This document shows, piece by piece, positions 1-64,000 of a stretch of 64,000 nt of DNA. This stretch comes from Candidatus Latescibacterota bacterium (lineage in GTDB: Bacteria > Latescibacterota > UBA2968 > SICM01). The notes below the pieces were generated by a model, which was not told where the DNA came from, ran no database searches, and saw only the letters and a program-made list of their open reading frames with translations. Location: positions 3,008,001 through 3,072,000 of the forward strand of contig CBDCJO010000002.1 in assembly GCA_965217865.1 (NCBI GenBank). The letters run 5' to 3'. The position numbers and the translations under genes were made by a program. Each line of letters begins with the position of its first letter. The stretch's first letter is position 1.

Positions 1-1795
1 GTTTGAGAAGGATGTGCACTACATGGTGGACGGCGGTCGCGTCATCATCGTGGATGAATTCACCGGCCGCCCCCAGCCGGGGAGGCGCTATTCGGACGGC
101 CTTCACCAGGCCATCGAGGCCAAGGAGAACGTGCAGATCGAGCAGGAGACGCAGACCATCGCCACGATTACACTTCAGAACTATTTCCGGCTCTATGAGA
201 AGCTGTCCGGGATGACCGGGACAGCCGAGACGGAGAGCGCGGAACTGTTCCAGACCTACAAGCTCGATGTGGCGGTCATCCCCACCAACCAGCCGGTGCG
301 TCGAATCGATTACGACGATCTCATCTTCAAGACAAAACGGGAGAAATACAACGCGATCGTTGAGGAGATCGCCAGGCTTCACGAAAAAGAGATCCCGGTG
401 CTTGTCGGAACGATTACCGTGGAGGTTTCCGAACTGCTCAGCCGCCTTTTGGAACGGCGGGGCATTCCGCATAACGTCCTCAATGCCCGCTATCATCAGC
501 AGGAGGCACAGATCGTTTCCAAGGCGGGGCAGCCCGGGGGCGTGACAATCGCGACCAACATGGCGGGCCGCGGGACGGATATCAAGCTGGGTCCGGGCAT
601 GGTCAAAGCGCCTGAAGATCACCAGTGCACCCTGATCGCGAACAAGGAGGACCCCCGGTCTCTTTGCCCCCATATCGACGAGTTCGGCTGCAGGCAGGAT
701 GTTCCCTGCGGCTTACATATCGTAGGCACGGAAAGGCACGAAGCCAGACGGATCGATCGCCAGCTTCGGGGAAGGAGCGGACGGCAGGGGGATCCCGGGG
801 CGTCGCGATTCTTCATCTCCCTGGAGGACGACCTGATGCGCCTGTTCGGATCCGAACGGATCGCATCGATCATGGACAAGCTGGGTGCGGAGGAGGGGGA
901 GGTGATCGAGCACTCCATGGTGACCAAATCGATCACCCGGGCGCAACGAAGGGTGGAGGCGCGTAACTTCGAGGTCAGGAAACACCTTCTCGAATACGAC
1001 GACGTGATGAACCAGCAGAGAGAGGTGATCTACGACCGGCGCCGTCACGCCCTGGAGCAGGCGGACCTCTCGGATCAGATTCAGGAGATGATCGACGAAG
1101 TCACCAATGGGATCATCGAACCGCATACAAGCGAGGAGGACTATCCCGAGGGTTGGAATTACGATGGTCTGAAGACGGATCTGAGGGGTATCTTCCTGGT
1201 CGCGCCGACATTTGACGGGGAGGAGGACCGTATCCTGCGCGTCAGCGACCTGACCGAACAGATCCGGACGATGATTCGGGATGCGTACACCCGGCGGGAG
1301 AAGGCCTTCGGGATCGAGCAGATGCGTCAGATCGAACGCGGGGTCTATTTGAGCGTCATCGACGAAAAATGGAAGGAACACCTCTACGGAATGGATGAGC
1401 TCAAGGAGGGGATCAACTTCCGGGCTTACGGTCAGCGCGACCCTCTCGTGGAGTACAAGAAAGAGGGCTTCAACATGTTCGTTGGGATGCTTGATGAGAT
1501 CAATCGAGACACCCTTCGAACCTTGTTCCGGATCCCCGTGGCGGAGGAGGCTCAAATTCCGTCGGCGAGGAGGGTTCCCGAACGGATCACCGCTGTTCAC
1601 CGGGACTTCGGAGGGTTCGGGGTCGAACCGGAAGCCCTTCCACGTTCCAGGAAGAAAGACGAGAGGGTTACGAACGCCCCGGCCGAAGAGGTGACGCAAC
1701 CCATACGGGTCGGTCCGAAGATCGGCCGAAACCAGCCGTGTCCGTGCGGGAGCGGGAAGAAGTACAAGAAGTGCTGCGGTCGGGAGGCGGCGTAG
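1..1795 (+). CDS. secA: Preprotein translocase ATPase SecA, 5'-truncated by window edge
   Basis: IIVDEFTGR, GMTGTAETE, ATNMAGRGTDI, QLRGRSGRQGDPG motifs; C-terminal SEC-C (GRNQPCPCGSGKKYKKCCG). Confidence 0.98.
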   Translation, partial: FEKDVHYMVDGGRVIIVDEFTGRPQPGRRYSDGLHQAIEAKENVQIEQETQTIATITLQNYFRLYEKLSGMTGTAETESAELFQTYKLDVAVIPTNQPVRRIDYDDLIFKTKREKYNAIVEEIARLHEKEIPVLVGTITVEVSELLSRLLERRGIPHNVLNARYHQQEAQIVSKAGQPGGVTIATNMAGRGTDIKLGPGMVKAPEDHQCTLIANKEDPRSLCPHIDEFGCRQDVPCGLHIVGTERHEARRIDRQLRGRSGRQGDPGASRFFISLEDDLMRLFGSERIASIMDKLGAEEGEVIEHSMVTKSITRAQRRVEARNFEVRKHLLEYDDVMNQQREVIYDRRRHALEQADLSDQIQEMIDEVTNGIIEPHTSEEDYPEGWNYDGLKTDLRGIFLVAPTFDGEEDRILRVSDLTEQIRTMIRDAYTRREKAFGIEQMRQIERGVYLSVIDEKWKEHLYGMDELKEGINFRAYGQRDPLVEYKKEGFNMFVGMLDEINRDTLRTLFRIPVAEEAQIPSARRVPERITAVHRDFGGFGVEPEALPRSRKKDERVTNAPAEEVTQPIRVGPKIGRNQPCPCGSGKKYKKCCGREAA

Positions 1796-1818
1796 GGGCG
1801 CGTTCAAAGGGGGGGGGG

Positions 1819-2109
1819 TTAGGGTCCCAACCCGGGCAGGGACAGGACCGCATACCCTTTGGCGAATTCGATCTCCGCAACGGCAAAGCCTGCGCTCTGG
1901 AATTCAGAGACGAGCTCCGGTTCGTTTTGGAAATAGTGCCAGAAGTGGTCGCATTCATACACATCCCCGATCTCCAACGCCAGATTCCCCTCGAACAGCC
2001 TCGCCACGCACTGCTTGATTCGAAACCTCCATCCGTTTGGCTCTCCCTCTAAATCGTCTGCGAACTCAAGGTAGAAGAATCCATCATCGGCAAGGAACGT
2101 CCGGGCGGT
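1819..2109 (-). pseudogene. 3' remnant of a class I SAM methyltransferase, truncated by the adjacent IS; paralog of 16009-16888
   Basis: ARTFLADDGFFYLEF...WRFRIK...GDVYECDHFWH aligns with ARTFLAEDGFFYLEF...WRFRIK...GDSYEVDHFWH of ORF 16009; similarity stops at the IS left end. Confidence 0.85.
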
Positions 2110-2233
2110 TGTATCTTTTGTCTGAGATCGCCCGAAAAAACGGGGGCAAGGTCGAAGCAAGATCCTGGTTGCCTGTAGGGTTGAGAAGGGATACATATTT
2201 TGGGATATCCCTGACCTCACAGGAGGAGTAAAG

Positions 2234-2569
2234 ATGGAGCAACTGTCCTCAAACAGTGACCCGGTCAAGAAGCGCAGGAGCTTGTCCCCGGAACAGAAGT
2301 ATGAGATTTTCCTTGAAGCCAGCCGGGGAGATGTTCCCATTGCACAGGTGCTGCGGAAATGGGGCATTCATTCCTCGGATCTAAAGCGTATTCGTGAGTC
2401 GGTCAAGTCCGGGGCCCTCAAGGAGTTCAAGGGTCGCCGGAGCCGCAAGCCGATGGTATCGGCTGAGGAGGTGGAGCAGCTGCGCAAAGAGCGGGCACGC
2501 CTGGAGCAAACGATCATTGAGCAATCTGTGGAACTTTCCCTGCTAAAAAAAAGTGTGAATGGGATCTGA
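2234..2569 (+). CDS. Transposase OrfA (HTH + coiled coil)
   Basis: RBS AGGAGG; HTH-like region; ends ELSLLKK over an A8 run at 2545-2552 (slippery site). Confidence 0.85.
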   Translation: MEQLSSNSDPVKKRRSLSPEQKYEIFLEASRGDVPIAQVLRKWGIHSSDLKRIRESVKSGALKEFKGRRSRKPMVSAEEVEQLRKERARLEQTIIEQSVELSLLKKSVNGI

Positions 2570-2592
2570 CAGGCCCGATCAAGGGCCACCGG

Positions 2593-3624
2593 GTGCAAGC
2601 TGAGGTCAAACGCGAGATCCTCTTAATGGTCCATCGGGCCAAGGAGAAAGGGGTGAAACTCACCCGTTCTTGCGAGATCCTACAGCTTCCCCTCCAGCGG
2701 TATTGTGCCTGGAGCCGGCGAGATCGAGAAGAGAAGCTGGATGGGGTGTCGGACCCGCTTTTGGATGGGAAGCCCGGGCCCGCCCCTGATGAGGCCCCAC
2801 ACGGATTGCTGAGGGAGGAGAAAGAGCAAATCCCGGCCCTCTTAAGGGATGAGACCTATGCCGATCTGCCTCCCCATCAGCTGGCGGTGGTAGCCTCAGA
2901 GAAGGGGGTAGTGCAGGCCTCGGCCTCCAGCTTCTACCGACAGGCCAGGAAAGAACGTCTGGCACGCAGGAAACAGGTGAGGACGCCGGTCAAGCAGAGC
3001 AAGCCCCAGGTCAAACCTGAAGGTCCTAATCAGGTCTGGAGCTGGGACCTGACCTACATCCCATTTTTCGGTTTGTTCCTGTATTTTACCGCCATTCTCG
3101 ACGTGTATTCCAGGAAGATCGTAGGATGGAAGCTCTCCTTCAACGCGACCGTGGAGCAGGTCAAACAGGCCTGGGATCAAGCCCTTGCCAACGAAGGACT
3201 GCTGGACCTGGACACTGGGCCCATAAGCTTGACAGCCCTCTCAGATCACGGATCTCAGATGAAGGCCAAATCGATGGCCCAATTCTTCAAGGACCTGGGC
3301 ATCTCGCAGCTGTTTGCCCGATATCAAACACCCACGGACAACGCCTGGATCGAAGCCTTTTTCCGGACATTCAAATACGACTGGCTGCGCTTCCAGGACA
3401 TCTTCACATTCCATCAACTGGAAGGCCTGATTGATTCCTTCATTCACAGCTACAACGCCGAACGCTATCACGGGGCAATACAGTATGTCACGCCTCTTCA
3501 GAGGCATAAAGGCCAGCATCAAAAGATTCTTCACCACCGACAAGGTCGAAAGGAGGAGGCTCGGCAGCGCCGCATAGAAATCAATCGGCAAAGAACATCC
3601 CAGACCATCCACAAGGCTGCCTGA
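2593..3624 (+). CDS. Transposase OrfB (rve/DDE integrase core), probably made as an OrfAB fusion by -1 frameshift
   Basis: PNQVWSWDLTY, ILDVYSRKIVGW, SDHGSQM, PTDNAWIEAFFRTFK, YNAERYHGAI; the -1 frame is open from the A8 run. Confidence 0.93.
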   Translation: MQAEVKREILLMVHRAKEKGVKLTRSCEILQLPLQRYCAWSRRDREEKLDGVSDPLLDGKPGPAPDEAPHGLLREEKEQIPALLRDETYADLPPHQLAVVASEKGVVQASASSFYRQARKERLARRKQVRTPVKQSKPQVKPEGPNQVWSWDLTYIPFFGLFLYFTAILDVYSRKIVGWKLSFNATVEQVKQAWDQALANEGLLDLDTGPISLTALSDHGSQMKAKSMAQFFKDLGISQLFARYQTPTDNAWIEAFFRTFKYDWLRFQDIFTFHQLEGLIDSFIHSYNAERYHGAIQYVTPLQRHKGQHQKILHHRQGRKEEARQRRIEINRQRTSQTIHKAA

Positions 3625-3777
3625 ATCTTGCTTGGACCTTTATCTGCTTTTCTCTTGTTATCTCAGAATAGATACAATATGCCCAGTTTGAATGGTTAAG
3701 GTCCCCATTGTTTAAACCCAGCTCCGGAACACTTCACCCCCATCTGATCCATAACTCGCCCCCTTCGTTCCGAATAC

Positions 3778-4713
3778 TTATCGACAGATCTTTAATTTGT
3801 ATATCCCATATCCTAAGATACAGAGCGCAACAAACCCGTATCCTATTGGCGGCATCAACGGAATCGTTCGAGGGATGGTAGGTGGTGGTGTTGATGCTGG
3901 TGATGCTGGTGGTGGAGGCAATGGCTGGTCGGTACTGCGTAGAATGGTTCCACTGTTTCCTACCACAAGGGCTACAGTGACGCTGAAGTCGATACCATTG
4001 AGATCTTGCCCCGTCCCGCTGACCTGGGGGCTCCACGTCACCCCATCGTCGTCGCTGCGGATAAGGGTTCCACTGTTTCCCGCCACAAGGGCTGTCAGGG
4101 AAGCAAGGAATGAGATCCCCCTTAAATGGTTTCCCGTTCCGCTGGGTACGGGTCCCCAGTTGGCCCCACTGTCCGTGCTGCGTAGAATGGTTCCACTGTC
4201 TCCCCCCACAAGGGCTGTGCTGCCACTGAACGCAACCGCGGCCAGAAGGTTTCCCGTTCCGCTGGGTACGGTTCCCCAGTTGGCCCCACTGTCCGTGCTG
4301 CGGGTAATGGTTCCACTGTTCCCTACGGCAAGGGCAATGCCCCCGCTAAAGGCGACCCCATTCAAAAGGTTGCCCGTTCCGCTGGGTACGCACCCCCATG
4401 TGGCCCCGCTGTCGGTGCTGCGGATAATTTCTCCATTGTCTCCCACGGCTAAGGCTGTCGTGCCGCTGAAGGCGACCCCAAACAGAGGCAACCCGGTTCC
4501 GCTGGGTACGGTTCCCCAGTTGGCCCCGCTGTCGGTACTTCGGGTAATTTCCCCATTGGCTCCCACGGCTAAGGCTGTCGTTCCGCTGATGGAGACCCCC
4601 CTCAGAGCCTGCCCGGTCCCGCTGGGTATGATGGACCATGTCTGGGCAAAGCTCTCTTCAGTGCCCAGGAACGCCACTGCAAGGGACAAAGCTATGCGTA
4701 TAAGCGGTTTCAT
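3778..4713 (-). CDS. Secreted BNR/Asp-box repeat (YCF48-like beta-propeller) protein with C-terminal membrane anchor/sorting signal
   Basis: Signal peptide (…SFA|QT); six ~40-aa repeats with RSTDSGANW Asp-box; Pro-rich linker; hydrophobic helix plus basic tail. Confidence 0.85.
   Translation of the reverse strand: MKPLIRIALSLAVAFLGTEESFAQTWSIIPSGTGQALRGVSISGTTALAVGANGEITRSTDSGANWGTVPSGTGLPLFGVAFSGTTALAVGDNGEIIRSTDSGATWGCVPSGTGNLLNGVAFSGGIALAVGNSGTITRSTDSGANWGTVPSGTGNLLAAVAFSGSTALVGGDSGTILRSTDSGANWGPVPSGTGNHLRGISFLASLTALVAGNSGTLIRSDDDGVTWSPQVSGTGQDLNGIDFSVTVALVVGNSGTILRSTDQPLPPPPASPASTPPPTIPRTIPLMPPIGYGFVALCILGYGIYKLKICR
3930..4640. repeat. ~120-bp coding tandem repeats inside the Asp-box gene
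   Basis: GCTGGGTA recurs at 4141, 4261, 4381, 4501 and 4621 (120-bp period). Confidence 0.92.
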
Positions 4714-4980
4714 CTGATTTTCCGTAAGGATCGGTTTATCGACTCAATGGCATTTGTGGTGTAGATGACCTAACGAATCTCTTCGGGGTTCGTCCACCAG
4801 CTTGTTAAAAAGCTGTTCAAGGATCTCTTCTTGCTTTTGCCATATCTCCTCCTCGGTTGACGGCTTTCCATACTATAGGCATTCTTGGAGATATTGGCCA
4901 TTTACAGAGAAAATTTGCACTCCGGGTTTAGAGGCGCAAGCCGTGCCCACCTGCAATAAATCAAGAGCCCTACCTCCCTT

Positions 4981-6147
4981 CTATACCACCTCATCGTAGA
5001 TCGCCTCCAGCCGTTCCCCCTGTTGGACCGCGTCGTGATGTTCCTCCACTTGGCTGCGGCCTCCCGCCACAAGACGATTTCGGAGTTCCTGATCCCCAAG
5101 CAGGGCGTCGAGCCGCTCTGCGAGTCCGTCCACGTCCCGTTCCGGCGCCAGAAGGGCACAGCTCCCGTCCGGGGCCACGGACGGAATGTCCGCGTGAAGG
5201 GTCGAGACCACGGGGAGGCCGGAGGCCATCGACTCGATGATCGTGACCGGCGCCCCCCCCTCGGTGTCGCCGTCGGACGCGGTGATGCTGGGATGGAGCA
5301 GGACGTGGCTGCCAAGGAGGTGTTTGACATATTCCGCGAAAGGAAGGAATCCCAGGAAGCTTGTGCGGTCATGAAGGCCAAGTTCCCGGACAACGGCTTC
5401 GATTTCGGGCTTCCGGGGGCCATCGCCGATGATGTGAAGCCTTGCGGAGGGATATTGTTGGGCGATCCGGTGGAAAGCCCGCACCCCATCAGGGAAGCCT
5501 TTCTTCTCCCTGAAGGCCCCGCACATCAGAACGACAGGGTTGTCCCCCGGATTCCGATCCGGTTTGAAGGGGATGGCCGACAGATCGACGCCGAGCTTCT
5601 GCACGCGGACCTTCTCCGCGGGACATCCGATCCCGACCAGGCGTTCCGCGAGGTGAGGGCCTTCGGCCAGAAAGAGTGTCCCCTCCGCAAACAACCGTTC
5701 GAATCGTCCGCCCCACAATGGTTCCCTGGGCAGGGCCGATACATCCAGGCCATAGAAGGTGGTCACCATGGGGAGGTCCGCCTTCCTTTGGGCCATCAGG
5801 CAGCGATATCCCTCCTGCCCGAAGTGGGCGTGGATCAGGGATGCCTCTTCACGATGGAGGATGGGCGCATAGAAGACGTACTGGCCCGTCAGCCGACGAA
5901 CGACCCGGTGGACGAAATGTTTTCCCCCCGCCCAATGCGCCACGTCGTGGAGGGTTTCGACCGGGAACAGGTCCTTGTTTCGGGCTTCCTGTGTGATGAC
6001 GACAGGACGGTACCGACGGTGGTGGCGTATCTGTCCGTGCACCCAGTTCATGGTCAGCGGGAGAAAGGGGGATGCGCAATGGGCGACAATCCCGGGAGAT
6101 TCATTCGGGGGAAGGGGCTGCATCGGTTTTAAGGGACCGGATCGCAT
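4981..6147 (-). CDS. Glycosyltransferase family 4 (WcaL-like)
   Basis: [37 protein letters not shown] motifs. Confidence 0.92.
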
Positions 6148-6347
6148 CCCGAGCCACCCCAGGGGTGACAGCGGAGCAGGCGGCGAATGGAGAGGTAGGC
6201 GCCCCGGGATGCGCCGTGGCGCCGGAGGGCTTCAAGGGTGTAGTTCGAGCAGGTGGGCAGGAACCGGCATCGCGGCAGGGTGTAGGGGGATATGGCGGAG
6301 GTGTAGAACCTGACGATGCAGGAGAAGAGGTAAGCGGCCGGGCCCAT
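6129..6347 (-). CDS. yidD: Membrane protein insertion efficiency factor YidD
   Basis: [13 protein letters not shown]...[13 protein letters not shown]. Confidence 0.95.
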
Positions 6348-6706
6348 CAGGATTCCTTATGCGTTTCGATTCTCTGGTAAGATTCCGATTCCGGACCGAG
6401 GCCGGCTTTTACCAGGGCCTCCCGCAGGTCTTTCCGGAGGTCTGCGTAAGAGGTCCCTCCCGCCCGGTCGTCCACGGAAAAGAGGGTCAGCCTACTTGTC
6501 CAAGAGGAGACCGACACCTCCCTGCAGATGGCGCGTATTTGTCGGCGGATCCTGTTCCGCTTGACGGCGTTTCCGAACTTTCGCCTGACGGAGATCACGA
6601 CCCCGCCCTGCGGGTCGGGACCCGAGAAGACGCGGAGCCATCGTCCTCGGCCGCGGGCCCCTTTCTTTCTCAGGGCATAGATACGCTTCTGGAGATTGAC
6701 GGGCAT
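6347..6706 (-). CDS. rnpA: Ribonuclease P protein component
   Basis: [22 protein letters not shown] (RNR motif); coupled to yidD. Confidence 0.88.
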
Positions 6707-6809
6707 ATTAGTGGGGTGTTCCGAAAGTCACAATGTAATCTCAGATCTTGAATTTATTGCTTTTCCTGTAACTTTTTTTTTGCTTTGCACACTTTTTGGC
6801 CATCGTGCT

Positions 6810-6982
6810 CCCTCACCCCGCCTCGCAAGCTCGGCACCCCTCTCCCGGGTGCCGGGAGAGGGGAAGAGTGAAAATGATTCAATTGTTTAATGAACGAAAA
6901 AACGAAATCCTTAACACATACAGAATGAATGTCATCGTCCCCTTCTCCTGCTAAGCGGGAGAAGGGGATACAGGGGATGAGG
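6810..6982. repeat. Pair of oppositely oriented REP-like palindromes (CCCTCACCCC…CCCTCTCCC-loop-GGGAGAGGG type)
   Basis: 6810-6863 and 6938-6982; related copies at 17121-17160 and ~42779-42811. Confidence 0.7.
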
Positions 6983-7080
6983 ACGTTAAAACTAACATCC
7001 TTTGCATGAAAGCAGTACCAAATTCAAGGTTAATTCTGTAACACGCCATTAGCGCAAGAATGAAAGATTCGCAAGGGGAA

Positions 7081-8601
7081 TTAAGACCCCGTCCTGCTGA
7101 ACGTGACGGTCCAGATGGGTCCGCAGTCAATGAAGGTGTATTTGAGGTTCAGCTGACCCGCGATCGATCGGATCTGTCTCCTGGTGTAGAAATAGACCGG
7201 GCAATTTTGACGCTTTAGCCAGAGATAGCGGATCCAGGTCTGCAAGAAGGTATACTTCTTCGGGAATGTGGCCACGATCTTATCTCCGGCGAGATGGACG
7301 GCCTTTTCCAAATAGGCGGGCACTTCCGTGTGTTTCACATAGTCGAACACGCCGATCATTAGCAGATAATCGAATGTACCGTTTGTCCTGTATTTCAGGA
7401 AGTCCTCGTTCAGCCACCTGATTTTTCCGTTGGGGTCGCGGGCGTTTTTTTGTGACATGGAAATCATGCGGACCGAGAAGTCCATCCCGGTTACATTGGC
7501 TCCCTTATCGGCGAAAAAAATGGAATAGATCCCCGACCCGCATCCCACGTCCAGGATGGTCTTTCCCCTGACGTCACCGAGAATATCCGCGGCGGCACTA
7601 AAACGACGAACCAACCCGGGTTTTCTGAACAGGATGTGTCCGAGGTTCTGGAAAAAGTTTCTTTCCCCTTTTCCATAAAAGCCATCGAAACGGTGAGCGC
7701 ACGCATCAAAGTAGGTCCTTACCCGATCCTCCTGAACGCCAAGTCGCCCTCTTCCCACCTTCCATCGATTTATCACGTCGATCATCGGCTCGAATTCAAA
7801 TTCCCGTAAGAGCCCTTCGATTTTCTGGAGGGCTTTCAAGATGCCGGAGTAGGTGATCAGGTAATTTTTCAGCCCGATCGCGGTTATCCTGGGGGTCTTC
7901 GCGTGAATCTCCCACGGATGGAAGTAGATCACGAAGGGCCTTTTCCGATTGACCTTCCTGAGGAGATATTTCAACAAACCAAAGGGGAGGATCCGGAGGT
8001 AGAACCCGCCGCTGATCGGGATTCTGACGCGACCCCAATTGAAAACCGTGAGGGGAAATTCCAGGATCTCAGATGCCCCCTCCTCCCTGGTCAAGTCATC
8101 GAGGTTCGGGGGGTAGATGGAACATGGGGCGCGGGGCAGTCCATAAAGAAAATTTTTGGCGGGAAAAATACTCGAGTCGTAGAGATAGCCGTTGTCGACC
8201 AGACGCCCCATCGCGTATCGGGTCCGGTTATCCATCGAAAAAGTCGGGGCCCTGAATCCCTTTATATTCACGCGGGGCCCCAGAATTTCATCGATTAATC
8301 GCTCGAAGGTCTTCAGTTCGAGGTCGAAATCGGGATCCCCCAATTCCCAGAGGGGCTTATGGGTCATCCCGTGCGAGGCGATTTCGTGGCCTCCCACGTG
8401 GATCGATTTGATTAAATCCGGGTGTTTTCGGGCGATGTCTCCCAGGACGAAGAACGTGGCCTTGACCCGATATTTCTCCAGGAGATCGAGTATGGTCCGC
8501 GTCGAATCTTCGATCTGTGACTCGGGATTTTCGGGCAGGTGTCTTCTGACGAGTTCGGGATGGTACCAGTCTTCCAGATCGATGGTCAATGCGTTCTTCA
8601 T
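7081..8601 (-). CDS. Polysaccharide deacetylase (DUF3473/PEP-CTERM-locus type) fused to a class I SAM methyltransferase
   Basis: ALTIDLEDWYH, HEIASHG, GFRAPTFS, YFHPWE in the N-half; ILDVGCGSG in the C-half. Confidence 0.88.
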   Translation of the reverse strand: MKNALTIDLEDWYHPELVRRHLPENPESQIEDSTRTILDLLEKYRVKATFFVLGDIARKHPDLIKSIHVGGHEIASHGMTHKPLWELGDPDFDLELKTFERLIDEILGPRVNIKGFRAPTFSMDNRTRYAMGRLVDNGYLYDSSIFPAKNFLYGLPRAPCSIYPPNLDDLTREEGASEILEFPLTVFNWGRVRIPISGGFYLRILPFGLLKYLLRKVNRKRPFVIYFHPWEIHAKTPRITAIGLKNYLITYSGILKALQKIEGLLREFEFEPMIDVINRWKVGRGRLGVQEDRVRTYFDACAHRFDGFYGKGERNFFQNLGHILFRKPGLVRRFSAAADILGDVRGKTILDVGCGSGIYSIFFADKGANVTGMDFSVRMISMSQKNARDPNGKIRWLNEDFLKYRTNGTFDYLLMIGVFDYVKHTEVPAYLEKAVHLAGDKIVATFPKKYTFLQTWIRYLWLKRQNCPVYFYTRRQIRSIAGQLNLKYTFIDCGPIWTVTFSRTGS

Positions 8602-8669
8602 GAAGGTATATCGTGAATCATATCTCGCAACAGCACAATATTACTGATTTGGCTCCTCCACTTCACGCT

Positions 8670-9548
8670 TCACTTTCCTTTTTTGATTCGGGAAAGCGCG
8701 TTGGTGAGCGCCCGGCGAGTGAACACTTTGGCCAGGTGTTTCCGGTAATCCGCGGAGGCGTGGATGTCCTCCTGAAACTCCTCCACCCCTTCTGTCGCGC
8801 GGTCTGACGCTTCCCGGATCAGGTCTTCGTCGGGTCTCTTTCCCCGAAGGGCATCCTCGACGAGTCGAGCCCTGTAAGGGACCCCGGATATCCCGGTGAT
8901 GCCGACGGCGACGGCGCTGAAGTTCCCATCCCCATCCAGGGTCGTGTGAGCCGCGACCCCTGCGATGGCAAATCCGGATGCGGACTGATGCATCTTGACG
9001 TATGCCCCTCCGGACCGGTTCGGGGGGGTCGGAATCAAGATCCGAGTCAGGATCTCTCCGGGTTGTAAGGCGGTTGTGAGCATGTCGACGAAGAAATCTG
9101 TGGCCGGGATGGTTCGGCTTCCGTTCGGACCCGCGATTTCGAGCTGTGCATCCAGGGCCAGGATAGCGGCCGGCCAGTCGGCCGCAGGATCCGCGTGCAC
9201 AAGGCTGCCTCCGATGGTCCCCCGGTTACGGACCTGCGCATCCCCGATCTCTCCGGCCGTCTCGGGCAGGAGGGGACATTTTGACCTGAGACGGCGGGCG
9301 CTTTCGATCGCATAGTGGGTGGCGAGGGCCCCGATCGTGATCCGATCGTTCCCGGCGGTGACCCGGGTCAAGCCTGAGATCCGCCCCAGGTCGATCACCA
9401 CGGCGGGAGCCGCCAGGCGGAGTTTCATCAGGGGGATCAGGCTGTGCCCCCCCGACATCACCTTGGCATCCTCTCCGTGTTTTCCGAGGAGGGCAAGCGC
9501 CTTGGCGAGCGTCTTTGGTGCATGGTAATCAAATGGACTGGGAATCAT
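8670..9548 (-). CDS. coxM: Molybdo-flavoprotein FAD-binding (medium) subunit, CoxM/CutM-like
   Basis: GGHSLIPLMKLR, QVRNRGTIGGS, HADPAAD; ATG at 9548 with GGAGA RBS. Confidence 0.9.
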   Translation of the reverse strand: MIPSPFDYHAPKTLAKALALLGKHGEDAKVMSGGHSLIPLMKLRLAAPAVVIDLGRISGLTRVTAGNDRITIGALATHYAIESARRLRSKCPLLPETAGEIGDAQVRNRGTIGGSLVHADPAADWPAAILALDAQLEIAGPNGSRTIPATDFFVDMLTTALQPGEILTRILIPTPPNRSGGAYVKMHQSASGFAIAGVAAHTTLDGDGNFSAVAVGITGISGVPYRARLVEDALRGKRPDEDLIREASDRATEGVEEFQEDIHASADYRKHLAKVFTRRALTNALSRIKKGK

Positions 9549-9622
9549 GTCTATATCTCCAGGTTGCTGTAAGGATTCGAACTTAATCACCCCGTACCCT
9601 CTCGCACGCGGAAAGGGAAATA

Positions 9623-11953
9623 TCAGTCCTTCTGCATGAGCCTCCAGAGTTTTTCAGGACGCAGGGGCATGTCGATGTGCCGGACCCCAAACGGCTTGAG
9701 GGCGTCCACCACCGCGTTCACGAAGGCGGGCGTTCCGCCGATGGTGCCTGCCTCCCCCACGCCCTTTACCCCCATCGGGTTGACGGGAGAAGGGGTCACG
9801 GTGTTGGCCAGTTCCAACCTAGGAAAGTTGTGGGCTTTAGGCAGGGCGTAATCCATGAGCGATCCGGTGAGCATCTGTCCGTTTTCGTCGTAGACGACCT
9901 CCTCCAACAGGGCCTGCCCCATCGCCTGAACGATCCCGCCGTGGATCTGTCCTTCGACGAGCATGGGATTGATAATCTCTCCGCAATCGTCGACCGCGAC
10001 GTAGCGTTTGATCTCTATTTCACCGGTGTCGCCATCCACTTCCACGACGGCGATGTGGGTGCCGAAGGGATAGGTGAAGTTGGAGGGCTCGAAGAAATGC
10101 GACTCCGCCAGGCCCGGGTCCGTGTCCGGCGGCAGGTTGACGCCCATGTGGGCGGTCAGGGAGATCTCGGCCAGGCTCAGAGCTTTTTCCGGATTTCCCT
10201 GAACCCCATACTTTCCGTCTTCCAGGACGATGTCCTGAGGGTTCGCCTCCAGGAGGTGGGCGGCGATTTTGACGACCTTCTCCTTGACTTTTTCCATCGC
10301 TGCCCAGAGCGCCGCCCCACCGACGGCCGTTGCCCGGCTGCCGAATGTTCCGATCCCGTACTGAACGGAATCGGTGTCGCCGTGAATGACCCGGACATCG
10401 TCGATCTCCACCCCGAGCCCATCGGCTACGAGCTGTGAGAAGGAGGTCTCCTGACCCTGACCATGGGGGGAAACCCCGGATAGAACGGTCACCTTTCCCG
10501 TGGGCTCGACGCGAACCGTGCTGCTCTCCCATCCTCCGGCGGGCATGGCTGCCGACGGACCCATTCCGCAGATCTCCACGTAGGTGGAGAGGCCGATCCC
10601 GAGGTAGCGTCCCTGTCCGCGCAGCTCCTCCTGCTGTTTGCGCAGGCCTTTGTAATCGACGATCTTGAGGGCCTTGTCGAGGGCGGCGGTGTAGTTCCCG
10701 CTGTCGTAAATCACCGACGTGCCGGACGTGTAGGGAAATTCGGATTTTCCGATGAAGTTCTTCCGGCGCAATTCCAAGGGATCCATTCCGAGTTCGTCGG
10801 CCACGATGTCGAGGATCCGCTCGATCAGGTAGGTGGCCTCCGGCCTGCCGGCCCCCCGGTATGCGTCCGTGGCCATCTTGTTCGTGAATGCGGCTTTCAC
10901 GTTCATAGCCACGTTCTGGATCTTATAACAACCGCACAACATCAGGCCGGTCAGCGTGGGAATCGCGGGCGTGAGGAGCTGGTAGTAGGCGCCCACGTCG
11001 ACCAGGGCGTTGTATTTGAGCCCGGTGATCGTCCCGTCGTTCTGGACCGCGACCTCCACATCACCGGACTGGTCCCGGCCGTGGGTCGTGTTGAGGATGT
11101 TCTCCCGCCGACCTTCGATCCACTTGACGGGCCGCTGAAGCTGGATGGAGAGATAGCTGATGAGGCCCTCTTCTGCGTAAACGTTGAGCTTGCTGCCGAA
11201 CCCGCCGCCGACCTCGAGGGCGATCACCCGCACCCGGTTCTCGGCCACGTTGAGCATCAGAGAGAGCTGGGTCCGGAGGAGGTGGGGGATCTGCGTGGAG
11301 GTCCAGAGGGTCAACTGTCCATCGCCGGGGTAGTTCGCGAGGACGCCCCGGGTTTCGATCGAGTTAGGCGCCAACCGCTGGTTGACCACCCGCTGTTTCA
11401 CGACATGGTCCGACCCTTCGAGGGCCTGATCCACGTCCCCGCCGGCCAGGTTCCACGTGAAGGCCAGGTTGTCCTCCCACTGTTCGTAGAGGATCGAAGC
11501 TCCGGGCTTTAGGGCCTCTTCCGCAGATGACACCGCGGGGAGGGGATCGTAATCCACCTCGATCAGGTCGACGGCATCTGCCGCGGTGTAGCGGTCCTGA
11601 GCGACCACGGCCGCGACGGGTTCCCCGACAAACCGGACTTTGTCAAGCGCCAGCACGGGATGGTCCGGAACCTTGATCTCCGGAAAACCGTTGGGATCCG
11701 TGGTGGCGCAAGGGACCCCTCCGATTTTTCCCCTGAGGTCTTCCCCCGTCACGACGGCTTCAACGCCGGGGTGATGCTTCGCGGCTTCGGCGTCGATGCC
11801 TTTGATCCGGGCGTGCGCGTAAGGGCTTCGGAGGATGGCCACGTGGAGCGTCCCGGCCAGTTTGACGTCGTCGACATATTGCGAAAGACCCTGGATCAGT
11901 CGGGGGTCCTCCCTTCGTTTGATTCTGGCTCCCACTGTCTTGCTGATGGGCAT
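9623..11953 (-). CDS. coxL: Molybdopterin-binding large subunit, form II CoxL-like (xanthine dehydrogenase family)
   Basis: RREDPRL, VGGGFGSK, AYRGAGRPEA (form II motif), PHGQG, GTFGSR, KGVGEAG. Confidence 0.9.
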   Translation of the reverse strand: MPISKTVGARIKRREDPRLIQGLSQYVDDVKLAGTLHVAILRSPYAHARIKGIDAEAAKHHPGVEAVVTGEDLRGKIGGVPCATTDPNGFPEIKVPDHPVLALDKVRFVGEPVAAVVAQDRYTAADAVDLIEVDYDPLPAVSSAEEALKPGASILYEQWEDNLAFTWNLAGGDVDQALEGSDHVVKQRVVNQRLAPNSIETRGVLANYPGDGQLTLWTSTQIPHLLRTQLSLMLNVAENRVRVIALEVGGGFGSKLNVYAEEGLISYLSIQLQRPVKWIEGRRENILNTTHGRDQSGDVEVAVQNDGTITGLKYNALVDVGAYYQLLTPAIPTLTGLMLCGCYKIQNVAMNVKAAFTNKMATDAYRGAGRPEATYLIERILDIVADELGMDPLELRRKNFIGKSEFPYTSGTSVIYDSGNYTAALDKALKIVDYKGLRKQQEELRGQGRYLGIGLSTYVEICGMGPSAAMPAGGWESSTVRVEPTGKVTVLSGVSPHGQGQETSFSQLVADGLGVEIDDVRVIHGDTDSVQYGIGTFGSRATAVGGAALWAAMEKVKEKVVKIAAHLLEANPQDIVLEDGKYGVQGNPEKALSLAEISLTAHMGVNLPPDTDPGLAESHFFEPSNFTYPFGTHIAVVEVDGDTGEIEIKRYVAVDDCGEIINPMLVEGQIHGGIVQAMGQALLEEVVYDENGQMLTGSLMDYALPKAHNFPRLELANTVTPSPVNPMGVKGVGEAGTIGGTPAFVNAVVDALKPFGVRHIDMPLRPEKLWRLMQKD

Positions 11954-11965
11954 GGCGCACCTCCT

Positions 11966-12430
11966 TTAAGCTCTCAATTTTTTCGCGGCATATTGAACGG
12001 CATCGACGATGTGCTGGTAGCCCGTGCAACGGCAGAGGTTCCCCTCTATTCCGTGGCGAATCTCATCTTCCGAAGGTTCCGGTTTTCGCTGCAGGAGCTG
12101 GTGGACGGCCATGATCATGCCCGGGGTGCAAAATCCGCACTGGAGGCCGTGGTGCTCCCAGAAGCCTTCCTGGACGGGGTGGAGTTGTCCATCCTGCGCA
12201 AGTCCCTCGATGGTCGTGATCTCTGAGCCATCGGCCTGCACGGCCAGGAGTGTGCAGGATTTGACCGCGGCCTTGTCGAGCATCACGGTGCAGGCGCCGC
12301 AGATGCTCGTTTCGCAGCCCACGTGCGTACCGGTCAAGCCCACGACGTCCCGGAGATAGTGGACGAGCAAAAGCCGGGGTTCCACGTCGTGGGTATGCTG
12401 TTTACCATTGATCGTGAGCGAAATCTTCAA
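11966..12430 (-). CDS. coxS: 2Fe-2S small subunit, CoxS-like
   Basis: [12 protein letters not shown]…[20 protein letters not shown]. Confidence 0.92.
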
Positions 12431-12517
12431 GGGTTTGGCCTCCTTTCAGAAGAACCTTCCGGGATATGGCAACCATCACTTTTACGAGATCGAATCAAAA
12501 AAAACGGGGAGTTATCC

Positions 12518-13552
12518 TCAGAATAGTCCCCCCTGTGCTCCGTCTCCCAAGGGTTTTATCCGGTCGAGGTGCTTATAGGCCAGAGCGGTGGCCTCCCGGC
12601 CCCGGGGGGTCCTCTTGAGGTAGCCTTCCTGAATCAGGTAGGGCTCGTAAACCTCCTCGATGGTGTCTTCCTCCTCGCTGATGACCGCGGAAAGGTTGCC
12701 AAGGCCGACCGGCCCCCCATCGAACTTGTCGATCAGGGCAAGCAGGAGCCGTCGGTCCATTTCGTCGAGGCCCTTTTCGTCGATATCTAGCATGCGGAGC
12801 GCAGCGTCGGCGACTTCCCGAGTAATCACACCGTCAGCCCGGATCTGTGCATAGTCCCGGGCCCGGCAGAGCAACCGGTTGGCGATCCGGGGGGTGCCGC
12901 GGGACCGTCTGGCGATTTCCAGCGCGCCCGACGCTTCGAGCGGAACTTCCAGGATCCGGGCGGACCGGTTCACGATGACCTTGAGCTCCTCAGGGGAATA
13001 GAAGTCGAGCCGCTCGATGATCCCGAACCGGGACCGCAGCGGGGCCGTGATCAACCCCAGACGTGTGGTGGCGCCGACGAGGGTGAATCGTTCAAGGGAC
13101 AGCCGGTAGGAACGCGCGTTCGGTCCGCTGTCGACCATGATATCGAGGTTGAAGTCCTCGATCGCCGGGTAGAGGTGTTCCTCGACCACCCGGTTCATCC
13201 GGTGGATCTCGTCGATGAAGAGGACTTCGCGGGCGTTCAGGTTCGTGAGGTTGCCGGCCAGGTCGGCCGCCCGCTCCAGCACCGGTCCGGATGTCGGCCG
13301 GATGTCCACGCCCAACTCCCTCGCGATGACGCTGGCCAGGGTGGTCTTCCCCAGGCCAGGGGGACCGTAGAGCAGGACGTGGTCCAGGGCTTCTTCGCGC
13401 TTCAGGGCCGCCTCGATGGCGATGGAGAGCTTCTCCTTCACCTTCTCCTGCCCGGTCATGTCCTTTAAAAGGGCGGGGCGAAGACTCCGGTCGTATTCGA
13501 GGTCCTCTTCTCGAATCTCAGGTGCGGTGATTCGCTCTATCACGATGCTCAA
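12518..13552 (-). CDS. ruvB: Holliday junction branch migration helicase RuvB
   Basis: [37 protein letters not shown]. Confidence 0.98.
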
Positions 13553-14136
13553 ACCTTTTGAAGCGCCTGTTTGATGATCTGCTCCAACGACAGGTCCCCA
13601 TCCTGATTTAGGACAGCATCAACGGCCCTTTCGGCAGAGGCCCTGGTCGCCCCCAAGGCGGACAGGGCAAGGACCGCCTCATGTACCACCCCGGAGGGTT
13701 TGAGGCCGGGCGGTTGGGCCTCGACACCTCCGACCTCTCCGATGCGATCGCGAAGTTCCAGGACCAGCCTCTCCGCTGTCTTCTTACCGATGCCCGGGAT
13801 GGCGCTCAGGCCCTTTCCGTCTTCGGACACCACGCAGTGCTTGAAATCCTGGACCGACAAACCCGACAGGATCTTTTGAGCCAGCTGGGGACCCACACCG
13901 CTCACGGAGATGAGCAGCTCGAACAGACTCCGTTCCCCCTCGGTCATAAATCCGAAGAGCTGGAGGGAATCCTCCCGGACGATGAGGTGGGTGAGGATTT
14001 TAATCGGTTCTCCAACCCCCCCCACGTGTTCGAAGGTGGAGAGGGGGATCTGAACCCGGAATCCGACACCTCCGACATCCACGACCAGGTGGGTGGGTTT
14101 TTTTTCCGTGAGGCGGCCTGACAGGTATGAGATCAT
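13549..14136 (-). CDS. ruvA: Holliday junction branch migration protein RuvA
   Basis: [34 protein letters not shown]. Confidence 0.97.
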
Positions 14137-14206
14137 GACGGAGAAGATGCTTGTTCAAATCGGGGATCAGTCGCCGGGGATCACACCCTGGATGGGAATT
14201 TCACTT

Positions 14207-14791
14207 CTAGCGTTTCGGCTTCGGGGACGGGTTGGTCGATCCGCGCCGCTTCCCGTCAAGGGCGACCACCTTTCGGAGTTTTTCCTGGAGACTGTCCTTC
14301 CAGTCTGGAGATCGATCGTTGTTCCGGTCGCGATGGGAATGACAGATGGCGAGGGCAATGGCATCAGAAGTGTCGTGTCCCTTGTTGATTTCCGGGTGAC
14401 CGAGGATCTGTTCGACCATGAACCGGACCTGCGATTTCGAGGCCGAACCCCGACCCACGAGGGCTCGCTTGACCTCTGTGGGGGCGTATTCAAAAAGGGG
14501 AAGGTTGCTGTTGACGACGGCGAGGAGGATGACACCCCTGGCGTGACACAGTTTCATCGTGGTTTTTACGTTTTCACCGTGATAGACGCTTTCGAGGGCG
14601 ACCTCGTCAGGGGTTGTTTCGGAGATGAGTCTCAGGAGCTCATCGTAGATTCTGAGGAGTCTTTTCTCGAAGGGTAGTTTGGGGTCGGGCCGGATCGCTC
14701 CCGATTCTAAAAGACGGAATTTTTTCTCTCGGGACTCCAGGAGGCCATAGCCTGTCACGACGCTGCCGGGGTCGATTCCAAGAATCAGCAT
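14207..14791 (-). CDS. ruvC: Crossover junction endodeoxyribonuclease RuvC
   Basis: ILGIDPGS..TGYG, EY.P.EVK, D.SDAIALAICH. Confidence 0.97.
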   Translation of the reverse strand: MLILGIDPGSVVTGYGLLESREKKFRLLESGAIRPDPKLPFEKRLLRIYDELLRLISETTPDEVALESVYHGENVKTTMKLCHARGVILLAVVNSNLPLFEYAPTEVKRALVGRGSASKSQVRFMVEQILGHPEINKGHDTSDAIALAICHSHRDRNNDRSPDWKDSLQEKLRKVVALDGKRRGSTNPSPKPKR

Positions 14792-14803
14792 AAGGGTCCG
14801 TCG

Positions 14804-15553
14804 TCATGCCGTCAAGGCCGCGAGTTCCTGCGTGTCGATATCGAAGTTCGAGTAGATCTTCTGGATGTCATCGTGATCTTCGAGGGCGCTCATGAGATTC
14901 ACGACCACCGCGGCGGTCTTCCCCTCCACCTTCACGGTGTTCTGGGGTTTTCGGATCAGATCGGGGTTTTTGAAAGGGATTTGGGCATCCTGCAGGGCCT
15001 GCTTCATCCGCTCGAAGTCCTGAGGCTCCGCGGTGATTCCCCACACGTCCTCTTCGTCGGCGATATCCTCGGCCCCGGCCTCGAGCGCGGCCATCATCAG
15101 GTCGTCTTCGGAGATCTCATCTTTATCGACGGACAGGTAGCCCTTCTGGCTGAACATCCAGGACACCGAGCCGTTCTCTCCCAGGTTCCCGTTGTACTTG
15201 GAGAAGAGGTGGCGAATTTCGGACACCATCCGATTTTTGTTGTCGGTCAGGGTCTCGATTATGATCGCCACACCACCACCGCCGTAGCCTTCGTAGACGG
15301 CCGATTCGTAGGACGCCCCGGGAAGCTCACCGGTTCCCTTCTTGATGGCGCGATCGATGTTCGTCGTGGGCATGTTTTCCGCTTTTGCCGCCAGGATCGC
15401 AGTCCTCAACCGGGGATTGCTGGCTTCGTCGCCTCCTCCGTCCCGGGCGGAGACGGTGATTTCCCGGATCAGCTTGGTGAAGGTCTTACCCCGGGCGGCG
15501 TCATTCTTCCCTTTTTTGCGCTTTATGGTCGCCCATTTGGAGTGTCCGGACAT
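14804..15553 (-). CDS. yebC: YebC/PmpR family protein
   Basis: MSGHSKWATIKRKK, YEGYG, TDNKNR; canonical position upstream of ruvCAB. Confidence 0.96.
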   Translation of the reverse strand: MSGHSKWATIKRKKGKNDAARGKTFTKLIREITVSARDGGGDEASNPRLRTAILAAKAENMPTTNIDRAIKKGTGELPGASYESAVYEGYGGGGVAIIIETLTDNKNRMVSEIRHLFSKYNGNLGENGSVSWMFSQKGYLSVDKDEISEDDLMMAALEAGAEDIADEEDVWGITAEPQDFERMKQALQDAQIPFKNPDLIRKPQNTVKVEGKTAAVVVNLMSALEDHDDIQKIYSNFDIDTQELAALTA

Positions 15554-16008
15554 GGCTCTTACCTCGAGCAAAAGGGTCATTTTTCGGGTCTTATCGGACC
15601 TTTGAATGTATCATAAAACCAAACGACTGGCAATAGAAAATTCGCTTCCGAAACAAAGATAAGGGCGCATATGCGATTCTCATCCCAGAAAAAGTCCGTG
15701 TGCGTGCTAAGCCGCTCAGGACAGTTGTGTTAAGCAGTATGGAAGCTTCTGCGTAATAACCGTGAGGAAGGCAATTTCCAGGACATGGACTTGACCGAAC
15801 AGGATATATTTTATAATTATAAGACAGATCTAATGGATTTTTTGAATGGTAATGATATTTCCGATTGACCGGTCAACCAATCGCTAAATCTTTTTTAGAC
15901 GCACACAAAACGTTGGCAGAAGAACCGGAGAATCAAATCTTCCGAAAGTCTTTCTGCCCATCGGTCTTAAGTATAGGCGGACGGGCGTAAAAGCCTGCTT
16001 GATTTGTT

Positions 16009-16888
16009 TTGTGTATTAGGCTAAACCGAAGAAGGCTGATGAGAGCCCGAACTAGCAGAAAGAAGGCAAACCTCCCAATTTCGGTACCCCTTATTTCCAA
16101 AGCCTTCCTTTTTACGACCTGGGGTATGGATCGGCTCCCCGGTATTCTTGGAAGGAAGCTTTCCTCCATCTTTGGAACGCTTGTGCTCATTATGTCCACA
16201 CCAAGAGAGATGGAGGAAATGGTGAAGGGATATTACGCACGACCCCGTTCTATCGAAAGGTGGGGAGATAGATTGGTTGGAACAGGGGGGAAACTATATC
16301 GGGAAGAGTCCGCCTTTGTTGCCAAATATCTAAAAGGGAAAAAGACTTGCCTTGTGTTGCAATCCGGTGGAGGACGTGAGTCGCTTGCCCTGGCGCGGCT
16401 GGGATTCGAGGTTACAGGTATCGATTGCTGCGAAGCCCTCGTCGAAAGAGCGAAGGATCACGCAAAAGCCCTATCTCTATCCTGCCGATTCGAGATCGGA
16501 GAAATGTCCGAGGGGACTCCCGCGAAGAGAAAATTCGACGCACTCTTCCTCACCCAGTACATGTATAGTGCCATTCCGACCAGGGAAAGACGTATCACTT
16601 TTTTGGAAAAGGCAAGGACCTTCCTTGCAGAGGATGGATTTTTCTACCTTGAGTTTTATTCAGATGAGGTTTTGGAGGGAAATGATTGGCGGTTCCGAAT
16701 CAAGCGGGTCCTTGCCAGGTTGTGGGGGAGAAATCAGGAATTGGAGACCGGAGATTCATATGAAGTTGATCATTTCTGGCATGATTTCAATTGTGAATCG
16801 GAGATTTTGCCAGAATTTGAGGAGGCCGAATTTGGCCGTTGTGGATTTAAATTTAGACCTTGAATTCGCCGTTCTTACCCTTCGGTAA
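16009..16888 (+). CDS. Class I SAM-dependent methyltransferase with a probable 1-nt frameshift near its 3' end (start uncertain)
   Basis: LVLQSGGGRESLALARLGFEVTGID; removing one G at ~16834 gives …EFAVVDLNLDLEFAVLTLR*, matching the paralog's …GFAVAEIEFAKGYAVLSL. Confidence 0.78.
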
Positions 16889-16931
16889 TTACCGTAATTC
16901 TTCGACTGCAGTCCGTCTGTGGATGGGAGAG

Positions 16932-17050
16932 GGAACGGATCTGGTTATCGGGGCGTGCCAGATCCGAAGATAACCCTTTTCGCGAAAGGTATCGAGCTCC
17001 CGGTCGGTCAGGAATGGGGGATGGAGATCAGGCATGGGTTAAAGGTGGTG
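16932..17050 (-). repeat. Degenerate copy of the 5' end of the PhyH gene (18027-18149)
   Basis: gataacccttttcgcgaaaggtatc…gtcggtcaggaatgggggatggagatcaggcat is present at both positions. Confidence 0.88.
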
Positions 17051-17270
17051 GAATGTTAGACGAGGAAAATCTGTTTCAGAATGATCTTGACGAACAAACT
17101 AGGATTTGATCGGGGGTCACACCTAACCCCCTGCGCCCCCTTCCCGAAACGGGAAGGGGGAAATGGTTTAAATTTAGCAAATGTCATTTCACATGATTTC
17201 GCCTCTCCTTTCAGGCACCTAAAGGGAAAGGGGTTCCGTCGAAAAACGAGATCGAGGTCCGGCGAAAACA

Positions 17271-17299
17271 GAGATTCTTCGCTAGCGCTCAGAATGACA
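17271..17299. repeat. REP-like palindrome GAGATTCTTCGCTAGCGCTCAGAATGACA
   Basis: Short imperfect palindrome; related CCCTTCGACTCC…CCGCTCAGGG units at 18634-18711. Confidence 0.6.
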
Positions 17300-17327
17300 T
17301 AAACGATTCGACCATATGAGAAAGGGA

Positions 17328-18134
17328 TCAGTAAATCGGGGTGTCAGCCGTCCCTTGGACCGGCACATACTCCGGGAAGACGATCGGGAAGGTCATCCCC
17401 GAAGAAATATTCCGCGTAGCCGCATCGATATAGCAGACGCTGAAAGCACGACGAGGACGGTTCGTGGTATTGACTTCGGAACGATGCAGGGTCAGGTTGT
17501 CCAGGAGCACGACCTCCCCGCTTTCCAGCTCCAGGTAGAGCCGCTTCTCATCCGGGGCGTGAAGAGGGATCTCCTCGGGCGATAAATGGTCCCCATGTTC
17601 CGGGATGATGCTTTTGTGCGAGCGGGGGATGATCTGCAGGCACCCGTTTGCGACGCACGTCGGATCCAGCGCGGTCCAGACCGTGACCTTCGGCCGGATG
17701 TCCAAACCCCAACCGCTCGCGCCATCCTGGTGCCAGTTTATGGTGACGCCCTGTTCCGCGGGTTTGTTGAAGAACATCGACCGAAAGACGGAGACCCGGT
17801 CGTGGATAAGCTTCCGGGTGATATCCCGGAAAAGGGGATGCTGCATGTAGTCCCGAAAAAGGGGGTCCTGGTCAAGATCCTGGATCTTCCGGTACTTCAA
17901 CGAGGACCCCTTGAACGAACGGGTCTTTTGGGAGAGCTCCGGGTGTCCGGCCGAAGGGCAGAGCTGCATCAGCATGTGGTCGTAGCGGATGTTCCCGAGC
18001 ATGATATCATCGATGCGTTGACAGAGGGAACGGATCCGGTCATCGGGAACGACGCGCCCGAGCCGGAGATAACCCTTTTCGCGAAAGGTATCCAGCTCCC
18101 CGTCGGTCAGGAATGGGGGATGGAGATCAGGCAT
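17328..18134 (-). CDS. Phytanoyl-CoA dioxygenase (PhyH) family Fe(II)/2OG oxygenase
   Basis: FREKGYL, WHQD, VWTALD, NGCLQIIP.SH, LHRS..N…RRA. Confidence 0.93.
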   Translation of the reverse strand: MPDLHPPFLTDGELDTFREKGYLRLGRVVPDDRIRSLCQRIDDIMLGNIRYDHMLMQLCPSAGHPELSQKTRSFKGSSLKYRKIQDLDQDPLFRDYMQHPLFRDITRKLIHDRVSVFRSMFFNKPAEQGVTINWHQDGASGWGLDIRPKVTVWTALDPTCVANGCLQIIPRSHKSIIPEHGDHLSPEEIPLHAPDEKRLYLELESGEVVLLDNLTLHRSEVNTTNRPRRAFSVCYIDAATRNISSGMTFPIVFPEYVPVQGTADTPIY

Positions 18135-18152
18135 AGGTTAGAGGCGGTGAAA

Positions 18153-18280
18153 AGTGAGAGGTGAGACGGGAAACCAGAATTATAGAATACAGAATACAGA
18201 AGTTAGGAGAAATCAAGTCGTTTAAATTGAATATTGATGATCGAAAGACCGTCAAACGTGAGACGTGAAACGTGAAACGG
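18153..18280. repeat. Heptamer-periodic mosaic repeat (CAGAATA, CGTGAAA, ATTGAAT units)
   Basis: Near-identical blocks at 20427-20476 and 20557-20597. Confidence 0.8.
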
Positions 18281-18285
18281 AAAAG

Positions 18286-18600
18286 CGGGCCAACGGCCCG
18301 TGATTCCTTGGCCCAGTCCAACGGGCTGGGTTTTGAATGTGGCCGAATCGAGCGGGCTAACGGTCCGCGATCCGGATCAATCCCACACATACCGTCCATC
18401 GAAGGACATGGATTGGTGCATTGCGATGTGAAATTATCGCGGCCCTTCAGGCCGCACGACGCTATTGCTTCTCATGACCCAGGGCAGCTCGCCTGGGTTG
18501 AGGGACAACGCGCCGTTGGCGCTGAAAGAAAGCCATGACTTTAGGCTCGGTTTCTCGATTAGCTCAAAGGCTCGGGTGTCAATCGCGAAGAGTCCGCCAC
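18286..18600. mobile_element. Non-autonomous IS200/IS605 (RAYT-like) relic with REP palindromes; second copy at ~42650-43020
   Basis: Palindromes GGGCCAACGGCCC, CCCAGTCCAACGGGCTGGG; minus strand 18377-18409 reads MSFDGRYVWD*, resembling the C-terminus of Y1 TnpA proteins. Confidence 0.65.
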
Positions 18601-18756
18601 AGGCGGACCCCCCAGCCCATAACCACCGGGCCCCCCTTCGACTCCACTTCGTTCCGCTCAGGGCCGGGGCTTCGACTCCGTTCCGCAAAAACCGCGGAAC
18701 TCCGCTCAGGGTGTTTCCATGATGGTTTATGATATGATGATTTTTATTCGATATCG

Positions 18757-20358
18757 TTAATTCCCGAACGTGTGTTTAAGAATTTGAAAAATCCTCTTGA
18801 TGAACCATCTCCGGGGGTGTTCCTGTGTGTGGTGTGCGACCACGGCATTGGATGGGAAAACGGTCTTGAAGATGAAACGGGCTTTGTCCATAGGCCCGTG
18901 TCTCAAGGCGAGGTGGACGAAATAGCTCAACCCGGAGCGGGTGCGGCCTTTCGCCAGGCGGCGCAGGAAGAGGCGCTCGCCGGATGTCAGATGCGCAGGT
19001 TTGAGGGCGGCGAGGGTTTCATCGGGAACAGGGGCGCCCATCTGATCTCGAACGACCCGTAGGGGGAGATAGGCCATCCGGTCCAGGCGGAATCTCCGCG
19101 CCGTCTCCAGGACCCGCTCCCAGTCTTCGGCTCCCATGCCGTCCCCGATCGCCCAGGCCAGGTCTACGACCTGGAGGGGCTTCCACATCGAGTGGGCTGG
19201 CCTCATGGCGTGTTCGCACAGATAGACGATGAGGTGATGTGGGGCGACGCGCAGGGTTTCCGTCCCGTCTACAGACAAGGGAAGCGCTTCTTCCCAGATT
19301 TCGTCCATACCCACAAAATCTCGATATGCATCGGTCGGGACGGAGGTGTTCACCAAATGCCAGTGGAGGTGTATGGACGGTGAAAGGAGATCCGCCTTCC
19401 GATAATCCAGGGTGGAGAGGGATGTGGATTGATGGGGGTCGATCCCTCCGATTGGTCCGTCAATCGGGAGATAGCCCAGATCGTTCAGGACACGGTCCGC
19501 GGCACGGAGATGCCCAGGACTGACGAGGAGGTCCACGTCGTTCATCGGGCGGGTCGCGGGGCTCGGGTAGACGGTCTCGGCCAAGGCGACACCTTTCAGG
19601 ACCATCGTGGAGATCCCTGCGTCGGTGATGGTTTTCAGGACCTCTCCGAAGGCGTTGATCATGACGACATACCGCGCGGCGGAACCATAGTAGGCGCGTG
19701 AAAGGGCCCGGGACACTTCGAGCGGAAGTTCCGTCCCGGAACGCTGGAATTGAAAATAGAGGAGCGGGGCCAGGTCCCGGGTTACGGCGACGGAGACCAG
19801 GTCTTCCCATTCGGGTTCGGATTCGGGGAGAAGCCCGTCCACACGGACGGACGGTCCGCAGAGTGAAACGACCCGCAGGAGGTCCCCCCCGTCCCGGTCG
19901 AGCCGCTCGCGGATCGCAGTGCCCCATCCGCCCAGGGTCCTGGAGATTCGCCTGCCGATCGGGATACGCGCTCCCGGCCAGCGCATGGCACGCTGTGCTC
20001 CGCGGTCGAGGCGGACCCGCCTGCCGCGTCGTTCCAGGATGTCGATCCGGCCGAGCAGGTCGGACTCGGGGACCTCCTCCTCCTCCAGGCACTCGGGCGA
20101 ATCCCCCTGGATTTTATAGGCCCCACGTCTCCTCCCCTTCACCCGATGGACGCACGGCCCCCCGGGCGAACAATAGAGGACCACGTCGCCGGGTCCGGGT
20201 TTCTCGGCACTCAGGGGATCGACGATCAGGATGTCTCCGGACCGGATGAAGGGCTCCATGCTGGTCCCGGTCGCCCGGAATCGGAAGGGCTGGCGTCGAT
20301 GATTGAGTGTGGTCTGAGCCAGGTCGAGGAATTCGGTTGAAGAAGGAATTATGAGCAT
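18757..20358 (-). CDS. S26/S24-type peptidase fused to an uncharacterised nucleotidyltransferase (NTP_transf_5-like)
   Basis: GTSMEPFIRSGD…GDVVLY…VHRV…QGDS in the N-terminus; VLKGVALAETVYP….RPMNDVDLLV and IHLHW in the C-terminus; ATG at 20358 preferred because upstream codons are low-complexity repeat. Confidence 0.9.
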   Translation of the reverse strand: MLIIPSSTEFLDLAQTTLNHRRQPFRFRATGTSMEPFIRSGDILIVDPLSAEKPGPGDVVLYCSPGGPCVHRVKGRRRGAYKIQGDSPECLEEEEVPESDLLGRIDILERRGRRVRLDRGAQRAMRWPGARIPIGRRISRTLGGWGTAIRERLDRDGGDLLRVVSLCGPSVRVDGLLPESEPEWEDLVSVAVTRDLAPLLYFQFQRSGTELPLEVSRALSRAYYGSAARYVVMINAFGEVLKTITDAGISTMVLKGVALAETVYPSPATRPMNDVDLLVSPGHLRAADRVLNDLGYLPIDGPIGGIDPHQSTSLSTLDYRKADLLSPSIHLHWHLVNTSVPTDAYRDFVGMDEIWEEALPLSVDGTETLRVAPHHLIVYLCEHAMRPAHSMWKPLQVVDLAWAIGDGMGAEDWERVLETARRFRLDRMAYLPLRVVRDQMGAPVPDETLAALKPAHLTSGERLFLRRLAKGRTRSGLSYFVHLALRHGPMDKARFIFKTVFPSNAVVAHHTQEHPRRWFIKRIFQILKHTFGN

Positions 20359-20359
20359 A

Positions 20360-20870
20360 GAGAAGGGAAATGGAAAATAGAAAGTGTAAAATGGAAAAGT
20401 GTAAGACCCTTCCACCCATCCCCACCGGAATACAGAATACAGAAGTCAGAAGAAGACCGGGAATCAACTTAGTCGTCAGACATGAATCGTGAGACGGCAA
20501 AAGGCAGTAGCAGTGGCAGGAAAAGCAAAGGCAGCCCGAGCGTCAGGGGTCAGAGGAAATTGAATATTGACGATTGAAAGACCGTGAAACGTGAGACAAA
20601 AAGCAGTAGCAGTGGCAGGAAAAAGCACAGGCACCCCCAGTTTCAGGTGTCGGAGATCAGGGGCCAGAGAAATTGAAGATTGACGATTGAAAATTGAAAG
20701 ATTGAAGATCAAAGAGTCCATAAGCACATAAGAAAATTCTGCGTTTTTCAAATATTCAATTCTCCGATATTCAATATTGATGGGGGTCAGAGAAATTGAA
20801 GATTGAGATCGAAGCGAGATCCATATGGACTTTAGAAAGTCCTGGGTTGTTCCAATATTCAATGAGGTTG
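20360..20870. repeat. Cluster of nested short-period repeats / MITE-like units between pqqD and the peptidase-NTase gene
   Basis: GCAGTAGCAGTGGCAGGAAAA twice; GGGG(T/C)CAGAG…AAATTGAA three times (~20545, ~20659, ~20782); ATTGAA/TTCAAT inverted heptamers. Confidence 0.85.
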
Positions 20871-20874
20871 TGGG

Positions 20875-21165
20875 TCAGGGGTCGTTGACGGGCAAAACGG
20901 CGCGGACGGTCTCCAGGCGGGTGATGAAATCCCGGACGTCGGTCTCGGCCTGTTCGGGTCCGACTTCGAATCGCTCGACGATCCCGTCCATGATATCCCG
21001 GACGGTTTTCTCTCCGTCCAGCAGGTTCCAGATGGCGGCTCCGACTTCGTTCAGGGTGAAGACGCTCCCCTTCGGTCCGTCGATGGCGCGAACCGGGACC
21101 AAAATCATCTCGCCCGCGATCTCCCGGAAGATGAAGTCGGGATTTCGGGCATAGCGTGCAATCAC
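20875..21165 (-). CDS. PqqD family protein / RiPP recognition element (RRE)
   Basis: FREIAGEMILVP…FTLNEVGAAIWNLLDG…FEV….AETDVRDFI..L; GTG start overlaps the precursor stop (GTGA). Confidence 0.95.
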   Translation of the reverse strand: MIARYARNPDFIFREIAGEMILVPVRAIDGPKGSVFTLNEVGAAIWNLLDGEKTVRDIMDGIVERFEVGPEQAETDVRDFITRLETVRAVLPVNDP

Positions 21166-21353
21166 GAAGTTGCCGCCGAGTTGGTACCCTTTGATTTAGT
21201 GACCTGTTTGCACTTCTTTTTGCAAAAGCCGGTTTCTTGGTTTCCATCCTTTGCGCTGGTGGCGTTACTCTTGCAAGGGTGCAGGACGGCCTGGCTGGTC
21301 TCAAGGAGGACTTCGTGGATCTCGGGCCGACTGTAATGCATACGCTCAGCCAT
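21162..21353 (-). CDS. Putative RiPP precursor peptide (63 aa)
   Basis: AAGGAG RBS; MAERMHYSRPEIHEVLLETSQAVLHPCKSNATSAKDGNQETGFCKKKCKQVTKSKGTNSAATS; YxxPxI RRE-binding-type leader; overlaps both neighbouring genes. Confidence 0.85.
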   Translation of the reverse strand: MAERMHYSRPEIHEVLLETSQAVLHPCKSNATSAKDGNQETGFCKKKCKQVTKSKGTNSAATS

Positions 21354-22256
21354 GTTCGATCTCCTTTGCGATGTGGTCGGTAATTTCCGGCGAGTTGACA
21401 AAACCGAGCTTTTCAGTCCAGTCCTGCGCGAGGTCGCCGATCCTGAAGAGTGCCGCACAGCGGGCGTCGTCGTTCCACACGGGGAGGAAGGTCTGGGACA
21501 GGAGCCCTGCGAAGTTTAAAGAGGCGGGTTGTTGACAGGTCCTGTTTCGCCTGTCGTGATGAATGATGTAGATCCGGCTCAGCGGGACGCCCCCCGGGGC
21601 GACCGCGAAAGCGGAACCGGGCCAGGGGGTGCCGTAGACCGTCCACGCCCCGTCCCGCTTTCGAAGGATGGTGTGTTCGTCCCCGATGACAATCGCGTCC
21701 GGGCGATTCGTTGCGAAGAGGCGGGAGAGTGTGCTCTTGCCCGTCCCCGAGGCGCCCGCAAAGACGATGCCGCGGCCCCCCAGGTCAAAGGCAGCGGCAT
21801 GAAAAGCATCAGGCCGTCCTCTGTCCCCAGCCTGTCGGCCAGGAGGATGCGGAGGAGGGGCTCCAGGATCGTTGCCAGGTTCCGACGCCGGGGACGCTTG
21901 CTTTGTGGGCGACCGAACAGATCTCGCTGTCCCTCGGTTCCGAGCCTGATCACCCCTTCCTTCAAACCCGCGTCCATCTCGGCCACGCGGTTGGGACGGG
22001 CGGTGAGCGGGTCGCAGATCTCAAATAACCGCTGACCGTTCTCGCTGTGAAGACGCCAGTGGCCGGGCATCTCGAAGATGGGTTTCTCAGGCCGGGGGGA
22101 AATCTCTCCGGTCTCGACGACCCGAAGGCGGATATCTTCCGAAGGGAAGCCGCCAATGAATCGTCCGTAGAGACCAGGGTTCCGTTCGAGGCGGACGCCT
22201 TCGAGGTGGAGCTTCACGCCGATGTCCGCGACCCGCAAGTCCAGTGTGTTTTTCAA
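21346..22256 (-). pseudogene. HPr-kinase-related P-loop protein, frameshifted at the T4 run (plus-strand A 21802-21805)
   Basis: After the shift the frame reads HAAAFDLGGRGIVFAGASGTGKSTLSRLF…IGDEH…VYGTPWPG…LGFVNSPEITDHIAKEIEHG*; this half is absent from the ORF track; TTG start at 22256 inferred. Confidence 0.85.
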
Positions 22257-22291
22257 GGTGAATGCCCGGAGATAGAGCCCATTAGTTGTCG

Positions 22292-23424
22292 TTAATTCGG
22301 GAGGCCGATCTGAAGCAGGCCGCCCGTCATTGCCGGCGCCCCGAAGGCCTCCGCCCTGAGATGGGTGATTTGACAGAGATAATCGACCGGCTCCTCCTGG
22401 TCGCCGTGCTCCAGGAGGGAGGTGCCGGGGCAGGTGCTGCAGGCGGAGATCAACTCGCAGGAGCGGCAGCGGGTCGGCCGTTCGCGCTTCGTTTCGCGAA
22501 GCCTGGGAAAATATTCGTAGAATCCCTCCTTGAAGCTTTTTTCCCTGAGGTTGTGTCCGTTGTGCCGAGAGATGAGACACATCTCCAGGTCCCCGTAGGG
22601 GTCGACCACGAAGTTGGTTGTCCCGGCCCCGCAGAGATAGAGGTTGTCCGTGTCCGCAATGCCCAAGTTTTCGGGCAGGAACTCTTCGCGCCAGGCCTCG
22701 GCCTTCTCCGGATCGGCCATCTCTAACGCCACCACATCCTCCGGGGACATCCGTGTCCCGCAGGGCTTGTGGGAACAGTCGATGCGGGGGTGGATCTCCG
22801 GGTCGTACTTGAAATCCACTTCGAGCTCGCGCGCCATTTGTTCCATCTCCGGGACCTCGTGCTGATTGAGGCCGAGCCCCACGGTCTTCAGGCTCATCTG
22901 AATATTCCGTTCCCGCAGGAGCCGGATTCCCCGGAGGCATTTTTTGTAAGCACCGGGTACCCCGGTAACCTTTTCATAGGTCTCCTCAGAGGCCCCGTAA
23001 AGGGTGATCTCGATCTTGAAGGGGGGGTCTCGGCCAGGAAATCCACGGTGTCGGGCGTGAGCATGCAGCCGTTGGTGAACAGGGTGATCAGGAGTCCGCT
23101 CCGCTTGGCGTAGAGGTAGATGTCCCGAAAATCTCGGCGCAGGAGAGGCTCCCCCCCGGTGATGAGAAGAAAGAGGCATCCCTCCACCACCATAGCGTCG
23201 ATGACACGGCAGCACTCCTCGTAGGTCAGCTCCCGGTTACGGGCGTCAGGATCGTTGGCCGGGAGGTTGACATAGCAGTGGACGCACGCCAGGTTGCACC
23301 GGTGCGTCAGTTCCAGGGTCCCGTCGAGCGGGAACCGTTCCTCATCCGCTTTTCCGTGGACGGCCGCGCTGAAGTCGAGGTAGCGACGATGGGGAATCGT
23401 CACCTCTTCCTGTTCTGACGTCAT
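22292..23424 (-). pseudogene. Radical SAM/SPASM peptide maturase, frameshifted at a C7 run (plus-strand G 23021-23027)
   Basis: ELTHRCNLACVHCY, ITGGEPLLR, FTNG in one frame; EITLYG, CGAG…VDPYG…C, CRSCELISACSTCPG…YLC in the other; one extra C joins them (ETPPFKIEI); GAGGAGG RBS. Confidence 0.92.
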
Positions 23425-23498
23425 AGGTTACCTCCTCTTGAGGGCATCGGAGCTATGGAAGTGCGGAGTGAGTTTTCTTCCACACCAATAACATTTGT

Positions 23499-24764
23499 TC
23501 ATTTCTTATCCGGGAGATCGTCTTCGGAGATCACGTCGGTGATGTGCAGGATCCGGGTTTCTCGCAGATTGATGGTCTGGATGTTGCGGACTTTCTTTTC
23601 CTGAGAATCGTAGAGGATCTCGACGGAGGGCCTGAGGGGATGGGATTCGTAGGTCTCGACGACCCTCCCTACGGCGCCTGAGTTGAGCTTGACGTAGCTT
23701 TTCAGCGGGAAGGCGGACAGCTTCTGCAGGAGGACCTTGAGGACCTGCTGGCTGAACGTGCCCCGCTGATTCTGAAGCATAAACCTGACCGCGTCGAAAG
23801 GCAGCATCCCCCGGCGGTCGGGCCTGGACCGGGTAAGCCCTGCGAAGCAGTCGGCCACGGCGATGATCCGAGCGTATTCTTCGATCTGGTCCCCCTTCAG
23901 ACCCCGGGGGTAGCCGCTGCCGTCTTCCCGTTCCTGCTCCTGGTAGGCGACATCCGCGAGCCACTGGTAGTCCTTACCGAGCTTGGACAGGATCTCGTAG
24001 CCGTATTGGGGATGCCGCTGCATCTCCGCCTTCTCCTCGTTGGTCCATTTTCCCTTCGTCAGGATCGACTCGGGGAGTCGGGTCATTCCGATGTCGTGCA
24101 GGAGGGCGGCCAGACCGAGGTCCACCAGGCGATGATCCTCGAAGTTCATTCCCTCACCGATCCGGAGGGCATAGACGCCCACATTGACGGAGTGGGTGAC
24201 CAGGGCCGCGCTAAACCCGGCGTCCTGTTTGGCCTCCTGGGCATAGATCGCCTGCTTGTAAAGCAGGTCTGTCGCCCCCTTCATGCCGATGATTCGGGTC
24301 AGGATGGCCAGGGCAACGTCCACGGAGAGAGTCGTCCCCTGTTTGGCGGAGTTGATAACCCCCCCCACGAAGGAGTAGGCCCGCTGGTAGAGGGCATTCA
24401 CCGCCTCCTCATCCACCTCCGGAGGCTTTTCCGGCTCCGGGGGAGGGGGGGCAGTCTCCGGGGCCTGCGGGGCAGGTGCCCCGGCCGGCTCAGGCGCTGC
24501 GGGGGCCCCACGGGCCCCAATGGGACGGGGTAAGGCGTCTGCGACCTCTGCCCCGCTCGTGTCCAGACGTTCATTGATTCGGCGGACTTGGTCGGCAAGG
24601 GAGACGACCGCTCCCAGCTCATCGTAAATCTGCCGAAGCACGGGAAGATCCCGCATCTGGGGGGAGTCATCCCCGGCTTTGAAGGGCTGAGGGGGCTCCG
24701 GTCGAAGGGGGGCATTGCTGATGGCCGTTTCCCCTTTCCGGACCATGTCTGAAAGGCGTGGCAT
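23499..24764 (-). CDS. HD-GYP domain protein
   Basis: HSVNV, ALLHDIG, HPQYG, EREDGSGYPRGLKG, IIAVAD; the HHE motif reads EQE. Confidence 0.9.
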   Translation of the reverse strand: MPRLSDMVRKGETAISNAPLRPEPPQPFKAGDDSPQMRDLPVLRQIYDELGAVVSLADQVRRINERLDTSGAEVADALPRPIGARGAPAAPEPAGAPAPQAPETAPPPPEPEKPPEVDEEAVNALYQRAYSFVGGVINSAKQGTTLSVDVALAILTRIIGMKGATDLLYKQAIYAQEAKQDAGFSAALVTHSVNVGVYALRIGEGMNFEDHRLVDLGLAALLHDIGMTRLPESILTKGKWTNEEKAEMQRHPQYGYEILSKLGKDYQWLADVAYQEQEREDGSGYPRGLKGDQIEEYARIIAVADCFAGLTRSRPDRRGMLPFDAVRFMLQNQRGTFSQQVLKVLLQKLSAFPLKSYVKLNSGAVGRVVETYESHPLRPSVEILYDSQEKKVRNIQTINLRETRILHITDVISEDDLPDKK

Positions 24765-24771
24765 TCTTGGT

Positions 24772-25575
24772 TTATGATCTCATGACCGCAGCGACGGCCT
24801 TCTGTGCGATCCCTTCATCGATTTCGGTCGCTCCGGAGCTGAAACCGAGCAGGAGGCTCATGTCGCAAACGTTGTTCACGTCCCTGGGAATCCCGTGAGT
24901 GGCACTACAGATTATGGGGAAGGTTTCCGGACTGATGATCTCCTTCTGAAGCCCGGCCTTTTTGAGGCGATAGTGGATATATTTACCGGTTTCCTCCGTA
25001 GAAAGTGGCCCGAGGTGATATTTTATCGCGATGCGCTGTTCGAGTTGGCGGATTTGCCCCACCTTCTCCCGTAGTTCAGGCTGGCCTATCAGGATGAGGG
25101 TCAGGAGGAAACGATCGTTCAGCTGGAAGTTGAGGAGGAGGCGCAATTCTTCGAATGTGTCCTGGTTTTCGATCGCCTGGGCCTCGTCGATCATGATGAC
25201 CGTGTCCTTACCCGCGTTCAAATTCTTGACGACAACGTCATTCAGGGCGTGAAGGAGGTCGAGTTTCGAGGTGGCGTCTGTCTGCTCGCCGAGTTGATAG
25301 AGGATCTCCCGCAAAAAGTCGATGGGAGGAAGGCCTGGATTGGCGACCAATCCGACCTCGAATCGATCTCCGGACAGGTCCTGGACCAGGGTACGGCTCA
25401 GGATCGTCTTGCCACAACCCACCTCTCCTGTGAGCATGGCCGAACCCTTACGGTTGTTCACGGCATAGAACAATCGGATCAGGGCTTCCTGATGCTCCGG
25501 GGAAGGATAGAAGAATCTGGGATCGGGGACGTTCTCAAAGGGGAGTTCCTTCAGGCCCCAGTGCTCTTGATACAC
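24772..25575 (-). CDS. ExeA/GspA-like AAA ATPase
   Basis: MYQEHWGLKELPF, LTGEVGCGKT, IDEAQ, LIGQPEL, GIPRDVNNVCD. Confidence 0.92.
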   Translation of the reverse strand: MYQEHWGLKELPFENVPDPRFFYPSPEHQEALIRLFYAVNNRKGSAMLTGEVGCGKTILSRTLVQDLSGDRFEVGLVANPGLPPIDFLREILYQLGEQTDATSKLDLLHALNDVVVKNLNAGKDTVIMIDEAQAIENQDTFEELRLLLNFQLNDRFLLTLILIGQPELREKVGQIRQLEQRIAIKYHLGPLSTEETGKYIHYRLKKAGLQKEIISPETFPIICSATHGIPRDVNNVCDMSLLLGFSSGATEIDEGIAQKAVAAVMRS

Positions 25576-25875
25576 GCCCGCTCTCCTTTATTGTTTTTAA
25601 AAAAGATCCGTGAATCCTGTTATAATACTTTTTCGACCAGGAATTGTCAAGGCCGGACGACGGCATCGGGTGATGGGTCCTCCTCAAGCCCATAACTGGT
25701 CTTTCAGTCTCGATACATCAGTCAAACTTGCCCAAATATAGACACGAATGAACATTCAGTCAAGAAAAATAAACAATAATAAACTTTTTACTTGATTTTT
25801 GGTCTCATTGTGTTTAAATTAACATACACATCAAAGTATTTAATGCTATTTCATCCACAAAAAATGATCGGCGGG

Positions 25876-26577
25876 ATGAGACTAAAAGAAGCAATCGAGG
25901 ATGAAATCGCCTCTCAGGGGATCTCGGCCATTGATATTTCGAAAGGGAGTGGGGTATCGAAGGCGACCATTTACAATATCTTGAACGGGCTGACCGACGA
26001 CTCCCGCATCCGTCCTTCCACCAAGCGGGCCATCGCTCAGGGATGTGGGCGAGAACTCCTTATCCTCGACGACGGCGGTGTAGAATTTGTCTCGCCCGGG
26101 TCCACTTTGGAAGCCCAGGATGAATTCGCCAACGCGAGTGTCGTCCTGCAATATCTCCCCGGAAGACCCTTTCTGTCCGGCCACTTCTTCCAGGAGCCGT
26201 TCGACTGGCTGCACGATCTGGAGACATCGAGCCGCATCCCGCGCTGCGATGTCGTCAACAGGGTGTTCCAAAAGAACACCGATTTTCTTTCCCTGATCAT
26301 CGAGAATGTGAGTCACGCCAACATCACCGCGTCGCGATTTTCCCTTCGGGTGTCGATCCTCAAGAGCCGGATCCAGAAGAACTTTTCCCTGACCCGAATC
26401 AATCCGATTCCCCCCCTTGGAAAGATCGAAATCACCCTTTTCCTGGCCGAGGCCGACTTCGACTTCGACCTGGAAACCGCACAGGTTGCCCTTCACGATA
26501 TCGATGGCGAACCCCACGTACCGACGTGGGGAGATGAAAACACGGGGATCTACCGATTCAGAAGCTTGCCCAAGTAA
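25876..26577 (+). CDS. XRE-like HTH protein with an unknown C-terminal domain
   Basis: ISAIDISKGSGVSKATIYNILNG HTH; start chosen at MRLKE. Confidence 0.78.
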   Translation: MRLKEAIEDEIASQGISAIDISKGSGVSKATIYNILNGLTDDSRIRPSTKRAIAQGCGRELLILDDGGVEFVSPGSTLEAQDEFANASVVLQYLPGRPFLSGHFFQEPFDWLHDLETSSRIPRCDVVNRVFQKNTDFLSLIIENVSHANITASRFSLRVSILKSRIQKNFSLTRINPIPPLGKIEITLFLAEADFDFDLETAQVALHDIDGEPHVPTWGDENTGIYRFRSLPK

Positions 26578-26654
26578 GATGATCGTTGAAAACCGTCGTT
26601 TCCTAGAAATTCAACGAAACCAAGTCCCGATGGGGCTTATCGGGCAGCCCGGCC

Positions 26655-28667
26655 ATGCTTGTCGATGACCTGAGACGGACCAAACGCATCCGTATCCATA
26701 ACGATTCCCCGACCGACGGGGCGCATCATTTCGGTTTCTCGGTCTACGCGGAGACCCTCGCAAAGATCATCGCCGATCGGGCGAACCGGACGCCGTTGAC
26801 CTTGGCGATCAACGGGGCCTGGGGGAGCGGCAAGACAACATTGATGCGGACGATCCGCGAGAAACTGAATCAGATATCGGCCGAGGTGGAGGGGAACGGG
26901 GGAGACGGCATCTTTCGATCCAGTCGATCCGTCTGGTTTAATGCCTGGAAGTACTCTGACCGGGATGCCATCCTGGTCGTGTTAATCGAAGAGATCGTGT
27001 CCCAGATCGCATCCGGCGGCATGCCGGAACAGCGGCTGCAGGGCATGCGTCGGAGCGAGGGTGGAATGGACTGGGCTGGAATCTCCCGGGCCATGGACGA
27101 CCTTGTGGGGAAGACCGGAGTACCTGAGCTCAAACGCTTTCTGGAGAACGATACTGCGATCGTCAAAAATATCCCGCTGCTGCGGGAGTTTGAACACTTT
27201 CTGGATCGGTTGATCAACTGGTGCATCGTTCGGAATCGTGGAAACGGCCCGGAGGAATTCCCGGATGCGACGGGCGTCCTGACCATATTCATCGACGACC
27301 TCGACCGATGCCAGCCGGACCGGGTTTCCCGGGTTCTGGAGACCATCAAACTCTTCCTGGATCGACCCGGCTGCGTATTCGTGATCGGCATGGACAGCGA
27401 GATCGTGGAGAAAGCGGTCAAGGCTCAATATGTGGAGATCGAGGGCTTCGATGAACACGCTTACATGGACAAGATCATCCAGGTGCAGTTCAACCTCCCG
27501 CCCATCCGGGCTGAACACATCCAGTCGTTTATACAGGAGGATCTCATCGGGACGCAGGCAAAAGACAATCCCCTGTCCAGATATCTCGATGTGGTTTCCG
27601 AGGCCGTTCGCCGGAACCCCAGGACGGTCAAGCGGTTTTTGAACACCTTTTCTATCCAGCGAAGCCTGGCCGAGTCTCAGGGATTGCTCAAAAACGGAGG
27701 GATGGACGAAGACCTTCTCGCCAAGTGGATCATTCTCTCTTTCGCTTTCGAGTCGTTCATGCAGCGCGTCCTTCAGAGGCCGCTTCTGTTGCCGGAGATG
27801 CAGGATGCCCTCTCAAGCAGGGATGGAAGCGGGGATCTTTTGATGACCCCCCCGCCCCACCTGCGGGAATTCCTCGAAGACCAGGCCCTCGTCGATATCA
27901 TCCAGCAAGGAAAACCGTTCCCTACGGATGAGGAGGAGCTCGCGATATACATCCACCTGAGCGAGTCGACCCGGCGCAGCAGCCTCTTGGGGAAGGACGG
28001 GGAGGAGGGGGGCGGAGTCTATCGCGCGGAGGAGGGGGCCGCCATGGTTCAGGTGGAGGCCGGACGGTTCCTCATGGGCGAAGCCAAGAAACCCGTTTCG
28101 CTCGAAAGCTTCGAAATCGACGTTACGCCGGTTACACATCGACAGTTCCAGCGGTTCATCGACGACATCGACTATACCCACCTTCCGGACAGCTGGCCGG
28201 AAGGTACCTATCCCCCGGAGAAGGCCGATCACCCGGTGGTCGGCATCTCGCTTCACGACGCGAAGACATATGCCAAATGGGCGGGAAAGCGTCTTCCCAC
28301 CGAAACCGAGTGGGAGAAGGCCGCCCGTGGCCCCAACGGAAGGTTGTTTCCCTGGGGCAACACCTTCAACCGCTATAACTGCAACAACAAAGAGCTCGGC
28401 CTCCACACCACGACCGAGGTTGGCCACTTCCCCAACGGGGCCAGCCTGTACGGATGCTACGACCTGGTCGGCAACGTTTGGGAATGGACGGACACAGACG
28501 TATTTCCGGATAATAACGAAGTCAAAGTGATCCGGGGGGGCTCCTGGTCAAGTCCACGTGAGGGTGTCGTTGCAACCACACGAGCTTACTCCCGTGCGGG
28601 CGAACGTCGGCAAGACCTGGGCTTCCGCTGTTGTCGCAGTTCGAATGAGGATGATTTTGTCGTGTGA
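26655..28667 (+). CDS. KAP-family P-loop NTPase fused to an FGE-sulfatase (SUMF1/C-lectin fold) domain
   Basis: AINGAWGSGKTT, FNAWKY, IFIDDLDRC, YMDKIIQ, NPRTVKRFLN; then HPVVGIS, RLPTETEWEKAARG, GNVWEW, RGGSW, GFRC. Confidence 0.93.
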   Translation: MLVDDLRRTKRIRIHNDSPTDGAHHFGFSVYAETLAKIIADRANRTPLTLAINGAWGSGKTTLMRTIREKLNQISAEVEGNGGDGIFRSSRSVWFNAWKYSDRDAILVVLIEEIVSQIASGGMPEQRLQGMRRSEGGMDWAGISRAMDDLVGKTGVPELKRFLENDTAIVKNIPLLREFEHFLDRLINWCIVRNRGNGPEEFPDATGVLTIFIDDLDRCQPDRVSRVLETIKLFLDRPGCVFVIGMDSEIVEKAVKAQYVEIEGFDEHAYMDKIIQVQFNLPPIRAEHIQSFIQEDLIGTQAKDNPLSRYLDVVSEAVRRNPRTVKRFLNTFSIQRSLAESQGLLKNGGMDEDLLAKWIILSFAFESFMQRVLQRPLLLPEMQDALSSRDGSGDLLMTPPPHLREFLEDQALVDIIQQGKPFPTDEEELAIYIHLSESTRRSSLLGKDGEEGGGVYRAEEGAAMVQVEAGRFLMGEAKKPVSLESFEIDVTPVTHRQFQRFIDDIDYTHLPDSWPEGTYPPEKADHPVVGISLHDAKTYAKWAGKRLPTETEWEKAARGPNGRLFPWGNTFNRYNCNNKELGLHTTTEVGHFPNGASLYGCYDLVGNVWEWTDTDVFPDNNEVKVIRGGSWSSPREGVVATTRAYSRAGERRQDLGFRCCRSSNEDDFVV

Positions 28668-28785
28668 CCGTCTCCTTCCCCGGAGGCGATAGGGACGGCC
28701 ATTCGCGCCGTTTCCAGGATATCTCCCCGAAAGAAAAAGTCGAAGAAGGGCTTTGTTCCCTCAACGCTCTGAAAGGGAGGTATCT

Positions 28786-29469
28786 ATGTATCGCCTGTGC
28801 CCCTTTTTCATCCCCCTTGCGCTCCTGCTCGCCGCGTGTCTGGGCTCGATCGGGTGCGCTTCCGTCGTTCAGATCCGCCCTCCATACGAGAAAAAGGTCC
28901 GCATCGGAGACGTGGTTCATGCCACCGTCGAAGATAAAATTATCCACGGAAGCGTCGTTTATGCGGACCGCAAAGGGCTGGTCATCAAGACCGGAAAGAC
29001 TGTCAAACAGGAACATCCGGTGAAGGCCTATTCGTTTACCACCCAAATCAACTGGAGCGAGATTCAGAATCTCCAGGTGGACGGCATCCTGGATCCTCAG
29101 GGGAAACTGATCAGCGAGGAGGAGATCAAGGTCAATAAACGGACAAACTTCCGAAAGTCGCTGATGCTCAACACCGCGATTATCGGATTCGGAGCCAGCT
29201 TCGGTCTCGGCGTGTTGATTCAGGACCAGGTATACCCTCCCCTGGGGGGAAAGCCCATCTCCAAACTGAACGACGGCCGAGGGGCTTTCTGGATGACCTG
29301 GATCGCAGGGACGCTAATAAGTACGCTCGGGGGGTATGCGGTCGGAGATCATATCGATCGTCAGCGCGCGATCGACCGGGTTGTACAGATGCGAAGGATA
29401 GATGAACAGATCGAGTCGATATCAGGGGTCAGAGAAATTGAAGATCGAAGATTGAAGATTGAAAATTGA
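28786..29469 (+). CDS. Hypothetical lipoprotein with two C-terminal hydrophobic helices
   Basis: GGGAGG RBS; lipobox-like SIGC; two TM-like segments; last ~15 codons run into a repeat element. Confidence 0.7.
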   Translation: MYRLCPFFIPLALLLAACLGSIGCASVVQIRPPYEKKVRIGDVVHATVEDKIIHGSVVYADRKGLVIKTGKTVKQEHPVKAYSFTTQINWSEIQNLQVDGILDPQGKLISEEEIKVNKRTNFRKSLMLNTAIIGFGASFGLGVLIQDQVYPPLGGKPISKLNDGRGAFWMTWIAGTLISTLGGYAVGDHIDRQRAIDRVVQMRRIDEQIESISGVREIEDRRLKIEN

Positions 29470-30797
29470 GGATCTTCACGCAGAAGTATGGATAGATAGA
29501 AAAGCTCCACGAATTTTCAGGGCAAAGTAGTCGAAGTCTCTGAAGCCGAAGGCGATGCGCTTGATGACTTTGATCTTGTTGTTTATGCCCTCAACGATGC
29601 TTGTGTGGATGGGGTAGTCGCAGTGTGCCAGGATGCTTTCCTTGTGATATAGCAGCTTCCTGGTGAAGCGTATCAACGGCTTGATCCCGGAGTCAAGGGC
29701 TCTTTGACACCAGGCGTCGAGCCATCTGGCTGCCCAGGCTTTGCGTTTGTAGATCCAGACTCGTTTCAGGTCCTCTTTGAGGATGTAGACGGTGTTCAAA
29801 CGTTGATTGATGGCCAGGAGATCGCGGAGTCGGGCTGGCTCATCGCGGTCGGTTAGCAAGTTCTTTCTGTTTTTGAGAAGTAGGTATTTGGTTCCTCGGA
29901 TGATAGCCTTGTTGTCCTTGGAGGCTTTTCGACATTCATCGATCCGAACCCGATCGATTACTTTCTGGGCATAGATCTGGAGCAGGTGGAAGGGATCATA
30001 GACCGTGGCAGCGTCAGGACAATGCTTGCGCTTCGCCTTGGCATAGCCGCGCCAAGCGTCCATCGCGATGGCCTGGATCCGGCTGCACTTTCCAGGGCCC
30101 AGCGCCTCGAAGAATGGATCCAGTGCTTCGGCGTTGCGGCCTTTGCCAACATATAGGACTTGTCCTGTTCCTGCATCAGCTACTGTAGTACCATAATCCT
30201 GGCCGCGTTTGACGGCGAACTCGTCAATGGCCAGCAGCGAGGCCTCAGTATCGCCTACGGCAGGCAAGTCGTCCTGTAAGGCCTTCTTGTCGATCTGTTT
30301 AACCACACTCCAGTGCAACCTGAACTGCTGGGCAATCGCTTTGATCGACCGGATTTCTCTGCAGGCCAAAGCTACAGCTCCAGCCAAGCGTTTGGTGTAA
30401 CCAACACGAGGTTCCACCCAATCCAGATACTCAGTCCGAACGCCGCATGTCGCACAGCGTATCCGGCACTGGGAGAACTCGATCCAGACACGACCGAAGG
30501 GTCCGAAACTCAGATCCTTGACCGAACGTAGGCGGGAATCATAGCAAGATCGATACGTCCGACCACAGGTGCAGCGGTACTCCTTTTCCCGTCGCGAGAC
30601 CTCTATCCAAAGTGTCGAGAGATCCTCGCGGAACCTCAGCTTGATCACATAAAATCCTTGCAGACCAACCAGCCTGTCGATATAATCCTGTATAGCCATC
30701 GGGATTCTCCTTTCGTCAGGTTAGGTGCGTTACCCAACTGTAGGAGAAAACCGGTGGCTTTTCTACATTATTGATCCACTCTTAAGCGTGAAGAACC
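29470..30797 (-). mobile_element. ISL3 family insertion sequence with 8-bp target duplication
   Basis: Inverted repeats GGATCTTCACGC / GGTTCTTCACGC; direct repeat AAAATTGA at 29462-29469 and 30798-30805. Confidence 0.95.
29476..30699 (-). CDS. ISL3 family transposase
   Basis: Zn-finger Cys pairs, LAIDEF, AMDAW, YDPFH, VEGINNKIKVIKRIAFGFR. Confidence 0.96.
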   Translation of the reverse strand: MAIQDYIDRLVGLQGFYVIKLRFREDLSTLWIEVSRREKEYRCTCGRTYRSCYDSRLRSVKDLSFGPFGRVWIEFSQCRIRCATCGVRTEYLDWVEPRVGYTKRLAGAVALACREIRSIKAIAQQFRLHWSVVKQIDKKALQDDLPAVGDTEASLLAIDEFAVKRGQDYGTTVADAGTGQVLYVGKGRNAEALDPFFEALGPGKCSRIQAIAMDAWRGYAKAKRKHCPDAATVYDPFHLLQIYAQKVIDRVRIDECRKASKDNKAIIRGTKYLLLKNRKNLLTDRDEPARLRDLLAINQRLNTVYILKEDLKRVWIYKRKAWAARWLDAWCQRALDSGIKPLIRFTRKLLYHKESILAHCDYPIHTSIVEGINNKIKVIKRIAFGFRDFDYFALKIRGAFLSIHTSA

Positions 30798-30919
30798 AAA
30801 ATTGAAGATCAAAGCGAGATCCATAAGGACATAAGAAAGCCCTGGGTTTTTCAATATTCAATTTTCCGATATTCAATATTCAATGAGGTTGGAAGAAGGG
30901 TGTGGGAGGGGAATGGTTT

Positions 30920-30991
30920 TGCCCCTAAGGAGAATTGAACTCCTGTTGCCGGCTTGAAAGGCCGGTGTCCTAACCACTGGACGATAGGGGC
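30920..30991 (-). tRNA. tRNA-Glu(UUC), CCA not encoded
   Basis: GCCCCTA acceptor stem, D-loop AGTGGTTAGGAC, anticodon arm CCGGC-CTTTCAA-GCCGG, T-loop GTTCAATTC. Confidence 0.96.
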
Positions 30992-31081
30992 GAAGTTTAA
31001 ATCGGTCGAAAAGATATGAGAATCGAATCGGGGATGCAAGTGAAAATCCGTTGATCGTTCAGTCTTTTTGGGGGTATCGGA

Positions 31082-32212
31082 ATGATAAATTATAAGAAGG
31101 GCGTCCTCCCGGTCGCCCTTGTCTTTTGGGTCCTACACCCGGGTCTCAGTCTCGGAGATGAAGGCGAATCCCATAAGGGCTACGAGTCGGCCCTGGTCAT
31201 CGACGCTGAGACTGGAAGGACCCTATTCGAGGACCGATCCCACCTTCCCCGAAGACCGGCGAGTACGGTCAAGACTATGCTGGAACTCATCGTGATGGAA
31301 GGGGTGAGGGAGGGTCGTGTCTCCCTCGACGATTCGGTCGTCACGTCGGCAAAGGCAAGTAAAATCGGGGGCTCCCAGGTGTTCCTGATGGAGGGCGAGG
31401 TCTTTACCCTCCGGGATCTGATGAAGGCCATCGTGATTCACTCGGCGAACGACGCCTGCACCTCCGTCGCAGAGCATCTGGCCGGATCCGAGGAGCGGTT
31501 CGTCGCGTCGATGAACCGGAGAGCCGTAGAACTCGGCTTAGAGGACACCCGTTTTGTGAACGTCCACGGTCTGGATAAGAAAAAAGGTCCCGTGTCCTCG
31601 GCCAGGGATCTTGCACGGCTTGCCCGCGAACTTATAGCATACCCCAGGATCCTTGAGTGGTCATCCAGGTCGAAGGATTCGTTCCGGGACGGCCGATTTA
31701 TCCTGAGGAACAGGAACCAGCTTGTCGGGGTGTATCCCGGCATGGACGGGTTGAAGACGGGCTATACGAGGCGAGCGGGATATTGTCTGGTGGCGACGGC
31801 GGTGCGCGATGATCTGCGGCTCATCTCGGTGGTCCTGGGGGCTCCCACCGAAAAGATGCGGTTCTCGGAGACCGTCCGCCTTCTAAACAGGACGTTCGAC
31901 CGCTATCGGAAAGTGCCGATCGTCCGGAAGGGGGAGCGGGTGGGTGAGATCAAGGTGGTGAGGGGCCGGTCGGAGCGGGTGGCTTTGATGGCGAAGACGG
32001 GATGCTTCGTGCTTTTGGAGGAGGGAGAGGAACAGCGGATCCGTCGTTTCACGACAAACCCGGATGCCTATCCCGCCCCGATCAAAAATGGGGATACCCT
32101 CGGGAGCCTGATCGTCTCCCTGGGGGATAGCGTCCTGTCGACGGTGGAGCTGGTGGCCAACCGCGGGGTTCCGCGGATGACGACTTGGGAATGGGTCCGG
32201 AGCTGGTTGTGA
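31082..32212 (+). CDS. D-alanyl-D-alanine carboxypeptidase (peptidase S11)
   Basis: Signal peptide; PASTVK (SxxK), SAN (SxN), LKTGYT (KTG); PBP5_C-like tail. Confidence 0.95.
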   Translation: MINYKKGVLPVALVFWVLHPGLSLGDEGESHKGYESALVIDAETGRTLFEDRSHLPRRPASTVKTMLELIVMEGVREGRVSLDDSVVTSAKASKIGGSQVFLMEGEVFTLRDLMKAIVIHSANDACTSVAEHLAGSEERFVASMNRRAVELGLEDTRFVNVHGLDKKKGPVSSARDLARLARELIAYPRILEWSSRSKDSFRDGRFILRNRNQLVGVYPGMDGLKTGYTRRAGYCLVATAVRDDLRLISVVLGAPTEKMRFSETVRLLNRTFDRYRKVPIVRKGERVGEIKVVRGRSERVALMAKTGCFVLLEEGEEQRIRRFTTNPDAYPAPIKNGDTLGSLIVSLGDSVLSTVELVANRGVPRMTTWEWVRSWL

Positions 32213-32234
32213 GTTTTTTGGGGGAGGGATCTGT

Positions 32235-33956
32235 TCAGGCAACCGGGGCCTTCTCAGGTTCCTGAGCGACCGGGCGCCTGGGCTCCTGAATCTCCTTGGC
32301 CTGGCTTTCGAGATGGGCGATCAGGCCGTTCAGGGTATTGTGGACCTCTTTGAAATACGAATTCTCTTTAAACGATCGAATCATGAGCCAGCGGTCAAAA
32401 CAGAAATCGTCCATCGAATATTCGGCGGGATCGTACATGTAACGGACACCGAAGGCCAGCATCCGTCCTTCGCCGTTTTCCTCATCACGCTCCACCTCGG
32501 TGCGGACGATTTTGCCGATGATCTCGAATTTCAACGGGAGGTCGGGTTTGTAGCTCTCCGTATCCCTGTTGAACCTGAGTCTGGGGTGGAAGGTAATCAG
32601 AAAGCCCGTGTTCTCCAGAATCTCCTGCTGCTCCTCAAGGGTGTTGGCTTTGTCTTCGTTTCCGAAGACATACGCATGAAATTCCTTGCTATTCTCAAAA
32701 CGGAGTCCCTGCAGGCTGAAGTCGAGCAACTCGATCGGGAGGTTCACCTCCTGAACAGGTTCTTTTTGGGGCCGGACCGTGACGTTCTCGATTCCCCCTT
32801 TGACGACGACGCAGATCATCTCAAAATATTCGTTCTGGCCGTCTGTTGGCGATCGGGAGAAGTAGTGGAGGACGAGCGTATCCCCCTCACCAAGGTGGTT
32901 GGGATCCTTCCGATTCCTCTTGGTTTTCATGGATTTCAGCGGCTTCTTGAGGTGGATCGTCCGGCCCGTCTCCTGTGCGCCCAGCCCGAGGACCTCGGAG
33001 AACCCCAGGTCGATCAAGCTCCGTTTATTCGTCCGCTCGTCCATGTAGGGTTTGCTCACGTAAACCACACGGTCCTCGCTGTGGTTCATCCGTACGGCTT
33101 CCTTGAAGGCGGCCACGGTCCGTTCGGACTTGACAAGTCCCTCCGGGTCCTTCTCCTTTTGCTTCCCGTATGGGGTCACCTTGAGGGACGTGATGCGGGG
33201 CGGGATGCTCCCCTCGGTTGGAAAACGGAAGTCGGTCTTCTGGATCGATGCATCGAAAAGGATCTGGGGATAGACCCGCATGGAGCCCCGGCCGATCTTG
33301 TGGGAGAACCGGATCGCCTGCCGCTTGTCCCGTTTGGCCACGTTGCTCCGCGGAACCAGGCGGTAACCGGCCCCGATCTTGGGGTCCATATCCTTGAGCA
33401 TTTCGGGCGGGAATCGGATGCGATCCGCGACATCGCAGTTGACCGTGTAAGGGATGCGGTCGTGGAGAAACCAGATGTTGATGACTTCGCCCTGGCCCGT
33501 AAACAGGGCCCGATCTTCGGCCTTGACCCCGTCCGGCATGGAGATGTAAAAAGCCTTGTCCTGAATGAACATTTCACCGTTATGGTGAAAAAGAAGGGCT
33601 CTCCCCACATCCTCGTTCGCGTCCGTCCCGTCCGCCCGCTTCAAGATCGTGCAGTTGATCGAGGGAGGATCGAACTCGACGAGACGGCTCAAGGCCATAT
33701 CCCGGGCCGACTTTTTCTTGGCGACCATCGTGACCATGCTCCCGAAGAAGCCTCTTTTTCCGGCCGTCAGGTCCGTATCGGGAGCGGCATCGAGATCGAG
33801 GCTGCCGGTCCGTTTCCGAATGGTGGAGCGAATGATGTAGATGAGCCCGACAAGGACGAAGGCACCGATCAGGATCATGACGAATGTCGTGTCCTTGCTT
33901 CCGGTCGCCTGAGACTCGAACATCCCGCGATCGAATGGGTTTCTCTTCATGGCCAT
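32235..33956 (-). CDS. Membrane-anchored hypothetical protein with PilZ-like motifs
   Basis: N-terminal TM; RQAIR (RxxxR); DFSLQG (DxSxxG); GKIVR…FGVRY strands. Confidence 0.65.
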   Translation of the reverse strand: MAMKRNPFDRGMFESQATGSKDTTFVMILIGAFVLVGLIYIIRSTIRKRTGSLDLDAAPDTDLTAGKRGFFGSMVTMVAKKKSARDMALSRLVEFDPPSINCTILKRADGTDANEDVGRALLFHHNGEMFIQDKAFYISMPDGVKAEDRALFTGQGEVINIWFLHDRIPYTVNCDVADRIRFPPEMLKDMDPKIGAGYRLVPRSNVAKRDKRQAIRFSHKIGRGSMRVYPQILFDASIQKTDFRFPTEGSIPPRITSLKVTPYGKQKEKDPEGLVKSERTVAAFKEAVRMNHSEDRVVYVSKPYMDERTNKRSLIDLGFSEVLGLGAQETGRTIHLKKPLKSMKTKRNRKDPNHLGEGDTLVLHYFSRSPTDGQNEYFEMICVVVKGGIENVTVRPQKEPVQEVNLPIELLDFSLQGLRFENSKEFHAYVFGNEDKANTLEEQQEILENTGFLITFHPRLRFNRDTESYKPDLPLKFEIIGKIVRTEVERDEENGEGRMLAFGVRYMYDPAEYSMDDFCFDRWLMIRSFKENSYFKEVHNTLNGLIAHLESQAKEIQEPRRPVAQEPEKAPVA

Positions 33957-34084
33957 CTATCCTGATTAGATTTACAGGTTATACCTAAAACTTCCAACCC
34001 CTCTTCCCGACCGTGGTGAATCCCTTTCTATTATCGTCCGATTAGCCCGCCCGCTTCAGTGCCGGACGGATTCCTTTTTTGATT

Positions 34085-36829
34085 TCAATCGACCTTCTGT
34101 TCCAACCTCTCCAGGACGCTTTCCACCTCTTTTACCTCGGTTCCGTAGCCCGCGAAGTCCCCAACCCGGAGCCTTTCCTGGGCCAGACGAAAACGGCGAA
34201 GGGCTTCGGAGGCCAGTTCCCCCCAGCCCGCATCGGTTCCGGTGACAGGGGATGAGGCCACCTTGGACGAGACAGACAAGCCGGGATCGGTCTGCCCAAA
34301 TACGGACGCGAGGGCTTCCCCGAGGGTCTCCTCCATTGCGATTCGCTCACCATTGGAGACGACAACGCGTTTGAGCTCCGGGAGTTCACTCTGCTCCGCT
34401 TTCAGGTAGAGCGGCTCCACATACAGGAATGACTGATGGATGGGAATGACCAGGAGGTTTCCTCTGATGACGCTTGATCCCTTCTGGGTCCAGAGTGTCA
34501 GGGCTTGAGAGATAGTGGGGTCCTGGTCGATGCGGGCTTCGATCTGCATGGGGCCGTAGACAAGTTTATCCTTGGAGAGTCTGTAGGCTACGAGTTTTCC
34601 GTAGTCGGGTTCGTCACAGCGGGCGAAAATCCAGGCGATCATGTTGTCTTTGTTCGCGGGTGTGACGGGCGACATCAAGACGAACTCCTCCCTGTCTCGA
34701 TCCGGAAACTTCATGATGACGTAATAGGATTCCATGTCCTGAGGCCGATCGCCGGCACCGTAGAGTTCTTTGGGTATGCTCCAGACATCCTCCTGATTGT
34801 AAAACACCCGAGGATCGGTCATGTGAAACGTGTTGTTCAAAGCCACCTGGATGTTGAAAAGATCGGTCGGATAACGAATATGCGCCTTCAGTCCACTCGG
34901 CATCCGTTCGATCGGCTGAAAAAGATCGGGAAAGATCCTTTGGTAGGACTGGATGATAGGATCTTCGGGATCCGATACGTAGAGGGTCATCTCGCCGGTG
35001 TAGGAATTCGTGACGACCTTCACGGCGTTCCGGATGTAGTTCGGACCCTGGAACCGGCCCGCAAAGGGCTCTGAATACGGGTACATGTTTGTGGTGGTAT
35101 AAGCATCGTGAATCCAGAAGAGTCCACCGTCCATGATGGCGATGTAGGGATCCCTGTCGTAACCCAGGAACGGGGCGACGATCCGGGTTCGATCTGCGAT
35201 CAGACGGTTGAACAGGATTTGACTTTGAGGCGTCATTTCGCCCAGAACGCTCGACATCAGGATCTTCAGGTCGTCGAACTTCCACGCAAAGGCCGCGCTA
35301 CGAATGAAAGAATTGATCGAAACCCCGCCCCCGCCTTTATAGGTGGTCCTGACATTCGAATCCCCCTGGGGGTAGTCGAACTCCTCGGTCCCGGTTCCGG
35401 TTATGATATAGGCGTCGGTCAACTCTCCGAAATAGACCTCCGGCTGGTTGATTTCTATCCCGACCTTTGAAATCGGGGGGATGTCCTGGATATACAGTTC
35501 GGGGAGCCCCTCGGCGGCGATTTCGTTGACGGGGCTCAAACAGACGCCGTAACCGTGGGTATACATGAGGTGGCGGTTTTGCCAGGTGTTTGCCCGTGCG
35601 GGAAGTTTGGCCGTGGAGAGTTCCCGGGGGGATATCATCATTTGCCGGTATTCTCCATCGATCGTGTAACGATCGACGTCGACATTGGCGAACTGATAGT
35701 AGGGACGAATCTCCTGAAGCTGCCGGTAGGTCTCCTTCAGGGGCCGGGGATCCCACAACCGAATGTTCTTGACGGTGAGCGGGTTGGCCTCCAGGTCTTC
35801 ATACGAAAGGGGTTCGCTCCACGGAAAAGCGTGTTCCTCGATCCGGTCGAGACCGTATGCCCGTCGGGTGAATTCGATGGCGTTCCGGATGTATGGCGTC
35901 TCCTTCGCGAGTTCGTTCGGTCGGACGATAAACTGCTGTACGATTCCGGGAATCACCCAGCTGAGTCCGACCAGGGCTGCGCCAAATGCGATTGCCCCGT
36001 AGAGGGGAAGCTTCCAGTTCTTGAAGTATGTGTTATAGATCAACAGGATCGCTAGGATGACGGAGATGATGGACATGGCCCGGTAGGCGAAGAGCTGAAA
36101 GTTGGCCTCGGAATACCCCGCGCCGGAGATGAGCCCCCCAGACGCATATAGGAGGTCAAATTCCTTGAGGTAATACCCCCAGGCGATCAGCAATACAACC
36201 ACGGAGATGGCGGCAGAAAGGTGCGATGTCACAACCCCCGTCAATTCCCACTGGGTCTCACCGCGTGTGATGGACCGGTCGGTATAGTAGGATAACAGGG
36301 ACAGACCGATCGAAAGAATTGCCGCAAAGACGAGCCAACCCTGGAGATAGTTGATCATCGGGAGGATGAAGACATAGAAACCCACATCCCGCCCGAAGAG
36401 GGGATCTTCCACACCGAAGGAGATGGGGTATTGATAGCGCAACCAGGCCGGCCACATCTGGGTTGAGACGATACCCATCAGGGCCCCGAGGACGACGATC
36501 ACCGCAGCCCATCCGATCCAGGGATGGCGAAGCCTCCACGGGAGGCCGGGGAATGAGTCGGTCACGATGACCCCGAGAGAGCTCTGTCGGGTGTTTCTTC
36601 CGTAGTATCGAGCGATCCCCAGGTTCCCCCCCGCGATGAGCATGAAGAGGGCCCAGGAGATCAGGAAGAGGGAGGACTTGGCCTTCAAGAAGGTGATATA
36701 GACGGATCCGTATCCTATGCTATTGAACCACAACCAATTAGTATAGATGTTGACGCCGAATTTCAGGATGAACAGACCCAGGACGACGACGGTTCCCAAT
36801 ATCAACCAGAAAATGGTTTTTGGGGACAT
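34085..36829 (-). CDS. UPF0182 family membrane protein
   Basis: DPLFGRDVGFYVF, NIRLWD, YTHGYG, APFL.YD.DPY, NYIRNAVK, IRGNLLVIP, YVEPLYL. Confidence 0.95.
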   Translation of the reverse strand: MSPKTIFWLILGTVVVLGLFILKFGVNIYTNWLWFNSIGYGSVYITFLKAKSSLFLISWALFMLIAGGNLGIARYYGRNTRQSSLGVIVTDSFPGLPWRLRHPWIGWAAVIVVLGALMGIVSTQMWPAWLRYQYPISFGVEDPLFGRDVGFYVFILPMINYLQGWLVFAAILSIGLSLLSYYTDRSITRGETQWELTGVVTSHLSAAISVVVLLIAWGYYLKEFDLLYASGGLISGAGYSEANFQLFAYRAMSIISVILAILLIYNTYFKNWKLPLYGAIAFGAALVGLSWVIPGIVQQFIVRPNELAKETPYIRNAIEFTRRAYGLDRIEEHAFPWSEPLSYEDLEANPLTVKNIRLWDPRPLKETYRQLQEIRPYYQFANVDVDRYTIDGEYRQMMISPRELSTAKLPARANTWQNRHLMYTHGYGVCLSPVNEIAAEGLPELYIQDIPPISKVGIEINQPEVYFGELTDAYIITGTGTEEFDYPQGDSNVRTTYKGGGGVSINSFIRSAAFAWKFDDLKILMSSVLGEMTPQSQILFNRLIADRTRIVAPFLGYDRDPYIAIMDGGLFWIHDAYTTTNMYPYSEPFAGRFQGPNYIRNAVKVVTNSYTGEMTLYVSDPEDPIIQSYQRIFPDLFQPIERMPSGLKAHIRYPTDLFNIQVALNNTFHMTDPRVFYNQEDVWSIPKELYGAGDRPQDMESYYVIMKFPDRDREEFVLMSPVTPANKDNMIAWIFARCDEPDYGKLVAYRLSKDKLVYGPMQIEARIDQDPTISQALTLWTQKGSSVIRGNLLVIPIHQSFLYVEPLYLKAEQSELPELKRVVVSNGERIAMEETLGEALASVFGQTDPGLSVSSKVASSPVTGTDAGWGELASEALRRFRLAQERLRVGDFAGYGTEVKEVESVLERLEQKVD

Positions 36830-36980
36830 GGAAGGACCTCAAAAATATGGAAGGACAGTTACCCCTTAGGATCATTTCCCTCGGAGACGTAAAGATATAA
36901 ATTACAAAATATTTGAAGGGCAGACAAGATAAAATATCGCTTGACAGAGGAGGATTAGAATCTAATATTGACGTTCCACG

Positions 36981-37667
36981 ATGGGCACAATAATGGTTTT
37001 CACAAACGAAGTTTACGCCCCAAAGCTGATCTCGGATCTGACTTCCCTGGGGCATCAAGCATTCGTGGCCGATGACGGTTTCACGGAGGAGGATGTTGCC
37101 CGGAGCCCGGATCTCATCTTGGTGGACGTTCATTCTCCGGAAGCGGACCCCAGCCAGATCTGCCGCACCCTGCGGGACCGGGAGGCTACCCGGCAGGCCC
37201 CCATCCTATTGATGGTGGGAGAGGATCAAGTGAAAGGTCTGGACTTTTCATTCGGGATGGATGATTTTTTGGTAAAACCGTACGATCTCAGGGAAGTCGA
37301 AGCCAGGATTCGACTTATGCTGTGGCGAGACGACCGTGTTGATGAGACCGGAATATTGAAGGTGGGGGACATCTTGATCAATCTTACCCGATACGAGGTC
37401 CGAATTCGGGGAGCCCGTGTTGAGTTGACCCTAAAAGAATACGAATTGCTCAAGCACCTCGTCATGAACCGGAGTCGTGTGTTTACAAGGGGCGATCTTC
37501 TGAATCAGATCTGGGGATATAACTATTACGGGGGGATGCGAACGGTGGACGTACACATTCGCAGGGTCCGCTCCAAGCTGGAGGGGGCCGGGGACAGCTA
37601 TATCAAGACGATTAGAGGAGTAGGATACAAGTTCGAACTTCCATCGGGAGAGGATAACGGGGTGTGA
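36981..37667 (+). CDS. Orphan OmpR-family response regulator (GlnR-like, atypical receiver)
   Basis: LTLKEYELL, IWGY.YYGG.RTVDVHIRRVRSKL winged helix; receiver keeps D and KP but lacks the N-terminal acidic pair. Confidence 0.88.
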   Translation: MGTIMVFTNEVYAPKLISDLTSLGHQAFVADDGFTEEDVARSPDLILVDVHSPEADPSQICRTLRDREATRQAPILLMVGEDQVKGLDFSFGMDDFLVKPYDLREVEARIRLMLWRDDRVDETGILKVGDILINLTRYEVRIRGARVELTLKEYELLKHLVMNRSRVFTRGDLLNQIWGYNYYGGMRTVDVHIRRVRSKLEGAGDSYIKTIRGVGYKFELPSGEDNGV

Positions 37668-37683
37668 AAATCTCGAAGCGGCC

Positions 37684-37783
37684 TAAAATACTGAGGCCGC
37701 TTTGCCGGGCGACAAGGCGGCCACGTATGCCGCTTCAAAACGGGGATGAACACCCCGTCGAAGCAAATATATTAGTGAGGGTA
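37684..37783 (-). ncRNA. Candidate small structured RNA (~100 nt)
   Basis: Two strong hairpins followed by UAUUUU, directly downstream of a near-consensus promoter; no plausible ORF. Confidence 0.5.
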
Positions 37784-37788
37784 GGCCT

Positions 37789-37817
37789 AAGATACGACAT
37801 ATCGAATGATCTGTCAA
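37789..37817 (-). promoter_or_regulatory. Sigma70-type promoter TTGACA-N17-TATCTT
   Basis: -35 at 37817-37812, -10 at 37794-37789, 17-bp spacer. Confidence 0.65.
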
Positions 37818-37976
37818 GGGGTTTTTCCTAAAAAATCTGGGAAAAAAGAACGTGAAGCGTATCTCGTGAAACGTGAAGCGGAAGAGCAATATCATGGGGT
37901 CTTTCGAGATGCGCCCACTCCCGTGTAGACATAACGTTTGCTCTAGGTTTGAAACATCGTGGAGGTCAAGGACAGG

Positions 37977-39038
37977 ATGGGTTTGAAGACCGTTGCTTCT
38001 GAGAAAAAAAAGGGAGTCGACACGGCCACGGGGGCCACGATTTGGCAGATGACCGATCACCCTTCGGTCAATCACAATCTCTATTTCCTAAACCCGTCTT
38101 TTTCCGAGGACGGTGAATATCTGATTTTTGTCTCTAACCGCACGGGTTCGCCCCAACTTTTCGTCGCGGAAATGGAGTCGGGAGAGATCACGCAATTATC
38201 GGATATCCCGGGTCTCAACCCGTTTTCAGGCGTAGCGGTTCGAGGCAACAGAGTCGTTTTCACCGCCGGTCAAGAGGTTCGGGCAGTTGGGATCGATTCG
38301 GGAAACGTGGAGACCCTGGCCGCTTTTGAAGGTGCTTCCCTCTCCAACTGCAATCTGAGTTTTGACGGATCCATGGTCGCCACAAACGTCCGACGGAACA
38401 ATCGTAATGCGATCACGGCGGTGCAGGTGGACGGGACTGGATGGAAGACAGTCTTCGAGACGAATGGGGAGGTGGGCCATATCCAGTTTTCACCCCGGGA
38501 GGACAACACCATCCTGTATTCCGGGGATGTCCAACACCGGCTTCGTATCGTTGATTTCGACGGTTCGAACGATCGGCTGCTCTACCCACAGGCTCCCACG
38601 GAGTGGTTCACACACGAGTCGTGGTTGGGCACTGGGGACGAGGTGATGTTTGTTCACTGGCCGACCGCCCTTCGGGCGATTCGGAGAGACGGATCGGGGC
38701 TCCGAACGATCGTGGATTTCACCGCGTGGCATCCCTGCTCTCTGAGGGATGGATCCCTTATCGTCAGCGACACCCATCTTCCGGATATCGGCCTCCAGTT
38801 GATCGATCCGGAAACCGGTTCACACCGTGCGCTTTGTGAACCGAAAAGCTCGAACGCAGGGACACAGTGGGCTTTCGATATTCCGGCCGACGAGGCTCGA
38901 GGGGGGGAGTTGAATACTTACGGGCCCCAGTGGACCCATCCCCACCCCAGCTTCAGCAAGGATGGAAAATGGGTCGCTTTCACATCCGACCGGACGGGAT
39001 GGAGCCAGGTATATATGGTGGAAGTGTCTGAAAATTAA
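37977..39038 (+). CDS. Oligogalacturonate lyase / TolB-like beta-propeller protein
   Basis: D..TGA.IWQMT, HNLYF..PSFS.DG, GHIQFSP, THESW, THPHPSFSKDG..VAFTSDRTG. Confidence 0.85.
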   Translation: MGLKTVASEKKKGVDTATGATIWQMTDHPSVNHNLYFLNPSFSEDGEYLIFVSNRTGSPQLFVAEMESGEITQLSDIPGLNPFSGVAVRGNRVVFTAGQEVRAVGIDSGNVETLAAFEGASLSNCNLSFDGSMVATNVRRNNRNAITAVQVDGTGWKTVFETNGEVGHIQFSPREDNTILYSGDVQHRLRIVDFDGSNDRLLYPQAPTEWFTHESWLGTGDEVMFVHWPTALRAIRRDGSGLRTIVDFTAWHPCSLRDGSLIVSDTHLPDIGLQLIDPETGSHRALCEPKSSNAGTQWAFDIPADEARGGELNTYGPQWTHPHPSFSKDGKWVAFTSDRTGWSQVYMVEVSEN

Positions 39039-39247
39039 GGCAAATCCGTCATCCGGGGCAATTGTCCGACTGCATTTCACCGAGAAATATGACCGTCGAA
39101 CGCCCAGATTCGGCCATTCGCTACAAAGTTGTTGCTTGGCGAACCCTTCTGGACTATGCTTATCTTATTAAGTTAGAATAGTTTTGATCGAAAGGATCGG
39201 GCTTGTTGAGGCCGACCCCCCCTATACCGTTCAAGGAGGTTTTTTTC

Positions 39248-41164
39248 ATGACTTTCTCCACTGTGATGGAGGTCCTTCTCACGAAGGCAGCCGCTCTGGT
39301 TTGGCCTATTGTTCAGTTCGTCAACACCAAGCTGATAAAACCATCTGCCGCCTTTCAACCCAAATGGGCCCCGGCCCCCCTTCTGAAGAGCAAACAGCGG
39401 TCGATGCCCAAACTGGGTTGGCCTCGTGAGACCGACTCCCTTTGCCCCAAATGTGTCAAAGAGGCCCGTGAGTTGATACTCTCGGGAGAGGCCGATCTGG
39501 ATCTGCTCATTAAGGGACATCCCGGCGAGGTGAAGGCCAAGATTATCGAGCGGGACGGTGAGATCCTGATGGAGAAGACCTGTCCGAAGCACGGTAAGAC
39601 GACGGATGTTATGGCCATCGACCCGAAGTTTCTCGATCGAATCGAGAAACTCTATCCGGGACGGGACTTCAATGCCATCACCGACCTGCACAACCACGGC
39701 ACCTCTTCGATAAAATACGGCCGGGGATCGGTGCTTACCGTGGACCTGACGAACCGCTGCAATATGATGTGCGACCCCTGCTTTATGGACGCCAATCAGG
39801 TGGGGTATGTCCACGAGTTATCTTTCGAGGAGATCCAGAAGATCCTCGACGATGCCCTGACGATCAAACCCCGCAGACAGATGTCGATCCAATTCTCGGG
39901 TGGAGAGCCGACCATCTCCCCTCACTTCCTGGATGCCGTCGCTTACGCGAACAAGATCGGGTATTTCAGCGTTCAAGCGGCCACGAACGGAATCCGGTTC
40001 GCACAGGACCCGGATTTCGCCAAGCGGGCGAGAGAGGCCGGGTTCCGCATGGCCTATCTACAGTTCGACGGCGTGGGGAACGTAAATCACGCGCATCGGA
40101 AGATCAGCAACCTTTTCGACGTGAAGCTGCGGGCAATCCAGAACCTCTATGACGCGGGGATCGATGTCGTGCTTGTCGTCACGATCGTCAACACGATAAA
40201 CGACCATCAGGTCGGGCCGATCATCGACTTCGCGATCGCCAACTCGGACAAGATATCCTTCATCGCCTTCCAACCCGTGTCATTCACCGGACGGGACGAA
40301 GACATAGATGACGAAACGAGGAAAAGACAACGGTATACCCTTTCGCACCTCGCGCACGACGTGAAGAAGCAGACGGGCATCTCCGAGCCCCTGCGAGATT
40401 GGTTCCCGCTGTCGGCCGTGGGGCCGATCTCCGACCTGACGGACCATTTGAAGGGGCCGGCAGCGGAATGGGGGACGATGAAGTGCGGCTGTCACCCGAA
40501 CTGCGGTATTGGAACCGCCCTGATGGTCAACAAAAAGACCAAAAATTGGGCTCCCCTGACCCAGTTCTTGAACGCGGAGCAGATCTTCAAGGATGCACGG
40601 GTCATCGCGGACTCCGCACGCAGCCCCTTCTGGACCAAGTTCCAGGTCTCCCTGAGCGTCCTTCGGAACTATAATCCGATGGAGGTTCCGGAGGGTTTTA
40701 CACTGAAGGCGATGCTTAAAAAATTCGACAAGCAGACGGGAGGGTCACTTGGGGGGAAGATGGGGGCGCAGGACAATGCCGATCGAAAACAGGACGAATG
40801 GCTCATTCTGATCATCGCCGGGATGTGGTTCCAGGATCTTTTCAACTACGACTTCAGGCGGACAGAGATGTGCATCATCCCCTACGGGACACAATTGGGC
40901 GAGATCTCTTTCTGCGCTTACAACACGGGAATCGGCTGGCGGAACATCATCGAAAATATGTATATGAATGCCACCACATCCGAGTGGTTCAAGACGAAGG
41001 GTCGCCATCCAATCTATGCCAACAAGAAGGACGTCCCCATGCCCGAGTACTCGAAGGGGATCGACCTGAAGGTGGCCAATGACAAGGGGGTCGACCTGAA
41101 GGTGGACAGTGACGGATTGATTCAGATCCTAACCGTCGCGGAGGAAACGCAGGCAGCGGACTGA
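39248..41164 (+). CDS. Radical SAM protein, tetraether lipid synthase (Tes/GDGT-MAS)-like
   Basis: TDSLCPKC…KTCPKHG, DLTNRCNMMCDPCF, QFSGGEPT, YLQFDG, FQPVSFTGR, CGCHPNCG, C…SFCAYN; AAGGAGG RBS. Confidence 0.85.
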   Translation: MTFSTVMEVLLTKAAALVWPIVQFVNTKLIKPSAAFQPKWAPAPLLKSKQRSMPKLGWPRETDSLCPKCVKEARELILSGEADLDLLIKGHPGEVKAKIIERDGEILMEKTCPKHGKTTDVMAIDPKFLDRIEKLYPGRDFNAITDLHNHGTSSIKYGRGSVLTVDLTNRCNMMCDPCFMDANQVGYVHELSFEEIQKILDDALTIKPRRQMSIQFSGGEPTISPHFLDAVAYANKIGYFSVQAATNGIRFAQDPDFAKRAREAGFRMAYLQFDGVGNVNHAHRKISNLFDVKLRAIQNLYDAGIDVVLVVTIVNTINDHQVGPIIDFAIANSDKISFIAFQPVSFTGRDEDIDDETRKRQRYTLSHLAHDVKKQTGISEPLRDWFPLSAVGPISDLTDHLKGPAAEWGTMKCGCHPNCGIGTALMVNKKTKNWAPLTQFLNAEQIFKDARVIADSARSPFWTKFQVSLSVLRNYNPMEVPEGFTLKAMLKKFDKQTGGSLGGKMGAQDNADRKQDEWLILIIAGMWFQDLFNYDFRRTEMCIIPYGTQLGEISFCAYNTGIGWRNIIENMYMNATTSEWFKTKGRHPIYANKKDVPMPEYSKGIDLKVANDKGVDLKVDSDGLIQILTVAEETQAAD

Positions 41165-41183
41165 ACGTGGTGGTCAAACAAGA

Positions 41184-41233
41184 GGTGGCTCGTCGCCCCG
41201 GGAATTAAAAGGGCGCCGGACCACCTTTTTTTT
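41184..41233 (+). terminator. Rho-independent terminator after the Tes-like gene
   Basis: GGTGG…CCACC stem followed by a T run. Confidence 0.75.
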
Positions 41234-41434
41234 GTGAGCCGAGGGGGGCGGTCGACAAGGCCGACCGACTCACCCTCCGCCGCGGTTGGGATTCCCGGAC
41301 GCCCAGCCCTCGATAGAGGTTCCGGGCATCTTTGTTTTCGATGTGACAAAGGTATGGCCCCCCCTTTCAATTTTTATTATATTCATGGACCGTTCTCTAC
41401 GCCAATCGGAGTCCGTATTGATGGGGGAAGGATT

Positions 41435-41899
41435 ATGGACCCGGAAATTTCCGTGTTAATCGGGCTGTTTTTTCTGACGTCGATCGTTTTCTGGCGCCTT
41501 TATTCAAGGCTGAAAGGGAAAATTTCCCGTCTTGAGATGGGTTTGGACGATCTCCGTGTTTTTGTAAATATCTCCCACGAAAGATTGAAAAAGGAGATCG
41601 TGTCGAAAGTCGAGATGTCCACGGTTCGACAAATGGGGGGGAAAACCTTTCATAAAGGCCTGAGCGTGGGAGAAGTCATCGACCTCCATCCCCAAGCCTC
41701 CTCGGTGTTGGCCGAATATCACCTCAGCGATTGTTCGTCCTGCAATATCACCGACAATCATATTCTGGGCGATGCGGCGAGGGATTACGGCGTGAACATC
41801 GATCACCTGCTGGCGTCGCTGAACGGACTTTTCAGCGGGTCGACCGCACTCCAGGATTCCAAGGGGTCGCCTCCGCTCCAGATAGAACGGACCGAGTGA
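41435..41899 (+). CDS. Membrane-anchored protein with DUF1858-like (HCP-associated) domain
   Basis: N-terminal TM, coiled coil, SVGEVIDLHP…CSSC…LGDAA..YGVNIDHLL..LN. Confidence 0.72.
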   Translation: MDPEISVLIGLFFLTSIVFWRLYSRLKGKISRLEMGLDDLRVFVNISHERLKKEIVSKVEMSTVRQMGGKTFHKGLSVGEVIDLHPQASSVLAEYHLSDCSSCNITDNHILGDAARDYGVNIDHLLASLNGLFSGSTALQDSKGSPPLQIERTE

Positions 41900-42028
41900 A
41901 GGGGTCAGGTGAACGATCGGATGAATAGTCCATCGTTACCCTCTTAAGATCGGCGAAGATCGCAGGACATGCTGGTTCGATTACCGCATGTCCTGTTTCG
42001 TTGTGGGGCTGAAGGCCAAGGGGATTGG

Positions 42029-42571
42029 ATGGACAAGAATCGTTCGATCACGGCCTATTACGGGTCTATGTACGCCTTTGTCAAGACCTATAAGGGTGAG
42101 ATGGCGGCTGTTCAGGATATCGCCCCTCAACTTGAAGGTAGGGATCGGTTGCGGGAATTCGGTTGGCAGACAGTTCTTGACCGGGCCCGGGGTCGGGCTC
42201 AGCTGATCCTGGATCGGTGGTTCCGGCTGAATGAGGTTTTTGCAAGAGGATTTCGCATCGATTCTCTCGAACGTCGAATCTTCGGAAAGAACCCAATTTC
42301 CGTGAAAAAGGGGGCCGGGACCGCCCGCCAACTAAGGCGAGAGCTGCGGGGATTCAACGAATACATTGAAGGCATCAAAACCTATCGGGCCGAGGACGTT
42401 CGAAAAATTTGCTTAATAGCCCGGAAAATGGCCATCACCATCGAAGAAGAGGAAAAGGCGTCGGCCCTCGTGGCCGCTTACCTGGAACGCGAGCCATCTG
42501 TCTCCGGGTATTTCGAAATCTTTTCCCGGATGGGGGATGAGTTCAGAGCGAGACTGGAACAGGGAAAGTGA
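42029..42571 (+). CDS. Hypothetical protein
   Basis: Open frame with helical-protein composition; no motif recognised. Confidence 0.6.
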   Translation: MDKNRSITAYYGSMYAFVKTYKGEMAAVQDIAPQLEGRDRLREFGWQTVLDRARGRAQLILDRWFRLNEVFARGFRIDSLERRIFGKNPISVKKGAGTARQLRRELRGFNEYIEGIKTYRAEDVRKICLIARKMAITIEEEEKASALVAAYLEREPSVSGYFEIFSRMGDEFRARLEQGK

Positions 42572-42649
42572 AAAAATTGAAGATTGAGAATTTAAGATTT
42601 CAGATCTTCCTGGCTCTTGATGGAAAACTAGGTTTTATGAGGGGACGCA

Positions 42650-43020
42650 TCAACGGGCCGACGGCCCGATGCCTTGGCCCAGTCCAAAGGGCTGGGTTTG
42701 AATATGGACGGATCAGCGGGCTTCTGAGGTAATGCGTCTATCTGAGGATCTTTACACCCACCCCGCCCCGGCGTGAGACCCACCCCTTAATCCCCTCCAA
42801 GGAGGGGAATTTCATAATTCAAGACGTATTTCAAACAACGGTCACCAAATCCCCTCCGGGGCGGGGTGGGTCATATCCCATGCTCATCTATCCAATTCCG
42901 AATCCCATGCACCGTACCTTCGAGATTCTGGTTGACAATCTATCGTTGGCGCTGAAAGAAGACCCTGACTTTTATCTTGGCTTTTCGATTTAGCTCGAAG
43001 GCCCGGTGCCAATCGCGGAG
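42650..43020. repeat. Degenerate second copy of the 18286-18600 element, interrupted by a REP-like insert
   Basis: ccttggcccagtccaa.gggctggg and cgttggcgctgaaagaa…tagctc.aagg…caatcgcg shared. Confidence 0.8.
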
Positions 43021-43091
43021 ACAGTGTTCACTATATTCCACGGAGAGCCAGAATTTAGGATTTCAACAGGTTTTCTCTTTGGGAGGTATTT

Positions 43092-44000
43092 GTGTCTGAG
43101 TGGGCCCACCTGTTCACGGAGCAACGCAATCCGGAGTCGGAAGATATCGATGAGAGATCCACGATCGATATCCTCCGGATCATCAACGAAGAGGATCATA
43201 AAGTGGCCTCCGCGGTTGAGGCCGTTATCGAAGACGTCGCACTCGCGGTGGATCTAACCGCAGGGGCTTTCAGAAACGGGGGCAGGCTCTTCTATGTCGG
43301 GGCAGGCACCAGCGGTCGCCTCGGGGTGCTTGATGCATCGGAATGCCCTCCCACCTTCGGGGCTGACCCGGAAACGGTCCAGGGGATCATGGCCGGGGGA
43401 TATGGGGCGCTGGTCAGGTCTTTGGGTGAGGAGGAAGACTTTCCGGAACGCGGGGCCGCGGCCCTTCGCGAGCGGGGTCTCTGCAAGCGCGACGTGGTGT
43501 TGGGCATCGCTGCCAGCGGTGTAACGCCGTTTGTTCGGGGTGCGATTGTCGAGGCGCGTCGTATTGGGTCCGGGACGATCTTTTTCACGTGCAATCCCTC
43601 TTCCGCGGAGCGGATAGATGCGGATGTGAAGATCGCTCCTGTGGTCGGACCTGAAGTCATCACCGGCTCCACCCGAATGAAGGCGGGGACGGCTACAAAA
43701 CTTGTCCTCAACATGATCAGCACGGCGGCCATGATTCGGATCGGGAAGGTCTTCGGCAATCTGATGGTCGATCTGACGCCGTCCTGCCTCAAGCTGCAAG
43801 ACAGGGGGACCCGAATCCTGATGACGATCTCGGACCTGTCCGAGGAGGATGCCCGGAAAACGCTCAGGGACGCCGACTGGAACCTGAAAGCGGCGATTGT
43901 GATGTGTCGGTGTGGATTGGATCTCGAAGGGGCGGTCGAGAGGCTGAACAAGGCTGGAGGGGTGGTCAAGAGAGCGGTTTCCGGGAAGGCGAGGTCCTGA
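43092..44000 (+). CDS. murQ: N-acetylmuramic acid 6-phosphate etherase
   Basis: TEQRNP, GAGTSGRLGVLDASECPPTFG, GPEVITGSTRMKAGTATKLVLN. Confidence 0.97.
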   Translation: MSEWAHLFTEQRNPESEDIDERSTIDILRIINEEDHKVASAVEAVIEDVALAVDLTAGAFRNGGRLFYVGAGTSGRLGVLDASECPPTFGADPETVQGIMAGGYGALVRSLGEEEDFPERGAAALRERGLCKRDVVLGIAASGVTPFVRGAIVEARRIGSGTIFFTCNPSSAERIDADVKIAPVVGPEVITGSTRMKAGTATKLVLNMISTAAMIRIGKVFGNLMVDLTPSCLKLQDRGTRILMTISDLSEEDARKTLRDADWNLKAAIVMCRCGLDLEGAVERLNKAGGVVKRAVSGKARS

Positions 44001-44103
44001 TAAGTGCGGCCACCGCACCTGAGGTTGGATTCTTACGGCTTTGAGAAGAGGCGATACGAAGCGTGGTTGGGTTCGAAGTTTTACCCGCTATAGCAGCGGG
44101 ACC

Positions 44104-44427
44104 TTATTCTTTATTGACGACTCCGGTTGTTACATCGATGCCCTTTTGGCGAAGCTTCTGAAGGCTGGCCTGTTGGCATTGCAGGACGTGTTGCACGACC
44201 TCCTCCGGATCGTTCGAAAGGATGGCACGGAGATTTTCAGGCTCAAGATTCAGCAGGCAGACGGCCATCACCTCTTCGCGTTCAACGGGTGATGAACATT
44301 CTTTAATCAGATCGACCGTGGGACATCCATCCAGGAACTTTTTCCTGGCAAGAACTTCCAAATGATCTCCAGGCACCTGGCAAAAACAGCGACGTAACAT
44401 AAGATCGTCAGTAGTGGCAGGACGCAA
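44104..44427 (-). CDS. Small Cys-containing hypothetical protein
   Basis: Co-oriented immediately downstream of the ClpX-like gene. Confidence 0.55.
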   Translation of the reverse strand: MRPATTDDLMLRRCFCQVPGDHLEVLARKKFLDGCPTVDLIKECSSPVEREEVMAVCLLNLEPENLRAILSNDPEEVVQHVLQCQQASLQKLRQKGIDVTTGVVNKE

Positions 44428-44437
44428 GGCTCTGCCG

Positions 44438-45955
44438 TCACCCGTTCTCGTTGGCGTAATGAGCCTTGATCAGGTCATTCAGATAGGCCTTGGGACCCTC
44501 CAGGATCGTTGGGCGAATCGTAAAACGATCCTTTCCCAGGAGCTTCAGGCCGTGCCCATATCCTTGAAACAGGTCCTCGCAAAGCGCGTGTGGCGTCACG
44601 CCGAGGGCCTGACTTTTTTGAGCAATGACGTCCATGGCTTCGGGATCAAAATCGAGTGAGATCCGATAGCTTTTGAAAAAAGCATCCCGAAAACGGTCGA
44701 CGGCATCGGTTACCAGGAGTCTCCGGAGTTCCGAATCAGGGTTTTCGACAACGTCTTCGCTCACGACGAATCGTTTGATTTTGGTCGAAGGGAATTTTTT
44801 TTCAAATTTGAGGAGTACCTTTTCGCAAGCGCTGACCAAGCCCCGCGCCCCTGTCTTTTCGGCATAAGCAAGGCGGGCCATTTTCGTCAACGCCCGGTCC
44901 TCGAACTCTAATTCGATTCCGTAAGCCATGAAGTCCCGTATCTTGCTTATGATTTCGGATGACTTCGGATTCTTTAAAATGGCGTAAAGATCTTCCACTT
45001 CGAGGGGATTCAAGACAGTGACGATCGGAAGCCTTCCGATGAATTCCGACTCGAATCCATATTCGAGCAAGTCCTCAGTTCGCACCTGTTTAAGGATCGC
45101 CGACTCTTTGAGACGTTCCCTTCCGTCGTTTTCAGAGGCGAACCCCATCGCCCCCCGATTCAACCGGCGGCTGATGATGTTCTCCAGATCCGCGAAGGCC
45201 CCACTGACGATGAACAGGATGTTTCGGGTGTTCACCCGTTTCCGTTCTATCTTCCCGGTCTGCTGCATCTGCATCAATGATTCCATCTGAGACGCCAAGT
45301 CGTGTGGCGCCTTGAGATCGACCTCCGTCTCCTCCATCAACTTGAGAAGGTTTCGCTGGACTCCGGTGCGCGAAACGTCCGGCCCCACGATCGAGCCCGA
45401 GGCAGCGATCTTGTCGATTTCGTCGATGTAGATGATGCCATACTGCGCAAGCTGAATATCTCCTCCCGCCTCCTTGACCAGATCCCGCACAAGATCCTCG
45501 ACATCACCCCCAACGTAGCCGGTCTCGCTGAACTTTGTCGCGTCTCCTTTTACGAAAGGGACTCCGATTTTTTTTGCGATCAACTTGATCAGGTAGGTTT
45601 TTCCCACCCCTGTCGGGCCGATCAGGATGATGTTGTTCTTTATGCCGCCGACAAGCCCGGCCTCCCCGTCGGGTGTCTCCCGATCGAGCTTCATTCGATG
45701 GAAATGGGTGCAGATCTTTGTGGCCAGGACCTCTTTGGCCTCCCGCTGCTGCACGACAAATTCGTCGAGATAGGCTTCGAGTTCCTCGGGTTTCAGGTCA
45801 AAGTCGATCTTATAGGGTTTCTCCTGAGTCTGGAGGCCATCTCCTCCTCCGTCCGCCGCAGGCTGTTCTATCGTGGATGCGACCTGTACGTTTGTCCCAT
45901 ATTTTTTCTCAAGGAATTCTTTGAAATCTTTTTGGATTTCCGCAGGATTGAGCAT
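44438..45955 (-). CDS. ClpX-like AAA+ ATPase lacking the N-terminal zinc-binding domain
   Basis: GPTGVGKT, ATKFSETGYVGGDVE, IDEIDK, GVQRNLLK, MGF loop, EFIGRLP, TGARGL; C-terminal extension. Confidence 0.9.
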   Translation of the reverse strand: MLNPAEIQKDFKEFLEKKYGTNVQVASTIEQPAADGGGDGLQTQEKPYKIDFDLKPEELEAYLDEFVVQQREAKEVLATKICTHFHRMKLDRETPDGEAGLVGGIKNNIILIGPTGVGKTYLIKLIAKKIGVPFVKGDATKFSETGYVGGDVEDLVRDLVKEAGGDIQLAQYGIIYIDEIDKIAASGSIVGPDVSRTGVQRNLLKLMEETEVDLKAPHDLASQMESLMQMQQTGKIERKRVNTRNILFIVSGAFADLENIISRRLNRGAMGFASENDGRERLKESAILKQVRTEDLLEYGFESEFIGRLPIVTVLNPLEVEDLYAILKNPKSSEIISKIRDFMAYGIELEFEDRALTKMARLAYAEKTGARGLVSACEKVLLKFEKKFPSTKIKRFVVSEDVVENPDSELRRLLVTDAVDRFRDAFFKSYRISLDFDPEAMDVIAQKSQALGVTPHALCEDLFQGYGHGLKLLGKDRFTIRPTILEGPKAYLNDLIKAHYANENG

Positions 45956-46010
45956 GTGGTTCTCCGGAACGATCCCGAAGTGCCTTCATCGGGATGGTCG
46001 TGAACGCCCC

Positions 46011-47105
46011 TTACTGTTTTCGCAACTCCAGCAGTTTCTCCTGAACTTCCCCCGCCTGCTTCGTCTCGATGACCGACACGCCGCTCTTCTCACAGAATGA
46101 ACGGATCTGGTCGGGGGCAGGGCCCAGGAACAGAAGGGCGAGTTTCTGCTTGACCTTGTTCTTGATCAAAAGCTGCAGGACCGAAAGACGCTCACGGGCA
46201 TCGTCCTTACCGCCGAGGTGAATCAGGATGATGTCGTTTTTTTCCGCCTCCGAACGAATGCCAGCGGTTGAAGGCTGGACGTTCAGGTTGATGGCCTCAT
46301 CGAACTTCTTCTTGAGGGTGAAGCCGAGCTGGCGGTCGCCCACGAACAGGACGTTTGGCGGACGGGTCAGTTCCGGGTCCTTCCGATAGGCATCCGGGTT
46401 TCTGAGACGCTCGAGCATGTGCATGAGGCGCTTGTGGCGCATCAGGATCTCTTCTTGGGCGATCCGGGGAGAATAGGTCAGATCATCCACGGTCATCGCA
46501 TCTTCCATCTGCTCCGGAATGTTGGGGATGTGGATGTGGACGTATCCGGGAAAGTCCCGCATCAGGATCTCCGCGTAGGTAATTCGTCGCCAGCCGGCGT
46601 AGATGATGCCCGTGCCGTCCAGGTCCTGTTCCTCCCCGGATTCCAGGGGAGACCATTCGATCTTCTCCATCGAGAGGGTCGAGGCAATTTGCTGGAGCGG
46701 GGATTCCTCCTTGGCCAGGTCTCCGTCCAGGAGGATCCGTGTATGGGTGGGGGGTTCTTTTTTTTCCACGATTCGAGTGGCCAGATTGTTCATACGCTCC
46801 ACGCGCCTGTTGATCTCTTCATCAGGCAGGTCCGGGGAGACGAATTCATCCGCAACTTCGAACTGCTTTTCCCCGAGGGTTCGCGTGCTCGTAACGACGA
46901 TGGTGGGGATCTGGGGCAGCATGTCGGCGACCTGGCGTACGAATTCCTCCCCGGCCGTAAAATCTACCAACACACAACCGGTCTGAGGCCGCTCATCGCC
47001 GAGGTCGTCGCAGTCGATCCCCTCGCCGTTCAGCAGCGTGGAGACTTTGCTGAGGGGAGTATTGGCTTCATTGCTTCCCGTCCGATAGACCTGTAGGTAG
47101 CCCAT
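46011..47105 (-). CDS. Hypothetical protein with degenerate receiver-like alpha/beta modules
   Basis: CVLVD…IPTIVVT…ADEFVSP…EEI..RV and a similar second unit; no canonical phosphorylation pocket. Confidence 0.6.
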   Translation of the reverse strand: MGYLQVYRTGSNEANTPLSKVSTLLNGEGIDCDDLGDERPQTGCVLVDFTAGEEFVRQVADMLPQIPTIVVTSTRTLGEKQFEVADEFVSPDLPDEEINRRVERMNNLATRIVEKKEPPTHTRILLDGDLAKEESPLQQIASTLSMEKIEWSPLESGEEQDLDGTGIIYAGWRRITYAEILMRDFPGYVHIHIPNIPEQMEDAMTVDDLTYSPRIAQEEILMRHKRLMHMLERLRNPDAYRKDPELTRPPNVLFVGDRQLGFTLKKKFDEAINLNVQPSTAGIRSEAEKNDIILIHLGGKDDARERLSVLQLLIKNKVKQKLALLFLGPAPDQIRSFCEKSGVSVIETKQAGEVQEKLLELRKQ

Positions 47106-47214
47106 GGGAACCTCGATATAAGTCCGAGTCTTGAATCTCGGATCGATTTAAGGGTGGTTTAATTATTGAGTTTAGCGAATCGAAGGTCCGGTGTCAACGG
47201 ATAAATCGGGAGGT

Positions 47215-48237
47215 TTAAAAACTTCCCGTTCTGGATTCGTAGTTCGTGGGTTTATTCAGGGTCCTCCCCCCACACATCACCCATCGGGCGGCCCACTCCA
47301 CGATCGTGCCGGGAGATACCGCGGGTGGACCGAAAGCCCTGAGGCATTCGGTCGCATCTCCCAGAAGGGCGGTGTCGTGCTCCACCCCAACGAAGATCGG
47401 CTCGACCCCCATGATCGCGCCAAGATCCGTCGCGATCTCCCGGACCGAGAGGATCTCGGATCCGGTCAGGTTGATAATCCGTGCCGGGCTTTCGCACAGA
47501 GGGAAACATCGGGCCAAGCATGCGGTTGCATCCCCTTGCCAGATCTGGTTGACGTGACCCGTTGATAGGTCTACCGGTTTCCGGTTCCAGACCCTCTCGG
47601 CGATATCTATGATGATCCCGTAGCGTAATTCCGTGGCGTAGAAGAGCCTGACGATAACGACGGGGGTCTGATTACGCTCCGCGTAGAACTGCACCGCCCG
47701 TTCTCCCCCCAGACGGGATTGGGCATATTCGCCGATCGGTCCGAGCGGATCGGTCTCTTTCGCTCCGTTCCCGCTAACATCGCCGAAGCGATAGACGTTT
47801 CCTGAGGAGACGTAGACAATCCGAGATTTTGGAAAACGCTGCAAGACCCTTGCCGGCAACTGGGCATTCATCGCCCATGTATAGGGCTCATTGGCGGCAG
47901 ATCCGAATTTAAACCCGGCCATCAAAAAGATATGCCCGGTCTCCGGGAGGGACTCCAGGGCGCCATCGTCCAGGAGGTCGCATTTTATGGTTTCAACTCT
48001 CGCGGCCTCCAGGGCAACTCGATTCCCGGGTTGAGAAAATCGAGAGACACCGATAACGCTCCGGGCGCCTGCCCGGACCAGGAGTTCCCCAAGGGACGGC
48101 CCCATCTTTCCGCCAACGCCGAGAATCATCAGGTCGTCATCGATCCCCGAGACGGCAGACAAGACTTCAGGCGAGGGGGTGGTCATCAGGTTGATGAGCG
48201 CTCTTTCATCTTCGATCGGAGGAAATATTGTGTTCAC
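47215..48237 (-). CDS. NAD-dependent epimerase/dehydratase
   Basis: ILGVGGKMG, SSGNVY, GEYAQSRLGGE. Confidence 0.9.
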   Translation of the reverse strand: MNTIFPPIEDERALINLMTTPSPEVLSAVSGIDDDLMILGVGGKMGPSLGELLVRAGARSVIGVSRFSQPGNRVALEAARVETIKCDLLDDGALESLPETGHIFLMAGFKFGSAANEPYTWAMNAQLPARVLQRFPKSRIVYVSSGNVYRFGDVSGNGAKETDPLGPIGEYAQSRLGGERAVQFYAERNQTPVVIVRLFYATELRYGIIIDIAERVWNRKPVDLSTGHVNQIWQGDATACLARCFPLCESPARIINLTGSEILSVREIATDLGAIMGVEPIFVGVEHDTALLGDATECLRAFGPPAVSPGTIVEWAARWVMCGGRTLNKPTNYESRTGSF

Positions 48238-48395
48238 GGCCGGACCTTTGCGAGAACAAAACCTGGATTAATCTTGAACGGGGAAGCACCAACAAGATAA
48301 ATATAGGTACACACTTGGGGTGGATCAAGCCTCATTCAGTTTCAACCCGATAGGACTATCGGTCCCCCTTCGGGCAACACCTGGATTCCAGGGTG

Positions 48396-48433
48396 AAAAA
48401 AAACAGGCACCCGATTCAACCTCCGGGTGCCTG
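48396..48433 (-). terminator. Rho-independent terminator of dnaK
   Basis: CAGGCACCCG/CGGGTGCCTG stem plus T8 on the minus strand. Confidence 0.85.
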
Positions 48434-48458
48434 AATTGTTGATCGCGATTTCATTAGA

Positions 48459-50381
48459 TCAGTCGACCACTTCGAAATCCGCATCCACGGCCTTGTCTTT
48501 TCCGGTCTTTTTGTCCTGACCGCCGGGTTCGGGACCCGTCTGAGGGCCAGGCTCCTCAGACGCTCCGGGATCGGCCTGTTCGGAGGCCTGCTTGTAGAGC
48601 TCGCCGGCCAGTCCGTGCCAGACCTGGTTCAAGGCCTCGGAGGCCGATTTGATCTCTTCGTTGTTCGTGCCCTTCAGGGCTTCCTTTACCCGTCCAATGG
48701 CCGCTTCCAGCTTGGCCTTGGATTCCGCGCTCAGCTTGTCTCCCAGCTCTTCGAGCTGTTTCTCAGTCTGATAAACCTGCTGGTCCGCCTGGTTCCGGAT
48801 TTCGATCCCCTCACGCTTCTGTTTGTCCTCCGCGGCGTGCGTTTTGGCGTCGTTCACCATTCTCTCGATCTCCTCTTCGGACAACCCGGAAGAGGCCTCG
48901 ATTCTGATATTCTGCTCCTTTCCCGTGGCTTTGTCCTTGGCGGAGACATTCAGAATGCCGTTGGCGTCGATGTCGAACGCGACCTCGATCTGAGGCATTC
49001 CCCTTGGGGCGGGCGGGATGCCGTCCAGGTGGAACCTGCCGAGCGTCCGGCTGTCCTGGGCCATCTCTCGCTCCCCCTGGAGAATGTGTATTTCAACGCC
49101 AGGCTGATTGTCGGCCGCCGTGGAGAATATCTGTTCCCTTTTCGTCGGGATGGTTGTGTTCCTTTCGATCAACTTCGTCATCACCCCGCCGAGGGTCTCA
49201 ATTCCAAAGGAAAGCGGTGTCACGTCCAACAGGACGACGTCCTTGACTTCGCCCGTCAGGACGGCCCCCTGGATGGCCGCCCCCACGGCCACGACTTCGT
49301 CCGGATTCACGCCTCTGTGAGGTTCCCTGTCGAAGAGATCCTTGACGACCTCCTGCACTTTGGGCATCCGGGTCATTCCGCCGACCAGCACCACCTCATT
49401 AATCTTGGATGGGTCAATCTTTGCGTCTTGGAGGGCTTTGATACACGGGCCTTTGGTTCGGTCGACGAGGTGGTCGACCAGCTGTTCGAGTTTCGCCCGA
49501 GTCATCGTGATGTTCATGTGCTTCGGGCCACTGGCGTCCGCGGTGATAAAGGGGAGATTCACCTCGGTTTGCATCGAGGAGGAGAGTTCGATTTTGGCCT
49601 TCTCGGCCGCCTCTTTCAAGCGCTGATGGGCCATCGGGTCGTTTTTCAGGTCCACACCGTTTTCCCGTTTGAACTCCTCGGCGAGCCAGTCGATGATCTC
49701 CTCATCAAAGTCATCCCCGCCCAAATGGGTGTCCCCATTGGTTGAGAGCACTTCGAAGACCCCATCTCCGATATCGAGTATCGAAACGTCGAAGGTCCCC
49801 CCGCCCAGGTCATATACGGCGATCTTCTCATCCTTCTTTTTATCCAGGCCGTATGCCAGCGAAGCCGCAGTCGGCTCGTTGATGATTCGAAGCACTTCCA
49901 GCCCGGCGATTTTTCCAGCGTCCTTTGTCGCTTGCCGCTGGCTGTCGTTGAAGTAGGCCGGGACGGTTACGACCGCTTGCGTAACCTTCTCGCCGAGATA
50001 GTCCTCGGCCGTTTGTCTCATCTTTTGCAGGATGATCGCGGAGATCTCGGGTGGCGTATAGTCCTTTCCGTCCGCTTCCACCACGGCCAGGTTATTGATC
50101 CCACCCTTCACTTTGTAGGGGACTTCTTTGATCTCCCGCTCGACCTCTCCGGATCGACGCCCCATAAACCTTTTAATCGAAAAGATCGTGTTCTGCGGGT
50201 TTGTGATCCCCTGTCGCTTGGCCACCTGGCCCACCAGGCGCTCCCCATTTTTTGCGAATGCGACGATCGAGGGCGTGGTGCGTGAGCCCTCCGAGCTGGA
50301 GATGACCGAGGGCTCCCCGCCTTCGGTCACGGCCACACAGGAGTTGGTTGTCCCCAGATCAATGCCGATAACTTTTCCCAT
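48459..50381 (-). CDS. dnaK: Molecular chaperone DnaK
   Basis: [39 protein letters not shown]. Confidence 0.99.
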
Positions 50382-50550
50382 AGAATTTTTTCAGCGCAGA
50401 CCGGCCGCCTACTTCCTCCATTCGGGGTTCATTGTTGCGACACTTTTCATTTCGAAGGCTACAAGGTTCATCAGGACTGGCCTCAAAGCTAATCAATTCG
50501 CGTTGAAACGTCAAGGGAATCGAAGTCCGGTTCTCGGACGGTCCTTGACT

Positions 50551-51414
50551 TTAAGAACCGCTCTCGGTTTCGAGATACGGCCTGAGTCGACGGGCCCGGC
50601 CTGCGTGCCTCAGCTTCCCGATAGCGATCTCCTTGATCTGCCTGACCCGTTCCCTTGTGATGCCGAGATGCGCACCGATTTGCTCGAGTGACCAGCCCTC
50701 TCCACCCTCAAGGCCGAAGTAGAGACGAAGGATTTTCGATTCCCTGTCCTTCAAGGCGTCCAGTGCGGTCGAGATGGCCTCCTGCATCCGCCTCTGGTCA
50801 ATGTCATCGACAATGGATTCGTGAGCGGGGTCGGCCAGGGTGTGAAAAAGGGATCCCCCCGATTCCTCCTCGAAGGGTTCGTCGAGGGAGAGGGTGGAAC
50901 GGCTATCGAGGAGTGTCCGCTCGACTTGATTGACTGTGACCCCCAATTCCTCCGCGATTTCAGCGGGCCCCGGGTCGCCATTGTGCTTTTGTTGGAGGCC
51001 AGAAACGGATTTTGAGATGCGGGTCAAAAGATCAAACCGATTGACGGGAAGACGAACGGTACGCTTTCCCATCAGAGACTGAAGCATGGCCTGGCGGACC
51101 CACCAAACCGCATAGGAAATGAACCTGTAACCCTGCTTTTCATCGAAGCGCTCTGCGGCCGTCAAGAGACCCAGGTTTCCGGAGCTGATCAACTCACCCA
51201 ACGACAACCCGCGGCCCCGGTATTCAAGTGCGATCCGGATGACAAATCGGAGATTCGCTTGAACCAGTTTATTCCTGGCTGCGAGGTCTCCCTTTTGGAT
51301 TCGTCGCGCTAACTTGGTTTCCTGGTCGGAGGAGAGCGGGTTGGAGTCCGCGATGTCCTTCATGTAGCGAATCAGGGATCTTTCGATCCCGTTTTTGGCT
51401 TCAAGGGTCTTCAT
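50551..51414 (-). CDS. Sigma70-family RNA polymerase sigma factor (short RpoD/RpoS/RpoH-like)
   Basis: LVQANLRFV, GNLGL..AAERFD…GYRFISYAVWW, ITRERVRQI. Confidence 0.93.
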   Translation of the reverse strand: MKTLEAKNGIERSLIRYMKDIADSNPLSSDQETKLARRIQKGDLAARNKLVQANLRFVIRIALEYRGRGLSLGELISSGNLGLLTAAERFDEKQGYRFISYAVWWVRQAMLQSLMGKRTVRLPVNRFDLLTRISKSVSGLQQKHNGDPGPAEIAEELGVTVNQVERTLLDSRSTLSLDEPFEEESGGSLFHTLADPAHESIVDDIDQRRMQEAISTALDALKDRESKILRLYFGLEGGEGWSLEQIGAHLGITRERVRQIKEIAIGKLRHAGRARRLRPYLETESGS

Positions 51415-51555
51415 CCTGTCTCATTTCATGATGAATGAATCATAAAAAAATATGGTTTTCAACAGGTGTATGGCTCTATGTCGATAGTCAGTAAACATCC
51501 GGGGGGCGGCGAACCCGCCCCCCGGTCCCCTCACGCGACACGATCCGCGCAGGAC

Positions 51556-52014
51556 TTACTTAACTTCCACCGCAATCTGGCGGGGTTTCGCCTCCTCGAC
51601 CTTGGGCAATGTCAGGCGGAGCACGCCATCTTTGTATGTGGCCTTGATCTCATCCGCCACCACGGTGGCAGACAGTCTGAACGATCGGGAGAAGGATCCA
51701 TAGGTTCGTTCCAAGCGGTGTAAGTTGTCTTTTTCCGACTTCTCCTCCCGCTTCCTCTCACCGCTGAAGGTCAGGACATTGTCCGCCACATTGACCTTGA
51801 TACCGTCCTTGTTGACCCCCGGCAGGTCGGCTGTGACGATCAGCTCGTTTTCGGTCTCTGCGATATCGACCGATGGACTCCAAATCCCTCGGAGTTCGTC
51901 TCCATCGAAGAAAGGTCGATCGAGCAGATGGTCGAAGATCCGACTCACTTCGTTCTGGATGTCCCAGTCCCGGGGGTGGAAACTACTCGTTGGTCGCCAT
52001 CGTACGAGTGACAT
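51556..52014 (-). CDS. Hsp20/alpha-crystallin small heat shock protein
   Basis: PSVDI.E, DLPGV, ERTYGSFSRSF.L, A.YKDGVL.LTLPK. Confidence 0.96.
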   Translation of the reverse strand: MSLVRWRPTSSFHPRDWDIQNEVSRIFDHLLDRPFFDGDELRGIWSPSVDIAETENELIVTADLPGVNKDGIKVNVADNVLTFSGERKREEKSEKDNLHRLERTYGSFSRSFRLSATVVADEIKATYKDGVLRLTLPKVEEAKPRQIAVEVK

Positions 52015-52113
52015 GGTGTCATACCTCCTTAATAATCTTAGATTTTTATGTTGTCTGATAGCTTTCGAAAGATGAGCCCACCGGTGACTCTTTTGCGCTC
52101 ACTGATTGGATAT

Positions 52114-52129
52114 TGCAATTCATATGCCA
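52114..52129 (-). promoter_or_regulatory. Sigma54 (-24/-12) promoter upstream of hsp20
   Basis: TGGCATATGAATTGCA fits GG-N10-GC; IHF-consensus TATCAATCAATTA at 52159-52171. Confidence 0.75.
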
Positions 52130-52297
52130 AAGACCACAAATCAATATATATTGAGGTTTATCAATCAATTAAGTTCAAGATTGAATTCGACAAGGCGCCG
52201 GAGAATGCTGCCATAACGGCAGCAAGGGTGCAATGTGGCCGAGGATTTCAGGAACTTCTGACGGTCTGCCTGCCAAGAAGTGATAATCCAACAGGGT

Positions 52298-52334
52298 AAA
52301 AAGAAGCCCTCCTGACCTCATCGTTCAGGAGGGC
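52298..52334 (-). terminator. Rho-independent terminator of the iscS-moeB operon
   Basis: GCCCTCCTGA/TCAGGAGGGC stem plus TTCTTTTT on the minus strand. Confidence 0.75.
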
Positions 52335-52358
52335 GCGTTCATAAGAGGAAGGAGCGGG

Positions 52359-53528
52359 CTAGTCCGCAGCATCGGTTCGCCGGGGGGGGAGTCCGCAGAA
52401 CTGTTCGTAATCGATCAATTGCGTGACGGTGGGGTTGTCACCGCAGACCGGGCATTCGGGATTTCGGCGTACCTTCAGGGTGCGGAAGGTCATTTCCAGG
52501 GCGTCGTATATCATCAATCGACCGATAAGGGGTTGGCCCTTTCCGATGATGAGTTTGATGGCCTCTGTTGCCTGCACGAGGCCGATCATCCCTGGGAGAA
52601 CTCCCAGAACCCCTGCATCCGCACAGCTGGGGACCATCCCCGGGGGAGGGGGCTCCGGGTAGAGGCAGCGGTAGCAGGGTCCTTCACCGGGTGCGTAGAC
52701 CGTTGCCTGTCCCTCGAATCTGTAAATGCTGCCGTCCACGATGGTTTTTTTCTCAAAGACGCAAGCGTCGTTCAGGAGGTATCTGGTCGGGAAGTTGTCG
52801 CACCCGTTGATGATGATGTCATAACCCCGGATGATATCCAATGCGTTTTCGGACGACAGCCGAGTCTGGTAGGGCCGGATGTTGCAGCCGGGGTTCAGTT
52901 CAGACATGGTTTCGATCGCGGACTGCGTCTTTGGACGACCCAGGTCCGATGTCCCGTGGAGGACCTGCCGCTGGAGATTGGAAAGATCGACGTAGTCGGC
53001 ATCAACGATTCCGATGGTTCCGACACCGGCTGCGGCGAGATAGAGCCCGGTCGGACATCCGAGGCCCCCCGCCCCAACCAGGAGGACCCGGGCATCTAAA
53101 AGACTGGCCTGACCCTTTTCACCCACTTCCGGTACCATGAAGTGACGGGCGTATCGCTGCATCTGTTCAGGATTGAATGATCGTTCCTTCACGGTGGGCA
53201 ACCCATCCCCCGACCACCCTTCGTACCCATCGGACATCGACGAAACATCGGAGTAACCCATCAGCTTAAGGGTTTTCGCGGCCAACGCGGATCGTATTCC
53301 GTTGTCGCCATAAACGACGATGGGCGCGGACCGATCGGCCACGTTGTTCTCAATCTGCAACTCCAAAAATCCTCTTGGGAGGTTTATCGCGCCCGGGAGA
53401 TGCCCATCGATGTACTCCTCCCGTTCCCTGATATCGATGATGACAAGATCCGTTTGCGTATTCAGCCTCGCGTTAACCTCCCGCGAGTGGGTTTCCTGGT
53501 GCGTATTCTCATCGTTTGATTTACGCAT
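52359..53528 (-). CDS. moeB: Rhodanese-MoeB/ThiF adenylyltransferase fusion
   Basis: N-terminal DIRE..E…GHLPGA; RYARH, GAGGLG, SNLQRQ, CYRCL, CPVCG. Confidence 0.93.
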   Translation of the reverse strand: MRKSNDENTHQETHSREVNARLNTQTDLVIIDIREREEYIDGHLPGAINLPRGFLELQIENNVADRSAPIVVYGDNGIRSALAAKTLKLMGYSDVSSMSDGYEGWSGDGLPTVKERSFNPEQMQRYARHFMVPEVGEKGQASLLDARVLLVGAGGLGCPTGLYLAAAGVGTIGIVDADYVDLSNLQRQVLHGTSDLGRPKTQSAIETMSELNPGCNIRPYQTRLSSENALDIIRGYDIIINGCDNFPTRYLLNDACVFEKKTIVDGSIYRFEGQATVYAPGEGPCYRCLYPEPPPPGMVPSCADAGVLGVLPGMIGLVQATEAIKLIIGKGQPLIGRLMIYDALEMTFRTLKVRRNPECPVCGDNPTVTQLIDYEQFCGLPPRRTDAAD

Positions 53529-53619
53529 TCGAAAACTCCTTAAGAGAGAGGTGCCGAGATTACCCCGCCTTTTGGTTTGGGCGGGGAGTTTCGTGTGACG
53601 TCAGGGACTTCCGAACACG

Positions 53620-53922
53620 TCAAACCTCAACCATGACATCGGTTCCCTGCACCTGGACGGGATAGGTCTCGACGCAGATCGTCGCGTCCATTTGACAACC
53701 TCCCGTCTTGACATTGTACTCCCAACCGTGCCAGGGACAGGTGACGATTTCGGCCTCCAGGTCGCCTTCTCCCAGTGGACCGCCCAGATGCTTGCAAGTG
53801 TTATCGATAGCGTAGTAGGTTCCACCCAGGTTAAAAAGGGCGATCTCCTTTCCGTCGGCCGTTACGACCGATCCCGTGCCTGGATCGATTTCCTCTACCG
53901 TCGCAACCTTGACCAGGGCCAT
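53620..53922 (-). CDS. Rieske [2Fe-2S] ferredoxin
   Basis: CKH…CPWHGW. Confidence 0.93.
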   Translation of the reverse strand: MALVKVATVEEIDPGTGSVVTADGKEIALFNLGGTYYAIDNTCKHLGGPLGEGDLEAEIVTCPWHGWEYNVKTGGCQMDATICVETYPVQVQGTDVMVEV

Positions 53923-53940
53923 GCTGTTCCTCCTTCGTGT

Positions 53941-54744
53941 TCAGTCCGCCGTAATTTGCTCGAGAAGCTTTTTTGCGATATCCCCGAATACCCGGGCTTC
54001 ATCCGAATCCGGGTCAGACGCAGTCACCGGGATCCCCTCATCGCCGCTCTGACGAATCAACGGGTTGATCGGGAGCTGGCCCAACAACGGGACCCTGAAC
54101 TTTTCGCTGATGTCGAGGCCCCCTCCCCTCCCAAAGACTTCCGTCCGTTCACCGCAGCAAGGACAGGTGAAGCCGCTCATGTTCTCGACCACCCCGAGTA
54201 CCGGTACATCCAGTTTTCCGAACATCTCCACACCCCTTCGAACGTCTTCCAAGGCCACGTCCTGAGGGGTGGTCACAATCACAGCGCCGCTGACTTTCGC
54301 GGACTGCACCAAGGTTAACGAAGCGTCTCCCGTGCCCGGGGGCATGTCCACAAGCAAACAATCCAGGTTTCCCCAGGCCACTTCAACCATAAACTTCTGG
54401 ATCATCTGGGAGACGAGCGGACCTCGCCAGACCACGGGGGTTTGATCGTTGGCGATCAGTCCGATCGACATGAATTTGATGCCGTGACGTTCCGCAGGGA
54501 CGACCTTGCCGTTTGAGAAGGCGGGTTCCGACCGCACACCCATCATGATGTGCATGCTCGGACCGTAGATATCCGCGTCCAGGAGGCCAACCCGCGCCCC
54601 CGTCCGCCCCATGGCCACGGCCAGATTCGCGCTGACGGTCGATTTTCCCACGCCTCCTTTACAGCTCGCGACCGAGAGCACGGATCGTATATCCGGGACC
54701 AGGTTCCGATATTCGACTGGCCGTATGGGTGCGGTTCGGGCCAC
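53941..54744 (-). CDS. apbC: Mrp/NBP35 (ApbC) Fe-S carrier ATPase
   Basis: SCKGGVGKST, DADIYGPS, DMPPGTGD, VTTPQ, VENMS.F.CPCC. Confidence 0.93.
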   Translation of the reverse strand: MARTAPIRPVEYRNLVPDIRSVLSVASCKGGVGKSTVSANLAVAMGRTGARVGLLDADIYGPSMHIMMGVRSEPAFSNGKVVPAERHGIKFMSIGLIANDQTPVVWRGPLVSQMIQKFMVEVAWGNLDCLLVDMPPGTGDASLTLVQSAKVSGAVIVTTPQDVALEDVRRGVEMFGKLDVPVLGVVENMSGFTCPCCGERTEVFGRGGGLDISEKFRVPLLGQLPINPLIRQSGDEGIPVTASDPDSDEARVFGDIAKKLLEQITAD

Positions 54745-54745
54745 C

Positions 54746-55975
54746 TCAGGTCACCCCCGCTTCGTCCATGGCCTTCTCCCCTTGGGGCCTCCCCGATCGA
54801 GGGGAGACTTCCCGAAGCCTCTCGACCTCCTGAATCACACGTTTCGCCGCGTAGTCGACCTCTTCCCGTGTGTTGAATCGTCCCAGACCGAACCGCAGAC
54901 TGTTATGCGCCAGATCCCTGCCGACGCCCATGGCGCGCAGGACATAGGAGGGTTGCACCGTCGCCGAAGTGCAGGCAGAGCCGGATGAAAGTGCGATCTC
55001 TTTGAGCCCCAACAGCAACAATTCCCCTTCCACATCATCGAAGCTGAGATTGAGGTTTCCAGGCAGACGATCCTCTGGATGACCGTTGAGGTAGACATCC
55101 GGCAACTTCCCGACGATACCCGCTTTGAGACGGTCCCGCAAGGCCTTTATCATTTTACCCTCCGATGCCATCTCCCCTTTGCAGATCTCACAGGCCTTCC
55201 CCAGACCCACGATTCCCGGGACGTTTAGCGATCCACTCCGGATCCCCCGTTCATGGCCACCCCCGTCGATCTGAGCGGAGATACGGGCCCTGGGCCTGCG
55301 GCTCCGAAGATAGAGCGCGCCCACGCCTTTCGGACCGTATATTTTATGCCCCGAAAGGCTTAACAGGTCCACCCCCATCCGGTCCACGTGGACATCGACT
55401 TTTCCCACTGCCTGGGCCGCATCGGAGTGAAACAGAACGCCTTTCTCCTTGCAGACCTTACCGATCGCCTCCATCTGCTGCAGCGTCCCAACCTCATTAT
55501 TGGCGACCATAATCGTTACGAGGATGGTTTTGTCCGAAATGGTTTCCCTCACCTGCTCGGCTTCCACTCGTCCAAATCTGTCGACCGGAAGATAGGTCAC
55601 TCGATAACCCCGACTCTCCAGGGATTTGCACGCATCCAGGACGGCCCTGTGCTCGGTCACTTGCGTGACGATGTGGTCCCCGCGATCCCGGTAGAATTCG
55701 CAAACGCCTTTGATAGCCAGGTTGTTCGCCTCGGTCGCCCCGCTCGTGAACACAATCTCCTTGGGGGACGCCCCGATCATTCCGCTGACCTCTTCCCTGG
55801 AAAGTTCCACGGCGGCGTCGGCCTCCCAGCCGAACCGGTGAGTGCGGGATGCCGCATTGCCGAACCGTTCGGAAAAAAAGGGAAGGATCGCGTCTAACAC
55901 CTTGGAGTCCACGGGCGTCGTCGCATGACAGTCCATGTATATAGGTAACTTTATCAAAGCGATGTCCTTCGCCAA
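54746..55975 (-). CDS. iscS: Cysteine desulfurase, IscS type
   Basis: HATTP, FTSGATEANN, SGHKIYGPKG, SSGSACTS. Confidence 0.95.
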   Translation of the reverse strand: MAKDIALIKLPIYMDCHATTPVDSKVLDAILPFFSERFGNAASRTHRFGWEADAAVELSREEVSGMIGASPKEIVFTSGATEANNLAIKGVCEFYRDRGDHIVTQVTEHRAVLDACKSLESRGYRVTYLPVDRFGRVEAEQVRETISDKTILVTIMVANNEVGTLQQMEAIGKVCKEKGVLFHSDAAQAVGKVDVHVDRMGVDLLSLSGHKIYGPKGVGALYLRSRRPRARISAQIDGGGHERGIRSGSLNVPGIVGLGKACEICKGEMASEGKMIKALRDRLKAGIVGKLPDVYLNGHPEDRLPGNLNLSFDDVEGELLLLGLKEIALSSGSACTSATVQPSYVLRAMGVGRDLAHNSLRFGLGRFNTREEVDYAAKRVIQEVERLREVSPRSGRPQGEKAMDEAGVT

Positions 55976-56065
55976 GGCCGCAGGAATAACATTAAGGGAT
56001 AAAATTATAATAACGAATTCATGTTTGGCGTCAAGACGGATTTTTCTTCGCCGGATTTTCGCCTC

Positions 56066-56986
56066 TTACTCATCAAACATAGCATCTACGAAAACCTCAG
56101 GGTCGAAATCCTGAAGGTCGTCGATTCCCTCTCCCATGCTGACCCACCGCACCGGAAGTCCGAGCAACCGGCTGATTGCGATGACGACCCCCCCCTTTGC
56201 CGTGCCATCCAGCTTTGTCAGAATGACGCCGGTCAGGCCAAGCGCGGCGTGAAATTCCCGAGCCTGGATGAAACCGTTCTGGCCGGTGGTGGCGTCAAGA
56301 ACCAGGAGCGTCTCGTGGGGGGAACCCGGTTGGGATTTCTGGATGACCCGGTGGATTTTTTTCACCTCCTCCATCAAGTTGACATTGGTATGGAGGCGAC
56401 CCGCGGTATCCACGATCAAGAAATCGGCTCCCCTCGCCCGGGCGGCGGACAAAGCGTCGAAGGCCACCGAGCCCGGGTCGGCCCCAGTTTGATGCCGGAC
56501 CAGATGGGCCTGGGAACGGTCCGCCCATACTGCAAGTTGATCGATGGCGGCTGCCCGGAAGGTGTCGCAGGCAGCCAGAACAACCTCGAGATTTCCCACC
56601 GTATATCGGGCGGCCAGCTTTCCGACGGCGGTGGTTTTCCCGACTCCGTTGATCCCCACGACAAGGATGACCCGGGGGCCGTCTTGCTCCGGAACCCTTG
56701 GAATATGAGAGGGGAGGGGGATCTCAAGGATTTTGAGGATCTCCTCTTTCAGAAGTGCTTTGACATGATTCTCATCCGCTGGGTTGTCGGTCCCAACCCG
56801 ACGACGCAATGCCTCCACAAGATAAAAGGCGGATTCGACTCCAGCATCCGCCTCGATCAGTATGCCTTCGATCTGGTCAAGAACCTCTTCGTCAAGATGC
56901 CCCCCCCTTCGAAGGATCTTCGTGAGGCGCATCGTGATATTTGTGCGGGTCTTGAGGAGGCCCTCTTTGAACTTCGACAATTGCAT
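56066..56986 (-). CDS. ftsY: SRP receptor FtsY
   Basis: GINGVGKTT, DTFRAAA, DTAGR, TKLDGTAKGG. Confidence 0.97.
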   Translation of the reverse strand: MQLSKFKEGLLKTRTNITMRLTKILRRGGHLDEEVLDQIEGILIEADAGVESAFYLVEALRRRVGTDNPADENHVKALLKEEILKILEIPLPSHIPRVPEQDGPRVILVVGINGVGKTTAVGKLAARYTVGNLEVVLAACDTFRAAAIDQLAVWADRSQAHLVRHQTGADPGSVAFDALSAARARGADFLIVDTAGRLHTNVNLMEEVKKIHRVIQKSQPGSPHETLLVLDATTGQNGFIQAREFHAALGLTGVILTKLDGTAKGGVVIAISRLLGLPVRWVSMGEGIDDLQDFDPEVFVDAMFDE

Positions 56987-57036
56987 CCGAACAGGTCTGG
57001 AATTAGTGGGAATTGGACCAAGACGGGGAACGGGTT

Positions 57037-58485
57037 TCAGGGAGGGGTTATGTCTGACAGAGTCGCACGGTTCCTGCCCAAGCTCTTTGACTTGTATAGG
57101 GCCTGGTCGGCGATCTCCATGAGGTTCTCGGGTGTGTCGATCTTAGGATTGGGGCAAGTGGCAACCCCGAGGCTCACCGTGATGTCGATCGGACCTTTAT
57201 CGAGCTTGAACGCATGGCTGGCGATCTTTTCCCGGATCCGATCGGCCTTCAGGAGCCCCTGCTGGGCGTTCGTCTCGGGCAAAAGCATCACGAATTCTTC
57301 TCCGCCGTATCGGGCAAGGATGTCGGACTCCCTGGATGTATTCCTGAGGATATTGGAGACCTCTTCCAGGACCAAGTCCCCCTGCAAATGACCGTAGGTG
57401 TCGTTAACTGCCTTGAAGTGGTCGATGTCGAGGATGACCAGGGAGAGGATGGATTGGTATCTTTGCGACCTGTCGAACTCCTGACCGAGGCGGTCGACGA
57501 AAGCCCGATAATTGAGAAGGCCAGTGAGACCGTCGGTGAGGGCAAGCGTACGGGTATGGTGATGCAAAGACGCGTTGTCCAGCGCGAGGGCGGCAAGATT
57601 TCCGACGATGTAGGGTAGATATTGTACGTTCTGTGACACGGCCGTCCCAGCAGCCAGGTTGTAAACACCCAGGATTCCGATCATCTTGTCCTGAACGGAC
57701 AAGGGTGCCTTCATCGACTGTGCGGACGACTCGAGGGTTTTCGGTTTTTCCCCCACGAGTCGCGCCTGGTGAATCGTCTCGATCTGGTCTTCATCTATTT
57801 CCTTCCTCTGGAGGGTGCGCCAGGAGGTTTGCGCGTCGATCCGGATATCATGGAGGGTTGTCTCAGACATCGGCCAGTCGCTGAATATATAGAGTTTTGC
57901 CTTGCTGTCCTCCGTCAGGAAAAGGAATGCACCCTCGCATCGGACGATGGAGATAAGGCTTCCAAGGACCGTGTCGATGATAAGCTGACTATCCATCGTG
58001 GACATCAGCCTTTTCCCCATCTCGTAAAGCTGAAGCACCTGTTCCAAATGTGCAACCAGTTCAATGTCCGACTCAGAGGCCTTGCGCATGATCTGATCCA
58101 CATTGACTGCGAACTGCCTCTTGGCCAGCGCCTCTTTCACCCGCATATCCACTTCTGAAAAGGTGATCGGTTTCTGGATGTAGGCCGATGCGCCCAGTCC
58201 GATGGCTTCAGAGGCATGCTCCGCTTTTCCGTAGCCGCTGAGCATAATAACCTCTGCCGTTGGCTGCAGCTGTTTGATCGATTTAATCACTTCCAGACCG
58301 GACATGTCCCCCAGATCGAGGTCTGTGATGGCCACATCGAAAGTCTTCTCGCTGATCGTCTGGATGGCCTCCTTGCCAGACATGGCCACATCCACCGTAT
58401 AACCGGAACTCTCAAGGAACTGCTTGAGAATGTCACAGATGTCTTCGTCGTCATCAATGACGAGCGTTTTGATGTTGGAATCCAT
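57037..58485 (-). CDS. Diguanylate cyclase (REC-GAF-GGDEF)
   Basis: Receiver N-terminus; GAF-like middle; DIDHFKAVNDTYGH, RESD I-site, RYGGEEF. Confidence 0.95.
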   Translation of the reverse strand: MDSNIKTLVIDDDEDICDILKQFLESSGYTVDVAMSGKEAIQTISEKTFDVAITDLDLGDMSGLEVIKSIKQLQPTAEVIMLSGYGKAEHASEAIGLGASAYIQKPITFSEVDMRVKEALAKRQFAVNVDQIMRKASESDIELVAHLEQVLQLYEMGKRLMSTMDSQLIIDTVLGSLISIVRCEGAFLFLTEDSKAKLYIFSDWPMSETTLHDIRIDAQTSWRTLQRKEIDEDQIETIHQARLVGEKPKTLESSAQSMKAPLSVQDKMIGILGVYNLAAGTAVSQNVQYLPYIVGNLAALALDNASLHHHTRTLALTDGLTGLLNYRAFVDRLGQEFDRSQRYQSILSLVILDIDHFKAVNDTYGHLQGDLVLEEVSNILRNTSRESDILARYGGEEFVMLLPETNAQQGLLKADRIREKIASHAFKLDKGPIDITVSLGVATCPNPKIDTPENLMEIADQALYKSKSLGRNRATLSDITPP

Positions 58486-58535
58486 ATTCGAAGATGCGTG
58501 CGTTGGGGTCGATTAGAATGTCGGGAACATCAAGC

Positions 58536-59405
58536 CTATTGCGCCAGAGAGGAGATTAACTCGATCAGGCGTTCGAGGTCTCCATCGTTATAAAACGCGA
58601 CTTCAATCTTTCCCCCCTTTCCTCTTCTTGTGATCTTAACGGAGGTTCCCAAGCTCCTCTGCAGGCTCTCCTGGAGGGAGATCATCGTAGGGTCGCTGGG
58701 GACCGCATGTTTTCTTTTCGGGATTCTCCGCGATGAGGATTTGACCAGCCCTTCAACCTTTCGGACCGTCAGGCCTTCTTTTAGGATGCGCCCGCATAGT
58801 TTGAACTGGGCCTCTTCGTCTTCAAAGGCCAAAAGGGCCCTTGCGTGACCCATCGAAAGATCGCCAACGGCGAGGTGGTCCTGGAGCTCCGGAGGGAGCT
58901 TGAGCAAGCGGAGGGTGTTCGCCACAGTGGAGCGTTCCTTTCCCACCCGCTGGGAGACATCCTCCTGGGTCAGGTGACACTGATCAATCAACATCCGGAA
59001 GGCCTTTGCAGCTTCGATCGGGTTAAGATTCTCCCTTTGAATGTTCTCGATCAGAGATAATTCCATCATCTCCTCAGGCGAGGAGACTTCCATCACGACA
59101 GCGGGAATCCTCTCCATGCCGGCTTGCCGTGCTGCCCTCAACCGTCTTTCGCCGGCGATGAGCTGATATCCTTCACCAAGCCGCCGGACGTTAACGGGCT
59201 GGATGATCCCCTTTTCAAGTATCGACTGCTTTAATTCCTCGATATGATCGGGATTGAACTCCGTTCGCGGCTGGTATGGATTCGGGCTGATCTCAGAAAT
59301 ATCGATGTCGACGATCCGGGCGCCGTCGTCATGAGCAGGCTCCCCCATGACCAAATCCGGTATGAGGGCCCCTAACCCCTTGCCCAGGGCACTTCGTTTA
59401 GCCAT
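58536..59405 (-). CDS. parB: Chromosome partitioning protein ParB
   Basis: ALGKGLGAL, NPYQPR, IAGERRLRA, ENIQRENL. Confidence 0.97.
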   Translation of the reverse strand: MAKRSALGKGLGALIPDLVMGEPAHDDGARIVDIDISEISPNPYQPRTEFNPDHIEELKQSILEKGIIQPVNVRRLGEGYQLIAGERRLRAARQAGMERIPAVVMEVSSPEEMMELSLIENIQRENLNPIEAAKAFRMLIDQCHLTQEDVSQRVGKERSTVANTLRLLKLPPELQDHLAVGDLSMGHARALLAFEDEEAQFKLCGRILKEGLTVRKVEGLVKSSSRRIPKRKHAVPSDPTMISLQESLQRSLGTSVKITRRGKGGKIEVAFYNDGDLERLIELISSLAQ

Positions 59406-60159
59406 TGGAAATGACCTCCCCCGCGAGTTTCAGGTAACTTTGTGCGCCGGAAGACATCACATCGTAGAGGATGATCGGTTTCCCAAAACTGGGGGCCTCG
59501 CCAAGTTTGACGTTTCGGGTGATGGCGGTGTGAAAAACCTTCTCCCCAAAATACGATTTGGCCTCATCGGCCACCTGGCGGGAGAGGTTGAGACGGGAAT
59601 CGTACATGGTCAACAGAACCCCCTCGATTTCCAAACCCGGGTTGAGATCCTTCTGTATGAGTTTTATCGTGTGAAGGAGCTTTCCCAAACCCTCCAGGGC
59701 ATAGTATTCGCACTGAATGGGGATGAGGATGGAATCGGCGGCCGTCAGGGTGTTGAGCGTCAATAAGGAAAGGGAGGGCGGGCAATCGATCAAGATATAT
59801 TCATAGTCGTCTCTGAGGGAGGTGAGGACAGATTGAAGCCGACGCTCACGGGAAATCATACCTACCATTTCGATTTCGGCCCCTGTTAACCGGACGTGCG
59901 ATGGGATCAGTTTGAGGAACGGGATCTCTGTCTCCCGTAAGACCTCTTGGACCGGATAGTCTGACACCAGCACCTCGTAGATGCTGGGGTCGGAATCGCT
60001 AAGCGTCACACCGCACCCACTGGTGGCGTTGGCCTGCGGGTCGATATCGATCAGCAGCGTGTGTTTTTCCGCAGCCGAAAGACAAGCCGCCAAGTTGACG
60101 GCCGTGGTGGTTTTTCCGACGCCGCCTTTCTGGTTGGCGACGGCAATGACCTTAGACAT
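59398..60159 (-). CDS. parA: Chromosome partitioning ATPase ParA/Soj
   Basis: NQKGGVGKTT, DPQAN, IDCPPSL, QCEYYALEG, EAPSFG. Confidence 0.97.
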   Translation of the reverse strand: MSKVIAVANQKGGVGKTTTAVNLAACLSAAEKHTLLIDIDPQANATSGCGVTLSDSDPSIYEVLVSDYPVQEVLRETEIPFLKLIPSHVRLTGAEIEMVGMISRERRLQSVLTSLRDDYEYILIDCPPSLSLLTLNTLTAADSILIPIQCEYYALEGLGKLLHTIKLIQKDLNPGLEIEGVLLTMYDSRLNLSRQVADEAKSYFGEKVFHTAITRNVKLGEAPSFGKPIILYDVMSSGAQSYLKLAGEVISNG

Positions 60160-60268
60160 GGCGCCTGAATCGGGGATGGTTATGGCTGGAACGCATATTA
60201 AATATATCCGATGGCCCGACTAAATGCAAGTGGAAGAAAACTCGCCGAAGACGCGGTTTGGGTTCAAA

Positions 60269-61240
60269 TCATCCTGTGGATGGGGCGGATTCCGATGCTC
60301 TCGAATGGAACGTCGATGATCTCGTTTCAGAGGACATCGATATTCCCCGCCGCAGGGACTGCTGCACCTGTTCAAGGCCTTCCACCCCCCCGCATCCGCC
60401 GATTCCTCGGCAGTTGACGGCGGCCGTCGCGGTGGCGAACTGGACCGAATCTCTCGTGTCCCATCCGTAGTGAAGACCGCAGATAAGTCCCGCCCTGAAG
60501 GCGTCACCTGCGCCTGTAGCGTCTCTTACGTCCGTCCGGTAGGCGGCCACCGTGATCGAGGTTCCGTCCTCGAAATTGACCCTGCAACCCAGGGATCCCT
60601 GGGTGGTGATCGCCATTCGAACCCCTGCTTTCAACAGGCCAACAGCTACCTCGGCCTGATCCCCCAGATGATGCCGGCGCAGGAAGCCGTCTGAGTTGAT
60701 GACGAAGTCGGCGCTGGCCGCAAGCGGATGGTCGGGGGCAATCTCGACGGCAAGGACGGGGATCCCTTTCTCTTTGGCCATGTGGGCCGCTTTCGCGGCG
60801 TTCGATCCCAGGAAGGGGTCAACGGTTATCAGTGAGACCCCCTCCAGATCGTCGGGCGCAAGGGGGCGACTTCGCATGTCTGGAAAGTGACCGAGGACCG
60901 CCCGGGTTCCGTCCGGTATCGAAAGAATCACGGTATGGGGTGTGCGTATCCCTGTGTCCACGGAGATGCCGGAAGCATCAAGGCCGGGGAAGCGATACAG
61001 TTCGCGGAGGAAAAAGTCCCCGCTCCTGTCGTCACCGATCGCGTTTCCAAGGAGTTTGACCTTAAGGCCCAACCGACTCAGTATGGCAGCGGTGTTGGTT
61101 GCTTCCCCGCCGACGTGTTCGCTGTCGGACAGGATCCGGCCGTGCCCGTCGGGCTCCGGGTGGACGGGTATTCGGAGAATCTGGTCGACGCAGAGGACGC
61201 CGTAGCACAGGATCTTGCCAGGGGGCAGGCTAAAAGTCAT
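60269..61240 (-). CDS. PfkB family carbohydrate kinase
   Basis: GGEATNTA…LG, DATGAGDAFRAG. Confidence 0.92.
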   Translation of the reverse strand: MTFSLPPGKILCYGVLCVDQILRIPVHPEPDGHGRILSDSEHVGGEATNTAAILSRLGLKVKLLGNAIGDDRSGDFFLRELYRFPGLDASGISVDTGIRTPHTVILSIPDGTRAVLGHFPDMRSRPLAPDDLEGVSLITVDPFLGSNAAKAAHMAKEKGIPVLAVEIAPDHPLAASADFVINSDGFLRRHHLGDQAEVAVGLLKAGVRMAITTQGSLGCRVNFEDGTSITVAAYRTDVRDATGAGDAFRAGLICGLHYGWDTRDSVQFATATAAVNCRGIGGCGGVEGLEQVQQSLRRGISMSSETRSSTFHSRASESAPSTG

Positions 61241-61275
61241 ATGGACCGTGAATGACGCACGGATGGAGGTGCGAT

Positions 61276-62022
61276 TTATTTCACGTGGATGGCGTTTGAA
61301 AGCTCCCTGATCAGGGTGGGATCGTGGACTTTTTCGACCGCGTTCCCCACGACCACAAACGATGCACCGGCCCGGACCTTCTGGGCGGCGGCATCCGGTG
61401 TCCTGATGCCCCCCCCGACGATTAAAGGAAGACTCACATATTGGGAAACCGCCCGGATCATCTCTTCCGGAACGCTCATTTCAGCTCCGCTTCCAGCTTC
61501 CAGGTAGATGCACTTCATGCCTATGTATTCTGCGGCCAGGGCGTGGGCCATCGCGATGTCCGGCTTGTCCCGGGGAAGAGGCCTTGTGCTGCTGAGGTAT
61601 TCCGCAGCCGTAAGCTTTCCCGACTCCACAAGGATATAGCCGGTGGGTATCGGCTCCAGCCCCCGGGATTTGATGAGGGGAGCTGCCTTCACCTGCTGAC
61701 CGATCAACATCTCCGGGTTGCGTCCGCTGATCAGGCAGAGGAAAAGAAGGGCGTCGGCGTGGGGCGCAACTTGATTGATATCCCCCGGGTGGACGATAAC
61801 CGGAAGATCGACGGCCTGTTTGATCTCCCGCACAGCGCAGTCGAAGTCGGGGGCCATGAGGAGGCTCGTCCCGAACAAAAGGGCATCCACCCCGTTGGCC
61901 GCGCAGGCCTCCGCCCGGAGGACGAGGTCGGGGATCGACAGCCGATCCGGGTCCAGAAGGGCGAGAAAGGCCGCCCCGCGTTTCTCCCGGACGGACATCA
62001 GATAGTCGAAAGTCTTTCCCAT
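61276..62022 (-). CDS. Geranylgeranylglyceryl/heptaprenylglyceryl phosphate synthase (GGGPS/PcrB family, group II-like)
   Basis: LLDPD, LISGRNP..LIGQQV, EPIPTGYIL, YLEAGSGA, IVGGGIR, VVGNA. Confidence 0.93.
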   Translation of the reverse strand: MGKTFDYLMSVREKRGAAFLALLDPDRLSIPDLVLRAEACAANGVDALLFGTSLLMAPDFDCAVREIKQAVDLPVIVHPGDINQVAPHADALLFLCLISGRNPEMLIGQQVKAAPLIKSRGLEPIPTGYILVESGKLTAAEYLSSTRPLPRDKPDIAMAHALAAEYIGMKCIYLEAGSGAEMSVPEEMIRAVSQYVSLPLIVGGGIRTPDAAAQKVRAGASFVVVGNAVEKVHDPTLIRELSNAIHVK

Positions 62023-62169
62023 GCCGCCGTATTCAACTTAACTCCGAATCCAATCCTCTACCCGGATCACCCTCGCCAGGATCACGGGTGCGTAAATTCC
62101 CCTCAAGTATTCTCCACATCCCGGCGACGGGCCTTCAATTGGATTTCCTGCTCGAGCGCCTGAATTTTC

Positions 62170-64000
62170 TTAATCCCTGACATGCTTTTTTACGATTTCT
62201 AAAGCCTGTGAAAGGGCCTCATCCAGTTTGTCAATATCTTTCGCACCCGCCTGGGCCATGTGGGGTTTCCCGCCACCCCCTCCTCCTGCAACCTGAGCGA
62301 CTTGCTTCACGATGTCGCCCGCTTTTAGGCCTCTTCCCTTGATCAGGTCGTCGGTCACGACGGTCAGAAAGGTCGCCCGGTTGTCCAGGGAGGCACCCAG
62401 AATGCCAACCCCGGACACGAGCTTTTCGCGTAGGGTATCGGCCATGCGGCGAAAGTCATCGAGGTTTTTCGGGCTCACGCGGCCCGTGACCACTCGAAAA
62501 CCATCGATGGTCTGCCCTTTTGCAGCCATCGTTTCGATCTCGGAACCCGCCCGGATTCGGCGAAGGGAATGGATCTCCTTCTCCTGTTCGGTGTTTTGTG
62601 CAAGCAGTTTCTCCACCCGACCTTGAAGTTCGGAGCCCGAAGCGTTCAATAAGCGGGCGAGGTCTGTGATGAGTGTCCTTTCGGTGTTGATCACTTGTTC
62701 AGCCGCCAGGCCGGCAACCGCCTCCGAACGTCGAACACCCGATGAGACGCCTCCTTCCGATAGGACCCTGAATAGTCCCATCTGGCCGGTGGTGGTGAGG
62801 TGTGTTCCTCCACATAGTTCGAGACTGTAGTCTCCGATCCTGACCACCCGGACAACGTCTCCGTACTTTTCACCGAACAGGGCCATGGCCCCTTCAGCAC
62901 GGGCCTCATCCAATCCCATGAGGGCCGTGGAGACAGGATGGTCTTCCCGCACTTTCGCGTTCACGATCTCTTCTATCCGGTCCAGTTGTCCGGGTTCCGA
63001 CGCAGCAAAGTGCGTAAAGTCGAATCGCAGACGGTCCTCTGCGACGAGGGAACCCGCCTGGTGCACGTGTTCGCCGAGGACGGAACGAAGTGCCGCGTGC
63101 AGGAGGTGTGTCGCGGTGTGATGTCGGGCGATGGACAGTCGCCGGTCTTCGTCGATCTGGGCTGTGACCTTCGACTCCGAGACGTCCTTCGGGTCGCCCG
63201 AGATCAATCGGCCCCGATGGAGGATAGCCCCCTCCACCCGCACGGTGTCCTCTACGACGATCTCGAAACTTTCACTGGTAATAAGGCCGGTGTCCCCCAC
63301 CTGCCCACCGGATTCGGCGTAAAATGGAGTCACGTCAAGCACCAGGTCTAACCTGCCGGGTCCAACCGATTCACTTTGGACCACCCTTGCCTGGACCGCG
63401 GTCTCCTCAAAGCCAACGAACCTGGAATGGCCCTCCGCTACGGTCTTCGCCCCCCCCGCCAGGGGGCCGGTGAACTGAGATTTCGTGGCCTCTCTTGAGC
63501 GCTCCCTTTGACGTTCCATTTCCGACTCGAACCCGTCGACATCGACCGACAGGCCTTTTTCTGCAGCCATCAACTGGGTGAGGTCGAGTGGAAAGCCAAA
63601 GGTGTCGTATAGCCTGAAGGCGTCGGCCCCTTTGATGTTGCCAGAGGCGCTGACTTTTTCGAACACTTCAATGCCTCTATCGAGGGTCCTCCCGAAGCCT
63701 TCCTCCTCAGATTTGATGACCAGTGAGATGTGCCTTCCCTTTTCGATGAGTTCAGGATAGGCCTCTCCCATCACATCGGCCAGGATGGGGGTGAGTTTGT
63801 AGATAAACGGCTCGTGCATCCCCAGGATCCGGCCATACCGTGCGGCACGCCGGAGGATGCGCCGAAGGACATATCCCCTACCTTCGTTGGAGGGGAGCGC
63901 CCCGTCGGCTATGCCGAATGAGAGAGACCGGATATGGTCAGCGATCACCTGTATGGCGACGCTGTGGTGTTTGTCGTAGGACCGATTCGAACTATCACAT
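62170..64000 (-). CDS. alaS: Alanine--tRNA ligase, 5'-truncated by window edge
   Basis: IADHIR, RGYVLRRILRRA, TPFYAESGGQVGD, HTATHLLH, ELCGGTH, GGGG.P.MAQAG. Confidence 0.98.
   Translation of the reverse strand, partial: CDSSNRSYDKHHSVAIQVIADHIRSLSFGIADGALPSNEGRGYVLRRILRRAARYGRILGMHEPFIYKLTPILADVMGEAYPELIEKGRHISLVIKSEEEGFGRTLDRGIEVFEKVSASGNIKGADAFRLYDTFGFPLDLTQLMAAEKGLSVDVDGFESEMERQRERSREATKSQFTGPLAGGAKTVAEGHSRFVGFEETAVQARVVQSESVGPGRLDLVLDVTPFYAESGGQVGDTGLITSESFEIVVEDTVRVEGAILHRGRLISGDPKDVSESKVTAQIDEDRRLSIARHHTATHLLHAALRSVLGEHVHQAGSLVAEDRLRFDFTHFAASEPGQLDRIEEIVNAKVREDHPVSTALMGLDEARAEGAMALFGEKYGDVVRVVRIGDYSLELCGGTHLTTTGQMGLFRVLSEGGVSSGVRRSEAVAGLAAEQVINTERTLITDLARLLNASGSELQGRVEKLLAQNTEQEKEIHSLRRIRAGSEIETMAAKGQTIDGFRVVTGRVSPKNLDDFRRMADTLREKLVSGVGILGASLDNRATFLTVVTDDLIKGRGLKAGDIVKQVAQVAGGGGGGKPHMAQAGAKDIDKLDEALSQALEIVKKHVRD

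Follow-up and report, generated by a model that had tools for sequence, protein, structure and literature searches.

A gene for a predicted three-cysteine peptide with radical-SAM, RRE, kinase and S26-peptidase partners in a Latescibacterota genome

A 64-kb stretch of DNA from a Candidatus Latescibacterota bacterium (64,000 nucleotides, here called the window) carries a small gene that we interpret as the precursor of a radical-SAM/RRE/kinase/S26-peptidase cassette. We put it at somewhat better than even that, in strains in which the cassette is intact, the peptide receives sactionine thioethers at its three cysteines and a phosphate at its terminal serine, and is cut near the AVL motif. Judging from the gene content, the pathway would work like a sactipeptide route fitted with a leader, RRE and kinase of the lasso type. 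The genes lie closely packed in a minus-strand run that reads ExeA-like ATPase, HD-GYP, radical SAM/SPASM, HPr-kinase-like, precursor and PqqD-type RRE; the S24/S26 peptidase-NTP_transf_5 gene stands downstream of the RRE, beyond a repeat-filled spacer. The precursor gene and its partners are as follows.

21162..21353, minus strand: precursor peptide gene, 63 aa (from translation, homologue alignment, family profile and codon comparison)
21361..21366, minus strand: AAGGAG ribosome-binding site, with the ATG 7 nt downstream, within the 3' end of the kinase gene
21318..21335, minus strand: leader motif YxxPxI (Y7-I12), at which the RRE is predicted to bind, with weak support from modelling
21273..21293, minus strand: QAVLHPC leader-core junction, predicted cleavage zone; the family form is V-L-[GAS]-x-C
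21165..21278, minus strand: predicted core, with Cys27, Cys44, Cys48, Ser29 and the terminal Ser63
20875..21165, minus strand: stand-alone PqqD-type RRE (PF05402, 67.6 bits), whose start overlaps the precursor stop
21346..22256, minus strand: peptide kinase with an HPr-kinase/PEPCK fold; in the window's strain a frameshift lies near 21802
22292..23424, minus strand: radical SAM/SPASM enzyme; in the window's strain a frameshift lies near 23027
18757..20358, minus strand: S24/S26 peptidase (Ser33, His71, Asp86) fused to an NTP_transf_5 nucleotidyltransferase

Translation of the minus strand from 21353 to 21162 gives 63 residues and a stop codon, with Y7-x-x-P10-x-I12 in the leader, the junction QAVLHPCK, Cys27, Cys44 and Cys48 (spacing 16 and 3) and a final Ser63. 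An earlier note on this DNA had described a YxxPxI leader, an AVLxxCK-type junction, three cysteines and a terminal serine behind an AAGGAG ribosome-binding site; all of these were found, the last at 21366-21361, 7 nt ahead of the ATG. The precursor ORF overlaps both the stop codon of the kinase gene upstream and the start codon of the RRE gene downstream. A genome-wide scan for ATG ORFs of 35-90 aa with a ribosome-binding site, an early YxxPx[ILVM] and at least two cysteines returned two ORFs in 6.4 Mb, one of them the precursor itself, and a family profile matched this ORF alone in the genome (E 3.6e-12; next 0.65); neither the motif scan nor the profile search found a second precursor gene in the source genome. 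The ORF together with its motif set exceeds chance expectation.

One close homologue, with 56% identity, was found in G001, a genome from the same family of organisms, in which the gene order is the same and the radical-SAM and kinase frames are open. The two precursors differ at 16/20/34 sites by codon position, and this single pair, with dS near saturation, gives a dN/dS of 0.21 for the whole ORF (leader 0.11, core 0.31), compared with 0.14-0.29 for the neighbouring genes. Because this ratio is similar to that of its neighbours, the sequence comparison indicates that the precursor is a translated gene under purifying selection. A 98-aa GTG ORF that shares the precursor stop was rejected as the gene, because it extends through coding sequence of the kinase and because the alignment to the G001 homologue starts at the ATG.

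As a query, the single precursor peptide matched itself alone, and the family surfaced through neighbouring genes and profiles. A word-seeded search gave 81 matches among 153 candidates, while a full profile search against clusters at 50% identity matched 1,702 representatives with E<=0.001, of which 169 reach 1e-10. Within the window's phylum the precursor profile matched 2 of the 168 genomes searched; named records with family loci include Thermoanaerobaculia, Chloroflexia, Gemmatimonadaceae and Desulfobacteraceae. Neither Pfam nor NCBIfam models matched the members scanned (11 and 6, respectively), and a search of the ESM Atlas returned three unnamed clusters at 0.85, which are leads only.

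We compiled a set of 146 unique precursors, which thinning to 70% identity reduces to 71; YxxP was required for entry, so that its frequency in this set is by construction. The earlier note had made conservation of the leader, the cysteines and the terminal serine among homologues the test of its proposal, and these are conserved: three core cysteines occur in 146/146, a tyrosine stands 20 residues ahead of the first cysteine in 127/146, and the last residue is serine in 139/146 and threonine in 4/146. Among the 72 unique precursors from loci selected by their radical-SAM gene, three cysteines occur in all 72, with a terminal serine in 65 and threonine in 4; among 149 library matches (the best 150 less one 938-residue protein) the corresponding counts are 143, 135 and 6. 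The profiles behind all of these counts were seeded on the same motifs and the sequences are related, so the numbers overstate their independence.

The modal core of the family is C-x12-C-x5-C-x3-G-S with a charge of about +1, the last cysteine lying 5 residues from the C-terminus in 119/146, and the first spacing varies between 11 and 17, the second between 1 and 14. By these measures the window's precursor is an outlier (spacing 16 and 3, charge +6, 15-residue tail); among the 146 precursors it shares its tail with G001 only. The C-x16-C-x3-C spacing that had been put forward therefore does not describe the family, whose modal spacing is 12 and 5. The Lys-rich, cationic core that had been suggested to suit membrane binding fares no better: a core charge of at least +5 is seen in merely 4/146 precursors, and G001 has CNNTCK, without the lysine run, where the window's copy has CKKKCK. 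Since the cationic core is peculiar to the window's copy, the charge-based argument has no comparative support, and we rejected cationic membrane binding as a family trait. Two loci have tandem precursor genes (L109:1311-1757 and L117:2034-2396), and the cores of the L109 pair are rich in Trp and Tyr and end in Gly-Thr.

To describe the cassette across genomes, we used the G001 radical-SAM protein as a query, which gave 11 genome loci including G001 itself; an alignment of these 11 was then used to take the best 80 of 511 metagenome matches, for 91 loci in all. The precursor profile found a member in 75/91. Of the 16 loci without one, 13 end within ~500 nt of the radical-SAM match and three (L078, L088 and L089) have room for a precursor; L078 and L088 hold a radical-SAM homologue and an S24 peptidase, with no precursor, RRE or kinase match in the locus. 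Where at least 3 kb is available on either side of the radical-SAM gene (n=34), a precursor is present in 32 loci, the kinase in 32, the RRE in 31, the S24 peptidase in 28 and a nucleotidyltransferase in 8. Most loci contain a single radical-SAM gene rather than a pair. L046 has, upstream of its main cassette, another small YxxPxL-type peptide with two cysteines, accompanied by a kinase-like gene of its own and by an additional RRE (2287-3573 and about 3554-4656). In roughly half of the class-level relatives (G001-G060) there is a distant second PqqD-like match, found in G000 at C1:227,548-227,709, which apparently has no relation to the cassette. Around the cassette in the window lie the following additional features.

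16009..16863, plus strand: SAM-dependent methyltransferase, likely accessory, homologues of which flank the cassette in 7/91 loci
17328..18134, minus strand: PhyH-type 2OG/Fe(II) dioxygenase, found in 0/91 loci, of uncertain membership in the cassette
23499..25575, minus strand: genes for an ExeA-like ATPase and an HD-GYP protein, with which the likely operon begins; synteny holds in G001, and L110 too has both
25622..25650, minus strand: sigma-70-like promoter match (11/12) upstream of the ATPase gene, a consensus match only

The PhyH gene follows the S24-nucleotidyltransferase gene in G001 too. Between these two genes in the window (about 18284-18592) is an element of ~300 nt that recurs on contig C2 in dozens of copies at 80-90% identity, possibly a non-autonomous mobile repeat. 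Elsewhere in the window, a gene that joins a KAP-family P-loop NTPase to an FGE-sulfatase domain (26655-28667) is syntenic in G001, and a 407-aa ORF (29476-30699) resembles an ISL3-type transposase.

The peptide may be a tag, cofactor or signal in the handling of large surface proteins, rather than a free natural product such as an antibiotic; this would be compatible with sactionine chemistry, and we regard it as fairly unlikely. In its favour, the S24 domain is extended by over 1,000 additional residues in 13/50 S24-bearing loci, with DUF11 repeats in 4/4 of the fusions scanned (L105, L108, L145 and L147); in these four and others the ORFs are longer by this amount from about 8,100-8,500. 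Cassette neighbours elsewhere include C25 peptidase, TIG, SdrD-B and invasin-domain proteins, a transporter does not recur as a core gene (an ABC family is present in 5 loci), and the window's operon opens with genes for an ExeA-like ATPase and an HD-GYP protein. Against this, no large surface-protein gene adjoins the cassette in the 64-kb window, the neighbours vary by lineage, and many of the fusions belong to related Acidobacteria-like loci.

The radical-SAM gene stands beside that of a Cys-containing core, an arrangement by which sactipeptides are recognised and for which the enzyme frame is open in G001. The SPASM motif C-x2-C-x5-C-x2-C-x18-C is present in 80/82 radical-SAM proteins, and the best PDB sequence match is the sactisynthase SkfB (E 7e-24). 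Six catalytic-site positions have been defined, and given for CteB and StsB, in PMC10288494; we located them from motif landmarks in the sequence and not from structure. They read Y-T-F-T-L-I in the G001 enzyme and Y-T-F-T-V-[LI] in the family (82 of 89 loci parsed, 7 missed), with Y at position 1 in 79 of the 82 loci, T at position 2 in 74, F at position 3 in 78, T or S at position 4 in all 82 and L, I or M at position 6 in 76. By the same landmarks SkfB reads Y-T-F-S-Q-L, so that 5/6 positions are identical or conservative, in a comparison that is landmark-read and partly common to the decarboxylase BlsE (7vob), whose T-I-S at positions 2-4 means that the profile is not specific. The published positions are Y-T-I-S-K-L for the sactisynthase StsB and F-F-T-S-H-Q for the ranthisynthase CteB (PMC10288494). 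PqqE (S-S-I-S-H-A) and anSME (F-Q-Q-S-D-F) are unlike the family at most positions. The family differs from both SkfB and StsB at position 5, and the StsB variant I174F, which places Phe at position 3, is reported to be inactive (PMC10288494).

The cores are poor in the acceptors that other known chemistries would use: Asp or Glu stands at Cys+4 in 2/207 positions, any Asp or Glu occurs in 24/71 cores and Trp or Tyr in 12/71, and the core alignment has no invariant acceptor column. Taken together, the site profile and the scarcity of acidic acceptors and of Trp/Tyr favour sulfur-to-alpha-carbon cross-links; the active site would be closest to those of SkfB and StsB, and thioethers from cysteine to an alpha-carbon are the likeliest product. 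The SPASM enzyme would, on its active-site residues, abstract a hydrogen and link the cysteine sulfur to the backbone carbon of the acceptors, and the suggestion that the cysteines are thioether donors gains from their being a family constant beside a sactisynthase-like enzyme. Several named classes were set aside. A hairpin-type sactipeptide does not fit, as the cysteines reach to 5 residues from the C-terminus and the nested hairpin of known group-1 sactipeptides is impossible for all three; a CX3D ranthipeptide of the PapB/QhpD/CteB type is opposed by the 2/207 acidic Cys+4 positions and a site profile unlike that of CteB; and a cyclophane is opposed by the few cores with Trp or Tyr. Mycofactocin was rejected as well, the termini being mostly Gly-Ser without a C-terminal Val-Tyr and the MftC model (TIGR03962) scoring 112.6 bits against a cut-off of 265.

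One may nevertheless postulate that the radical-SAM enzyme forms no thioether at all, and instead carries out MftC-like work at the C-terminus, oxidizes Ser or Cys or couples carbon to carbon, with the cysteines left to form disulfides or bind metal. The best NCBIfam match is in fact mycofactocin MftC, below its cut-off, with heme-synthesis enzymes also among the top matches; the terminal G-S is conserved above any internal acceptor, the cysteine spacing is variable, and BlsE has part of the site profile. MftC, however, requires the C-terminal Val-Tyr that is missing here (PMC10288494), the odd number of cysteines is almost constant, the agreement with SkfB extends to 5/6 positions when conservative changes are counted, and the rarity of Trp and Tyr runs contrary to cyclophane chemistry. 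We think this alternative rather unlikely.

The phosphate that we predict alongside the thioethers is suggested by the adjoining kinase. Residues H154, G169, G174, K175 and D194 are invariant in a 19-row alignment, and the family kinases fit the lasso-kinase motif H-x14-G-x2-G-x-G-K-[ST]...D-[DE], the window's lineage having D-E for D-D; the motif is given as H-G-G-G-K-S-D-D for BsfK (PMC10368454). A structural model of the G001 kinase (mean pLDDT 77.7) matches PEPCK and HPr kinase folds, with modest TM-scores. Lasso kinases phosphorylate the terminal serine of the linear precursor, and in pseudomycoidin PsmN attaches a hexose to this phosphate (both PMC8498205). The HPr-like kinase would accordingly phosphorylate the terminal serine of the precursor in the manner of PadeK-type lasso kinases, and the nucleotidyltransferase, an accessory where present, may decorate the terminal phosphate by analogy with pseudomycoidin. 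The proposal that Ser63 is the kinase acceptor sits well with the conservation of the terminal serine in both precursor sets (139/146 and 135/149) next to a kinase with this motif.

An internal acceptor, namely the Ser/Thr at two residues after the first cysteine (Ser29 in the window's copy), is improbable in our view, whether the terminal serine is then kept for another reason or both are used. BsfK sets a precedent in phosphorylating core Ser3 (PMC10368454), and the internal residue is Ser/Thr in 111/146 precursors, including all three that lack a terminal hydroxyl; none of the 146 lacks both. Asn or Gln is the last residue of three Chloroflexia precursors, and the kinases that adjoin them have intact motifs. 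Conversely, the 35/146 precursors without Ser/Thr at the internal position retain a terminal Ser/Thr, and the terminal position is the better conserved of the two (143/146).

As to the leader, its conserved YxxP and the adjoining PqqD-type RRE agree with the proposal that it is an RRE-type leader, and the stand-alone RRE would bind the YxxPxI motif. Modelling of the RRE with the precursor lends weak support, with a score of 0.46 against 0.01 for the best control, at least 93% contact agreement between runs and a partner pLDDT of at least 48, using custom alignments. The mark applied is reached by 116/157 solved complexes and 2/215 mismatches, but only 18 of the 157 solved complexes, and both mismatches, do so at 0.60 or under; resemblance to RRE-leader complexes of solved structure may account for the pass.

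Removal of the leader we assign to the peptidase, whose Ser, His and Asp positions each show conservation of 90% or more in an alignment from which one row (L152:958-1281, a wrong gene end) was disregarded. Signal peptidases follow a -3/-1 rule, with small residues and no proline around the cut. In the family, Val stands at Cys1-4 in 140/149 and Gly, Ala or Ser at Cys1-2 in 142/149, which fits this rule and so points to a cut after V-L-G; the predicted family site is thus of the signal-peptidase type, after V-L-[GAS], and the Ser-His-Asp peptidase would remove the leader there. Cleavage near QAVL, as proposed from the window alone, is consistent with such a site. The junction of the window's copy, V-L-H-P, breaks the rule on both counts; its His-Pro makes the cut site uncertain, and it may differ from that of the family.

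Two other matches to the peptidase-nucleotidyltransferase gene lie elsewhere. One is a truncated copy, 98% identical, at C2:1,028,158-1,028,715 (L151:12162-12797; G000 C2 about 1,028,160-1,028,800), next to a transposase fragment that is presumably IS3-like; we rejected it as a second cluster, since it is merely an internally deleted fragment. The other NTP_transf_5 match (C2:88,242-92,918) is the start of a 1,547-aa protein that by eye looks like an NTPase with WD40 repeats. Genes for an ABC transporter and an HlyD-like protein come next, in a stretch that by eye is richer in AT (L153:8279-17357; G000 C2 88,278-97,356), and no RRE or precursor match lies nearby.

The cassette of the window's strain is broken by one frameshift each in the radical-SAM gene, near 23027, and in the kinase gene, near 21802. 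As both enzymes are affected, this strain is probably unable to mature the peptide, which would be left unmodified at the radical-SAM and kinase steps. Contigs X1 (study P1) and X3 (P2) match the window without gaps across both break sites, as X6 (P1) does across the kinase site; P1 or P2 is possibly the source sample of the window's genome. Contigs X7 (study P3), X9 (P4) and X15 (P6, depth about 3) carry frame-restoring indels at both sites, a one-base insertion and a two-base deletion, which leave the frames open. Both halves of the radical-SAM gene and the second half of the kinase gene still have low dN/dS against G001, which argues that the breaks are recent. The sister strains retain the precursor, with listed differences inside it that include one synonymous change and V51I. 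The simplest reading is that the cassette has been freshly inactivated in the window's strain and is intact in its sister strains. The spacer between the RRE and S24-nucleotidyltransferase genes (20400-20780) consists of short repeats with ~65-97 BLAST matches each in the genome, and it has large indels among other strains. That the frameshifts are instead assembly errors or programmed slips, and that the strain does make the modified peptide, is quite improbable: the genome is in two long contigs, the breaks fall at or beside short base runs and the precursor, RRE and peptidase are intact, yet sequencing runs of two studies give both breaks letter for letter, the radical-SAM indel seen in other strains does not consist in a longer or shorter C-run, and two separate breaks, the repeat-filled spacer and the truncated peptidase-gene copy beside a transposase suit decay.

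Among described systems, the enzyme resembles the group-1 sactisynthases (SkfB, StsB/BlaB) in being a SPASM protein, predicted to depend on an RRE, with a similar catalytic-site profile as read from landmarks, and the peptides resemble group-1 sactipeptides in having three cysteines in a Gly/Ser-rich core and a stand-alone RRE, as with StsC. Unlike those peptides, the family has its cysteines spread along the core and not clustered for a hairpin, its leader is of the lasso-type YxxP form, and to its cassette belong genes for an HPr-like kinase and an S26 peptidase, joined in some loci by a nucleotidyltransferase or methyltransferase. The phosphorylated and phosphoglycosylated lasso peptides (paeninodin, pseudomycoidin and Bsf) share the YxxPx[LIV] leader, the PqqD-type RRE, the kinase motif H-GxxGxGKS-DD/DE, the terminal serine and an optional nucleotidyltransferase; the radical-SAM enzyme, S26 peptidase and three-cysteine core set the cassette apart. 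The YxxPxL-type leader and B1 RRE by which lasso loci are recognised are thus both present, but a lasso peptide was rejected, as the transglutaminase-like B2 peptidase (PF13471) is found in 0/2 genomes (G000 and G001, 96% and 95% complete) and none of the nine G000 matches to the asparagine-synthetase-like cyclase (PF00733) lies within the window. The SynChlorMet/HprK-related systems (TIGR04248-04252, TIGR04352-04355) likewise combine a PqqD-like protein, radical SAM/SPASM and an HPr-kinase-like protein, whereas most family loci have the single radical-SAM gene noted above; they were rejected because ScmA gave no match and ScmC, ScmD, ScmE and ScmF scored far below their cut-offs, at 19.9/125, 46.2/100, 73.2/400 and 76/400 bits.

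The nearest published entries are five singletons (OLC42635.1, PLX84650.1, OGR25482.1, PJA64988.1 and RJQ44704.1) that the 2023 supplement of PMC10288494 lists as 'Other Uncharacterized' predicted sacti/ranthipeptide precursors. Compared by eye and not by profile score, they share the YxxP leader, a cysteine 20 residues after the tyrosine, an EAVL, QAVL or EAAL junction, three cysteines (four in RJQ44704.1) and a terminal serine, and one has a 15-residue tail as in the window's copy. They differ in standing there as predictions only; the entries consulted carry no family name, description of a kinase or peptidase, or experiment. Group 6 of the same source, a related 'Other Uncharacterized' set, has a WxxP leader, mostly more cysteines and often several radical-SAM genes. 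We found no published description of the cassette or the family in the literature searched.

Tentatively, and with more doubt than confidence, we would extend this interpretation to a phospho-sactipeptide class of more than 1,000 precursor clusters in Acidobacteria, Chloroflexi and many uncultured lineages, in which a non-hairpin sactisynthase works with a leader, RRE and terminal-Ser kinase of lasso style, a signal-peptidase-type S26 enzyme acts as leader protease and giant surface proteins receive the product as their tag or signal. The window's own copy would be a poor test substrate, being an outlier with broken enzyme genes, while the intact G001 cassette and the site profile make a direct and cheap test feasible. 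The intact and broken alleles among closely related strains amount to a natural loss-of-function comparison. What is at stake is a large precursor family (1,702 clusters at 50% identity) without a Pfam or NCBIfam model for the members scanned; if our interpretation is true, its S26 peptidase would be an RRE-linked leader protease, and its products would form a class of thioether-cross-linked peptides with a phosphorylated terminal serine.
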